The position numbers and the translations under genes are program-made. A stretch of DNA of 51,898 bases, counting the filler, from Dimargaris cristalligena (taxonomy: Eukaryota): NCBI GenBank assembly GCA_003614675.1. It is 3 parts of 3 records of this genome, joined end to end, with 100 filler letters (N's around TTAATTAATTAA, not from the genome) between each part and the next. Parts side by side here need not be neighbours in the genome. Positions count along the whole stretch, not along the records: positions 17,335 to 34,566 come from ML002814.1; 2 more parts are not named here. One strand, written 5' to 3'. Positions within the stretch are counted from its first letter, which is position 1. Each line of letters starts with the position of its first letter. Below the pieces are notes generated by a model. It made no database searches, was not told where the DNA came from, and saw only the letters and a program-made list of their open reading frames with translations. Of the stretch, positions 1 through 51,898 are shown one piece after another.

Positions 1-1558
1 TCTAGGGTATTCAGTGGTGGCGGAAAGCAGTAGTTGGTCTTAAAACCATTGTTGGGATAACCACTGGTGGTCCTGGGTCACTTGATGTGGTTGGCTGGGA
101 ATGTTGGGGATGTTGGTGGCACTGCTGGTTTTGATTGAGTTCTGAGTGAGTTTATTCTAATAAACTTGGTAGCTTAGTTGCTGGGGACATCATGGGAACA
201 TTCAGTACTTGAGTGTTGGGGATTCTTGTAGGATGACTGGGGGAATCACCAGACTGGTCCTGAGGATATCCTGGTGACCTGGGCCTGGGAACAGGTGCCA
301 CTAAAACTTGTGGTTCTTGGGGAGTTAGTATAACATATTTATAATAAAATAACCAGTACATACTACTACTAGTTCATTATAACAACTACAAGCTTTCCAT
401 TTGCCATTAGTTCACAATTTACCACCTGTGCAATTTACCATCACTTTGTAATTTACCAGAAGTTCCTATTATTCAACAAGCTAATCAATCCTAAATATAG
501 ATAGCCTATGATTATAATTTGGAACAGCTACATTTATTATTAGTTCCTAGCCATATAAATACTAGCATTGTTGCACCTTCTTGAATTCAGTAACTGGTTT
601 TGTTTTCCTCATTTTTCCTAATAATTTCTTTACTTCCAATTTTTGTTAATTATCTACTGTTTTTATTAAACTATTTATGTCTTTGCCAAATACCATCACA
701 TATTATTATTATGTAACAGTGGTGAAATAGTTAAAATAAAAAAACAAATAGTAATAAACATCTGGTTGGCACCTGGGTTAACCACTCTTAGTCCATCAAA
801 AGTCCCAAGGATAGGCTTCTAATAGTAGGTGGGGCTTAGGCTCAGCTAAGTGGGCTACTAGTATTGGGTATCAGGCATGGCACTGTTATGTACCAATAAG
901 GTACAATGGAAACTACCAAAATATAGGAATAGACATTTATTGTATAGGGTATTATAAAACAGGGAAGAGCCTCCCAGAGCAACAGGGGGGTGGGAGTACT
1001 TAGTTTTCATAACTAATGATAGGGAAAATCACTTTGTCCTAGTGTATGGCACACTCACACTATTACTGGCTGAGTATCCTGTTACAATACTAACTAATAA
1101 AGGCTTAGTGGTAGGGTTATGTAAGGAAAATACTATGGGTACACTTACCAGTCAATATGAGGGGGAGTGAGCATATATAGAGTTTTTTGGGGGTAAACTA
1201 GGGGTAATAATAAGCTAAGGAATCTAACTAGTACTAATAGGGCCTAGTTATATATATGGAGATAACTCCAGAGGGAGGTCCTAAGGGAAGAATATTACTA
1301 AGACTAAGGTATAGATAAATAGGCTGACCAGATAGTTGCAGGTATCTGGAAGTCTCTGGTGGTAATTGGAAGAGTCTTTGGATCAGTACTTGAGTGATTA
1401 GTGTAAAGGGGTAGAGTCCAGAAGAGGAAGGGTTATATAATATAGGATAATTCCATAGTACTGGGGGTGGCTGTGGGAAGGTTAATATAGTACTATAAGG
1501 CCCAATATGATCAGATACTAAGCCAACTGGATTAAGGAGAGTTAGATGGTCTGTTAAA
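1..1558. repeat. Degenerate, CpG-erased repetitive DNA at the contig start (unidentified element or multicopy gene relic)
   Basis: By eye there is only one CpG (position 21) before position 1933. No intact ORF with a recognisable domain. Bases 1-36 match 51863-51898 at 30/36. Three copies of (C/T)AATTTACCA lie at 415-458. Confidence 0.55.
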
Positions 1559-1649
1559 GGCAAATACTATTAGGTAATAATACATATCCCACTAATTTTC
1601 CCATACACATATCAGTTAAAACTTTATACAGCTGAGCCAAACTTCACCC
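1559..1649 (+). mobile_element. 5'-truncated copy of the 136-bp MITE
   Basis: GGCAAATACTA...TTTTCCCATACA...TTATACAGCTGAGCCAAACTTCACCC aligns with the right two-thirds of the copies at 2145-2280 and 9977-10112. The left part is replaced by the CpG-erased repeat. Confidence 0.7.
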
Positions 1650-2144
1650 ACATATTTTTGATATCTTCTGTACCCAATCCTTCCTTTAATTACAAAAGGG
1701 CTTCTTGATAGATTGAATACCTGCACCCCCTTCCCATAAGCATTTTGTTTATTGATTGAACAACTACTATCTGCACACTTTAGGAGGGTGTGCACCTCAC
1801 ACTATCTATAATTCCAAATTCTCTAATGTCCTGCTTTAAAACTAGCTCCAAATTAGATGAGATTTGGCCCATTTGTTAAGCTAGTTTACTACTAATTAGA
1901 CCTACTTCCTCTTATCTTATACTTGGTGTTGGCGCTAGGGCTGTATCACTTGACAAAGGTGCATGTTTGTGCGAGTGTGGCTATCCTGGACCAAGTATAA
2001 CCATGTCAACAATTACCAGTAAACTATTGATATTCATCAGCAGGAGTGGACAAGTACAGTACATTGAATTTCTGGGCTAATGGTATATTTACCCCCCACC
2101 CCCGCATAATCTAATACAGCAATTGCCTGTAATAGTATTAATGT

Positions 2145-2280
2145 GGGAGTAGTTCAATAAGGTTGTATAATGAAAAATCTATTTGATGAGGCAAATACTA
2201 CTAGTTGAAAATAAACATCCTACCGATTTTCCCATACAAATACCAGATAAAACCTTATACAGCCGAGCTGAACTTCACCT
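2145..2280 (+). mobile_element. 136-bp MITE-like element flanked by a 4-bp direct repeat (ATGT)
   Basis: Imperfect terminal inverted repeats GGGAGTAGTTCA.../...TGAACTTCACCT. ATGT at 2141-2144 and 2281-2284. Same length as, and colinear with, 9977-10112. Confidence 0.75.
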
Positions 2281-3978
2281 ATGTAACAAAAAACTGCAAG
2301 GGTTCTGGGCAATTGCACCGGCAGAGGGTAAGATTAGCTAATGTCCGATAGACTAGACTGTTTTTTAGTATAGTATGACTAAACATACCCCGGTAAACTC
2401 ATTGAATGGGCCCGTGTTTTCATGTACCTTGACTACTTTATTTTTAGAGGATATACAATACGGAGAGACGCATGGCACAAGTTGGGAAAAATTGCATTCG
2501 CATGCTTACTACTTGAATTTTGTTATCCCCCTAATTTATTGGCTATTGCAAAACGTCGATACCTACGTGTTGTACTATATAGTGGTAATTAGGATGCCCC
2601 CCTCTTCTGCCGTGTGTTTAACCTGGGAGTTGCGGCGCTGTATTTTGCCAAGTTTCGCATTGATTACCCACTCCATTGACATAACTTGTCTGCGTTTTCA
2701 TATGCCATCCTACCCAGTGGCTATTGCCCATGAATCATGGGGTATTCCAGTGTGTATCGATCTGTAAGGTTGGGGCTGTAGTGGGAGGAGCAGTGGGGAT
2801 GCCGTGTCAGCAAACTGGGTGCCGATAGGAGGATAGTATGGGTGGAGAGTGCGCCGGGCTAGAAGGTGAACACAATTGATCTGGAATGCACACATTTCTG
2901 GAATCGTCAATGATTGTCTTTCTGTTCCACTCACCCAGATGGTATTTTCGCTCGACTACACTCCTCAAAATACTTTACTACGGGATCGGCGCAGGTCCTG
3001 TTAAATCCAATGATACACATTTCGTGAGAATCCACCTGTAGCAGTGCTCAGGAAAGTTGAGTATGAGCACCTGATCCGAAGTTGCGCAATTTTTGCCTAA
3101 ATTCGAATTGAACAATTCTATTCACTACTCTTTTGTCGCAAAATACCGGCGGAGTTGGCGACTTTCGAATGAGGGGAACGGTGAAGCAGCGGTGGTTGCC
3201 AATAAACACAATGGTCACTGGGAGAGGGATGATGCGTGTTTGGTGAGCGTGTGAATTGCTGGCTTGCTATAAGTTAGGCGTGTTGGCGGTGGGCCTGGGT
3301 TGAAGTTGGCTGCTGGGCAATACAAAAAAGGGCGGTTACCAATTGATGTATATATATATATGCATTCACTCTCCCATCCCACAGTGGGCCAGCTGGTCGC
3401 TGCCGAGACTGCATATATTCCACTACTGTATATAGCGAGCATGGGGAAAGCGACATACGCCCGCCTCGTCTTCTTGTGTTTCTTGCGAATTGCTTTGGAA
3501 TTATCAAGTACTTGGGCGATATCACCGCCCTCGGCCAATCTGGCCATATGTTCGTTACTGTGAACGGATCACCGAGCCCACTCATCAACATTCACTCTCC
3601 GCGCCTAAAATCGACTCCCTCCGCAAATCCAGCTTCCTTTTCTTCTATTGTTCTTTGCCAACAGTTGGCATTCTGTGCGTTTTTCTCTAGGTTTCCCTGT
3701 GTTTTAGTCGTACCTTGGTATCGCCTTGGTTTAGACACCTGTCGGACATCGCCTAGGCACCTCCCTGGGTTTATATAGACGGGTTGTCCTGTTGGCCCTT
3801 GGTTGATTATTTCGCCCCTTTCATGTGTGGCCCTGTTTTGCCAGCCATTATTATTTTGTTTGTAGTTGGGTTTTTACACCCCATTAATTTGCTCGGTTAG
3901 GGTCACTTAATACCAACCCTTTTGCATCATATATAGCCGGCGACTTTTTTTTACACCAGTAACTCTTATACCGCAGCA

Positions 3979-6973
3979 ATGCCTCCCACTTGTTTTATCG
4001 TTATGCGGGGCTCCGTCAATACCCGGGTGCTCATTCCCAACAGCCGCACGTTTCGCCAGTTGTGCCTTCTGGCCCTACTTCTCAGTTGTCTGGCCCGCTC
4101 GGCCCAGGGACTTCTAAGACGGGCCACCAACTCGAGCTCGGCCGTCAATTTGCGCATCAACAACTTCCAAAACTGCAATAGCGATTCGCCCGTGCAGTTT
4201 AGCATTCCCATTGTAAACTACATCGAGGACACCAACCAGTTCGACCTGCAGCTGTCGGTCAACAACCGCGACCCCATAACAGGGGGTGAAAGTAAGTGGC
4301 TTCGGTTCAGTATTGTGTGATTTTTCTTCTCGCCAGTCAGGGGTGGCCGACCTTCGGCGGCGTTTGAAAAGGCACCCAGTATTCCCGAGCACTATTGGCC
4401 AGTATAAGGATAATCGAGTCCCCTAATACAATACTTAGCCCAATCCTTATATATCCTTTCCATTTGATCAACCATTAGCCATTATTGTGCTCGAGGTATT
4501 AGGAAATACCGTGGGCCATGAAACTACGCCATCGTGTGACATGGCGTCAACAAGTTGCCCCATCGAAGAAGGCGACCAGTTGCTCGAAAAAACAATCGAT
4601 GTGCCCGGGGACATTGTATCGGTGGCCAAGAAGGTCCTCTCGGTGCCCGGTGTGAGCGTCGACGGCAGAGTGACTATTCAGGACGAGAGTGGCACCGAAA
4701 TTGGATGTCTCCAGTTCTCCATGGAGAGCGAATCATCACTATATCGGGCTCCCGTGGCCATCACCGTAGGCGTAGCCGTGGGTCTAGCGGGGCTCGTCAC
4801 CTTTTTGGCCAATGTTTTCCAATCCTCCTCGGCGGCGCCTTTGGAATCGACTGCCGCCAACGCGGCCGCGGTGGCATTACCCGTCGGAGGGGTGGCCCTA
4901 GGACTGTCGGCCATCGCTAAAGCCAACGTCTTCTCTGGCCCCACGCCTAATGTACTCGATATCATGTCATTTGCCCAATTCGTAACCACCACCGGGGCCC
5001 TGAGTTTAAACTACCCCCCGGTTTACCAGCAGTTCATCGCCAATTTCGGGTGGAGTGTTGGTATCGTTCGCCTACCATTCCTGGAGTCCCTTTACGACCG
5101 GCTCCAGCCCCTGTCAGCCCAAAATGCGACAGTCCTGGTCCGCCGGGCCGTTGGCGATGACCCCCTTCAGATTGGGCTGGGTGGATCCAACAACTCCACC
5201 ATATTGCAACTCGATCCCGATGCCATTGGTATCCAAAGATACGCTGCTTTAGTTGGTGTTCCACCCCAGCACATTTTTATCAATATGTTCGCCGTGTTCG
5301 TGATTTTACTCCTTATTGCCCTGGTATTTTGCCTGCTGGTGCGCTTCATCATTTTCACGGTGGTGCGTTTTCGCCCATTCCGGTTTATGGCTATGCGTCG
5401 CTATTTCTTCCACTGGACCAGCGGTGTCATTCTCCGGATTTTTGTCATGGCGTATCTCCCGCTCGCCGCCGTCTCCTTTTTGGAGATTACCCTGGGTCCC
5501 CAGCAACCGGGTCAGCAGGCGTTTGCCTATATCTTCCTGGTGGGCCTCTGTTTTCTTCTTATTGCCGTTTTGAGTTTCATAGTTATTCGAACGGGGCCCC
5601 GCACGTTATACACAAATGACCGGTATTTGTACTCCTACGGCCCCCTTTATGTTCATTATGTTGTTAATAATTATGCCTTCTTCGTGGCACTTTTCGCGTA
5701 CAAGATTGTGCAGGCTTCGATTCTAGGCACAGCTGGTAAAGCCGTTATTGCCCAAGTGGCCATTCTGGCTGCTAACGAGCTCATTTACCTGCTTTTGATG
5801 CTGATCCGGAGCCCGTTTGTACGCAAATTGGACCGCAACCTCAACATCACCATCGGTGTCCTGCGCCTCGTCAATACCGCGCTCTTGGTAACCTTTATCG
5901 TTCACGTAAACGCCAGTACCCTGGTACGGTTAATTATTGCGGTTGTATGCATGGTGTTGCAGGTGGTTGTCCTAGCCTGCTACATTATTCTAGTGGTTTA
6001 TACTGCGTTCCAGGGTATCAGCGATTTTATTCTAAACAAGAACATCAAACCAGTGTTTGAAGAGGACCGGTCTACTAACCTAGAGGCCGCGGCCAATGGC
6101 CCTGGTGGAGCTGATGGCAGTACCAACACTTTTTCCATTACTCGGGACCGAAGCGTCATTCGTGACGCAAATGCGGCGGCGGCATTGGCGGCAAGTAAAA
6201 AGGGCCGCTTCCGAGCCCAGCTTGCCCGGGGAAACACCTTGCTGTCCCGCCTAACCGGGACCAGTTCGACCGTCGGTGCCCACCGCAGCAACCGCAGCGG
6301 TCGGTCGTCCGTTGCATCCCCAGTGGGGAGCAATGTGATATATTTGCCCATCAGTAATCCGGTGGCTCTTTCGCCATCAGAACACCCCACGATGTCCTCG
6401 ACCGGTGATGATACTCCCAGTGAAACGCCGGCCCATAACGCACACTACTACCAGGGCTTGCCCCGTCCCCCTGTGCCCACACCATCTAGTGGCCTTGACC
6501 ATCACCGCCGGTCAGATTTCTCGGACTCCGAGCCTTCGACCATTTCCGGGGCTGGGCTTAGGTCTTCCCTTTTAATGGGGCCAAGGGGATCGCAGTCAGA
6601 CATGCCAATGACCCGTTCGTCAGTGGTTGACAGTTCGCATGACCCTGATAACCAACACCCGCCTCTACATCAGCAATATCCCCCGGCCTTACCGTGTAAC
6701 TCTTCCACCTCCATAAGGGAGACTCCTTTAGCTGGCGGGCTACTTCCCTATCCTACGGCCCCCCGTGAATCGTTCACCACTTTTGCCGTTACATCTTTAT
6801 CATCGTCCGACCCTCAGTTATCAGACCAAAGTATGGAATACCCACCATCGCCACCGGTTGTGGAAGTATCCCCAGCGGCCATTTCACGAGAGGCCCACGG
6901 CACCACCGGGTTTGCCCAGGCGGACGATGAGATATTTACGCGTAAGAAACAGCGGGGTGGTTATCGGCTCTAA
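3979..6973 (+). CDS. TRP-like ion channel / flavin carrier family protein (Flc/Pkd2 type), 935 aa; exons 3979-4291 and 4479-6973
   Basis: Hydrophobic signal peptide, then a Cys-containing ML-like (TRP_N) domain split by a GTAAGT..TTAG intron that keeps frame. Family motifs 'FAQFVTTTGALSLNYPPVYQQFIANFGWSVG', 'GIQRYA' and 'YGPLYVHY'. Multiple transmembrane helices and a disordered S/P-rich tail. Confidence 0.88.
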
Positions 6974-9900
6974 TCGCAGGGGGTATTCATATCCTAGCCG
7001 TACCTATTTTATATTATATATGCATACTTATATATAGATATATCAATCAGTACCACCAGCCATCCTTGTACGCGAATATTCAGTTGGTTGCCTAGATGGT
7101 CTCCACAGGCACCATTGTATCGCACACGGCACTATTCCTATTTTTTGTTATTAAACACCAAGCTTAAATATTTCGCGAGGACTAACTAAAATTACCCTAT
7201 ATGAATGTTTATTTAAAGTGGGTGCAATCTGACTATTGCTTAGCAATATTATAGTATATAGTGCCAGACTAGATTAGCCAAAAGTAAGTACTAACTAGTT
7301 ATAACCCCTGTATTTTCGTATGGGCTTTTTAACAGCCGAATCCTGCTGCTTAATACGACGCGTGAAACTTGCTTACTGGCAGAACAGCGGAATATGTAGA
7401 ATGGTTCTATAGCTATATAGTTTGGCCGCATTAGTTGTGCTATTCGTACGCTGCTGCACTCTTTCATTTATACTATTGATACCTAAAGTATTATACTAAA
7501 ATATTCCAAGTCGCGGATCGCTCCACACAACGACGAGGAGTTGGTAGGATAGTGATAATCCTAGCAGGGCCATGGCCTGCTATATGGTTTAATGATGCCA
7601 ATTTTATTGACTAAGATTATTCTTACTATTTCCCAACGTATGCTCTGACTATATTTCCCACCACTATTTCCCTATTCTCTTAACAAAAGCAACCTAACGA
7701 TTACATCGCTTTTAGTGATAGGTAAATAGGCTAGTATTAAGTCCCCTTGCTTTGTATTCCGACGTACTTAGAGAAGGATCCAGTCCCTCAGGGTCAGTGA
7801 ACCAGACAGTCCACTGATGGTCCTAAAGAAAGGTGAACCAGGGCAGGCTTACTTAGCGAACTGAATCACAGTGCAGTTGTATTACAATGGCGCTGTTAGT
7901 GTGTGGGAGCGGACCAGCGAATGTCCCGTATAATCCGTTGAGTTAGGAAGAGTGCTAGGGGAAGGGGGGTCATGGAAGGCTGAATTTAATGGAAAAGACG
8001 CAACCTAAAACCTAATATTAAGCTAATGTGCGGTAAAAACAGCCAGTCCATTCCAAAACAATTCGCAGCTTAGTGTAGCAAAATAGGGGAGGGGGGTGTC
8101 CCGCCCGCCATCCTTTTCCCGCCAGTATCATAAGGGGCGATATGATTCGACTTTAAGACTTACCTCGTATACTGGACCTGTCACAATACTTAGCCACTTT
8201 TCAAACTACATGGTAGTGGGGCTATATTAATCCTATGACTACACCTGCCCTATCCCCCTAAATTAGGCCTAATAAACCGACCGCTGGGTTGTGTAAAGGA
8301 AGGTTCGAGATAAATTCCTAGCTACCGAGACCCCGGCCGGCCGGCTATCGTGCGCTGCAGATTCTTAATAGGCAGAGTTTAGGAGTGGCCTTGGCACCAA
8401 TTTGAACATTCATGAATGACACGCGGTGGATGCTATGGGCTACTTCGTCGGCAATGCTATTGGCATTTTGCTGCCCTATTTCCTTTGTTCCATTATTTTT
8501 CTTGCCAAGCCTAGTGGGGGCTCAAGCCTTAGCCGCGCGATGGTTCCACTTGGGTGGCACCTGTACTGTCCGGGTTGCCTTTTGAAGCCTACCAGCCAGA
8601 CTAATCGGAATGGAGGTGTAGGTAGCACCAACAGCGGCCGCTGAAGTTCTCGCGGCATAGTTCCGGGACCAAAGCGGCCGAACAAGAGGATGTAGGCAAA
8701 AACGGGGGAGGGGGCAAGATATGCGAATGCGCGTGTGTAGGACCGGTCTCGTTCATGTATTACCCTTCCTACCGTCGGATAGCGGGCCTCCCCACCGCCT
8801 GCTCAAAAAAAAGGAAGAAAGAAATATAGGCGCAGTGCCGAAGGGGCTTTAAGAGTCGTATATGTGTTTGCGCCCCCCTTGGTTTGGGCAGGGGGAAGTC
8901 CAGGTGGCTCTGTAGATGGGATTCAACGCCATAGACCACCACCTCCCGTCCTTTCATTTCCCTTGCAGCTAATAGAGTATCCAATAGCGGTGGTTTAGGG
9001 TGGGCTCTACTATGACATGTGCGGCCCACTCGGAATTCCTATTGACTCCAATCAAGGATAACCGGAAAGCACACTAGAGACTGCTTTGGGCTGGTCTATT
9101 CCGATCCCCCCTTCGGTTTAACGATAGCATGTACTTGATGATTTGCCATAGTGCATCAAACTAGGCGGCCCCGGCCACCTCCAAAAATCAAGCCAAGAGC
9201 CCAAGAGGGTGGGGCGGGCGGTGGTCGATGAAATGGTCTAGAATCTCGCTAAAATGGCCCTCTAGAATCTCGCTACAATGGCCAGAAAGTGGGTACTGAC
9301 ACCAGCTACTTCCCTCAACTTACCCTCGGATCCCCCCCCCATCCTATTAATAGCCACTATCCGGCTACATTGTCGTAAAAATAGGCCTATATGGTAATTA
9401 GCCAGTCGACGAATGGTTTTATTGGCAGTGAGGAAGGAAGCCACGGGAAGAATGATGACCCGGCGCGGGCCCTTAGCGAGGAACTCGCACCGCGTTGTAT
9501 GGTCCTTGAAAAGCCGGGGCCTTTGGCCTGATTGATCAAAGTGGACCGTCGATGTTCCTATTATTCCTGGTGGCTTCGGTTATCGCCCAGTATGTATATT
9601 TGTATCCTATCCACCACATACAGTAAAAATACGCGTACGGAGGAATTACGCGGCACCGGCCATGTTCCGAAGCAACCGCAGATATCTGCTGGTTCATTCT
9701 TGCACCCATAGCGAGCCTATATTAGGGCCAATTCATTGGTATTAGCACCTTAGCTTTCCGCTTTTACTTTACTGCCCTCTACAGTTACTTTCACTGCAAC
9801 CCCCATCGGCCCAAATGAGGTCATTTAAACGGAGCTGTATCAGGTGCGGTATCGCGATTGTTACTATTAAAGGGTATATTGCTTTTTTCACAGCCGTAAT

Positions 9901-9976
9901 GCTGTACAGTTTTGGCTATCGGTCTATTATATTCTAGCGCTATACTGCCAATATGGCCATCGGAAAGTATACATAT

Positions 9977-10112
9977 GGGAGAAGTTCATCCAAGCTGTAT
10001 AACGAAAAATCCATTAAATTCAGCCAATATTACTAGTTAAAAATGCATTCCCCATGTATTTTCCCATACACGTATAATGCAAACCCTTATATTGCTGGGC
10101 CGAATTTCACCC
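9977..10112 (+). mobile_element. 136-bp MITE-like element flanked by ATAT
   Basis: Imperfect ~27-bp TIR: GGGAGAAGTTCATCCAAGCTGTATAA versus the reverse complement of the right end, GGGTGAAATTCGGCCCAGCAATATAA. ATAT at 9973-9976 and 10113-10116. Confidence 0.75.
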
Positions 10113-12831
10113 ATATTGTCATATCGCCAAGCCAGCTGATAGAGTCACCCAACAGCCAACTGCGCCCTAACCGCCTTTTATTTAAAATAGTCTATATACC
10201 ACATACCCCACTTCATTTTTGTAGTCAAATAGCGAACCGTTCGGCCCACTATGGCCCTACCTAGTCTCCACCGGAAGCCAGCGCTGGTGGTGAGTATTGG
10301 ACCGTTTTGGGCGTCGGGCCGAGGAGTTTTTAAACTAGGACCGTCCAATTTTACCGACGAGTTAAAAAAGTGGTTGCACAATGGCCTTCGGCTCGGTCAC
10401 CCACTTTGTTCATTCTATATTTAACGACGAGTCTACTATTATACCAAACCGACGGAATGGTTTTACGGTAGACCCCTCCCTCTCCCTCGCCACTCTATTC
10501 TCGGCTAGCAGGAAACTGGCTTGTATTGTTACGAAATGGGCGTGTATTTTTAAAATTCATTGTATTGCGCAGGCCCCCCCCGGACTCAACCCCGCCTTAT
10601 CCTATATATATCAACTGGCACGTTCGCCATCCCAGTTTCAATTAACTCTATTACTGTTGCCATTTTTCTATTGAGAGCCCGGTTTTCGGCCTCCCCCCCC
10701 TCTTCCCCAAGTTACTTTACTCATAGCCCCATTTGATAGCGCCTCGTGCTAATATAATACTACGCCTGTTCACCCCACGCTTCTATAGTTTAACCAACTT
10801 TCATACACTCTAATTGCCCTTGGAAAAAACGTGAATTTACCTACTTCTTTCCCCTTCGGCTCTCCTCTACCCTTAATTTTGGGTACCCTGCTGCCTTTAC
10901 CACCCATCCAACAGCTACTAGTATTGGTTAAGCACTAATCAATTTAATTAAAACCACTATTTACGAGCTGAATGATACAGCGTATGCCGTTTACTGAGCC
11001 ACTACTTGGTTTATTTTTATCGTCCCGTTTTAGTCATTAACCGGTTATTTATATCGCCCCTCCCCTTTTGTTTACCACCGAAATCCCCTAATTTACAGGG
11101 TTACTATTGATACTGCTGTGGTCGTGTGACTCTTATGCAAAACGGTTAATGTGGTGCCTAGTACGACACTTAAATTGGATTTTGTAGTATATACGACTTG
11201 TTTGCTTTTGTTTTGCCCCTCATCGCCACACCCCCTCCCAACTCCAGCCGTCTGCCACAAAGCCATAATTATAATCACTCTCGTTTTGAACTATCCAGCT
11301 GGCCATTCGGTAAGTCCCTAGTTAATCTAGTGTATGCCACACTGTCCTATTTCCGTTTTGTTGGGCCATTAGGTTGTTATGGGTATACATAGCCGTGCCC
11401 CTGGGTACCACTGTGGTATTCGATCCCTGGTGTTTACCCTTTTGTTTAGTTACCCTGCAGTTAGCAAGTCCTTATAATCCCTACCTAGCACAGTATACTG
11501 CACTGTATCATATCCCTGTCAGTCCCTGAAGTGCCCTCCTCCCCTTTATGTTCTTCCCACTATCTTTAATATCATTTCGCCCATACCGGTTGACTTAACA
11601 CTCATGATACCGTATTACTGGTTTAAGCCGGCCTGTCCCAAAAATTAAGCGAAAGATAAAAGGGAAAATGCCCATTACTACTACAGCAAGGGGCCGCAGG
11701 GCACTGTGTAATGCTATGTACCACCACCGCCGACTAACCACTATCCATGTATCTTTGCTATGTATACTGCTTTGGTTTATTATCATTCCCTGGACTATTC
11801 TCGTATAGCTACAACTCACGTTAAAGGTCTAAATAACCCATACATAACAGATACAATAGGGGAAAATAATACAGGGTCACTGGAGGAGAACCCAGTCCCA
11901 TACCCTGAGCGCGCACTTTGCCTTGGCTTCTCTCTGCCTCACCCCTCTTCCCCTTTTCCCTTCGTCGCCTTCATTTGGGTCAAGTGGTGAATTGTGGTCG
12001 GACTGTTTTTTAAGCAACCCTCCCCACGGCGCGATATAAAAGGATTGCCCTATCCACCCCCTCCTTCTCGGTACATTGTCGCCTTTTACCTCGCTATTCT
12101 CAATCGTCCATCTTTCCCGTCTAATGCCCTAACAACGCCTACTCTCCACCCAACCCCCAAGACTTAATATTTCTTTCTACGCGCCACCCAGCCGTATTTA
12201 TTCCACATCCTTCGCGCTTCTCCCTATTTTCTTTTCTTTTCTATTCTTTGCGTCATCACCTTCTCGGATTTCAGCCTCGCTTCGCCCATCGCTTGGTCTT
12301 TTACGGGGGTTTATTATATACTTTCATAGGAGCAGTTCGTTACAGCCCACGTTGACCTAATTCTTGACCTCCCCGCCTTTCGTTTGTGGTCTGAACCGCC
12401 GGGTTGAGCCTATTCATTTAATTCCTCTCTAACGACACCCTACTGTTGCTACCAGTCTAATATATAGTCCAGTATTACCCCTCTCCTACCTTCTGGGTTA
12501 CTGCTTTGGTCCATTTGAACTCACCGGTCTTCTCATCTTCGCCTTCTCATTACGCTTATCACTCTCTGTTAGGCTGGGTTGATACTACACTCCCCATTCT
12601 ATTACGTCGATATACCCTTCTTTTCACTTTGTCGTCTATAAGAGATTGCTCTTTCTACCATATCCCTTTTAGACCATTGTCTTACTTAGCTTTCTCTTCG
12701 ACTGGCAATCACCCAGCGTGTTTTTCTCTTACCTCTCCGCCTCTACTGCATCCGGTATTGTTATTACTGGTGCTCCATTTCCCCCCCTCCCCTTCATAAC
12801 CTCACAAGTGCTTGAACTAGATATTTCCATC

Positions 12832-15800
12832 ATGACTAACACTGACTGGCTACCCATTACCGTACACGACCCTCACACTGGCTCCGAATGGAGCTACAGT
12901 CTACAATGTCTCGGTAGCTGCATAATCCGCTGCAATACCTGTACACGGCTCTTACTCCTAACCCCCCGATCATCCCGCAATATCTTCTGCACCGCCTGCA
13001 ACGAGCCCCTCGCCATTTCCCTCGAAGCGATGCTAATGACCCCCGGGGTGATTGTCAAGGCCTTCAATGTAGAAAAGCCCTTCGACATTGAACAGTTCCT
13101 GCGAGTGGAAAGCCGGGCCGGTAATTTGCGGCCATCTAGTGTGGTTCGGCTAGGCTACCTATTAGTCGAAAAGGTGGAACTCGATGACTTGACCACAGTG
13201 GACAACTGTGCCAAGTCCCGCCGGGTGAGCCCTAAATCCCTAGGCGGTGGTGGCTCTTCCTCCCCCTTGAGTGCGCGCAAGAGCTACAAGGTACTCTCCA
13301 ATATACTCAAGCGCAGCCAACCCGGTCAGGGTAAGAAGGAGCTGGCCCAGATGGGCTGGACGCAGGTTCTGGCTGTCCAAAACGGCTCCCTTCTTCGATT
13401 CTACGCAACCAAGCCCCAGCGGCAGGAAGAGGGCCACCTCCAACACGTTCTGCTCGAAACCCTCGACTTGACCACCGCGGACATTACCCATCTGCAATCC
13501 GGGCGGCCCAACGCTCACCAATCGACCCACGAGACCAGCTCCACTAGCGTGGGTGGACTAATGTACCATGCCCCCCGTCCCGCTCGACTACTATTGACGA
13601 CCCAGGACGCCCAGTACACCATTAATGTGGGTACCGACCTGCTCACCGGTTGGTGGCAAACTTGTCTGGAGAAGTCCGTCCAGGTTTCCCGGGAGCGCAC
13701 CGCGGCGATTCTCAAACTCCAGGCTACTTCGCCACCACGCTACGGTGCCAAGGGGGCCACACCCCTCAACCTCGCTATAGATTCGCCCATCCGCAAGGAT
13801 ATCCCAACCCCCATCATTGCCGCCCCCCAGATTGTGACCCCACCCAATTCCTCCACCGTGTCTGCGTCGTCCGAACCCCCCCTTCGGACCATCTCCACCG
13901 CGTTCCAGCGCGACATGACACCCGGCCAAGTTCGACCAGTGAATTTGAGCGACCCTATCCTGGGTGAGGGAGTCCGCGCGGCAGCCGATAAGCCTTACCT
14001 TGCGCCTCGTCTGTCGTCGTTGGAGGCCGCTTTCAGCGAAGGCCCCCCCCACCGGTCCCGGGGGGTCACTGGCTACCCCACCTCAGAACGGGACAATGGA
14101 GGTCTTCTTCCTTCCCCAACCTCCCCTTCTTCTTCCACTTCGTCTTCCTCCGCCTCCCCCTCCTCCGCAGTTTCATTCCCGAAGCGGGGACCCTCGTCAT
14201 GTGGGGTTGGATCGGGCCCCCTCGATTGGGCCCAATCCGAAGGTCAGAAGGATTCGGTGGCGGCGCCACCGTCGGTCTGCCCCGCCACCAAGGAGCCGTC
14301 GCCTACCCTCAGTTACACCACTACGGCCTGTAACAATAGTGTCTGTAGCGATGCCTCTTTAACTTTCTCCGTAGATACATCCGACCGGGAATCTATTTTA
14401 TCTCTCGACTTTGACGATAACGACGACAGCGACGAAGGCGCCAATACTAACCCCAAAATGAACTCCCCCACCTCCATCTCCGTTATGCAACCCACTTCTT
14501 TTGTGCGGGTACGGTCGTCCGGCTACACCGTGATTTCCAAAGACAATGCTCAACCGAAGCGGAAAACCAGTATCAAGGTGAACCCCAAACGCATGTCGCG
14601 CTATTTCGAAGATTCGCCTCTGGCCAATATCGACTTTTCCGACGCTTACGAAGTTGGGCGTGGGTTGGCCGCTGCCCTCGATAGCCGGATGTCCAGTGAT
14701 AATCCCCCGGTGCCCACTGAACTGTCCCCTACTTCATCCACCACGGCTTCAACCACCGCTTCTACCACAGTCCAAGCCCCCCCTCTCGCCGCCCACCGGC
14801 GGGTCGCCCCCGTCCCCCCGCCCAAGCCCCGCCGCTCCCTCATTCGGGCCGTGGCTAGTCAGGAGCAATTGCGGCGGTCGTACCATAGCGGCAGCACGAC
14901 TGCCCCCCCGCCGATGCCCCAGCCCACCTTGGCCGTGGTCCCCGTCTTCACCAGCACCGTCAGCCTGAAGGAACTCACCGGTAAGAAATCTACACCCAAT
15001 CCCACCGCCTCGGGTGCAACCCCCCACCCCGCTAGTTTTTCGGCATGGAAGTCTTCCATTCGCCGCCCCGAGAATACTACCATGACGACAGCGAACCCCG
15101 CCTCCTCCATCTGGACCATGCCTCCCCCGCGTCCTGCCCATCACGCGGTGCTAGGGCCCCGGAGCTACCCGTTCGTCCCCCAGACGAAAATGACCACGAC
15201 AATGGTAGCGGAAAGCCACAGTGACGATAGTGATGATAGTTTATCTGATGGTCTGGAATTCTTGCACCCCACCCCGTCCCTGCGCAGACTCGGATCCTCG
15301 CCTAATTTGACCGCGGTGCGGTCGATGGACCTGGCCACCTACAGCCAGATCTCCCAAGTCTCGCTAGCTAGTACTGGGTATTTGGAAGGAGGCCAGCAGC
15401 CGGCGTCGGCGTTGATGGCTTCCCCCGTGTCAACGACCTCCACGGCTGTCAACAGCCCGGTGCTGACCCCCTTGGCGCAATTGAGCCGACTCAATAAGAG
15501 TGCCCACTGCATTCTGAGTTCGTCCCACCTGTCCGATCTCTCCCGCCCGATGGCTTCGTTGGAAGCCCTCCCCCAGGCCCGTTCGGCTTTACCCGCCTTG
15601 GTGGGTAGCCTGGACACCAAATTCGCTCCGTCATCCTCGTTGTCCTTCAGCTCGCAATCCTCAACCGACACGGAGGAACACGACGACGACGACGAGTATG
15701 GGGTGGCTTACTCCAACGGCAAGGCCTATAATGTCCGCGCCCAGAAGCAGTTGCCCCCGACCCCCATGAACCTCAGCGCTAACAATCCCTTCCTGGCTCT

Positions 15801-15840
15801 CTTGAATAACCGGGCGACTACTCCGCTGGCCGGTCTCTAA
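12832..15840 (+). CDS. Uncharacterised 1002-aa protein: N-terminal CxxC-x15-CxxC zinc ribbon, PH-like domain, long S/T/P-rich disordered tail
   Basis: Single long ORF with GC-rich codon bias; first ATG at 12832 (the track start at 12718 is a GTG). PH-like pattern 'LGYLLVEK...WTQVLAVQNGSLLRFY...LETLDLTTADI...LLLTTQDAQYTINV...WWQTCLEKSV'. Poly-Pro motifs and a C-terminal NPF. Confidence 0.75.
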   Translation: MTNTDWLPITVHDPHTGSEWSYSLQCLGSCIIRCNTCTRLLLLTPRSSRNIFCTACNEPLAISLEAMLMTPGVIVKAFNVEKPFDIEQFLRVESRAGNLRPSSVVRLGYLLVEKVELDDLTTVDNCAKSRRVSPKSLGGGGSSSPLSARKSYKVLSNILKRSQPGQGKKELAQMGWTQVLAVQNGSLLRFYATKPQRQEEGHLQHVLLETLDLTTADITHLQSGRPNAHQSTHETSSTSVGGLMYHAPRPARLLLTTQDAQYTINVGTDLLTGWWQTCLEKSVQVSRERTAAILKLQATSPPRYGAKGATPLNLAIDSPIRKDIPTPIIAAPQIVTPPNSSTVSASSEPPLRTISTAFQRDMTPGQVRPVNLSDPILGEGVRAAADKPYLAPRLSSLEAAFSEGPPHRSRGVTGYPTSERDNGGLLPSPTSPSSSTSSSSASPSSAVSFPKRGPSSCGVGSGPLDWAQSEGQKDSVAAPPSVCPATKEPSPTLSYTTTACNNSVCSDASLTFSVDTSDRESILSLDFDDNDDSDEGANTNPKMNSPTSISVMQPTSFVRVRSSGYTVISKDNAQPKRKTSIKVNPKRMSRYFEDSPLANIDFSDAYEVGRGLAAALDSRMSSDNPPVPTELSPTSSTTASTTASTTVQAPPLAAHRRVAPVPPPKPRRSLIRAVASQEQLRRSYHSGSTTAPPPMPQPTLAVVPVFTSTVSLKELTGKKSTPNPTASGATPHPASFSAWKSSIRRPENTTMTTANPASSIWTMPPPRPAHHAVLGPRSYPFVPQTKMTTTMVAESHSDDSDDSLSDGLEFLHPTPSLRRLGSSPNLTAVRSMDLATYSQISQVSLASTGYLEGGQQPASALMASPVSTTSTAVNSPVLTPLAQLSRLNKSAHCILSSSHLSDLSRPMASLEALPQARSALPALVGSLDTKFAPSSSLSFSSQSSTDTEEHDDDDEYGVAYSNGKAYNVRAQKQLPPTPMNLSANNPFLALLNNRATTPLAGL

Positions 15841-17017
15841 AGTCGATCCAGAAAATAACATGGTCCATTACATGTCGCGAACTCCAGTGACAAAAATATC
15901 CTCAGGGTTCTATCACGTTCTCGGCCCATTGCCTCAAAAATCGAAACTAATATGTTACTCTTGTATATATATTCTTGTAACGAAAAAAAGAAAAAAAAAA
16001 GCAACTACACATTTATGTGGGGCCTATATTATTTCATTTGCTCAAGACACCATTTGGTCTTTATATCGAGCTTGCTTTTTTTTTTACATTCACGGTCATC
16101 CTCACTCAGCCTTACTTCCCATTGTATTCAACCCTGTCATTCAAGTTTAACTATATATATATATTCGTCTCATGTTTTCAGTATTTTGTTGTCATCTGGC
16201 CTGAATTCGTTCAACCACGATTATCACATCCACCACTGTGTATATAATGCCATTAACGATAAGTTTCGTGCCCCCTCCTATCTTACCCGCCATAGGTAGA
16301 TAAAACATGTATTTTTGACTTCCAATAAATCTAATGATGCCTCAACTCTCCGCCAATTTATATTTGCCCAACTAGCCACCCCTCCAATATGCACTACTTC
16401 TCCTAATTCACCAGTCACTCTTATTGACTGTCCGATGGCTGCCTCTATTAACCAACAAGGTACCGATAAATTAATATTAATGGCTTGGCAAAGTTGGTGT
16501 TGTATGGGTTTATTCGCCCCAAGTTAATATTCCTAGTAGCGGTATCTGCATCCAAGTAAGATATTTAATAGAATCCCGCTTTTTATTTTTCCTATTCCTG
16601 AGCATCCATTTGGCAACTAATGCTAAAAACTTACATCACCTAGTGTACAACACATGTAACTCATCGAAATGATATTACAAAGTAGGTCCACTAAAAAAAA
16701 AATCTGGGTAAAATAATAGGAAGTGTGCATAAACTGACAACACGTAGACAAGATAACAAGACGTTCAAGGCTTTGCCAGCAAGTGGTAAGCTAATAATAA
16801 AATGTATATGGAATAAGTCAATCACCTAAATAATCGATGCAGGCATAGTGCAGCACATTTTTAAGCACACACTATTGTATCCTCCAAAAAATTTAAGGAC
16901 ATATCAAATCCAAGGATCAATAATCTTGAGAATTACCCAAAGAATAGGATAAAATGACTTGCACAAGAGTGGGAGTCAAAATATAGTGAAGATCACTGAT
17001 AAAAAAACTCAAAAGAA

Positions 17018-17090
17018 AGGTCTCACCGAGATTCAAACTCGGGTCACGGGAATCAGATTCCCATGTGATAACCAACTACACTATGAAACC
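17018..17090 (-). tRNA. tRNA-Gln(CTG), possibly a pseudogene (T-loop TTTGA instead of TTCGA)
   Basis: The minus strand GGTTTCATAGTGTAGTTGGTTATCACATGGGAAT-CTG-ATTCCCGTGACCCGAGTTTGAATCTCGGTGAGACCT folds as a cloverleaf. Downstream T-runs could act as a Pol III terminator. Confidence 0.85.
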
Positions 17091-17234
17091 AAATGGAAAA
17101 ACAACAACCCCTGTCCAGCTAAGTGAGTTGGTTGTTATAAGGGCCTGGTTTCTTTCCAGGGTCTGTTCTTTATTCTACCTCCTGTCCTTTCCCTCTATAT
17201 CTGTAGCTTTTGAGGGTTTTTGACCAAATTACCC

Positions 17235-17334
17235 NNNNNNNNNNNNNNNNNNNNNNNNNNNNNNNNNNNNNNNNNNNNTTAATTAATTAANNNNNNNNNN
17301 NNNNNNNNNNNNNNNNNNNNNNNNNNNNNNNNNN
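17235..17334. other. Artificial contig linker (N44-TTAATTAATTAA-N44)
   Basis: Exactly 100 nt with a six-frame-stop core, identical to the linker at 34567-34666. Confidence 0.97.
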
Positions 17335-17642
17335 AGGGAGGGGAGTTCCCAGACAATAATATTAGTCATTACAAAGGATAGGTAATACTTGGGTAATCAA
17401 TAAATTCAATGTAAAACAATAGAAGGGAAAAAGGGAGAAAGAGGAAGCTATTTTTAACTGTGCTTTGAACAGGGGTACAGTCGGGCCAGGGGTAGTGTGA
17501 ATGCAGGGGTATTGTCCAGTTAGGGGTAGGGGTGCAGCTAAGTCAATGGTATAAAAATATACTAAAGGAAAAAATACTATTACTAATGAAAATGTAGTAA
17601 AAATGACTATACTTATCAGGGGCAGGGGCTCATTCACTCATC

Positions 17643-17789
17643 AGGGGTGTACTTCCAATAAGTGCAAAAAATAGATAAAAAATAAAAGTAGGTAAAAAAT
17701 GTAGTAAGTTTACCACAAGGGGCATATTTCCGATAAGTATGAAAAATAGATAAAAAATAAAAGTAGGTAAAAATGTGGTATGTTTACCA
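17643..17789 (+). repeat. Tandem duplication with 75-bp period inside the transposon relic
   Basis: 17643-17715 and 17718-17789 share AGGGG..TA.TTCC.ATAAGT...AAAAATAGATAAAAAATAAAAGTAGGTAAAAA(A)TGT.GTA.GTTTACCA. Confidence 0.9.
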
Positions 17790-18230
17790 TAATAGGCTTC
17801 TCCCAAATTATGATTTTGGTCTTGCTGAAACTGTGGATTCCCTCCCAGACCATAAGGGATTGGTGGCTAGAACTGAATGTTGGCAGAAGGTTTTGAGGTA
17901 CATAAGTCTGACCAGGCCTTTGGAGTACTCTTTGATTTATATAGGTACCCCCAATCTAAAATAAACTTTCATCAGAAAAAAATACAGATTTCCACTTTTT
18001 GATACTCCAATCTTTTTACTCTTTTGCAAAGTTAAGATGCTTGATCCAGTTGGTGGGTAATATATATGGCTTTTTTCTTGCTACCCAGGACTCTAGATTG
18101 GCCTCCTTTAATGCCCTTTGAATTGTCTGCCATGATATACTCTGGCCAGGGAAGACAATGGTTGCAATACCCTGATTAGCATTAAATGGATGGGCTGCTG
18201 CATATCTGACTAGTCTGTGCTTATTGCACT
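17782..18230 (-). pseudogene. Tc1-family transposase fragment (second HTH plus start of the DDE domain)
   Basis: Reads 'RLVRY...ISWQTIQRALKEANLESWVARKKPYILPTNWIKHLNFAKE*KDWSIKKWKSVFFSDESLF*...SLMVWEGI'. This matches the Tc1 motifs ARKKP, W..V.FSDES and MVWG, with in-frame stops. Confidence 0.85.
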
Positions 18231-19192
18231 GCCATAGGCAGGGATGGGATTTTGTGTCCATGAGTAGGTATGAGTGTCAGATGTTATTACCCTTACTCAG
18301 CATGGGATGAAACAACAACTTGCAGCTCCAGAAGATTATTCTATCCACAGTGCCTGAGGGGTTGACTGCTTTCTCTAAATTTAGTAACAGATTTTACCTT
18401 AGTCAGATTTTCCTCATTCTTACCTTCATGAAAACCTAAAGTTGATTCCACATAGCAGCAAGTGAGGGTGAGGGAATTATCCTTGAGAAGAACAAAACAG
18501 TGATGTTATCTTCTATCCCCTCTTGTCTCATGATCTATCCTTATATTGTGAATACCTTGGTAAATCCAAGGTAGTTTCCAATTCCCAAAGCACCTTCCAA
18601 ATACACAAAGCTGAGTTTTAAGTCTTAAAATATTTAGCTAGTTTTCTCCCTCCATAGTTTTATAGCTGAATAGTCCTGACCAACCTCTGTAGTGACCAAA
18701 GTTTAGTATATCTTCCCTCATATGTATATATAGTCTTGTAGTTGGCTTTAAGAACTGACAATTTATCCTCAAGATAAGTTTTTATAATTCAGAATAAATA
18801 TCTATTCTTAACTTCACCCAGTGTCTTACTCAGTATCAGTTGATGACTTCAGCCAGAAGCCAATTAATATTTTATTCCTTTTATTCACTTTATTTTCTCT
18901 ATAACTGGTTTATTAGCATGTAGCCACCATGGCTCCCCCAGTCCCTAACTCTGATGATGGGAGTTTAGGATTGATTTATTTGGGGTATTTTCCACTGTAC
19001 CCCAGTTCCCACTCAAACAGTAGTTCTGACCTGCTTTAACAAGCAGAAGGACCATTTCCCAAGTTCTCCATGTTCCACCCAGGCACTGACCCCTTGAACC
19101 TGATGTCTGGTGAACCTCTTATCCTGGGAGAAGTTAAGGAGAATCCCTCCAGCTCTTCCCTCAATATGGAGGGCCCTCAAATAACTGGCAGA

Positions 19193-19390
19193 ACACTTGT
19201 TATAGTTATTGAGAATCTTGTTACAGCCCCTGCATTGCTTAGGAGCCTTTGATCCATTATTATTACTTGTGTTTATCACCCAGTAAACTGTAGCTCATGA
19301 GACACTAAGAATGTACATAATCATTGGGGCTTTTACACCTTCTTTAAACATATTACAGAGAATATCAGGCTTCTTAGGGGATAAATTCAT
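19193..19390 (-). pseudogene. Tc1-family transposase N-terminal HTH fragment
   Basis: Reads 'MNLSPKKPDILCNMFKEGVKAPMIMYILSVS*ATVYWVINTSNNNGSKAPKQCRGCNKILNNYNKC'. Restoring CpG codons gives VSRATVYRVI...RRGR.KIL...DKR, typical of Tc1 N-termini. Confidence 0.7.
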
Positions 19391-20115
19391 TTTAAAAACT
19401 CATTATGTTAATAAAGGTGAAAGAAAAAAATCCCGTAAAAATATTACTTTCCCTGAAGTAGAAAGGAAAAATTTCCATGTGAAAATTTGTTTCTCTATCT
19501 TTCTCCTTCTTTTATTCTTTCCTACCATCCGACCCTATTAGTTTATTATATTTTTACTATCAAAATTTGTCTCTGCCATGTTCTTTACACAGGTGCACGA
19601 CGACTTTTCGGTTATTGCAGACTGTGGACTTGTCCAATTGGCGTAATAAGCATTGCCAATAAATAACAAAACATTGACGGCATCTATCAACGATAATGGG
19701 TGTATACCATAATAAAGAGGAGACACGAATTAATTAGTTATGGTATAAGACATTTAAAAAGAAAGAAATATGAATATAAAAAAATGGGGTTTAATATATG
19801 GCACCCCATCACAATAATTTTTTGTCTCACTTTTGCTGGCCATGACTGTACCATATCAGGATGTGGGAGGGTACGGCTTTATATATAGATATACAGCTAT
19901 ATCTATAAGCGCATCGCGAGTTTGAAAAATTGCCTGTTTAAGTCGAGGATAGAAAGTAGTGGAAAGTGTAATAGAAATGCTAAAAAAACTAATTGATTAT
20001 AGACGAGAGATGCTAAAGTGCAATCCAAATATTGAATTGTAGAGGAGAAACGGAGAATAATCAAGAAGGGTTATGTAGAGGAAAAAAAAGAGCGGAAAAT
20101 AATGGAGGGGCGCGG

Positions 20116-20119
<4 letters not shown>

Positions 20120-20147
<28 letters not shown>
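20120..20147. repeat. (TA)n microsatellite
   Basis: Uninterrupted TA dinucleotide run downstream of the W2-domain gene. Confidence 0.9.
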
Positions 20148-20154
<7 letters not shown>

Positions 20155-20427
20155 TGTGTATGTGTTTCGAGGACTAGAAATAGTTTGGTAGAAAAGGGAG
20201 GGGGTGAGCAGGACCCATAATGACTAGCGAACCAAAAGTAAGACACATCATGTCTACTGCATCGTGGACAAGGTAAGTAAATGCCTATTAAAATCAATGG
20301 GACCCTTGCTTTCTCTTTCAGTATATATATATATGAATAATAAACCTTTTTGCATGGCCAATTTTTAAAAGGCTGGTTACAGCAAGGATATAAGGCGACA
20401 AGATTACTCTTAGCCCCTTTACTATAA

Positions 20428-22958
20428 TTAATCGCTATCGTCGTCGTCCTCCTCTTCGGCGTTCGACAACCACTCTATGAACGGCGCCACCTTCTTTTTG
20501 ATTTCGCTCGTTGCGGGAGTCTCAGCATTCCATTTCAGGAACACGTCTTCCTCGATCAAGTCCAAATCATAGTTGAGCTTGAAGACCTGGGCGGCTTTGG
20601 GCAACCACGCACCGCCACCCATAGCGGCCGTGCTGTGATATGTGGTGAGGAAGCGGTCCCAAGCATTGAGCAGTAAGCGCTGGTCGGACGCCGACTTGAG
20701 GTAGTTGCTGAAGAGGGGCTTGTAGTGAAGCAAGGTGAGCCGGATGTTCTCGGGAGTGGGCCCCGAACCCAAGGAAGCCGGTGTATCTAAGAGGGCAGGG
20801 ATCAACAGCTGGAAGATTTGCTGCTTGGCGATATCGTGGCGGAATTCAAATCGGGTGATGTCCTTGGCGATCTCAGTCAGGGATCGCTTGGCACCACCAG
20901 TGCTACTATCAACTGGGGTAGGGGGCAGCAGTTGGCGAAGCTCGTTGATGAGAAGCTCGTCCTGAGCCGCGCGCGAGGTGGTATTAGTTGCGGCGGCGGC
21001 GGCGGCATGGGCAGCCGGGTCCCGAAGGTTAGGCGGGGGTTGGGTGAATTTGGCCATTTCCTCGGCGTCCATGGCGATAATGCGGGGCCGGCGGGGATCG
21101 CTACCGTTGGTATTGCTCTTCTTGGGCTTATTAGCCTTCCTACTCGGCTTGGCCTTGGCTGCGTCCTCAGGAGCAGCCGGGGATTGGGCCTGCTCGGGCG
21201 ATTGGGTTGAACTGGCGGTCTCCACGGAGGCCAGAGCCAGTGATTGGCGGTTGGCAGACATGTCCATGAAGGAAGTAGGGGCGGCCAGCGGGGTCCGGGG
21301 CTCCAGGAGAATGGGCTCGCGGTTGCGGTTGCTGCTCATGCCCCCACTGTGGCTATAGCCGGACTGGTAAGGGGAAGGGGTGTAGTGCCCCTGGTTGTCG
21401 TATTGGCTCTGGTACTGCTGCTGGGGGTGGTGGTGCTGGGAATGGCCCATGTTGTCGTAGCTGGGGTATGGGTGCTGGGGGGCGGGTCTACGTTGTAGCT
21501 CCTCGTTCCCGTGGGCGTAGGTGCATTTATGGCCATAGGGGCAGAAATTATCGCGCATGAATTTCTCACAGATTCTAGTTTTGTATAACGGGTTGTCAGC
21601 GGGGTTGGGCCGGTGGGACTGTTGGGTAGGGTTGCCGCCGCCATAGGGACCCGAGCGACCGCTGTCCTCGTAGTACGGATTGGGGCTCTGGCTGTGATGG
21701 CCCTGGTCGTGCCCGTGGTTGGGGCGGGTTCGGAGCTCAGCTTCACCGTGGGCAAAGGTGCACTTATGGCCATAGGGGCAGGCACCTTCGGTCTGGAAGG
21801 TTTCGCAGAGGCGTGTCTTATACAGGGGGCTGTCGGCTGGGTTGGGACGAGCTCCGGTCTGGGGAGGCTGGCCCTCACCGATGGTCGGACTCTGGTTGGG
21901 GGATTGGTGGTTGATGCGCATGCTTTGCATACGGTAGGTGATGCCCTGAGCATCTCCGCCATCGACGGAACCTGGACCATAGGGCCGGCGCTGGTGCGGT
22001 GGCCGATAGGAACTAGGGCCACCGTCCTCGCCGGTAGGGTAGGAGCGGCCACCCGAGGGCCGCGGGGCGCGCGGTCCTTCAGAACCGTATTCACCGGAGT
22101 CAGCCCGGGGGTAGCGACGATTACCGGCATCCCCTTCCACCACGCGCTGATGCGGGGGGCGGTACGCACGGCGAGTATCATCACCCCGGTCTTCGTCGGG
22201 GCTGGAAGAGCCGGTGGGACGCACGGGCGCGGGGCGGGCGCGGGGGCTGGGCTGGGCGAAGCGGGCGCGATTCTGCTCGATATAGTCGTGGGCGTCGGTC
22301 AGCACGGTCTGCATATTCGCATACATGGCCTTGTCAGTGGCATTTTCCAGGGGCAACCACGAGTGAATCATACCGGCACCCATACGGAAGGTGCGGTTGG
22401 GGTCCACCAGACGGGCTAGGTAGTAAGTAACATTCTTGGCCTGGGTACCCGACAGGTATTTAATAGAAGCGGAGAAATCGGGGTCAACCTGGAGATCTTG
22501 GATAGTCAGACCGGCCACATCGAGGGTCACGCGGATAGCGCACCTAGACGAGAGGTTCAACAGGGGCGAGAATATAAATATAAATGTATGGGTGTGAGTA
22601 TGGATATAGGTATACGGAGACTGGGATAATAACGGGGATTGAATCAATGGATTCGATGGAAAAGGGGCGGGTTGCTTTTTTAGAACCGGGCACTCAGGGG
22701 TCAATAGGGTTCTCCGAGGGGACACCGACCCAGGCGGGGTGGCGATGGGCCTTCCCACTCACCGATCACGAGTCGGACAGGTTGTTTTTATAATAGGTAG
22801 TGGGAGACTTACTGTTGCACTTCTTCTTGGCCAACGACTTTGCCCTTGGGGGGAGTCCAATGACGACGGTGGTTAAAAGTGTCGTTAATTAACAAAAACT
22901 CGGGTTGGTTTTTTTCAAGGCGAAAAATCAAGAGCCCGGCAGCGTTGATTGTCGACAT
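20428..22958 (-). CDS. 753-aa multidomain protein: degenerate NUDT2/Ap4A-hydrolase-like Nudix domain + 2 TTP-type CCCH zinc fingers + C-terminal eIF5-like W2 domain; exons 22958-22813 and 22543-20428
   Basis: Exon 1 reads MSTINAAGLLIFRLEKNQPEFLLINDTFNHRRHWTPPKGKVVGQEEVQ. A GTAAGT..CTAG intron (22812-22544) joins it in frame to QCAIRVTLDVAGL. Two YKTRxC-x8-C-x5-C-x3-H fingers follow. The C-terminus 'YDLDLIEEDVFLKW...APFIEWLSNAEEEDDDDSD' matches W2 AA-boxes. Confidence 0.9.
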
Positions 22959-23512
22959 GGGGCCTGGACACGAATAGAACGAGAAACACTACACTAGCTG
23001 AACCAATAAGCGAGTCGTTGGTAGACACAACTTTGAGGGGACTAGCCAAACTAGGGGAATTAGAGGAGATGCCGGAAAGGAGGAAGTTTCGAGAACCACT
23101 CTCTACAGACAGTAGCAGCGATAGGAGGAGATGGTGGGGCAGTTTTGGGAGAGAGGATCACCCGACAAACGACAAATGGGGCTGGAAAGAAATAGAAAGT
23201 GAGAGAGAGATGAGGATCGAGGTAAAGAGAACGTATGGTATGGTATAGGTCGTCACTTGCAGGTAGTAGACGGACAGAGAAGGAGGGAAACGACGAAACA
23301 AACCCACAGCGGAGTCCAAAAGGATTGATGAGACACAGAAGTGAAGGAGGTGAAGAAAAGAGGGAAATAGATGACCAGCGGCGAAAAGGGCGGATAGAGT
23401 GAGAGAGACAGTGTGTCAGAGTAAGAGAGAGAGGAAGGGAACGGACGTCACAGGGGTCTGTGTCTGGTGGGTGACACGCCTCCAGTCGAGCTCCGAGTAC
23501 TGCTAGTACTGC

Positions 23513-23542
<30 letters not shown>
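23513..23542. repeat. (TAG)10 microsatellite upstream of the Nudix-CCCH-W2 gene
   Basis: Ten perfect TAG units. Confidence 0.9.
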
Positions 23543-23544
<2 letters not shown>

Positions 23545-24025
23545 ATGACTAATAGTGGTATTCGCCTCTTACTCGACCCTTCTTCCTTCCATGCCTCCTC
23601 CATATAGGCTACTGGTGATACTGACTGATATTTTGGTATTATATAACTAACTAACTTACTAAACTACTACCTCGACTACTCCTCCTTCTCGTCCCGTTTC
23701 CTACATATTCAGCCACGAATTTCCCAGCTGCGATTGAAGGTCCCGCCGGCCTGGGCCATAAACAGTATCTTACCCGCCTGATCTATCCGAAAGTTCCGAG
23801 AACAAAAAAGGACGCCGCGCCACCCAGCCGGTTACAACCCCAAGTCTCGGTCATTCCACGACGTCATTGCATTTCCCAGCTCATCACATAAAAAGTATCC
23901 CCCTCCCTATAGTTTTATTAGTATGTGACGACCAATCCCTTAATTATCGAACGAAAAGCACAATGGAATCGAACCCTCCTCCCTACTACCACACTCCACA
24001 GTCTTTTGGTCAGCCCACAAGTCTC

Positions 24026-24035
24026 ATCACGTGAT
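24026..24035. promoter_or_regulatory. Palindromic E-box ATCACGTGAT (Cbf1/bHLH-type site) upstream of the Nudix-CCCH-W2 gene
   Basis: Matches RTCACGTGAY in the intergenic region. The same core lies upstream of GEP3 and SDA1. Confidence 0.4.
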
Positions 24036-24247
24036 AGTCAGGGCTGTTCCGTTTTAATTATGCCCTGGATTTTCACCGCGTCCATTGATTGAGCTAACTG
24101 TTGGGGAGGAGTGGGTATTAGTATGGACGACCACAGTGGATCCCTTCTCATCGGTTCCAGTGACCATCTCGGACTTCTTGAAGCGGTGGAGTTGGACATG
24201 CCAAAATGAGTTCCAGTCATTGGTGGATAGGCCCCTGCCTCCATTAT

Positions 24248-25082
24248 TCATAGCCAGGGCTCGGCAGTGCAGTCGTCAACCAGCTCATTGAGAATTCCGA
24301 ACAAGGGTGAATAGCGGCGCTGTCGGAGCTCTTGCCATGACGCCCAGATCCACCCGTCACTCTTATCAGGCTCCATTGTCTATTTCATTGGAAATAATAA
24401 TAATATATATCACATAATAAAGTCCCAGCGGGTGATTTGATTTGGGCGGGGATTAGTTCACAAGGAGAGTAGTAACATGCGGGGGGTTATAGAAGGGAAG
24501 GCTAGGGCCTTCAATATTCGCGATTCCAATCGTATATTAAATAATTACAAGTGAATTACTCACCACTGGCTGTGGATCCTCGTCTACACATTCCGCGGAA
24601 AAAAACAGGCTGATCCAGTGCTTCTGCGCTTCGGGAAATATTATCGTCTTTGGGCAAATGAATCGAACAGCGGTGGCCTCCAGGCCCGTTTCCTCCCGGA
24701 TCTCCCCTGTGACGGATAAATAAAGAGGCAATGCATAGGAGGGATACGGGGGATTGGTTTAGCCATGGTCGGCTCTAAGCCTTAAGTAACTACCGGGTCA
24801 TTTATCATTAGCGCTGGGCCTCTTATGAAGTGGTATGTCATGTTGATGAAACATAGTAGGCAAGAAGTGGCGTGTGATATGCGCACGCGGCTAGGCCATG
24901 GGCCTTGGTGACTTACGTAAACAGCTATCGGTGAAGGTTTCTCCGAATTCGATCGAACCCCCAGGTAGTTCCCAGCACCCATTGCCCAGTCCTCCTTTTC
25001 GCTGTCCAATCAGAACCCGTTGGTCAGATCGGCGGTAGAGGACCACCACCACGGCAACCCTGGGTCGGTTAACTTGGGACAT
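24248..25082 (-). CDS. Nudix hydrolase, NUDT15/MTH2-like, 146 aa; exons 25082-24917, 24706-24564, 24379-24248
   Basis: Spliced product: RPRVAVVVV..VLIGQRKGGLGNGCWELPGGSIEFGETFTDSCLREIREETGL (intact Nudix box)...KHWISLFF...MEPDKSDGWIWASW...PLF. Both introns are GT-AG and keep frame. Confidence 0.88.
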
Positions 25083-25722
25083 GCTAATCTGCGACTCGAC
25101 TCAACTCAGGGAATGGTACTGGTACTGGTAAGGTGGCTATGGACGAATGTATACACGATGAATGCTATTGTACAAGACTGGTGCTCACTGTATAGAGAGG
25201 AGGAAGTCCGGAGTTTTGAGTATAGAGAAGACTGGCAGTAAGAACAAGGGCGGAAATAGTCGGAACGGCTGCGGGATCATTTCCCTCACCATGGGAAGTA
25301 AGCAAGAAATAGATTAGAGAGTGCCAGCTTGGCGAGGCCTGCCAAGACAAGATAAGACGAGCCCATTCATTTGGACACAGTCGACGAGGAGACTCCCAAG
25401 AAACCCCTGCGGTTACGAGGGCCATGAGCTGCGTCTTGGGATGAAAAAGATAACTAGAGAAGGACGACGGCATTGTCAAAGCGATATCTCCTCTCCCATA
25501 TTAGTAATAAACAGGGCTCTACGTCACGATTAAGCTTTGCCTTGCATAGATTTGTGTTACGTCGTAGGTGAACTGAAACCCTGGACCTGCCCAAGTCGAC
25601 CTTATAAAACCCTGCCTATTTCCCTCCTTCATTTATATGTATCCCGCATTATCCTTCAACATTTCCCCCAACCCCCTTTCTTCCTTCTCAACTTACTGCC
25701 GTTTGATTAAGCAAGTTTCACC

Positions 25723-28377
25723 ATGTCTACTACTCAAATGCGCGCCGTACTGGTTAGCCAACCTGGTAAGTTAAACGTAATCCCCCGATTTCATGTTAAT
25801 GCGCTTTGTAGAATGCCACAGTTGGTCTTCCGTTTATTTGGGGTAAACTTGCCCCGTTCCTCGATATGAATGTTAATAACCCCCTACTATACCATCTCTG
25901 ACTTCTATTCCCCCCTTTACAGGTGATAGTAGCCAACTTCAATTGGGCGAAGTGCCCCGTCCAGCTCCTAGTCCGACTGAGATTTTGGTGAAGGTACACA
26001 TTGGCATATAATATAGACGGAGCACACAAGTCGAGAGCTTCCCCTGAGACGGAGACCCCCATTTTTTATTGATTAATCCTGACATCTACCCTTATCTGAA
26101 TTTGGGCTATTATTATTTCGTTAGATCAAGGCCATTGGTGTCAATCGCATGGACATTGAACAGCGTGAGGGCCGCTATCCCGTACCCGCCGGGGTTAGTT
26201 CGATTTTAGGCGTCGAAATGGCCGGGGTGATTGAAGCCCTAGGCTCGAAGGGTAGGTTATTTGATAGACAATCGGAGTCTCAACTCCCTTGTGTAGGCTG
26301 GTTAGAACCCCAATGGGCACCGGTTCCTCTATTCCCAATCCGCCAACCCCCCTATCATTCGACACCCAGCGCTTGATATCTAATTAATCCTCGACAATGA
26401 CTCCTCTGATTGATTATCTACATATTCCCCGTTTCACTCTTACATCCACCAAGTCACTGGCTTTAAAATCAGCGACCGAGTCTTCGGCCTGTTATACGGA
26501 GGGGCCTACGCTGAGGTATGCTATTTTTGACAACAGCCCTTAAATAGAGATTAATATAGCATTGGATATTCAGCAGCATAGGTGATCGATAGACTGACAT
26601 TGAATTTAGTCTAAATTTTCGCCATTACATTTGTTAACCATTTTCGCTTAATAACTACTATATTTGTCCTGACGTTCTCACTCACCCTAGTACTGCGTCA
26701 TTGACCAAATGGCCACCATGCTGATCCCTCCCGCCATGTCATTCGAAACGGCTGCCGCTATTCCGGAGGTGAGTTTGACCATAATAGTATTGACCCTAAG
26801 GGTCCTCAACTAGTGTGTGTTTATTACGTGTTCCAATTTCTACAAACTTAGGCATATCCGTTCCTTCATTTAACTAACCGATGAAATTGTACTTGTCAAA
26901 CTCTTACTCTCCATAGAATTGTTACACTGCCTGGCAGTCCATTGAGTCAGTCGCCAATCTCCAGCGGGGTAAGTGGCCAGTTATACATGTCCCTTTAGCC
27001 TCACATTCCTGGTATTAGTCTGATAACTATTTACGCCGTCCCTTTAACCATTCGATAGAAACACACCTAACCATAGTGGACGAACACGTATGTTGCACCA
27101 TCATCCCATCCATTTATTTTTCGAATAGGCCATGATATCTTGATCCATGCCGGGGCCAGCGGCGTGAGCACTGTCGGTATTCAAATTGCCAAATTCATCG
27201 GAGCGTAAGTTATAATTCAACATGAGCCTCTCTGTCTCGGCGGTTCACCTGCCGTAGGCTGCCTAGTTAGTCCTTTCCCACTGATCACAACCATAACTGA
27301 AATCCTGGACATGCCCTACAACGCATGTGACTAACCGGTGGACTATTTTGCTGATTTGTCCTGCTTGAAACAGTAAGCGTATTTTTACTACCGCAGGAAG
27401 TGATAAGAAGCTCGAACACTGCCGAAAGCTTGGTGCTACACATACGATTAACTACAGAACCGAGGATTTTGCTGAAGTTGTAAGTGCATAGCCGCGCGTA
27501 TTTAGGTTCCCACTGCTTCCCAGTTAACGCTATTTTGCATGAGACATTATAGAACGAGGTTAGTAAAAACATTCTTGGAATTCTTTTGTACGGGGGATCC
27601 ATCTCACCTCATCACTTTGCTATTGCGTTTAATTTCACTACTATTAGATTCACCGTGAAACCGAAGGCCGCGGCGTGGACGTCATCATTGATTATATCGG
27701 GGCGGACTATTGGAATCGTAACATGGCAAGTCTCACCGTCGATGGCCATATGGTGATGCTAGCATTCCTATCCGGTAAGTTTAGTCTAAGGGCACATATT
27801 TATATGTGTATGGGAGTTTCACCGTCCTTGAATTGCGGCTGTTTTGTCGATTCAACACCTGTCCACACCTTTATACTGAAGAATTAACTAAACTGCGCTT
27901 GATTGATATGTTCATTAACCCGTTGTATTGTACAGGTGCCCAAGTCTCCGAAGCCAACATCGCACCCATTTTATTCAAGAGATTGAACGTAAGATATTTG
28001 TGTTTTTTTAGAATTGCGGAATATGGCTTGTTCAATGTTACATAAACCACACCCAAAAATGACTTTCCGGTTTGAGTCAATGGTCTAATTTTGTACCGAA
28101 CTGATAACTTTACCTTGCTAATTCCAACGCGGTAACATTAATGCAATCCATACTTGATGTTTCCCAGATACACGGATCCACCCTGCGGTCCAGAACACTG
28201 GCCTACCAGCGCCAGCTTAAGCAAGCCACGGAGAGTAACATTCTGCCCCGTGTGACTAACCAGCAGTTCGTGATCTGTATTGACCGGGTGTTCCCTTGGG
28301 AAGAGGTAGCTCAGGCCCATGAGTACATGGAGGCCAATCACAACCTCGGCAAAATCATCCTGAAGGTCGAGGACTAA
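25723..28377 (+). CDS. NADPH:quinone oxidoreductase, PIG3/zeta-crystallin-like (MDR family), 334 aa, 11 exons
   Basis: Exons 25723-25765, 25923-25993, 26125-26251, 26454-26515, 26691-26768, 26917-26968, 27129-27204, 27374-27479, 27648-27774, 27936-27988 and 28168-28377 splice in frame. Motifs MRAVLV, GVNRMDIEQREGRYP, ILGVEMAG, GGAYAEY, AAAIPE, LIHAGASGV, GSTLRSR, AHEYMEANHNLGKIIL. Confidence 0.92.
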
Positions 28378-29440
28378 ACCAAGCGCCCGGAACAACCCCT
28401 GGGGCCCGCTGTCTTAAATCGATGGATGTTTTTTTTTGGTAAATATAAAGCTGGAGTCCTCCTACTTCATTGCGGTTTTCTTTTAAGGGTGACTTGATGG
28501 GTGAAGTTGACTATATACTGCAGTAGTCTTGACCTATTATTGAGTAGAATATGTGAATAAAAACGCGATATATGATTAAGTGAACAGTATGCTACGGTGG
28601 TTAACTATGAAAAAGGTACATTGGGCGGAGTCTTTAAATGCACCTCCCTATTTTGGCACCAGAGGAGGGGCAGCTTCTCGTGGAAGAGTTTTCGGGTGGA
28701 GCCTCTCTATGAACCATTGGGTCTACCTATGTTATCCGTACCTTCGTGTTCGCCATAGCTATTAGAGCCACTGTGGTGGCTATTGCTATCATTATCGCGA
28801 TCACCACATCCTCTGTGGGGAAAACTGAGTTCAAGGGCGGTCCGAGTGGGAAAATCGACAGCACCAGACTAGCATACGTGATCGCCCTGGTGGAGAATTA
28901 ACGAGACTACTTGGAGGGCTAATCTCTAGAAATGGGACTGGCACAGAAGAGCAGACAAAGTGAGAAGCTGGTTTGAACCAGGGGGGTAGAGGCCTCATAC
29001 TCCCATACTCCATAAGTCCACTCTGGTTCAATGGCTAGGATTTACCGGCCATTATGGCCCTCTAGCTTCTAAAAGATAAGATAGTATTGTTCTAAGCAGA
29101 CTGGGGAGTGTCTTTGAACAAGACGATGTGGGCAATTGAAACTATGCCCAATTAAAAATCCTCGCCGGACAACCTCCTTCGAATGTCGCACGACCACTAT
29201 AACCAAGAGGTATACTCCAATGGGAGTATGTAGGAGGGCCCCCACCAATTATGGAGACGTACACCTATATTTGAGTTTAGATGAGCCAGTTCCAAGAATT
29301 AGTGAATGAACATGTCCTTCTCATTTTTAAGGATCAGCAACGATGAGTCGACAACCTGTAATAGTGCGTTCAATATTCATTAGCCCCAACTGAGAATCCC
29401 CGTTTTACCTGCCACTGCCAATGTCGCCGTATATCGTTAT

Positions 29441-29573
29441 GGGAGAGGTCAAGTTCAGCTACATAACGAATATGCCGGTTAATTCCAAGTATTACAAGCT
29501 AAAATCAATATTCCCCCAATTTGCTTGTCTCCGTATAATTTAAAATGCCACACAGTTGTGTTCCATTTCACCC
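29441..29573 (+). mobile_element. Older, diverged copy of the MITE (~133 bp)
   Basis: GGGAGAGG...CAGCTACATAACGAA...AAGTATTACAAGCTAAAA...TTCCCC...ATTTCACCC, flanked by TTAT and ATAT, colinear with 9977-10112. Confidence 0.55.
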
Positions 29574-31698
29574 ATATAGGCTCATTCTGTGCTTAAGGCG
29601 TAGGGAACTTGGGATGACGCATGCCACTTCTCCATATATAAAAACCGCGATTTTCTATTTGGCCGATTGAGCTTGGAATTGCCCGCCGCTTACCTAAAAG
29701 GGAATAATTCGCTATGATGGCCCTGGTGATGTACTCCCCACTAGTGGGGTTAGACGAACGCCCGGATTTTTAAGTAGTCAGCCTCACTCGACGGCCGAAG
29801 TACCCAATGAGGTCCGAGTGATTAACGGACTGACATGATGTGTATACTAATGGTACGCATCCGCCAGTATCGGTTAATAATTGCTTCTCCCTATGGATTG
29901 AACTGCCCGCGGCCGTGCCCTGGATTGATTGGTGCAAAGGTTAATTGTATAAAAAGAGAAATAATAAAAACACACTGGCTTAATTGTAACTATCTGACAA
30001 TGCTAGCTCTATTCTTAGGCCAAACGAGCCATCATTTCACAGCCAACATTCACCCTACCCTCCTTCGTTGCTGCCCTTTCAACACGATGGTTCAAAGGTG
30101 GTTTCGCGAAGAAGCCTGTACCCGTCTGTAGTATACCTATTATTGACCTGAAAATAGATGAACTATTTTGGTCGGCTTGCCGCAGCCCTAAAGGGTACAG
30201 TGGGGGAAATGAGGAGATTAGTTTGGCCCCATTGTCTAGGGTATGCAGCTGGTATGTAGAAGTCAAAGTTCGGCCTGCCAATTGATATCAATGTTGCTTT
30301 TACAAATACGACTACTTGGGCTACATTCAATAGTTCGGCTAAGGGATATACCGCTAGTTTGATTACTCTGGTGGGTCTATCCGGAGCGGGAGATTGGTCA
30401 AAAGGGGTCGGATGTTCATTCGTGATATGTTCGTTCTGGGCCTCATTCTTTTTAATAAAGCCTTGTATACCACCAATGACATTGTAGAAGGGAACCAGGT
30501 ACCTAGTGGGTTAACATATCGCCGGTCCTCCCCGATTCCCCAACCGTTCTTCAACATTAATATGAACCTAAAAGTGGGTAATCACGAAGCAGCAATAGGT
30601 ATCCCATTGGCACCTTCACGCATGGTATAGCTACCCCCCTGGCTAGTTGGCCGTTAGGCCAGTAATATTGCTTCCATATAATTGGCTCTAAAGAACGACG
30701 GAACTGGGGGAACCCGTCTGTTCACTTGATTTTTGTTGATTTACGGATGGTCACAAAAGTAGCTTGACCAGACAAACAGGTTAGTCCAAACTAAGCCAGG
30801 GTTGAAGGTCCAGGAAACGCCAACGCGGCGTGGTATTCGCTAGCTCAGTAGTCACCTATAATAGTGAGTTTGGCCGTTGATTATGGCCATGCTAAAAAAG
30901 AATGGCGATAATTCTTGGCAAGGATTTTTAAAACCACATTCTTCACTTCCAATTTATACACTAGAATTAGGCCATCCATCACTCCAAAAAATGAATAACA
31001 TTCCCGCTAATGAGGTTTTATTCGTCATTGTTAGTAAAGCAGGGGGGTAGGTGGAGGTATCACATTGACAATCCACAGGTTAGTTATTCGTGCGGAAAAA
31101 GCTCGCACCTGATAAGACAAAACTGGGAATCCAACTCGGAGGAAGGAACTGAAGAGAGCGTCGCTTTCCTTATCCGTGAGTATTCGTAAAAGGCCACGGT
31201 TTATTTACCCGCTCTCAGTGGGGAGGGACACCCATTGGCCCACCCTCAACAACGTTGGCTTTAACCCACTTAACCATATGGGGCAGTGATAGGCTGTATT
31301 AGGGATATCACTCGGCCTGAAACGTTGACTTACCAACACTATGGGCTTTTCGCTTCAGCCCAGCTGCCTTTGCCGGGACAATCTAACCGCCGATCCTCCT
31401 ACTTCCCAGTAAGCAGTTGGCCCACTTTGGCGGCCAGTGTTGCTCTCTGTCTTCCTAGCTCTAAGCAAACATTGGTCGTGGACCCACACCCAATGGCCTA
31501 AGGGGTGCTGAATTGGCTAATCTCGGATTCATCAAAGATGTCCAAGAGGTCTACATGGCATTGGGGTGGGAGAGTGGAGGCCAGGGCGAGTTGAATGGTC
31601 GAAAGTTCAAGACGAAAATCTTGCCTTAATGGAACGGGTTGCTCAGGACAAAGGCGAGAAAATTGCCAGGCCACTCAATAAATTACACTTGCTTTCCA

Positions 31699-31723
31699 TA
31701 TTATTATTATTATTATTATTATT
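31699..31723. repeat. (TAT)n microsatellite
   Basis: About eight TAT units in the long intergenic region upstream of the LPMO gene. Confidence 0.85.
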
Positions 31724-32638
31724 TTCTTTGCAAGGATTCCAAGGCCTATACGAATTCACTAGTGGCCCATGTTGCAGGCGAGATTTTCGGGATTAGAAAT
31801 TGGTTGAATGTGAAACGCCACAGTGCCGTAGACTACTCGAAGACAATAGATAGGCGCCTAGGTTCAAGACCCATCTACTCGGGTGCACCTTTCATGTATC
31901 AAATGGCTATTGGAATACATTTAAGCGGGGAAGAAATGGGTATAAATACCCTTGAGTTCGCCCCCCTCCAGTGATTCTTTAATATACTGTCCTGTATCCC
32001 ACATCCACCGAAGCGTAGCATCTGGTCTGTTCCTTCACTTAGTTTCCATTTTCCCCCTATCCCATTCACCTTACTGTGTCTGTCTCGGTGGCTAATATCC
32101 AACCCTAGTTTTGTCGTCCGCTAGTTTCTACTACAATTAATCTTTTAGTAATCTTCTCCGCAGTCCCCTTACTTGCCCGTCCCCATTCCGAATTTCTGAT
32201 ACTCTCTAAAGCCGTGCTTTTTGGATATCATATTCCCCCCCTGATCTTTACTATCATTAGTCGTACGAATCTAATTCGCTCATTTATCAGTTAAAATAAC
32301 TTGGCTTAGAGCTGATTTCTATCAATTTTTTTGCTAACCAGAATTAATTAACTGTTTGGGTCTTCATTCCTAGTCGTATCCTTCCTAACCAACTTTTCTA
32401 CTCACAATTTCCATACCCACACCATTACATTTTGTTATACCGGTTATAACGAGTTCAGGATTCCAAGCTTAATCTACGCCATATTTTCCAATTACCCAGT
32501 TACTTATTTTCAGCCTTTTCAATCTACTCCGGCAGTTGTTTTGAACAATCTTATTCTACGTCCTTGACATAACCCTATACCTTTTTTCTAAATCCCCACC
32601 TAGTTACCCCACTTAATACTCCACTTGCCACTCTAATC

Positions 32639-33703
32639 ATGCAGTTCAAATCTGTCATCACGATCGCCACCCTGGCCATGGCCAGCTCCATGGTCAATGC
32701 CCATGAGTACATCTCCAGCCACTGCATTCGCGGTAGTCCCGATGCCCAGTGCCAGGGCAAGACCGGTACCCCCGATTACGATAGTGCCTCCCCCATTGCC
32801 TCGTTCGGTGTCGCTTCCATGCCCCTCTGCCGTTACCCCAAGGGCCAGACCGTGTCCACCTTCAAGGCCGGTGAGACCGTGAAACTGGAGATGAAATACA
32901 ATGCCCCGCACAAGGGTGGCCATTGTGAAGTGTCCATCTCCCTCGACGACAAGGATTTCGTTTCCATTCGCACTAAGACGATGACCTGTATGGTGGATGT
33001 CGAAGGTCTTTCCTTGTCTGCTGTCATCCCCGCGAATGCCCCTACTCTCCCCAAGGCCACGATGGCCTGGACCTGGATTAACGCCGAGGGCAACCGTGAG
33101 TTCTACATGAACTGTATCGATATTTCCATTGAAGGTGTCGCCGGTGGTTCCATTGTGGGCCCCCCCACGGTTTTCGCCAACTACCCCGTCGATGGCCCCC
33201 CCGTCATGATTGGTCAGTTTGCCTGGGGTGCCGACCCCCGTCTGGACCTGTACAACGACCGTCCCCAGGTTACCCTGACCCCCAATGGCGTGTCCAGCGG
33301 AGGCGCCGCTTCCGTCACCCCCGTGGTTTCTCCTACTACCACAGCCGCTAGCTCGACCCCGACCGATTCCCCGGCCCCCACCACCCCCGCCGGTTCTACC
33401 TCCAGTTCCGAAGTCGCCCCTCCCGCTGTCACTGAAAACACTCCCGTCTCTAACACCGACGTGACTCCCCCGGCCGCCACCACCACTCCGGGCTATGCCG
33501 CTACCCTGTCCCCTCCCGCCGTTACCGAAACCACCCCCGTTTCCAACACCGATGTCACCCCGGTCGCCACCACCACCCCCGCCTACGACGCTACCCTGTC
33601 CCCTCCCGCCGTTACCGAAACCACCCCCGTTTCCAACACCGACGTGACCCCCCCTGCCCCCACTACCACTAGCAGCCTCCCCAAGTGCCCTCCCCGTGCC
33701 TAG
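32639..33703 (+). CDS. Secreted lytic polysaccharide monooxygenase, AA11-like, with a T/P-rich tandem-repeat tail
   Basis: Signal peptide ends VNA|H, giving an N-terminal His (32702). Second His in APHKGGHCEVSIS. AA11 signature AWTWINAEGNREFYMNCIDI. Three ~30-aa repeats PPAVTExTPVSNTDVTP at about 33418-33660. Confidence 0.88.
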   Translation: MQFKSVITIATLAMASSMVNAHEYISSHCIRGSPDAQCQGKTGTPDYDSASPIASFGVASMPLCRYPKGQTVSTFKAGETVKLEMKYNAPHKGGHCEVSISLDDKDFVSIRTKTMTCMVDVEGLSLSAVIPANAPTLPKATMAWTWINAEGNREFYMNCIDISIEGVAGGSIVGPPTVFANYPVDGPPVMIGQFAWGADPRLDLYNDRPQVTLTPNGVSSGGAASVTPVVSPTTTAASSTPTDSPAPTTPAGSTSSSEVAPPAVTENTPVSNTDVTPPAATTTPGYAATLSPPAVTETTPVSNTDVTPVATTTPAYDATLSPPAVTETTPVSNTDVTPPAPTTTSSLPKCPPRA

Positions 33704-34566
33704 GCTACCACTTAGATGACCCTTCCCCCTACCTCGCATTTCGCCCCCACCCTCACGTTTATGACCCCAATAGAGACCATCATCCGCCGTCCACTGTAAT
33801 GATGATCTAGCCACATTGCTAGGATCATGTTGCTTGGGTCGACCTACTCATTATGACCATTCCCTTATTATCGCTTTCTATTGCAAACCATGCGTTTTAA
33901 GTTGTTACTGCATCATTAGATCCATTATTGGTGAGCTTAATCCTTCTATATCAGCTGAGTTCCATCTGCCAGCTTGTCTAATCCTAAATGAACAATATTT
34001 TACCCCCAAGTTTGGTAGCAAGAGTATTCATTAACTAGCGAATGACTATCGAGATTTAGGTACGCTGGTCAATGGTGCGATATTGGGAATGAAACGCAGT
34101 TAAGTTTGACATTTTCTGCAGTATAAAATTCGTATGGTTGGTACTGGATTATGCAAATAATGTCTTGCTCTATACTCATTAAATGTATTCAGCAGATATT
34201 TAATTAATTTGAGCTGTTCCCTTCCCGCTTTGCCAGCATTAGCTATCGACCCCAATTGACCTGATTTACTTCTAGTTTCTAGCGTACAAGCAGTGTGGTA
34301 TTGTTATGAGTCATATACGATATCAGCTGGAATTCGTCATTTAGGTTTATTACATGAGAATTTTCTAGACATCTCATGAATTGAATTGAAACCAAATGGT
34401 AAGTGGCTCTATATGACTAGCGGAGGCAACAACTTGGCCAATGAAACTGAGTATCAAAGTCAAAAAACCAACCGGAGACCTAGTAAATTGGGAATATAGG
34501 AATATGATGGATGTTGTGGTCACAATTAATACCACAGGGTAATATAGCCTGATAACCTTATCAGGG

Positions 34567-34666
34567 NNNNNNNNNNNNNNNNNNNNNNNNNNNNNNNNNN
34601 NNNNNNNNNNTTAATTAATTAANNNNNNNNNNNNNNNNNNNNNNNNNNNNNNNNNNNNNNNNNNNN
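34567..34666. other. Artificial contig linker (N44-TTAATTAATTAA-N44)
   Basis: Identical 100-nt structure to 17235-17334. Confidence 0.97.
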
Positions 34667-35453
34667 GGGCGGAAATTAAGTTTTGGTCAAAGGGCCGGGA
34701 ACCCGGTTGGTTGGGTAGCTATGGGAGGTGAGAGAGTGGTAAGGTGGGTAAACTGAACAACCGAAGGATATCTAGCTCGCTACTAAAAAGGGGAATCCGG
34801 AATGGGTCTGTGTGGTTGAATGAGGCTCGAATAGTACAGAAGTGTTGGAAGTGATGGTAAGGTAGTATATAGTATTCCGGACAATATGTGGAGATGAGGG
34901 GAGGGGTTAGAAGACGTATATTGTGATACCTGAAGGGACTTCTTCCACCTTTCTCATGGGCAGAAGTGAGCACTACTATTGTATTAGAAATTGGGGCAAA
35001 GGCAGCCAACAGACATTGGTTATCCAATAGCCTGGAAGCCACCGTAAGCCGCAGCAACTAGATTCGGTTTACCAGTGTATAAAGGACCAACCGGATGTCC
35101 TGCCTGAACTTGTTACAGCGTGCGACTACTACCATTGACTGACTTCAGCCATTAAAATTACTCCTATTTTTGACACTTACAGATAGACTTACATTGCACG
35201 AGGTATTATGTACTAGTTTGTCCAACAACATATATTTAGTTATTAATGATGGGGAACTGGTTCAAAGTAGATAAATATGAAACTAAACATACTACATGCT
35301 GTGATTTACAATAATAAAAAAACTGGAAGGAAGAGAGTGCTAATGGTACGAGGCAATCGCCTTAAATAATATGAAAAAAAGCCAAGCAGTCCGGCTACAT
35401 ATCTTGTTTCAACTGAGCTAACTGCCTACCCAATGAAAGCACCTGGGTCTAGA

Positions 35454-38339
35454 TTAAAAGACGCAAACCACCGATAGAGTCTTAGGGTCGTCGATCACAC
35501 AAATCGGGAGATAGTCGGAATCGACCGTGGCAGATGGGTCGGGGGGAGGGATATGGGAAGAGAACTGCCGCTTGGCATGGGGCTGCGGGATGTTAGCCAT
35601 CTGGTTGCGGGCCGCCTTTTCGGCGGATTGCCGGTGCCGGTCTTTGCGTTGGCGGCGACTGTTGTTGCGTCGGGACATCCTCATCAATGCCGCATGACCA
35701 CTTCCTTCGGCCGGCCCGTCGTCCTCATCCTCATCCTCATCATCGTTCTCGACATCAAACGGTACGCCGACCACCATTTCTTCATCCCCGTCTTGGGCCG
35801 CGCGGGTAGGAACGATCAGAGCTTGGGTGATGGTGACGGTGGAACGGAGTTTGGCCGCGGAGTCGGTAGTGGGAGTTGGGCCGGTCCGACTTCCGGAGCC
35901 CGTGGTCTGGCTGACTTGCTGGGTTTGGGCAATTCCGTTTGTGGTGGTGGTTGGGGTGGGGGTGAGGCTCAGCTCCTGTTTCCCACGCAAGCGAGTGGCC
36001 ACCAGTTTCTGCCACACGGCCATGCCGAATTTTTCGGGATCTACCGTCTCGGCTTGTGCATCAGCAGGTTGTTCACGACCAAACAGTTTACCAAGGTTCA
36101 TTTTTTCGCCGCTGGCATCGTCATCATCATCATCATCATCGTCAGCGTCACCGACAATATCCTTGTTGCCGGAGTGTTTCGTGCCCCCAGTCATAATTTG
36201 TTTAAGGGCGCTGGCGCGCGCGTTATCCTTTAAGGCGGAAATGGACTTGGAGTCGGAGTTTATAGTGGGGGCTTGGACTGACTCGTTTCCAGTGGTTAGG
36301 GCAGGTGTATGGTTACGATCTTGGTTTTCGCGCATACGAGTGGACGCCAGTTTCCGCCATTCAGCCATGCCAAATTTCTCGAAATTGGCAGGGTCGACTT
36401 GTTCATCGCCGGGCTGTTCACGACCAAACAACTTGCCAAGGTTCATTTTATCACCACCATTGTCATAATCATCATCATCATCATCGTCGTCGCCGGTGAT
36501 GCCCTTGTTGGCCGAGCGGTTCTGGTTCATGTTCAGGATTTGCTTGAGGGCACCGGCACGAGCGTGTTCCTTGAAGTCGGAAATGGTTTTAGACTCGGGG
36601 TCGGTAGTGGGGGTTGGGTCGCTTCGACTTCCGGAGACGGTGGATTGGGTGACCTGCAGGGCCTGGGCAACCTGGTTTACGGCGGTTGGGGTAGGTGTTT
36701 GACCACGTCCCTGATTTTCACGTAAACGAGTAGCTGCAAGTTTCCCCCATTTAGCCATGCCAAATTTCTCAAAGTTGGCAGGGTCGATTTGTTCATCGCC
36801 GGGCTGTTCACGGCCGAACAGCTTACCAAGGTGCATTTTATCGCCACCGGCTTCATCGTCGTCATCATCATCATCATCATCATCGGCGTCACCAACAATA
36901 TCCTTGTTGCCGGAATGTTTCGAGCCCCCGGTCATAATTTGCTTAAGGGCGCTGGCGCGAGCGTTATCCTTTAAGGCGGAAATGGAATTAGACCCAGAAT
37001 TTGGGGGGGAGGCTTGGACATTATCGTTCCCGGTACCGGGAATAGGCGTGGAGGTACGATCTTGGTGTTCACGCATGCGAGTAGCGGCCAGTTTCCCCCA
37101 TTCGGCCATACCGAATTTCTCGAAATTGGCGGGGTCGACTGGTTCATCAACAGGCTGATCGCGACCGAACAGCTTGCCAAGGTTCATCTTATTATCACCA
37201 TCGTCATCATCGTCGTCGTCATCGTCCCCGGTGATATCCTTGTTGGCGGAGTGGTTTGGGCCCCCGCTCATAATTTGTTTGAGGACGCTGGCGCGAGCGT
37301 TGTCCTTAAGGCCGGAAATAGTTTTAGACCTGGGGTCTGTAGTAGGGGCCTGGACTTTGTCGTTCCCGGTAGTTAGGACAGGTGTTTGGTTACGGTCTTG
37401 ATGTTCACGCATGCGAGTCGACGCCAATTTCCGCCATTCGCCCATGCCAAATTTTTCAAAGTTGGCGGGGTCAACTTGTTCACGACCGAACAGCTTGCCA
37501 AGGTTCATTTTATTCCCGCCATCGTCATCATCGCTATCATCGTCGTCGTCATCGTCGCCGGTGATATCCTTGTTGGCGGGATGGCCCTGGTTCATGTTTA
37601 GGATTTTTTTGAGGGCGCCAGCACGAGCGCGATCCTTCAAGTCGGCAATGGTTTTGGACTGGGAATCATTAGTAGGAGCTGGGGCTACCGGACTTCTGGA
37701 ACTCGTGGGCTGGGCGGCGACCTCAAGGGCTTGGGCAGCCTCGGTTCCAGTGGTTAGGGCAGGTGTCTGGCTACGTTCCCGACTCTCACGCAGACGAGTG
37801 GACGCTAGTTTCCGCCACTCCGCCATACCAAACTTTTCGAAGTTGGCGGGGTCGACCTGTTCACGACCGAACAGCTTGCCAAGGTCCAGTTTACCACCAC
37901 CACTATCGTTATCATTGTCATCATCACCATCGTCGTCGTCGTCAGCGTCGCCGACTATATCCTTGTTGGCGGATGGCCCTTGGTTACCGGCCGGAAATTG
38001 TTTGAGGGCGCTGTCGCGGACGCGATCCCGGAATACTTCCGCATACTGATCGAGCATGGCATTCGCATTCGGTGCTTCATTGAGGGACGCCGCCGGATCG
38101 ACTTTCACTTGGTTAGGTGTCTTGGCCGGACGGGTTTTATCCTTGGGCATAGGTGGGTTGATGGAGACGAGATCGGTTTGGTGCGGACCCGCCCCTCCTA
38201 AGGGATCCAGGTGCATGGCGTCGCTATTGATGAGACTGGGGGCATCGGGCGCCGTATTAATCAGAGACCCGATGGGCGCTTCGGCCACCGTGGCGCTAAT
38301 GGACAGCGCAAGGGCAAAAAGAGTGATGCTGATCTTCAT
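35454..38339 (-). CDS. Secreted 961-aa protein with six ~110-135-aa repeats (poly-Asp plus conserved helical motifs); function unknown
   Basis: ATG at 38339 and signal peptide [21 protein letters not shown]. Six copies of ARAxALKQI..NKDIxGD(D)n..[32 protein letters not shown]. Single exon with an intact frame. Confidence 0.88.
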
Positions 38340-40269
38340 CTTGGCACCGGGATCTTTCAAAAAAAAAATCGGTAAATAAAATAAAGACTGTATAAAATTG
38401 GGTAGGGGAGACTTGGCGGTTGAAAAAAGTCTAGATGTATATAGATCGATGCTATTAAGAGACTATGGTCGTCAAAAATATAAAATTGTGTTAAAAAGGC
38501 GAGCAAGGTGGAGTAGAGCCACTTATGGATATTGGTCAGTACAGGTAATAAAGGCACAATGCAATTATAAGTGGGGGAACAAGGGGCTGCTAGTATGATA
38601 TAATAAAACAAAGGATATACTATCCACTGAATCTGAAGTCAAGTGCTGACAGCTCAAGGTTATATTTTACCAAAGGCGGGCTGTTCCATATTTAAATACG
38701 AAGGGAGGAGGGTAACAGTGGGCCAATTGAGGGATTCCATACCGATGGATTTAGGGACCTGAAGAGAGCAGAACGTGAAGCGGTAACTAACCGGCGGGAA
38801 AGGAGACCCTAACTCGAATGAATGGGAAGGGGCCGCGCCAGTTGCCGGATGGGCTTGTTGCCGTACCAGCTCGGCCTTAAGTGGTTTTAGGATTAAAGCA
38901 TGGAATAGTTCAGGTATCGCCAGGGCATACTGTGAAGGCCTACGGGGACCCTGATCTACTAGGGCAGGTTTAGTGAGTAAAGGTCTATCACTGTTGACTA
39001 ATTGCAAGGAGAAATACTTAGGGGCCTCTACGGACACAGTCACCGAAGGTGCACACGGCGAAGGAGAATTCCGTTCAGGGTAAACGGGTATGGTCAAGGC
39101 CCAAGCCAATATCAGTAAGGGGTATCTACTGTTAGGGGGCATTATGCGTGAAAGACGCAACTGTGCACGCGTAGGTTTGTAACTGGTTAGCGTAATTGGT
39201 CTCTATTCACTATCTGAAATGACTGTGATTCGAAAGCCCTTGGGTTACTGAGTGGCATTTATTGAATAATTTAGTATCCAGTCATGTCTCTTTCAGCTAT
39301 CCACACTCTCTCACCCCTTCAAATCAAAACAATTCCAATGGGTTGAATTGTAGTTGTGTGGTTAAGGTGTCAGCTGTGTACGACTCGGGTAGGGTTAGTG
39401 CCGCCCTTCTTCCCACCTGGCAGGGGTTTCTCATCGGAACTATCGATATTTTAACCTGTGCTGTCTTTTTTACATTATCATTATCATTATTATTGCCGTT
39501 GTCAGTCCCACTTCTAGATTATAATGTGAAAGACGGTATTGGTGCTTAGGGCAGGGGCATCTCGTAAGTGTAGCGATAGTTGGATGTCTGAAGGGCATGT
39601 TTTGTTTGTAAGCATGATATACATGCAATTCACAGTCGAAAAGTACAAGTTTTTGTTATCAAATCCTTATCTAAGGGCTAAATGGTGGATATAAATATCC
39701 CTACTTTTTTTGGATTAGTACGTTGTACGAATATGTCTACTTGTTAAATCAATAACTTATCAGCCCATCAATATAAAGCCCCAGGGGGATAGCGTGAATT
39801 AAATACCAATTTTTTACATTGTAATAACTTTAGAGACTTTTGAACCTTAAAATGATTGAAATAGTCAGACGGATTTGGGGATAATTCGACAATATATATA
39901 TAATTAAAAAATCTAAAATACTATGCTTGCCATCAAGTCACCCGGGATCTAGCCAAACAGTTTGAAATATAAACCCATCCCATACGTTTGGTTTAACACA
40001 TATTGTATATGCTAGACATTTTCATAATTTAGCCAGCGTACTACGGTATATCGTTGGTTTCCCTATAATTACAGCACTGTCCAATTTGATTTGGTATGCC
40101 GTTTAGAATCTAGCAACCAACTGGATCATAGATAGTCAATTCATTAAGAAGATTGAATACAGATATAAGTATAGGTAAAGTATAGCGACAGTGCGAGTGT
40201 AATAATGGGGACAGTGGTAAAAACAGATATTGGCAATAGTCAAAACAAGCCGGACTACATCAGTATGAC

Positions 40270-41686
40270 TTATTCCCGGCGAAGGTTGTCTAGCCGAGCC
40301 TGTAGCGCGGCATCCGATCCCACCATCTCGGCTTCGGCGGTTCGTTCCTGGGCTCCCACTCCAGTTGGTGCGGCTAGCGAATTCGGGGTGTCGGCAAGCT
40401 GCCAAATAATGAATTATGTTTTCGATGTTATGCATTATTAATGTTAGTAGGGATATGAGGGGGGGGGCAGTTTCCCACTTCGGGAAAAGGGATGTGGGGT
40501 CAATGTAATACCACCTCGCCGAGTGAGAGAGCATTAGAGGGTTAGTCTAACATCCGGGGCTAAAGGTATTGGTGGTAGGGGTAGTTTTCAGGTTATGGCC
40601 AGATAAATAGGCGATAAAGAATCACTCTCATTACTTACCGATTGATTAACGGAAATACCAATTTCATCAAGCACTTGGCTAACAACGGCCTCCGATTCTT
40701 CCTCGTCGTCACCCATGTCGTCTTCCATTACATCATCGATGGTGTCGTTCATGATTTCGCCCTTCATATCCATCATTTCCGACTCCTTCTCAAACTCCAT
40801 CATGATTTTTTGGAGGCCCGGTAGGTTCATTTGGCCGTTCATCGATTTCATGGCCTGTCGTTGGAGATATGGTGTATTAGGATAATGCGTAGTATTAGAT
40901 AATTAGAATTGCTGTAAGGGGCTGGCTAGGTGCACCTAATAGCGGGTAGCGTAGATAAGCGTGGCCTAGTGAGAGCTATATAGCTGGTAAATACGCAACG
41001 GTCCAGTACTACACCAATGTGCCTCGTGGAAGCAAAGGCCATTGATTTAGTATCGGCAACCTCCTTAATGATTTTGAATAAAACCGACTTACCTTTGTTG
41101 CACCCCGCATGGCCTCCCCCATTTGCTGATTTGAGCGGAGGGCCTATTGAAGCGCAAAATCCAATGCGGGTGGGACATGTCCGAACATAGTTTAAATACC
41201 AAGGGATAGAGAGGTTAGTCCATCATTAAAACCACACATTGAATGGTTCTGGGATAAAGTGATAAGTATAATATAATCTATTGGAGATGGTAATATACCT
41301 CAGGGATTGGTCAGCAATCAGCGCCTCACCAACCGATTGGGAATGCGCCAATGCAAAGGGTGCTTTGTCAACAGACACATGGGTGGGGTCTGTATCCCCC
41401 TATACTTTACCTGAATCCGGAGCGCCACGGCTTGGAGTTGGGTGCGCATTTGGTAAAACTTCTGTACATATTTGCGGGTGCGAACCAAGTCACGGGCCAT
41501 GATTTTAACGGCGCCCATCTGGTTGTTTCGGGCGGTCTTTTTAATGTCAGCGATGAGCTTCTTCTCCTGCTGTTCGAGTTTCACGCGCTCACGGTCCAAT
41601 TCCCGCACGGCCTTGTTCAGCGACCGCTGATGTATGCGCATTTGCTCAGCGGGAGACTTGCGTTTACCGAAGAAAAGGTCTAACAT
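40270..41686 (-). CDS. VPS2: ESCRT-III subunit Vps2/Did4 (CHMP2A), 223 aa; exons 41686-41411, 41143-41093, 40854-40639, 40398-40270
   Basis: Reads 'FFGKRKSPAEQMRIHQRSLNKAVRELDRER...QEKKLIADIKK...MARDLVRTR', 'MNLPGLQKIMMEFEKESEMMDMK' and the C-terminal MIM1 'LQARLDNLRRE'. Introns keep frame. Confidence 0.95.
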
Positions 41687-42737
41687 GGCGAATGCAAGAA
41701 ACCAGAATACTAGGAAATAATATATAGAGACAATGTGTATAGATGGGGAATGTATGGGGGCAATGGAGGATAAGGTGCAAACAAAGGACCATGTAATTAA
41801 ATACTGGGGTGAGTGGAAGGGAGTGGGGGGGGTCACGATGAGATAGATGGGAATGGTATTCTAGAAACAGTTAGATAAGAACGCCTCTTCGAGTAAAGAG
41901 CTGCCGTTAAGTCCGTCCAAGGGTTTGCTTCCTTACACCTGGCTAGACATCGCCAATATACTTACTTGGCCTCCACCATTGGGGTTTTCAATACCCATTA
42001 GTTATAGCTTGGTAGTATTTCTACGTTGGCATTAGATTAGGATGGTGCCCCAAATTGAATACCATTAATATGGTTCTTACATTTTCGGGGGCTTGGCATG
42101 CGGCACTGTGGGCTGCCAAGCCGTTCAGATTACCAAATTCTAGATGCGACTATAACTATCTGATGATACATGGGCATTTGATTTGTAGTATTCCAGGACA
42201 CCGCTTGTATAAATTATACTATAGCTTGGGCCAACCTGTGTTTTATAGTTCCTATTTAGAAATTATAATATAGTATGATACTCTTGCGCTGCCATACCTC
42301 ATAATAAATATACAACCTAACTAAACGGGCCTTCAGTCTCAAACCCTTTTACCAGCCCGGCAGGTTGGGCATACCTAGAAAATCAAATGGTAAGGTTGTT
42401 AAGGGTATTTAAGGAGGGGGGTATATATATCACCCGCACCATTCCAGGTATACTATCCGGGACATTCAAGACAGCCAGTGATCCTACTAAACAAATAGAC
42501 CAAAGGGGCGGGTATATTTTTAGAGTGGGCTAGTTTTTCGTGGGCGTTTCTTCTTGCCCAGCCAGCCCGTATTGCTGCGGCTTTTCTACTCACCATTCTC
42601 ATTTCAGCAGGTAATTGTATTAACCCAGTCTGTGTTTCATGGTCCGCTGTTTTTGATTCCCTTCTCTTTTACCAATACTTTCTATAGTTTAACCCTTCGT
42701 CGATTCAAACATCTGTTGTACACCCTCTACACTAATA

Positions 42738-43367
42738 ATGTCCCTTCTCAACCGCGCCCGCTTGACAACATTGGGTCGTTCGTGCTCGATTCGATCGGAC
42801 ACGCCCTCACGGACAGTGTCTGCTCGACTCTCTGCTATCTCCTACCCAGCTGCTCAATCCGCTTCCCTGTTCCGCCCTACTCCCACAGTCCGCCAAGCGC
42901 TGATTGCTAACCCAACACTAGCCCGCTGGTTCTCCATTTGCCCTTCACTTTATAAAGAAACCGGCCCCACCCAACAACCCCCTTCCACCGCCGCTGTTGC
43001 CACCAACACCGGTTCCACGGACCCCCAGGGCGAAGAGTCGCCTGCGCGTCTATTTATCCGATTTGTTTGCAAAGTATGCAACACCCCCACCCAGAAACTC
43101 ATCTCCAAGCAGGCGTATACCGACGGAGTGGTACTAATCCAGTGCAGCTCGTGTAAAAATCGGCACCTAATCGCCGACAACAAGGGTTGGTTCCGGGACC
43201 AGCGGGTCAACGTCGAGGATCTAATGAAGGAAAAGGGCGAGGCCGTACGTACGCGGCCGGATACTCCCCAAGAACTCCAGGGGGTTACAGAATGGGTGGC
43301 TCAAGAAACCCAACGACGAGATGATGATAAGAAAAGTCCACCATCGTCGGATGTCCGAAATTCTTAA
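42738..43367 (+). CDS. ZIM17: Mitochondrial DNL zinc-finger chaperone Zim17/Tim15/Hep1
   Basis: R/S-rich presequence, then 'FVCKVCNT...ISKQAYTDGVVLIQCSSCKNRHLIADNKGWF' (zf-DNL). Confidence 0.92.
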   Translation: MSLLNRARLTTLGRSCSIRSDTPSRTVSARLSAISYPAAQSASLFRPTPTVRQALIANPTLARWFSICPSLYKETGPTQQPPSTAAVATNTGSTDPQGEESPARLFIRFVCKVCNTPTQKLISKQAYTDGVVLIQCSSCKNRHLIADNKGWFRDQRVNVEDLMKEKGEAVRTRPDTPQELQGVTEWVAQETQRRDDDKKSPPSSDVRNS

Positions 43368-44042
43368 TCACTAAACTATGTATTTCTTCACTGTTCGTTT
43401 ATTTATGCCCCTTTTAGTTTGTTGTTCGTTCGTTAATCATGTCTGTACTTAAATGATCCGTACGTCTTCTGTGAGAACGGCCTTATTATTGTATTCCAAT
43501 ATCTAGGGATCAATGAATTTGGTACTAAGGTCTTGGGAAGGTGGCTTTGGATGATAGAGAGGGTTCGGTTAAATGTGACCTCCACGGTGTTTTATGCCTC
43601 CAGGGTAGTATAAGGACATAGTAATTTTCTACTGGCTCTGCTGCTCTGAATCCCTGTTGCAGTCGGCTCCGTAATAGCCAAGATAGCCTGGGCCCGAACG
43701 CTGAGAGAGCCTAAGAAATTTAAGCTGTAAATGTCACTTCCATTCTAGATAGGCCTTGGTCTTTGATCCATATATATGGGGCGTCATTTAGCGCAAACCC
43801 ACCACACACTTGCTGAGCTCCTCCTCTTGGTCTCCAATAAGTGGGAAATATAGGTCATTTTGATGTTGCATTGGCTGCTAATCCGTTGAAGGAAGCTGGT
43901 ATTGGGCCGTGACTTGAAATACTAGCCAATAGAGCCAGGGTATCACGCCTTCTCAGCCCCAGCCCTTAATGGACTACATCATAGGGTGAGAGAAGGAGTG
44001 AACTTCGTTGCCCACCAAGAAGCACACCACTTCACTCCATAG

Positions 44043-44048
44043 TGACTC
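44043..44048 (+). promoter_or_regulatory. Possible Gcn4/CpcA element TGACTC upstream of HOM6
   Basis: TGACTC about 180 bp upstream of the ATG of an amino-acid biosynthesis gene. The motif is short and could be chance. Confidence 0.35.
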
Positions 44049-44228
44049 CTTTGTTTCTGAACGACTAGTCCCCCCCTCATATACCCCTCGTTCTCCCTTT
44101 AAACCACCTGTTGAACCCGTTCTCTTCCCTGACCCTGCCGCATTTTCTCATACATTCCTAATCCTCCACTGAGTTTCACTCTCCTACTCGTTCACCCCTC
44201 ACCCAAAACACCCTTCTACTTCTCCACC

Positions 44229-45347
44229 ATGGTTAACATTGCTATTGTCGGTCCCGGTCTGGTTGGTAAGGAGCTGCTTCAGCAGCTTATCGCCCACCAG
44301 GCTTCCCCGCGGGCCCAGGTCCAGCCCCTGGCCGTGGTCGGCATCATCAACTCCAAGAACATGCTGTTGGGCGGGAAGTCCCCGTCGTCGGCCCCCGCCC
44401 CCTTGGGCTCGTTGGCGACCTGGTCCCAACAGTTGCCAACCGCCGAAACCGCCAACCTCGACCAGTTCATCGACCGGTTAGCTACGGCCGGCGCCGAACC
44501 TACGGTGGTGGTGGACTGTACGTCCAACCTGGCTGTGGCCGAGCAGTACCCCGCCTGGTTGAAGCGCGGCTTGCACATTGTCACCCCCAACAAGAAGGGC
44601 TACTCCAGCCAATGGTCCCTCTTCGAAGCCATCCGCAGCAACAGCCGGCCCCAGCTCCCCGCTCCCGCGCCATGGGCATTCCACGAGGCTACCGTCGGGG
44701 CCGGCCTACCCGTGCTGAGCACCCTCAGCGACTTGGTCAAAACCGGCGATGAAATCGTCAAGGTGGAGGGTATCTTCAGCGGCACCCTATCCTACCTCTT
44801 CAACAATTACTCGGCCCCCGGACCGGCGTCCGCTAAGCCCCAGCAGGCCTTCTCGGATATCGTGTCGGTGGCCAAATCCCTGGGTTACACTGAACCTGAT
44901 CCCCGCGACGACCTGAACGGCATGGATGTGGCCCGTAAAGTGGTGATCCTCGCCCGGGTGGCCGGTTTGAAGCTATCCATTGAGGATCTGGACGTTGAGA
45001 ATATCGTCCCCGAAGCCCTGCGTGGAGTGGCCTCAGCTGATGAATTCATGGCCCAGTTGCCCCAATATGACGATCATTTCGCCGCCCTGAACCAGCAGGC
45101 CGCCCAGGAGGGAACCGTGCTGCGCTACGTGGGGGTCGTTGATCCTAAAGGAAAGAGCTCGGTGAAATTGATGAAGTACCCCGTGGACCATCCCTTCGCC
45201 GGTCTCAAGGGCAGCGATAACATCATTGCCTTTACCACCAAGTATTTCCCCAGCCCCTTGATCGTGCAGGGCGCTGGCGCGGGGGCCGCTGTCACCGCCT
45301 TTGGCATCTTTGCCGATATTCTCAAGGTGGCGGAACGTGTCGCCTAG
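44229..45347 (+). CDS. HOM6: Homoserine dehydrogenase
   Basis: Rossmann GPGLVG, VVVDCTS, HIVTPNKK, HEATVGAGLP, GIFSGTLSYLFN, GYTEPDPRDDLNGMDVARK, QGAGAGAAVTAFG. Confidence 0.96.
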   Translation: MVNIAIVGPGLVGKELLQQLIAHQASPRAQVQPLAVVGIINSKNMLLGGKSPSSAPAPLGSLATWSQQLPTAETANLDQFIDRLATAGAEPTVVVDCTSNLAVAEQYPAWLKRGLHIVTPNKKGYSSQWSLFEAIRSNSRPQLPAPAPWAFHEATVGAGLPVLSTLSDLVKTGDEIVKVEGIFSGTLSYLFNNYSAPGPASAKPQQAFSDIVSVAKSLGYTEPDPRDDLNGMDVARKVVILARVAGLKLSIEDLDVENIVPEALRGVASADEFMAQLPQYDDHFAALNQQAAQEGTVLRYVGVVDPKGKSSVKLMKYPVDHPFAGLKGSDNIIAFTTKYFPSPLIVQGAGAGAAVTAFGIFADILKVAERVA

Positions 45348-45692
45348 ACGAAAAAAAATAATCAATGGGTTGATCCTTCTTCCCCCTCTACTCTGACCAT
45401 TGGTAGTTTAGTTATTCTATTTTTGGTAAGGGAATGGGGGTGTTTATTAAAATCGTATCCCTATCAATTAAATGGATTACCGCAATATCAGACATTTCTA
45501 TAGGCCACTACTAGCCTCCATAAAACAGTAGTTCAATAAATATCCCCAATCACTATTCTTCAATGCCATATTCCAATGAGTTGCGCAATATAGATAAATG
45601 AATCTTAAATGACACCGGGTCGATTTTTTTATATAAAAAAATCACGGTGAATAGGGTGGCGTGCAACCTGCCCCTAAATTTATGTTTATTTA

Positions 45693-47543
45693 TTATTTCT
45701 GCTTGCGCATATTCGAACGCTGCTTGGCCAATTTGTACCGGTACTCAAAGGGTAAAATGGGCGGACGGAGGCCACAGCCTAGACCACCGGCCGAGAAAAG
45801 ATGAACCACCGCCCGATCGAAGCGACCGGCAATAGCGAGCCAACCTAAGCCCGCGAAGTACACGTCGGTGCAGGCCATGGTCGAATGGTCATTGCTGAGG
45901 GTATGGCTGCTGATGAATCGCATAGTGGGGAAAATAGCGGCCCGACTCTTATCCATGACGGGGGGCTGCAGCACGGTGGATTCGCCCTGGGCCATGGCCT
46001 CGATCATAGCCTTGGCCTTGGTGATTTGGGTGATATGTACCGGCACATTACTAAACACGGTAAAGAATAAGCGTTCGGGGCATTCCAACACATCTACGCG
46101 TCCCATACCACCTAAACAGATGGATTGGCCCGGTTTCACCGCGTAGGTGAGGGGCTTCAAGTGGCAGGGGGGCCAGGTGGCTTTCAATTCCGGGTAGGTG
46201 AGGTACTTGACCAGGGACTGGTTGTTGAAAATACCCGGGGTGTCGAAGAGGGTCCCCGCGTCGGCTATTTTGGGGTCAACGAGGACCTTCTTGAACCGCT
46301 CGAGGGGAATCTTGAGCATCTCACTCGTGGTGCCCGGTACAGGGAAAGCGGTGACTTTGTGGGGTGATCCACCGTAGCTGATCCGCAGCATGGCGTTGAC
46401 GAGTTCGGATTTACCCACATTGGCCCGACCCACCATGTAAATATCGCAGTGGCGGTGTTTAAAAGTACGGCGCAGACGGACTAGATCGGCACATAGTTCA
46501 CGGACTCCGTGTACTTTGCGCGCACTGACCAAATGGAGACCGATAATATTAAAGATACCCGAGTCCTTCATGAGCCGCTGAACATAGGTGGCTAGGCGGG
46601 GCAGGTGCACATCTTTGGGCAGAAGGTCCAGTTTGTTGGCCACGAGAATTACGGAATGCTGTTTGCCGATATAGTTGGCGAGCCCTTTCAGCAGACTGCC
46701 GGGGAGGTCGAAGAGATCAAACACATGCAGAACCAGGGCGGGGTTTTTGGTCTGCAAAAAACTGAGAACGTTGGGATCGGTGGTTACCTCGCTGTGCCAG
46801 TGGGGGGACACCCGGTTGTAGTGGACCAGGTCGTGGCATCGTTTGCAAATGATGCGCCGGGCGGAGGTTGGGGGAGCGGTAATGAGAGGTTCCGGGACCT
46901 CGCTTTCAGTGGGCTCGGTAGCGAAGGCGGTCGTGGAAGAAGAAGACAGGTCAGACGTAGAGGCCGTGGGGGTAGTATTGGCTGGCTTTTCAGGTGGGAC
47001 ACCGAAGTGCTGCCTTAATTCGGGTTCTAATTGTTCGACGCGATTCTGATATTCCCGGTCACTCAACATCTTTGAGCCCGGTTCACCAAACCGCTTCTGG
47101 AGGTACCTATCGGGGGGCATTTCGTGTTCGCCCTTAATATTGGGCAAGAATCCGGGTAGTTTCGAATCGCCCTGGTGGAAACCCGCTCCGCAACCGGGGC
47201 AGTGGGAGGTCTCGGGGAAAATATACTGAGGTCCATCGGCTTCGTCATCAACGGGGGTTTCCTCCAGCTCTTGGTCGGGCTGGTGGTTTTCTAGTTCCGG
47301 CGATATTGACGGTTCGCACTGGCCGGAGGCGACTTGGGTAGTTGGGGCAGGAGAGGCGGTTACATTGTTGTGGTTCATATCCGAGTAGGATCGGCAAAGG
47401 AGCGAGCAGCGATCCCTGAGATTAGAACTAGCGGCGGCATATGTGGGTTGAATGGCTAGTATTGGCCGCGTAAAAATGGGCAATTGGCTAGTCCGGGCTA
47501 GAGGACAGCGGATGCAGCCGCTCAGGCGTGAAATGAGACGCAT
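45693..47543 (-). CDS. GEP3: Mitochondrial circularly permuted GTPase Gep3/Mtg3 (YqeH/NOA1 family)
   Basis: Presequence and CPGCG / CKRC zinc knuckles. G motifs occur in permuted order: G4 NKLD, G5 SAR, G1 GRANVGKS, G2 PGTT, G3 DTPG. C-terminal 'GGMGRVD...GLGW'. Confidence 0.9.
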   Translation of the reverse strand: MRLISRLSGCIRCPLARTSQLPIFTRPILAIQPTYAAASSNLRDRCSLLCRSYSDMNHNNVTASPAPTTQVASGQCEPSISPELENHQPDQELEETPVDDEADGPQYIFPETSHCPGCGAGFHQGDSKLPGFLPNIKGEHEMPPDRYLQKRFGEPGSKMLSDREYQNRVEQLEPELRQHFGVPPEKPANTTPTASTSDLSSSSTTAFATEPTESEVPEPLITAPPTSARRIICKRCHDLVHYNRVSPHWHSEVTTDPNVLSFLQTKNPALVLHVFDLFDLPGSLLKGLANYIGKQHSVILVANKLDLLPKDVHLPRLATYVQRLMKDSGIFNIIGLHLVSARKVHGVRELCADLVRLRRTFKHRHCDIYMVGRANVGKSELVNAMLRISYGGSPHKVTAFPVPGTTSEMLKIPLERFKKVLVDPKIADAGTLFDTPGIFNNQSLVKYLTYPELKATWPPCHLKPLTYAVKPGQSICLGGMGRVDVLECPERLFFTVFSNVPVHITQITKAKAMIEAMAQGESTVLQPPVMDKSRAAIFPTMRFISSHTLSNDHSTMACTDVYFAGLGWLAIAGRFDRAVVHLFSAGGLGCGLRPPILPFEYRYKLAKQRSNMRKQK

Positions 47544-47875
47544 GGGTGAGTATAGGGGGGCACTTTGCGTTTGTCAATGAGCTAGACTGCCAATTTGACT
47601 ACAGGAACCGTCCGGTACTAAGTAGCGAGCCGATAATGCCGGTAAGTAAAATAAAGGAATATGCAGTTGCAAATGGCAATGAGTAAATAGAGTATGTCAG
47701 TTGGGTCTGGTTGATTCCCAACTGCCTCGAGATTAGTTCAATTTAGGGGGCCATTTTTCGTTTTGTGTGGGGATAATTTGTGATTCGCTCCAGAGAATCT
47801 ATAATACTGCCTCGGCTGAACAGGCGAATTTCGCAATAGTCGGTGGTCCCGCAGTAAAACCCAAATTGCGTCTAA

Positions 47876-47885
47876 GTCACGTGAC
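47876..47885. promoter_or_regulatory. Palindromic E-box GTCACGTGAC upstream of GEP3
   Basis: About 330 bp upstream of the GEP3 ATG. The 13-bp context AAGTCACGTGACA is identical to the site upstream of SDA1. Confidence 0.55.
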
Positions 47886-48266
47886 AGTATAAAAAAATGA
47901 AATTACGGGGCCATTAGTATCTGACCAAACGGCTGAGTAATTCCCCTTAGATACTAAAGACGGACAACCAACGATCAAATCATTATATACCACCCATCAC
48001 AAAAAATACTCGGGGGTTTTATTAATATCGACCCCTGCAATGTCAATAAAAAGCATGATTATAAAATAGGTTCGAGATGGTAAGGAGGACATATAGTTTT
48101 TGAATGTAATGGCGGGAAAGACATCGAAGCGCCTAGAAAAGCACCCACAGGCCACACAGCTTGCGTTGCACTTATGAGTATCACCCGGCTAAGAACGAAT
48201 CGGGCAATGTATTGGAGGGAGACTAGAGGCTTCAGCAAACTCTGGATTAAATGATCAACCGCCAGT

Positions 48267-51253
48267 CTAATGGCCCTTGCGCTTCTGGCGTTCAATATGG
48301 GCCCGCAGTTGTTTCTGCTTATCACGCAGCGACATCCGGCCCTTCTGTACGACAGACCGTTTGTGGACCACCATTGTAAACGCCTTCTTGCGGGACTTCT
48401 GCTTATTGGTGGAACTCGCGTTCTCGTTCTGACGGCCCTTTTTGGACCCGAATTTGGGCCGATCCTCCCGGCCCGCTTTAATTGATGCCATACGGTCCTC
48501 GTAGTTGGCCTTGCGACGCTTACGGTATTCACCGATAACCTCCCCTTCATCCACCACTCGTTCGAAGTCAATGGGCTCGGACTTGCCGGCGGGAGCCGGG
48601 TTGTCCAGCTCTTTCTCAAGTGCCGCGGCCGATCGCTTCTTGGATCGGGTGCTGCCTTCTTTGGTCTTGGGTCCCGAAACGGTTTCGCGGGCCTTATTTT
48701 GAAGCTTCATTTCGTTGATGCGGGCAAAGTCCTGTGGGGTCAAGAACTATAAACGCGTAAGAAAAAATATATGTAATAGCAAGGAAGGGGGGGGAGGTCG
48801 AAGTTAGTTAATCGAGTAACCGGTCCGGTAGTAGTAGGTTACCCAAACATATACAGGATGCGATTGGTATTACACCCATGTTTAAGGACCGGCCAATAAG
48901 CCATACAGTCACGATTAAACTCCAGAAGACTTTGAGCACTTACCTTAGTAAGTTCAACTCGTTTAGCGGGAGCCAGTTCGTCAATTTCGACTTCAGCCTC
49001 GGCCTCATCCTCTTCATCTTCGTCGTCTTCACTCTCATCATCATCTTCATCGCCGTCTTCCCCTTCATCATCCGATGCGTCCGATTCTCCTTCTTCAACC
49101 TCAACTTGGTCACTCGAACCCAATTCCCCATTATTTTCATCGTCCGAAATTACCGCCTCTTCAGTATCCGACTGCGGCATGGTAATCCATTCGCCGCCAT
49201 CACTATCGTCGTCATCAGACGCGAATTCCCAGGCGCTGGAATTATCGTCATCCTCACCGGGAGTACTACCTGCCCCCTTCTTGCCCGACAACATATCGGT
49301 ACCATCCACGTTTTGGTGCACATGCACCTCACCGAATTGCGGCACGTGCTGCTGGTGGGCACTGATCTTCATGGTGGCGTTCTTACCGCGGTCCCGGCGT
49401 TGCAACAGCTCGGGGTTGACTTCCCGGAAGAGGGTAATGAGGGACCGGGCGGCCATGGACACTCCCTTATCCCGGTGGATTTTGAACTGGACCAGATCGT
49501 GCAGGAGGTCCTGGCCCATGGCCAAGGGGCACCGCGCGCACACCATCCGGATACTATTGATGCCGGCGGCCATGACTTCGGGCGAGCAATTGTCGGTCAC
49601 AAAGCGGTTGGCGATGGTCATGAGCACGGGTTCAATGGCCTCCGGGGGGACGAGGGGGTGGCAGGCCTGGGCCAAGAGGGCCAGGACTTGGGTGACGTTG
49701 ACCTGGTGGGGCTGGACGTACTTGAGGAGAAAGGGGTAGAAGGCCAAGACGTGAAGCTGATGGGTACCGATCAGACGGCCAATCAGCTTCATGATCATGA
49801 GGCGCACTTCAAACCGTTCAATGGTGGAATGCTTGGCACCACTCCCCCGGTTGAGACGAGTGTAGAGTTTATCGGCGAAACCCTGGGGATCGTGGATCAG
49901 GTGGATGGCCGAGAAGTTGAAAGATTCGGCCTTCTGACCCTTGTTTTGGTTCTGGTAAAGTATCGGGGAAGGTTTTGGTAGATACAAATATATATATATA
50001 GGGCTTTATGATTAGGATAAGCAATCAAAGTGAGTGAACCAAATATATAATAAGCCCGTCGGATTTACCGGAAGTCTAACCCAAAAATTATCGGCTGGGT
50101 ACATCAAGTAACTTACTTTACGAAGCGTAGCGAGCGCCTTCTCGTACTGCCGCGACTTAGCCTTCGTTTTTTTGTTCACATGGGCGTTATGCTGGAACTT
50201 ACGTAGATCCGGGGCCTCAGCGCCCTGGTCGTCATCAGCTGTTTCCTCCTCCCCATCGGTGCCCAGGAAGAATTTCACCGCCGTGGCGACCAATTTGGCG
50301 TTGGGCGAAAAACAGGCCCCGGCGATAATGTTGGCCGTTTTGGCATCGTTCCAAATCTGCTTCCGGTACAGTTCGATACACACATCGAGACTGCGTTTGG
50401 CGGCAATCGCGTTATCACCCCCGCTGCCCACTTTGTTGTAGACGGAATGGGTGGCTCCACCGCTGCCGCCTCCACCAGTCGTCGACCCACCGGTAGAGGG
50501 ATTATCACTAGCGGATGTATTTTCGATATTGGCGATCATGTTGTACATGAAATTTTGCATGTCTTTGTTGAGGCGGTTGTTTTTCGATTTCATGTTGGCG
50601 GTACGAATATCCGACACAATGTGGGTGTACAGTTGCTCGCGAAGCACCTTGTCATGGCAACGGAAGAGGGTGAAGAATAGGGATAGCGTCCTGGGAGCAC
50701 ACAACATTAAGAGGAGAGTAAATTATAAAGGCGTTAGAAATAAGTGCGAGATATTATAGATGGTTAGAGGTTAAATATATGTTACTAATGGTTGTGAAAT
50801 AAGTCTCCGGGGGAAGTCCGTAAATAACCCCCCTAACCTCTAAAAGAACCATGCTGGAATAGAGCACACCGTTTTGAATTCAAGATAAATATGTACTTAC
50901 TTGCTACTGGGAATAAACCCCTTATTCCGCAAAAGAATCAGACACTGCACTAGCGTACGACGCAGTTCAAAGTGTAAAATACTATAGTGGGTTTGCAGGA
51001 TATCGATAATCTGGTCGGGGAACGTGCTGCACTCGGCCCGGTAGCAACTACAGACCTGGGCCAAAAACATCACCAACTCGCCCACGTTTTTGCCCTCGTC
51101 CTCCGGCTTCAGCCGCAATAGCACGAGCGACGACTCGAAATGTTTCCATTGCTGCAGAAACTCCTCTTTATAGGACAGGGGATCGCGCTTGATTAGGTTC
51201 TGCAATTGGGGTAGGTTGTTGGGCAGGAGGGCCGCCCGCTGTCTTCGCACCAT
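48267..51253 (-). CDS. SDA1: 60S ribosome biogenesis protein Sda1, 804 aa; exons 51253-50901, 50690-50117, 49951-48944, 48746-48267
   Basis: Reads '[21 protein letters not shown]', '[17 protein letters not shown]', '[16 protein letters not shown]', '[24 protein letters not shown]', 'LTPQDF' and '[14 protein letters not shown]'. Introns keep frame. Confidence 0.96.
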
Positions 51254-51569
51254 GATTCGACGAAGCGGAGGGGTTATGAGAAGGTGGTTGTGGGTGAAGA
51301 GAAATAAAGTAGCTGGTAAGGCGGGGGGAACAGGTAACCTATGTTAGGCTAAATGAGTGCAATTTTAAAGTTGACCGAGTCGAAAGGCAGGACGGGTAGT
51401 AAAATGGCCTCGGCGAAGGTTTGGCTAGGCTAGCAAATCGTTTTGCCAATTTGCAATAGGAACATAAAATCGCTGGCCTATTAGTTAATTAGGCACCCTC
51501 AATCCCTAGAAATCGCCCCCTCGAGAAAAAAAGAATTCAAGTAATAATTGAAATAGTAATACTAATCAA

Positions 51570-51579
51570 GTCACGTGAC
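51570..51579. promoter_or_regulatory. Palindromic E-box GTCACGTGAC upstream of SDA1
   Basis: About 320 bp upstream of the SDA1 ATG, in the same 13-mer as at 47874. Confidence 0.55.
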
Positions 51580-51606
51580 AATTCCCCTAACCACAAAAAA
51601 GAAAGT

Positions 51607-51678
51607 CTCCGAAACGGGGAATTGAACCCCGACCGTCACGGTGAGAGCGTGAAATCCTGACCATTGGACCATTTCGGA
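51607..51678 (-). tRNA. tRNA-Glu(CTC)
   Basis: The minus strand TCCGAAATGGTCCAATGGTCAGGATTTCACGCT-CTC-ACCGTGACGGTCGGGGTTCAATTCCCCGTTTCGGAG forms a full cloverleaf with A and B boxes. T6 terminator at 51595-51600. Confidence 0.96.
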
Positions 51679-51862
51679 CTGTCCAGTGTGTTGTGCAATA
51701 GCAGGAGAATAGTGAAAAGGAAAGTTTAAACAGTAATAAACGTCTGGTAAAAATCGGCAAAAGAATCGGCTATCTCAAAGGCAAGAAACAGGGTATCAAA
51801 AGTCTGGTTTATTAATGATGGGCGATTACCCCTTATTTATATATTGGGAAATAAATCAAGGG

Positions 51863-51898
51863 TCTAGGTTATTCAGGGGCGACGGAAAGTAGTAGCTG
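51863..51898 (+). repeat. Fragment of the same dispersed repeat that starts contig 1
   Basis: TCTAGGTTATTCAGGGGCGACGGAAAGTAGTAGCTG versus bases 1-36, TCTAGGGTATTCAGTGGTGGCGGAAAGCAGTAGTTG: 30/36 identical and ungapped. Confidence 0.7.

What the first reader, a model, noticed from the sequence alone, without database searches (positions are those of the whole stretch)
20428..22958. Single-chain pseudo-Nudix + tandem CCCH + W2 protein: candidate undescribed mRNA translation/decay regulator
Seen: an upstream exon missed by the ORF track (22958-22813) splices in frame. It adds an N-terminal domain that follows NUDT2/Ap4A hydrolase closely (AAGLLIFR...EFLL...HWTPPKG...KNVTYYLARL...WLPLENA...MQTVLTDAHDYI). 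Downstream come two YKTRxC-x8-C-x5-C-x3-H fingers, a Q/H/Y/P-rich low-complexity region and a terminal W2 domain with aromatic/acidic boxes. Established: TTP/Cth2-type CCCH fingers bind AU-rich elements. W2 domains of eIF5, eIF2B-epsilon and 5MP/BZW bind eIF2-beta. NUDT2 binds dinucleoside polyphosphates, which resemble caps. Inference: one polypeptide could select mRNAs, sense a cap or Ap4A, and contact the eIF2 machinery as an mRNA-tethered eIF5 mimic. I do not recognise this architecture from any characterised protein.
Basis: partly seen in the sequence, partly recalled or inferred. Interest (0 to 1): 0.92.

Follow-up and report, generated by a model that had tools for sequence, protein, structure and literature searches.

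The report
Fungal dead-Nudix, CCCH, W2 protein
A real two-exon gene of the fungus Dimargaris cristalligena joins an Ap4A-hydrolase-like domain that has lost its catalytic residues, two RNA-binding zinc fingers and a translation-factor-type W2 domain; the family is ancient in early-diverging fungi, was catalogued in 2025, and has no tested function.

Summary
On the minus strand, exon 1 (22958-22813) joins exon 2 (22543-20428) across a GTAAGT...TAG intron. The product is 753 aa and identical to the deposited Dimargaris cristalligena protein H4R33_005947. Profile and fold searches confirm three modules. First is a NUDT2/Ap4A-hydrolase-like Nudix fold (TM 0.93 to the worm enzyme). Second are two TTP-type CCCH fingers. 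Third is a canonical eIF5/eIF2B-epsilon-type W2 domain with both AA boxes.

In Dimargaris the Nudix box reads RVTLDV instead of REUXEE, so hydrolysis is unlikely. The ApnA-specificity tyrosine and the rest of the domain remain conserved (67-69% identity between genera).

The architecture is not new. 68 of 186 retrieved proteins carry all three modules, and every named one comes from an early-diverging fungus. A 2025 BMC Genomics survey lists the family as NUDIX "subfamily A", without function.

The fingers are not a true TTP tandem: the linker is 59 aa, against 18 in TIS11d.

My best reading (about 0.45) is an AU-rich-mRNA-bound adaptor that engages eIF2-beta through W2, with a non-catalytic nucleotide-binding Nudix module. 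RNA, eIF2 and ligand binding are all untested.

The parts
22813..22958 (-). Exon 1: start codon and residues 1-48, plus two bases of codon 49. Encodes the N-terminal third of the Nudix-like domain.
   Evidence: The N-terminus MSTINAAGL matches the orthologues P0004 and P0005. Exon 1 alone gives only a weak NUDIX match (E 0.12).
22544..22812 (-). Intron, 269 nt, GTAAGT...TAG, interrupting the Nudix box between box positions 11 and 12.
   Evidence: GC is 0.498 against 0.612 in exon 2. Removing it reproduces P0003 exactly. No transcript evidence was obtained.
20428..22543 (-). Exon 2: residues 49 (last base) to 753, plus the TAA stop. Encodes the rest of the Nudix-like domain, both CCCH fingers, the disordered linkers and the W2 domain.
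22270..22958 (-). NUDT2/Ap4A-hydrolase-like Nudix domain, aa 1-140 (spans the intron). Predicted to be non-catalytic.
   Evidence: Worm Ap4A hydrolase E 2.1e-16 and human NUDT2 about 4e-16. Family profile vs 3u53 E 8.5e-26. AlphaFold2 pLDDT is about 90. Foldseek to 1ktg_A gives TM 0.93, rmsd 1.5 A over 138 columns.
22507..22844 (-). Degenerate Nudix box, aa 39-61 (spans the intron): GKVVGQEEVQQCAIRVTLDVAGL. Box positions 16, 19 and 20 are V, D and V instead of E, E and E.
21748..21822 (-). CCCH finger 1 with LYKTRL lead-in, aa 290-314, C-x8-C-x5-C-x3-H.
   Evidence: Aligns to TTP, TIS11d and 9y10 finger 1 at E about 1e-13.
21511..21585 (-). CCCH finger 2 with LYKTRI lead-in, aa 369-393, C-x8-C-x5-C-x3-H. 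It lies 59 aa after the His of finger 1.
21340..21486 (-). P/S/Q/H/Y-rich low-complexity stretch, aa 402-450, predicted disordered.
   Evidence: Composition. pLDDT below 50. Only 31% identity to the sister genera over aa 402-575.
20431..20964 (-). W2/HEAT domain, aa 576-753. AA-box 1 is YDLDLIEEDVFLKW (20571-20530). AA-box 2 plus acidic tail is PFIEWLSNAEEEDDDDSD (20484-20431).
   Evidence: Pfam W2 59.4 bits against a cut-off of 30. Human eIF2B-epsilon CTD E 1e-07 over 146 residues to the C-terminus. Family profile vs human eIF5-CTD E 7.6e-18. All-helical with pLDDT about 90.

Best explanation
The gene encodes a modular, largely disordered post-transcriptional regulator.

Shown:
- A 753-aa protein with three folded modules on flexible linkers.
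- The first module is a NUDT2-like Nudix fold. Its REUXEE catalytic glutamates, and the downstream Glu that most relatives keep, are all replaced.
- The second is a pair of TTP-type CCCH fingers.
- The third is a C-terminal W2 domain of the eIF5/eIF2B-epsilon type.

Inferred:
- Each finger binds a short U/A-rich element, as the TTP/TIS11d fingers do. The long variable linker lets the two half-sites lie at variable spacing.
- The W2 domain uses AA-box 2 and its acidic tail to bind the lysine boxes of eIF2-beta, as eIF5, eIF2B-epsilon and 5MP1 do. This couples the bound mRNA to the eIF2 machinery. I cannot tell whether the result is repression (5MP-like competition) or recruitment (DAP5-like).
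- The dead Nudix domain is kept as a binding module for a dinucleoside polyphosphate such as Ap4A, or for a cap-like 5' end. This parallels NUDT21/CFIm25, which is catalytically inactive, binds Ap4A, and has a similarly degenerate box (RLxxEI).
For: Architecture and conservation:
- The gene model is identical to the deposited protein.
- All three modules are recovered by Pfam, by PDB sequence searches and, for the Nudix module, by fold search.
- 68 of 186 retrieved proteins hit all three of my domain HMMs.

Nudix module:
- The box reads RVTLDV against worm RETKEE.
- Position 20 is Glu in only 2 of 68 complete boxes, and both are in P0151, a canonical tandem NUDT2-like protein.
- Position 16 is V or S in the Dimargaritales members with a complete box (P0003-P0006).
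- Val54 aligns with human residue 58, which is Ala in the structures titled 'E58A mutant' and 'E63A mutant'.
- Y78 is 68 of 68 and K85 is 68 of 68. Y78 aligns with the ApnA-hydrolase specificity tyrosine described in PMC5389931 (passages read).
- The domain is 69% and 67% identical to Tieghemiomyces and Dispira. That equals the fingers (68-79%) and far exceeds the linkers (16-31%), which indicates purifying selection without catalysis.
- The NUDT21 box RLxxEI is given in PMC5389931. PMC7705103 calls NUDT21 catalytically inactive and Ap4A-binding (passage read).

W2 module:
- The family profile ranks eIF5-CTD (7.6e-18) above eIF2B-epsilon (3e-12), eIF4G1 (1.8e-8) and DAP5 (3.3e-3).
- AA-boxes 1 and 2 and the acidic tail align to the C-terminal end of eIF2B-epsilon and eIF5.

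Fingers: C-x8-C-x5-C-x3-H with YKT(R)L lead-ins, aligned to TTP and TIS11d at E about 1e-13.
Against: - Nothing here tests binding to RNA, eIF2-beta or any nucleotide.
- The fingers lack the fixed 18-aa TTP linker (59 aa here), so the target motif may differ from the TTP nonamer.
- W2 domains also bind other partners. I recall that the eIF4G W2 binds Mnk1, and that eIF5-CTD binds eIF1 and eIF3c.
- PMC12210691 says most members of its new subfamilies are predicted to be nuclear, and it treats them as enzymes that keep at least two metal-ligand glutamates. Many non-Dimargaritales members do keep Glu at box positions 16 and 19 and at the downstream site. The family ancestor may therefore retain some activity.
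- No transcript data confirm expression or the splice.
Confidence: 0.45

Rival explanations
1. It is an active RNA 5'-end hydrolase. The NUDT2-like domain removes caps, Np4N caps or 5' triphosphates from mRNAs chosen by the CCCH fingers and starts 5'-3' decay. The W2 domain only positions it near initiation complexes.
For: The abstract of PMC8616924 reports that human NUDT2 trims PPP-RNA to P-RNA for XRN1 (search listing). The Nudix profile also matches the ASFV decapping enzyme g5R (6.4e-7) and DCP2 (3e-4). Many family members outside Dimargaritales keep Glu at box positions 16 and 19 and at the downstream site (34, 44 and 41 of 68).
Against: In Dimargaris all of these acids are replaced (V54, D57, V58 and Ala in 'GAG'). 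Box position 20 is Glu in none of the 66 family domains. The human position-16 equivalent is the residue mutated in the deposited E58A/E63A structures. NUDT21, which has a similar box, is described as inactive.
Confidence: 0.1
2. It is a TTP-like mRNA decay or storage adaptor with no link to eIF2. The W2/HEAT domain and the conserved short motifs recruit decay, deadenylation or kinase partners. The Q/H/Y/P-rich region drives granule localisation.
For: The fingers are TTP-type. The linkers are long, disordered and low-complexity. Conserved linear motifs lie outside the domains. I recall that W2 domains of eIF4G-family proteins bind non-eIF2 partners.
Against: The W2 ranks closest to the two classical eIF2-beta binders. 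It keeps AA-box 2 and the acidic tail, which PMC12439599 ties to K-box binding. No CNOT1-type motif was looked for or seen.
Confidence: 0.2
3. It works in the nucleus on pre-mRNA, analogous to NUDT21/CFIm25. The dead Nudix domain and the fingers together recognise RNA elements, and W2 acts as a protein scaffold.
For: The degenerate box pattern R-x-x-x-[E/D]-hydrophobic matches NUDT21's RLxxEI. PMC12210691 predicts nuclear localisation for most members of its new subfamilies.
Against: By sequence and fold the domain is NUDT2-like, not NUDT21-like. The top PDB hits are all Ap4A hydrolases, and NUDT21 was not among the matches listed. By recall, W2 domains are known only from cytoplasmic translation factors. 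The localisation statement is generic and computational.
Confidence: 0.07
4. The architecture is an annotation artefact that fuses separate genes.
For: Exon 1 is short and joined only by prediction. No RNA-seq was obtained.
Against: Exon 2 alone is one uninterrupted 2.1-kb frame that carries the C-terminal two thirds of the Nudix fold, both fingers and W2. The same order is found in 68 proteins from many independent genomes. The Nudix fold is complete only with exon 1.
Confidence: 0.02

Closest known systems
Fungal NUDIX 'subfamily A' of PMC12210691 (BMC Genomics 2025)
   Same: It has the same architecture (NUDIX, zf-CCCH and W2), is fungi-only, is related to NUDT2, and has a high content of low-complexity and disordered sequence. 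The window protein clusters with proteins of exactly this make-up.
   Different: The paper gives no function and treats the subfamily as enzymes with at least two metal-ligand glutamates. Dimargaris is not mentioned in its main text (0 occurrences). The Dimargaritales members have none of the three REUXEE glutamates. I could not see its Fig. 4A or its supplements.
NUDT2 / Ap4A hydrolase (human 3u53; C. elegans 1kt9 and 1ktg)
   Same: The fold matches (TM 0.87-0.93, 31-34% identity). The HWTPPKG motif, the specificity tyrosine (Y78) and K85 are conserved.
   Different: The catalytic glutamates are replaced (RVTLDV vs RETKEE). The domain is fused to RNA-binding and W2 modules, whereas NUDT2 is a single-domain enzyme of about 150 aa.
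NUDT21 / CFIm25
   Same: It is a Nudix fold with a degenerate box (RLxxEI). It is described as catalytically inactive, binds Ap4A, and acts in mRNA metabolism.
   Different: It belongs to a different Nudix family (PF13869). It recognises UGUA RNA itself, is nuclear, and has no fingers or W2. It did not appear among the PDB matches listed.
TTP/ZFP36/TIS11d tandem zinc-finger proteins
   Same: There are two C-x8-C-x5-C-x3-H fingers with YKTxL lead-ins and conserved aromatic positions (E about 1e-13 to 1e-19).
   Different: The inter-finger distance is 59 aa here and 26-77 aa in 38 of 38 family members, not 18. The lead-in is LYKTRL rather than (R/K)YKTEL. There are additional Nudix and W2 domains.
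W2 domains of eIF5, eIF2B-epsilon and 5MP/BZW
   Same: The domain is a C-terminal HEAT-type helical domain that ends in AA-box 1, AA-box 2 and an acidic tail. In those factors these elements bind the eIF2-beta K-boxes.
   Different: There is no GAP domain (eIF5), no catalytic or NT-hexapeptide region (eIF2B-epsilon), and no BZW N-terminal region. Here the W2 is attached to sequence-specific RNA-binding fingers, which none of those factors has.
DAP5/eIF4G2 W2
   Same: It is a W2 domain on an RNA-associated scaffold, reported to bind eIF2-beta and to promote translation (PMC4402527, title and abstract in the search listing).
   Different: It is only distantly similar (E 3.3e-3). DAP5 binds mRNA through MIF4G/eIF4A, not through CCCH fingers.

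Membership tests
Nudix superfamily (PF00293) | Nudix alpha/beta/alpha fold and a Pfam match above the curated cut-off | tested here: met
   NUDIX scores 21.8 bits against a cut-off of 21.1 on the full-length protein. The model has pLDDT about 90 over aa 1-145. Foldseek TM to Ap4A hydrolases is 0.87-0.93.
Nudix pyrophosphohydrolases / NUDT2 Ap4A hydrolase (as an enzyme) | Nudix box GX5EX7REUXEEXGU with the three glutamates of REUXEE | tested here: not met
   The box is GKVVGQEEVQQCAIRVTLDVAGL. Positions 16, 19 and 20 are V, D and V. Gly1, Glu7, Arg15, Gly22 and Leu23 are kept.
NUDT2 Ap4A hydrolase | ApnA-hydrolase specificity tyrosine (Tyr87 in 1XSC numbering, per PMC5389931) | tested here: met
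   Y78 aligns with that tyrosine in the human and worm alignments. It is present in 68 of 68 domains. The definition comes from PMC5389931 passages.
NUDT2 Ap4A hydrolase | Hydrolysis of Ap4A to ATP and AMP | not testable with these tools
   This needs an enzyme assay.
TTP/ZFP36 tandem zinc-finger family | Two C-x8-C-x5-C-x3-H fingers with YKTEL-type lead-ins | tested here: met
   The regex finds both fingers, at C295 and C374, with lead-ins LYKTRL and LYKTRI. Matches to TTP, TIS11d and 9y10 are at E about 1e-13.
TTP/ZFP36 tandem zinc-finger family | Fixed 18-residue spacing between the fingers | tested here: not met
   There are 59 residues between the His of finger 1 and the first Cys of finger 2. 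The range is 26-77 (median 35) in 38 of 38 family members. The TIS11d spacing of 18 is read from the chain coordinates.
TTP/ZFP36 tandem zinc-finger family | Binding of UAUUUAU-type AU-rich elements | not testable with these tools
   This needs an RNA-binding assay.
W2 domain (PF02020), eIF5/eIF2B-epsilon type | Pfam W2 above the cut-off, a helical HEAT fold, and AA-box 1, AA-box 2 and an acidic C-terminal tail | tested here: met
   W2 scores 59.4 bits against a cut-off of 30. Helices span aa 570-747 at pLDDT about 90. The alignment to eIF2B-epsilon and eIF5 runs to the last residues and includes FIxWLxxAEEE. The W2 fold itself was not among the 50 Foldseek rows shown.
W2 domain, eIF5/eIF2B-epsilon type | Binding to the eIF2-beta K-boxes | not testable with these tools
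Fungal NUDIX subfamily A (PMC12210691) | NUDT2-related NUDIX domain together with zf-CCCH and W2, restricted to fungi | tested here: met
   All named relatives are fungi. Whether this accession is among the paper's 84 proteins could not be checked, because the supplements are closed.
5MP/BZW eIF5-mimic proteins | Orthology to BZW1/2, i.e. an N-terminal BZW region plus W2 | not tested
   No BZW-type region was reported by Pfam on P0003, and no BZW chain appeared in the PDB searches. The resemblance is functional only.

The most novel reading that the evidence does not exclude
The protein is an alarmone-gated, mRNA-specific translational switch. The dead NUDT2 domain senses Ap4A, or a cap-like dinucleotide or a 5' end. 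That binding controls whether a W2 domain tethered to U/A-rich mRNAs by the CCCH fingers captures eIF2-beta. If so, this would be a direct link between dinucleoside-polyphosphate stress signalling and initiation-factor control. It would be ancient in Fungi (chytrids, Blastocladiomycota, Olpidium, Kickxellomycotina, Basidiobolus and all Mucoromycota subphyla) and absent from every named Dikarya hit seen here.
Probability: 0.12. Interest if true: 0.85.

Novelty: new member of a known kind. Interest (0 to 1): 0.55.

Why it matters
I know of no characterised protein that puts a W2 domain on a sequence-specific RNA-binding module. If the W2 binds eIF2-beta, this family would be the first example of an eIF5/5MP-like activity delivered to chosen mRNAs.

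It is also a clean natural case of a NUDT2-type enzyme turning into a probable ligand-binding pseudoenzyme. In the Dimargaritales every catalytic acid is gone, yet the domain stays as conserved as the zinc fingers. That bears on the long-open question of what reads Ap4A in eukaryotes.

The family appears in most early-diverging fungal lineages but in no Dikarya hit. This explains why yeast genetics never met it, and it points to tractable models for testing: Mucor, Rhizopus, Spizellomyces and Basidiobolus.

The 2025 survey treats the family as hydrolases. The residue counts here suggest that label needs experimental checking.

Tried and rejected
- RNA-seq confirmation of the intron: the look-up of sequencing runs listed no RNA holder (none was listed).
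- Whole-genome search for other Nudix genes or eIF2-beta: no genome is held for this window.
- Search for shorter, stand-alone relatives of the Nudix domain: 197 candidates, none at E <= 0.001. The method depends on shared words, so this is not evidence of absence.
- Autoregulatory AU-rich elements in the gene's own 3' flank: there is no minus-strand TATTTAT between the stop and 19665. The nearest lie at 19659-19665 and inside the intron at 22574-22580. I dropped the idea.
- Fold-level confirmation of W2: the 50 Foldseek rows shown were all Nudix folds. I relied on sequence evidence and did not fold W2 alone.
- Gene-fusion artefact: rejected (see the rivals).
- Non-fungal or Dikarya members: none among the named hits. 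Only the best 150 of 18239 representative hits were listed, and unnamed rows remain.
- I corrected and repeated them.
Full report
WHAT IS THERE. The window holds one long open frame on the minus strand at 20428-22758. A short frame at 22809-22988 begins MSTINAAGLLIFR. Reading the minus strand shows an ATG at 22958, a GTAAGT donor starting at 22812 and a TAG acceptor ending at 22544. The frame continues across the junction and stops at TAA, 20430-20428. A script joined 22958-22813 to 22543-20428. The 2262-nt CDS translates exactly to P0003. P0003 is a 753-aa protein that NCBI holds as 'hypothetical protein H4R33_005947 [Dimargaris cristalligena]'. The organism belongs to Kickxellomycota, Dimargaritales.

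I could obtain no transcript evidence: no RNA run was listed and no genome is held. The splice therefore rests on four points:
- The splice signals are canonical.
- The long frame has no in-frame Met before the middle of the fold.
- The joined sequence aligns to C. elegans Ap4A hydrolase over residues 4-131 vs 3-129.
- Orthologues from other genera are colinear across the junction.

THE THREE MODULES. On the full-length protein Pfam gives W2 at 59.4 bits (cut-off 30), zf-CCCH at 57.1 bits in two stretches, and NUDIX at 21.8 bits, just above its 21.1 cut-off.
- The N-terminal 146 residues match worm Ap4A hydrolase at 2.1e-16 and human NUDT2 at about 4e-16.
- A profile of 38 family members matches NUDT2 at 8.5e-26, the TTP-family fingers at about 1e-19, human eIF5-CTD at 7.6e-18, eIF2B-epsilon at about 3e-12, eIF4G1 at 1.8e-8 and DAP5 at 3.3e-3.
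- An AlphaFold2 model built on that alignment has pLDDT about 90 for residues 1-145 (alpha/beta/alpha) and 570-750 (all helical). The fingers score about 60 and almost everything else is below 50. Mean pLDDT is 64 and pTM is 0.40.
- Foldseek places the N-terminal domain on worm Ap4A hydrolase (1ktg_A: TM 0.93, rmsd 1.5 A, 138 columns, 32% identity) and on human NUDT2 (TM 0.87-0.90).
- The W2 region aligns to the human eIF2B-epsilon C-terminal domain over 146 residues, right to the C-terminus, with AA-box 1, AA-box 2 and the acidic tail in register.

THE NUDIX DOMAIN LOOKS NON-CATALYTIC. Where the worm enzyme has RETKEE, the window protein has RVTLDV. Val54 aligns with human residue 58, which is Ala in the deposited chains titled 'E58A mutant' and 'E63A mutant'. 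I then examined the Nudix box in every protein held. Of 71 domain segments that covered the box, I dropped 3 for gaps in the box, leaving 68.
- Position 20 is Glu in 2 of 68. Both are in P0151, an unnamed 290-aa protein with two canonical NUDT2-like domains.
- Position 16 is E in 34, N in 21, V in 7, A in 5 and S in 1.
- Position 19 is E in 44 and D in 18. The remaining 6 are K (2), N (2), A (1) and Q (1).
- A downstream Glu that aligns with a worm Glu is kept in 41 of 68, but it is Ala in the Dimargaritales.
- Y78 and K85 are present in 68 of 68.

Y78 aligns with the ApnA-hydrolase specificity tyrosine described in PMC5389931 (passages read). That paper also gives the NUDT21 box as RLxxEI, the same kind of degeneration. 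[quoted passage not shown]

Within the Dimargaritales the domain is 69% and 67% identical to Tieghemiomyces and Dispira. That equals the fingers (68-79%) and exceeds W2 (57% and 51%), while the linkers are 16-31%. A domain that has lost its catalytic acids but stays this conserved is most simply a binding module. For family members that keep RE..E plus the downstream Glu, residual activity cannot be excluded.

THE FINGERS. Both fingers are exact C-x8-C-x5-C-x3-H with LYKTRL and LYKTRI lead-ins. They align to TTP, TIS11d and 9y10. However, 59 residues separate them. The range is 26-77 (median 35) in 38 of 38 aligned members, whereas TIS11d has 18 (chain coordinates). They are two TTP-type fingers on a flexible tether, not a TTP tandem module.

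DISTRIBUTION AND PRIOR DESCRIPTION.
- A word-indexed search found 57 relatives.
- An exhaustive profile search of 1.84 billion representatives gave 18239 hits at E <= 0.001 and 214 at E <= 1e-30, of which the best 150 were listed.
- I scanned the 186 proteins held with my own domain HMMs. 68 have all three modules, 12 have fingers plus W2, 19 have Nudix plus fingers, and 83 have fingers only.
- Several of the two-module rows are labelled partial or have longer cluster-mates. One example is Spizellomyces punctatus at 485 aa against 658 aa in a sister strain.
- Every named row is an early-diverging fungus. The lineages are chytrids, Blastocladiomycota (Paraphysoderma), Olpidium, Kickxellomycotina (Dimargaritales, Coemansia, Kickxella, Harpellales), Basidiobolus, Mortierellomycotina, Glomeromycotina and Mucoromycotina.
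- Of the 30 representatives I looked up, 24 carried an organism name. None was from Dikarya or from outside the fungi.

Literature searches found one paper that mentions the architecture, PMC12210691 (BMC Genomics 2025; passages read). It lists 'subfamily A' with 84 proteins, 100% fungal, and says 'most have W2 (PF02020) and zf-CCCH (PF00642)'. It calls the subfamily distantly related to human NUDT2. It offers docking to Ap3A and Ap4A but no experiment. It states that all of its new subfamilies keep at least two metal-ligand glutamates. Its figures and supplements were not visible to me, and its main text does not mention Dimargaris.

HOW IT MOST LIKELY WORKS. What is shown is the architecture, the residue losses and the conservation pattern. 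The rest is inference.
- The fingers probably bind U/A-rich elements.
- The W2 probably binds the eIF2-beta lysine boxes. [quoted passage not shown]
- The dead NUDT2 domain probably binds a dinucleoside polyphosphate or a cap-like 5' end.
- The direction of the effect on translation cannot be decided. It could be 5MP-like repression or DAP5-like recruitment (PMC4402527, listing only).

I give this reading 0.45. The rivals are:
- An active RNA 5'-end hydrolase (0.10). The abstract of PMC8616924 shows NUDT2 acts on PPP-RNA, but the Dimargaris residues argue against activity here.
- A TTP-like decay or storage adaptor that does not involve eIF2 (0.20).
- A nuclear, NUDT21-like role (0.07).
- An annotation artefact (0.02).

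VERDICT.
- The residue-level case that the Dimargaris domain, and probably the whole family at box position 20, is not a conventional hydrolase.
- The non-TTP spacing of the fingers.
- The ranking of the W2 with the eIF2-beta-binding W2 domains.

Noticed in passing
window 20120-20147 and 16000-20400: A (TA)14 microsatellite lies about 280 nt beyond the stop codon. The 4.4 kb downstream of the gene is AT-rich (GC 0.362 against 0.612 in exon 2) and has no ORF of 120 aa or more except one that overlaps the gene's end.
   Followed up: no
window 12673-15840 (+): A 1055-aa stop-to-stop frame rich in S, P and T is the nearest large coding candidate on the other side of the AT-rich gap. I did not analyse it.
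   Followed up: no
window 21936-21907 (aa 252-261) and 21093-21046 (aa 533-548): Two short motifs outside the folded domains are conserved across the family. One is MKNLNxALPLDSQR, between the Nudix domain and finger 1; in Dimargaris it reads YRMQSMRINH. The other is EKxWMKVVELSxxE, before W2; in Dimargaris it reads RRPRIIAMDAEEMAKF, with a short predicted helix at 542-548. They may be an export signal or partner-binding linear motifs.
   Followed up: partly
P0151 (unnamed ENA record, 290 aa): This protein has two tandem NUDT2-like domains with canonical boxes (REVKEE and RETEEE). It is the only protein held that has Glu at box position 20.
   Followed up: partly
P0065, P0073, P0076 (Fimicolochytrium, Geranomyces, Thoreauomyces): These three chytrid members also have Val at box position 16 (RVLPDV or RVVPDV) and lack the downstream Glu. 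This loss looks independent of, and parallel to, the one in the Dimargaritales.
   Followed up: partly
P0079, P0082, P0083, P0103, P0130 (Harpellales: Furculomyces, Smittium): These are much longer forms (852-1027 aa). Four of the five W2 domains match my HMM in two pieces, which suggests an insertion inside the HEAT domain. Their Nudix and finger scores are also lower.
   Followed up: no
whole window: TATTTAT occurs 23 times against 11.09 expected, and 0 of 100 shuffles reached 23. This probably reflects the AT-rich intergenic composition. None of the copies lies in the gene's immediate 3' flank.
   Followed up: partly
P0077 vs P0193 (Spizellomyces): The 485-aa S. punctatus entry lacks the Nudix part, while its 658-aa cluster-mate from S. 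'palustris' is longer. Some 'fingers plus W2 only' entries are therefore probably N-terminally truncated gene models that miss an upstream exon, as the ORF track did here.
   Followed up: partly

Follow-up and report, generated by a model that had tools for sequence, protein, structure and literature searches.

A NUDT2-derived Nudix domain without its last metal-binding box glutamate, joined to CCCH fingers and a W2 domain in early-branching fungi

Nudix domains that keep an intact fold but have an eroded catalytic box are used for ligand binding in TRPM2 (NUDT9-H), TIRR, NrtR and DBC1, and scaffold-type inactive Nudix proteins include TIRR and mitoribosomal mL46. CFIm25 (NUDT21) has the same combination of fold and eroded box and is reported to bind Ap4A or RNA in a mutually exclusive manner (PMC7705103). 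For the NUDT2 (asymmetrical Ap4A hydrolase) subfamily, PMC5526541 reports that three glutamates ligate the metals, that the last of them bridges two metals, and that the Glu at position 57 (our numbering) is a proposed general base. The human E58A variant is reported to be inactive on ppp-RNA (PMC8616924), a PDB title indicates that a human NUDT2 E58A structure contains diphosphate, and in the solved structures of NUDT2 the residues of the P1-phosphate and adenine pocket point towards the ligand (PMC4734340). A C-terminal W2 domain with two AA-boxes is shared by 5MP/BZW, the eIF5 C-terminal domain and the catalytic domain of eIF2Bε, and AA-boxes are reported to bind the K-boxes of eIF2β (PMC12439599, PMC3201852). 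The status of Ap4A and Np4N caps as real eukaryotic signals hinges on dedicated readers. In early-branching fungi, a catalytically disabled copy of NUDT2 may sense such a nucleotide signal or RNA end rather than cut it.

The gene described here lies on the minus strand of the window (the whole 51,898-nucleotide stretch of Dimargaris cristalligena DNA analysed, filler included), as do all features given below. It runs from ATG to stop at 22958-20428 in two exons, and its spliced translation of 753 residues is identical to protein P0001 (753 aa; in NCBI, a D. cristalligena hypothetical protein). Exon 1 (22813..22958) carries the ATG, Nudix strands 1-2, the HWTPPKG motif and the first half of the Nudix box (residues 1-48 plus two bases of codon 49), and its product alone matches Ap4A hydrolases (E 1.4e-5). 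A 269-nt GT-AG intron (GTAAGT...CTAG; 22544..22812) interrupts the box at codon 49 in phase 2, and exon 2 (20428..22543) encodes the remaining Nudix domain, linkers, two CCCH fingers, a W2 domain and the stop. The initial annotation, placed at 22505..22845, covered the box, but the Nudix domain (22958-22266) and the gene itself reach beyond it. Its reading of the box is upheld: the spacing G39-x5-E45-x7-R53-V54-T55-L56-D57-V58-A59-G60-L61 is exactly canonical, REUXEE has become RVTLDV, and the HWTPPKG motif (22842..22862), which includes the P1-phosphate residues H33 and K38, is present directly ahead of the box.

Residues 1-142 (22266..22958, intron included) form a domain like that of NUDT2, modelled with pLDDT of about 86-98 within a single-chain model of pTM 0.42. 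It matches the C. elegans Ap4A hydrolase by phmmer (E 3e-15), and the family profile matches the human enzyme 3U53 (E 1.2e-28). The predicted domain superposes on the human hydrolase with Z 23.7 and rmsd of 1.6 Å over 139 residues, and on the C. elegans hydrolase with Z 23.6 and 1.2 Å over 136 residues. The best 8 VIA rows and the best 10 Foldseek rows are Ap4A hydrolases; among the top structural and sequence matches, the inactive Nudix proteins named above are absent except for NrtR at low rank. As judged from sequence and model, the resemblance is not due to chance, and the gene appears to be a fungal NUDT2 descendant. With NUDT2 (human 3U53 and 4IJX, C. elegans 1KTG), the domain shares the fold, HWTPPKG, the box spacing, the E45-R53 pair, the His/Lys/Tyr/Lys P1 site (H33, K38, Y78 and K85) and two stacking aromatics. 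It differs in lacking the three metal Glu, in a replaced SHEH loop, in an Asn at the human E130 position and in a new acid, D26 (22881..22883), in the loop ahead of the P1 His; this position is acidic in 35 of 39 rows of the Nudix-CCCH-W2 family, to which the acid is specific, and is Ala or Thr in two active control domains. Moreover, whereas NUDT2 is free-standing, the Dimargaris domain is fused to CCCH fingers and W2, and it departs from CFIm25 and other inactive Nudix proteins in its NUDT2 ancestry and its partner domains.

All three metal-ligand positions are non-acidic in the Dimargaris protein. In the second half of the box (22507..22543), where R53 is retained, V54 (22530-22528) and V58 (22518-22516) stand in place of human E58 and E62, the former placed by alignment, and D57 (22521-22519) is still acidic. 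Outside the box, A105-G106 (22372..22377) replaces the Glu-His of the SHEH loop, and the loss of this third ligand (human E110) strengthens the case for lost catalysis made in the initial annotation. The last box Glu is non-acidic in all 46 aligned family rows, so that no ortholog retains a full REUXEE box, the outcome that the initial annotation had named as contrary to its reading, and none of the ten further metagenome loci that span the position carries Glu there. The first box Glu is retained in 25 of 44 rows. Across the 40 rows that cover all three ligand positions, none has three Glu, 9 have two (mostly of Mucorales and Mortierella type), 17 have one and 14 have none. The last Glu changes state once on the tree and the first 4-6 times, and a tree that unites all rows devoid of the first Glu in one clade is rejected (p-AU 0.0003). 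These patterns indicate that the family-defining loss is that of the last Glu alone, the first having been lost later in at least four separate lineages, including Dimargaritales. The Nudix domain is thus very probably a dead enzyme, since with no metal cluster cleavage of a phosphoanhydride would be impossible.

Activity goes with an altered box in some Nudix enzymes, such as GDP-mannose hydrolase, and a slow or non-canonical hydrolase might be envisaged in which D57, E45 and D26 (with E54 and E105 in some lineages) coordinate metal well enough for weak decapping or pyrophosphatase action on finger-held RNA. Position 57, the proposed general base, is Asp or Glu in 37 of 45 rows, E45 is present in 38 of 43, and two of the three metal Glu persist in the 9 rows noted above. 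We consider this activity very improbable: the Dimargaris protein lacks all three ligands, the metal-bridging last Glu is gone family-wide, position 57 is Asn, Gln or Ala in 8 of 45 rows and Lys in six close loci, and the first Glu has gone at least four times independently, as would be expected of a residue that has ceased to be important.

The idea of an artefact or of decay, be it a wrong splice, an error in sequencing or a domain that is dying in one lineage, deserves almost no credence. Both Val codons (V54 and V58) are GTG, a single base from GAG, but orthologs bear S, L, I, T, A or M at the same sites, and both Glu are likewise missing from three more Dimargaritales proteins whose sequence spans the box (P0005, a fifth, has a gap there), which rules against sequencing error. 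None of 23 alternative in-frame GT/GC-AG splices (or hidden exons) restores an RE..EE box. Two unrelated loci, L030 and L034, have an intron that interrupts the identical codon in the same phase (in L028 the expected place is without an AG acceptor and the intron is not confirmed), and the box is intron-free at the equivalent site in six loci. For five related loci that belong to another lineage, dN/dS is 0.067 for the Nudix domain against 0.21-0.25 for the linkers. Decay or artefact is refuted, as far as sequences can tell, by the ortholog alignment. RNA editing that would restore Glu was also rejected, GTG to GAG requiring a U-to-A change, which is not a known editing type.

The last Glu is lost throughout the family, while the substrate-side residues are among its most conserved columns. 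H33 is found in 37 of 41 rows, K38 (human K42) in 39 of 41, the base-stacking Y78 (human Y82) in 45 of 50, the P1 Lys K85 (human K89; with Y78 at 22435..22458) in 49 of 51, and Tyr or Phe at 123 (the second stacking aromatic, human F128) in 56 of 58. Among 134 columns, K85, K38, Y78 and H33 rank 9, 11, 15 and 20 in conservation, against 72, 100 and 96 for positions 54, 58 and 105. Mean entropy over the five pocket positions, taken from PMC4734340 after the column counts had been seen, is 0.71 bits, the median for all columns being 1.93 (random five-column sets, p 0.0012). Part of this conservation may be structural, HWxPPKG being a core loop, the pocket is eroded in Paraphysoderma (Y78S, K85T and Y123S), and the six close loci with Lys at 57 have Phe at 33. 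A docking or dimer module, in which the dead Nudix domain binds a partner protein, its own W2 region or a phosphorylated or acidic peptide and keeps the pocket for folding or for that partner, would account for 13 columns in which no fewer than 75% of family rows agree yet both active control domains differ, with surface-type residues (D26, K49, C50, E75, K77, K120 and Q127) among them. Altered base-facing residues and a position 58 that is hydrophobic (I/V/L/A/M) in 40 of 46 rows, as though the metal site were filled, point in the same direction. However, K38, K85, Y78 and H33 face the ligand and are tightly held in a family alignment whose median pairwise identity is 42%; because two exposed Lys are so tightly conserved, an anionic ligand is the better explanation, and we regard docking as rather unlikely.

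The base-facing side has changed. At the position of human E130, which contacts the base amino group and is N125 here (with Y123 at 22315..22323), the 58 rows have Ser (32), Asn (21), Thr (3) or Asp (2) and never Glu, and position 6 is Tyr in 17 of 40 rows. Being Ser, Asn or Thr at the E130 position in 56 of 58 rows, the pocket has been remodelled and its ligand therefore need not be Ap4A; with position-6 Tyr and D26 also differing from active NUDT2, the ancestral ligand may not fit now. The ligands first suggested for the domain, Ap4A, caps and NpnN caps, stay candidates. A sensor of free nucleotide, as proposed in the initial annotation, in which Ap4A/NpnN or ATP/GTP in the pocket switches RNA or eIF2 binding under stress, draws on Ap4A as the ancestral substrate, on the retained Ap4A-binding residues, on the exclusive binding of Ap4A or RNA reported for CFIm25 (PMC7705103), and on other enzymes of the genome that degrade Ap4A and so would free the domain from housekeeping. 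We consider it unlikely, the adenine-amino contact being replaced in 58 of 58 rows and the long, low-confidence linkers (327 residues below pLDDT 50) offering no evident allostery route. The Nudix domain carries a net charge of -2 here, within a family range of -10 to +9 whose median is +2.5, values that do not support a strongly basic RNA-binding surface.

Downstream of the Nudix domain, CCCH finger 1 (C295-H314; 21748..21807), with a TIS11-like lead-in, is followed 59 residues later by finger 2 (C374-H393; 21511..21570). As in TIS11/tristetraprolin/Cth2, there are two C-x8-C-x5-C-x3-H fingers with YKT-x-L lead-ins, but the gap is 18 residues in TIS11d against 59 here and 25-120 in the family, the Dimargaris lead-in has Arg where TIS11 has Glu, and both fingers resemble finger 1. 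Given a spacing off the 18-residue TIS11 rule, ARE binding is not assured. A short conserved motif (residues about 532-545; 21055..21096; family K-x-W-M-x-V-V-x-L, the Trp missing here) precedes the W2/eIF5C HEAT domain (residues 573-753; 20431..20973), which has both AA-boxes intact and matches PF02020 with 59 bits (cut-off 30). The AA-box residues Y707 (46/51), W720 (49/50) and W740 (45/46) are kept across the family, E714 and the acidic tail are also conserved, and the eIF2β of the genome has three K-boxes. The protein has neither the GAP domain of eIF5 nor the left-handed β-helix of eIF2Bε, and the MA3-type 5MP HEAT (PF25504), present in D. cristalligena's own 5MP, is found in none of the 43 family members scanned.

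The family profile matches eIF5 (1.7e-16) and eIF2Bε (1.8e-12), and identity over the C-terminal half of W2 is 28% to eIF5, 23% to eIF2Bε and 20% to 5MP. Structural matches are led by eIF2Bε (Z 17 for the model), with the eIF5 C-terminal domain outside the best 50, which is not grounds to exclude eIF5, and the W2 tree is dominated by long branches. A split eIF2Bε gene as the source of W2 was rejected because the genome's eIF2Bε carries its own. As the genome has its own eIF5, eIF2Bε and 5MP, the Nudix-CCCH-W2 protein is a fourth W2 protein gained by the fungal initiation machinery. An eIF2Bε-type Glu may be kept by W2 in most lineages: position 610 is Glu in 42 of 53 rows and Asp here (D610, 20862-20860), opposite the Glu of eIF2Bε's first helix pair, and it aligns, at ~20% identity, with the Glu of human and D. 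cristalligena eIF2Bε. The human residue is presumably equivalent to the catalytic E569 of yeast. In yeast eIF2Bε, E569D abolishes GEF activity (PMC3877758). The position of the Nudix domain at the front of a CCCH-W2 protein points to translation control.

The best model, which we find plausible but short of probable, is an eIF2 competitor bound to mRNA, with a dead Nudix domain that holds a nucleoside polyphosphate, probably an RNA 5′ end. The sequences show that in an ancestral NUDT2 the last box Glu disappeared and fusion with a pair of CCCH fingers and a W2 domain took place, and that Dimargaris and several other lineages then lost the remaining metal Glu. By a slight balance of probability, a nucleoside 5′-polyphosphate would still be held, metal-free, by the retained phosphate site (His/Lys/Tyr/Lys) together with the two stacking aromatics. 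That this ligand is an RNA 5′ end (cap, ppp or NpnN cap) is possible, if doubtful, and somewhat likelier than free Ap4A or ATP, which is an unlikely ligand, because the RNA-binding fingers are on the same chain. From what is known of these families, the fingers probably grip short U/A-rich RNA and W2 binds the eIF2β K-boxes in competition with eIF5, eIF2Bε and 5MP. Together, these activities would bring initiation under transcript-selective control, in its simplest form repression with 5′-end protection, and Ap4A turnover would have been handed over to Ap4A phosphorylase and HIT proteins. We think it quite improbable that the protein is a single-chain eukaryotic receptor that recognises Ap4A or RNA with an NpnN cap and itself acts on eIF2, with the dead pocket reading the alarmone or non-canonical cap, the fingers selecting transcripts and W2 serving as an mRNA-tethered exchange factor or its mimic; such a receptor would provide early-branching fungi with a stress-to-initiation link apparently missing from yeasts and moulds.

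No description of the protein was found in the literature searched. An intact NUDT2 was not seen in the D. cristalligena genome, in which a query with active NUDT2 gave two matches, the better being the Nudix-CCCH-W2 gene; the genome does have an Ap4A phosphorylase, and HIT domains occur in it as well. Stand-alone short homologs numbered 0 of 54 candidates at E<=0.001 in a word index so insensitive that it missed even canonical NUDT2. All three parts (Nudix, CCCH and W2) occur in 36 of the 152 proteins fetched, from chytrids to Mucorales and Glomeromycota, and the family is old. Drawn from the best 150 profile matches, 30 clusters were looked up and 23 had a species name, all non-Dikarya fungi, as were five further named matches. 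Records from Sorochytrium, Apophysomyces and Dinochytrium have fingers and W2 with no Nudix match, a pattern that may stem from truncated gene models or from true loss. The family would offer a natural substrate-trap form of the main eukaryotic Ap4A hydrolase, linked to fingers that bind RNA and to a domain of the eIF2-binding type and maintained by purifying selection in chytrids, zoopagalean fungi, Mucorales and mycorrhizal fungi, and its 145-residue soluble domain opens the reader question to simple binding assays. Several records called NUDT2 or bis(5′-nucleosyl)-tetraphosphatase are without the catalytic Glu, and these annotations are corrected here.

On the minus strand, exon 1 (22958-22813) ends two bases into codon 49, which is split by a 269-nt GT-AG intron lying between 22813 and 22543, and exon 2 (22543-20428) reaches the stop codon. 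The spliced product is identical, letter for letter, to the 753-residue protein P0001 (NCBI name: Dimargaris cristalligena hypothetical protein). Its Nudix box reads G39-x5-E45-x7-R53-V-T-L-D-V58-A-G-L, as the initial annotation had claimed in reporting exact spacing with replaced glutamates, and none of the 23 in-frame alternative splices examined restored RE..EE. An intron in the same codon and phase was found in two unrelated metagenome loci (L030 and L034). In metagenome locus L028 (200-280), a donor stands at the family position and exon 2 follows within about 20 bases, with no AG acceptor between them, likely an assembly artefact. Separate contigs meet at 17235-17334 and 34567-34666, linked by runs of N that include a short AT spacer, and the window does not form a single continuous locus.

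Residues 1-142 match Ap4A hydrolases (E values of 3e-15 to 1KT9 and 1e-14 to human 3U53), with a Pfam NUDIX score barely above the cut-off (21.8 versus 21.1 bits). ESM Atlas features, taken as a lead only, put Ap4A hydrolase clusters at 0.94 and shared 160 of 256. This region belongs to the NUDT2, or asymmetrical Ap4A hydrolase, branch; it is derived from NUDT2 yet lacks the sequence features of an active member. An AlphaFold2 model, built from a 43-row alignment, has a pLDDT of about 86-98 across the Nudix domain, which superposes on human E58A (Z 23.7, rmsd 1.6 Å) and on the worm enzyme (Z 23.6, rmsd 1.2 Å). The alignment pairs V54 with human E58, D57 with E61, V58 with E62 and A105 with E110, the human numbers being counted off the pairwise alignment. 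E58, facing V54, is the residue mutated to Ala in 4ICK/4IJX, and in the assay described in PMC8616924 human E58A released no phosphate from ppp-RNA. In DHNTPase, a close homologue, metals are reported to be held by two box Glu and one distal Glu, which overlay those of Ap4A hydrolase and RppH (PMC5526541). The D. cristalligena protein has a non-acidic residue at all three metal-ligand positions, and its domain very probably carries out no hydrolysis.

Residues were counted over 58 proteins with both a Nudix domain and a finger, each column over the rows having a residue there; the counted rows include a few near-duplicates or doubtfully aligned fragments (P0028, P0097 and P0161). Among orthologues the loss is conserved for the last box Glu, position 58 being acidic in 0/46 rows (I15 V10 L8 A4 T4 M3 S2); the first is retained at position 54 in 25/44. 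Position 57 is D or E in 37/45 rows and position 105 is E in 20/56. Among the 40 rows spanning positions 54, 58 and 105, none has three Glu, 9 have two, 17 have one and 14 have none. Residual catalysis, in which the retained acids would still support some turnover, we regard as very improbable. A Nudix match turned up in 11 of 52 metagenome loci examined; 10 loci span position 58, with Glu in 0/10. The active control, the two-domain protein P0085 (E 7e-36 to solved Ap4A hydrolases), has E at the positions where the family Glu were scored. P0085 and P0155 represent a tandem double NUDT2-type protein with both boxes intact.

A tree was built from 28 complete rows, after five long or duplicated rows had been set aside and two with irregular fingers skipped. 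When the box columns were excluded from tree building, loss of the last Glu required 1 change and that of the first 4 to 6, and monophyly of the rows without the first Glu was rejected (p-AU 0.0003). Because of these change counts and the rejected clade, the sequences indicate that the last Glu was lost once, early, and that the remaining Glu decayed later, repeatedly. Such a pattern is that of a site released from catalysis.

The P1-phosphate and base residues of the human enzyme are given in PMC4734340 as His32 (as printed), Lys42, Tyr82, Lys89, Phe128 and Glu130; by alignment, the printed His32 is the His preceding Trp38. Five counterparts are conserved (H33 37/41, K38 39/41, Y78 45/50, K85 49/51 and Y/F123 56/58); over 40 near-complete rows with a median identity of 42%, their entropy averages 0.71 bits, compared with a median of 1.93. 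Only 0.12% of random five-column sets had entropy as low, although the column counts had already been seen before the five positions were taken from PMC4734340; part of the conservation may be structural. The Glu130 counterpart is replaced in 58/58 rows, and 13 columns, including D26 (35/39) and G106 (53/56), are family-specific relative to two control domains; the pocket has been retained in a remodelled form. The dN/dS ratio was calculated for five intron-free, mutually related loci from another lineage, without L042, whose frame is split: Nudix gave 0.067, the fingers 0.054, W2 0.083 and the linkers 0.21-0.25. These values show purifying selection in that one lineage. Against pocket conservation stand F33 and K57 in six such intron-free loci and the loss of the pocket in Paraphysoderma. 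We consider it doubtful that the Nudix domain serves purely for protein docking. A base held between two aromatics beside the new acid D26 would resemble the arrangement in cap-binding pockets.

Pfam places two C-x8-C-x5-C-x3-H fingers at residues 295-314 and 374-393 and a W2 domain at the C terminus, and low-confidence linkers part the domains (327/753 residues below pLDDT 50). The fingers are like those of TIS11 in type, but are 59 rather than 18 residues apart, and the protein has the defining features of neither TIS11 nor 5MP. W2 retains both AA-boxes, and its first helices carry a family-conserved K-E-x-T-x-x-E motif. A short pre-W2 motif (21055-21096, minus strand; family K-x-W-M-x-V-V-x-L-S, without Trp in Dimargaritales) loosely resembles, in our assessment, the linker motif through which eIF5 acts as a GDP-dissociation inhibitor. 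The first Glu of K-E-x-T-x-x-E (E in 42/53 rows, Asp in D. cristalligena) lines up with a Glu present in both the human and the D. cristalligena eIF2B-epsilon, which we take to be the counterpart of yeast E569. Yeast E569D is reported to abolish exchange activity (PMC3877758, PMC4046112), and because Asp occupies this position, GEF activity of the Dimargaris W2 is predicted to be unlikely.

AA-boxes of eIF5, eIF2B-epsilon and 5MP are described as binding the K-boxes of eIF2-beta (PMC12439599, PMC3201852). The D. cristalligena eIF2-beta has three K-boxes, and the genome encodes separate eIF5, eIF2B-epsilon and 5MP genes, so the gene under study is an additional W2 protein. Jointly, the fingers probably hold RNA while W2 engages eIF2-beta. 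A human E58A structure contains diphosphate, according to its PDB title, and inactive CFIm25 is reported to bind Ap4A or RNA (PMC7705103); the domain works like such CFIm25-type pseudo-Nudix proteins but is not a member. On this analogy, we lean slightly towards a pocket that would bind a nucleoside 5′-polyphosphate metal-free. The protein as a whole might compete for eIF2 while bound to mRNA, with its dead Nudix domain gripping the RNA 5′ end, a combined model that we put forward tentatively; this grading excludes free-ligand use of the same pocket. Free-ligand use, judged separately, overlaps in mechanism with the 5′-end model, draws on the same Ap4A-or-RNA precedent and seems unlikely. We call the enzyme dead with confidence, and its ligand can be tested for directly.

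A word search yielded 6 proteins, and a profile built from them gave at least 150 matches. Scanning of 152 proteins showed a Nudix match in 56 and a W2 match in 47; the full set of Nudix, two fingers and W2 occurred in 36. Thirty clusters were looked up by name, with species given for 23: chytrids (Cladochytrium, Phlyctochytrium, Spizellomyces, Gaertneriomyces and others), Blastocladiomycota (Paraphysoderma and Sorochytrium), and Basidiobolus, Coemansia, Kickxella, Smittium, Mucorales, Umbelopsis, Mortierella and Ambispora. For five of these species the lineage was looked up. No yeasts or filamentous asco- or basidiomycetes were among the 23 species-named clusters from the matches listed. In the Atlas, 79 eukaryotic members, most commonly Mucoromycota, make up a cluster that carries zf-CCCH and W2 under the name hypothetical protein. 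On the tree, Kickxellales, Harpellales, Dimargaritales, Mucorales and chytrids each form a group of their own, as expected under vertical descent. Several records have fingers and W2 but no Nudix match; the Spizellomyces one is a short gene model whose cluster mate P0157 carries the domain. Paraphysoderma P0153 and P0070 have lost both Nudix box and pocket and retain fingers and W2, and a Sorochytrium record has no Nudix match; further Nudix decay in Blastocladiomycota is possible. The finding is real and conserved, and the family is apparently undescribed: no published description of a Nudix, CCCH and W2 protein was found in mainly open literature, and genome-paper tables may mention one. Ligand-type pseudo-Nudix domains are a known kind; the architecture is new.

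In the D. cristalligena genome, the active-control query matched the gene under study best (E 6e-4); the one other match was weak (E 0.08). This exon-wise search of the 2,220-contig assembly thus revealed no intact NUDT2, which is not proof of absence. The genome carries an Ap4A phosphorylase and three loci with HIT domains, and yeasts are described as likewise relying on such Ap4A enzymes (PMC7705103, PMC10148737). Another Nudix gene, also on the minus strand (24560-25082), is situated 1.6 kb upstream. An intron (donor 24916) apparently splits its intact box, of which the downstream exon encodes E-I-R-E-E-T-G-L. This gene was not among the matches of the NUDT2 query in the own-genome search and is probably a chance neighbour. 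Elsewhere in the genome, L001 (1357-3102, plus) holds a 582-residue open frame with Nudix and then TatD DNase domains. The window also contains a Ser/Pro-rich open frame of 1,054 residues (12673-15840, plus), for which Pfam gave nothing at E ≤ 1, and a multi-exon gene (25725-28377, plus), fragments of which look to us like a quinone oxidoreductase or medium-chain dehydrogenase.
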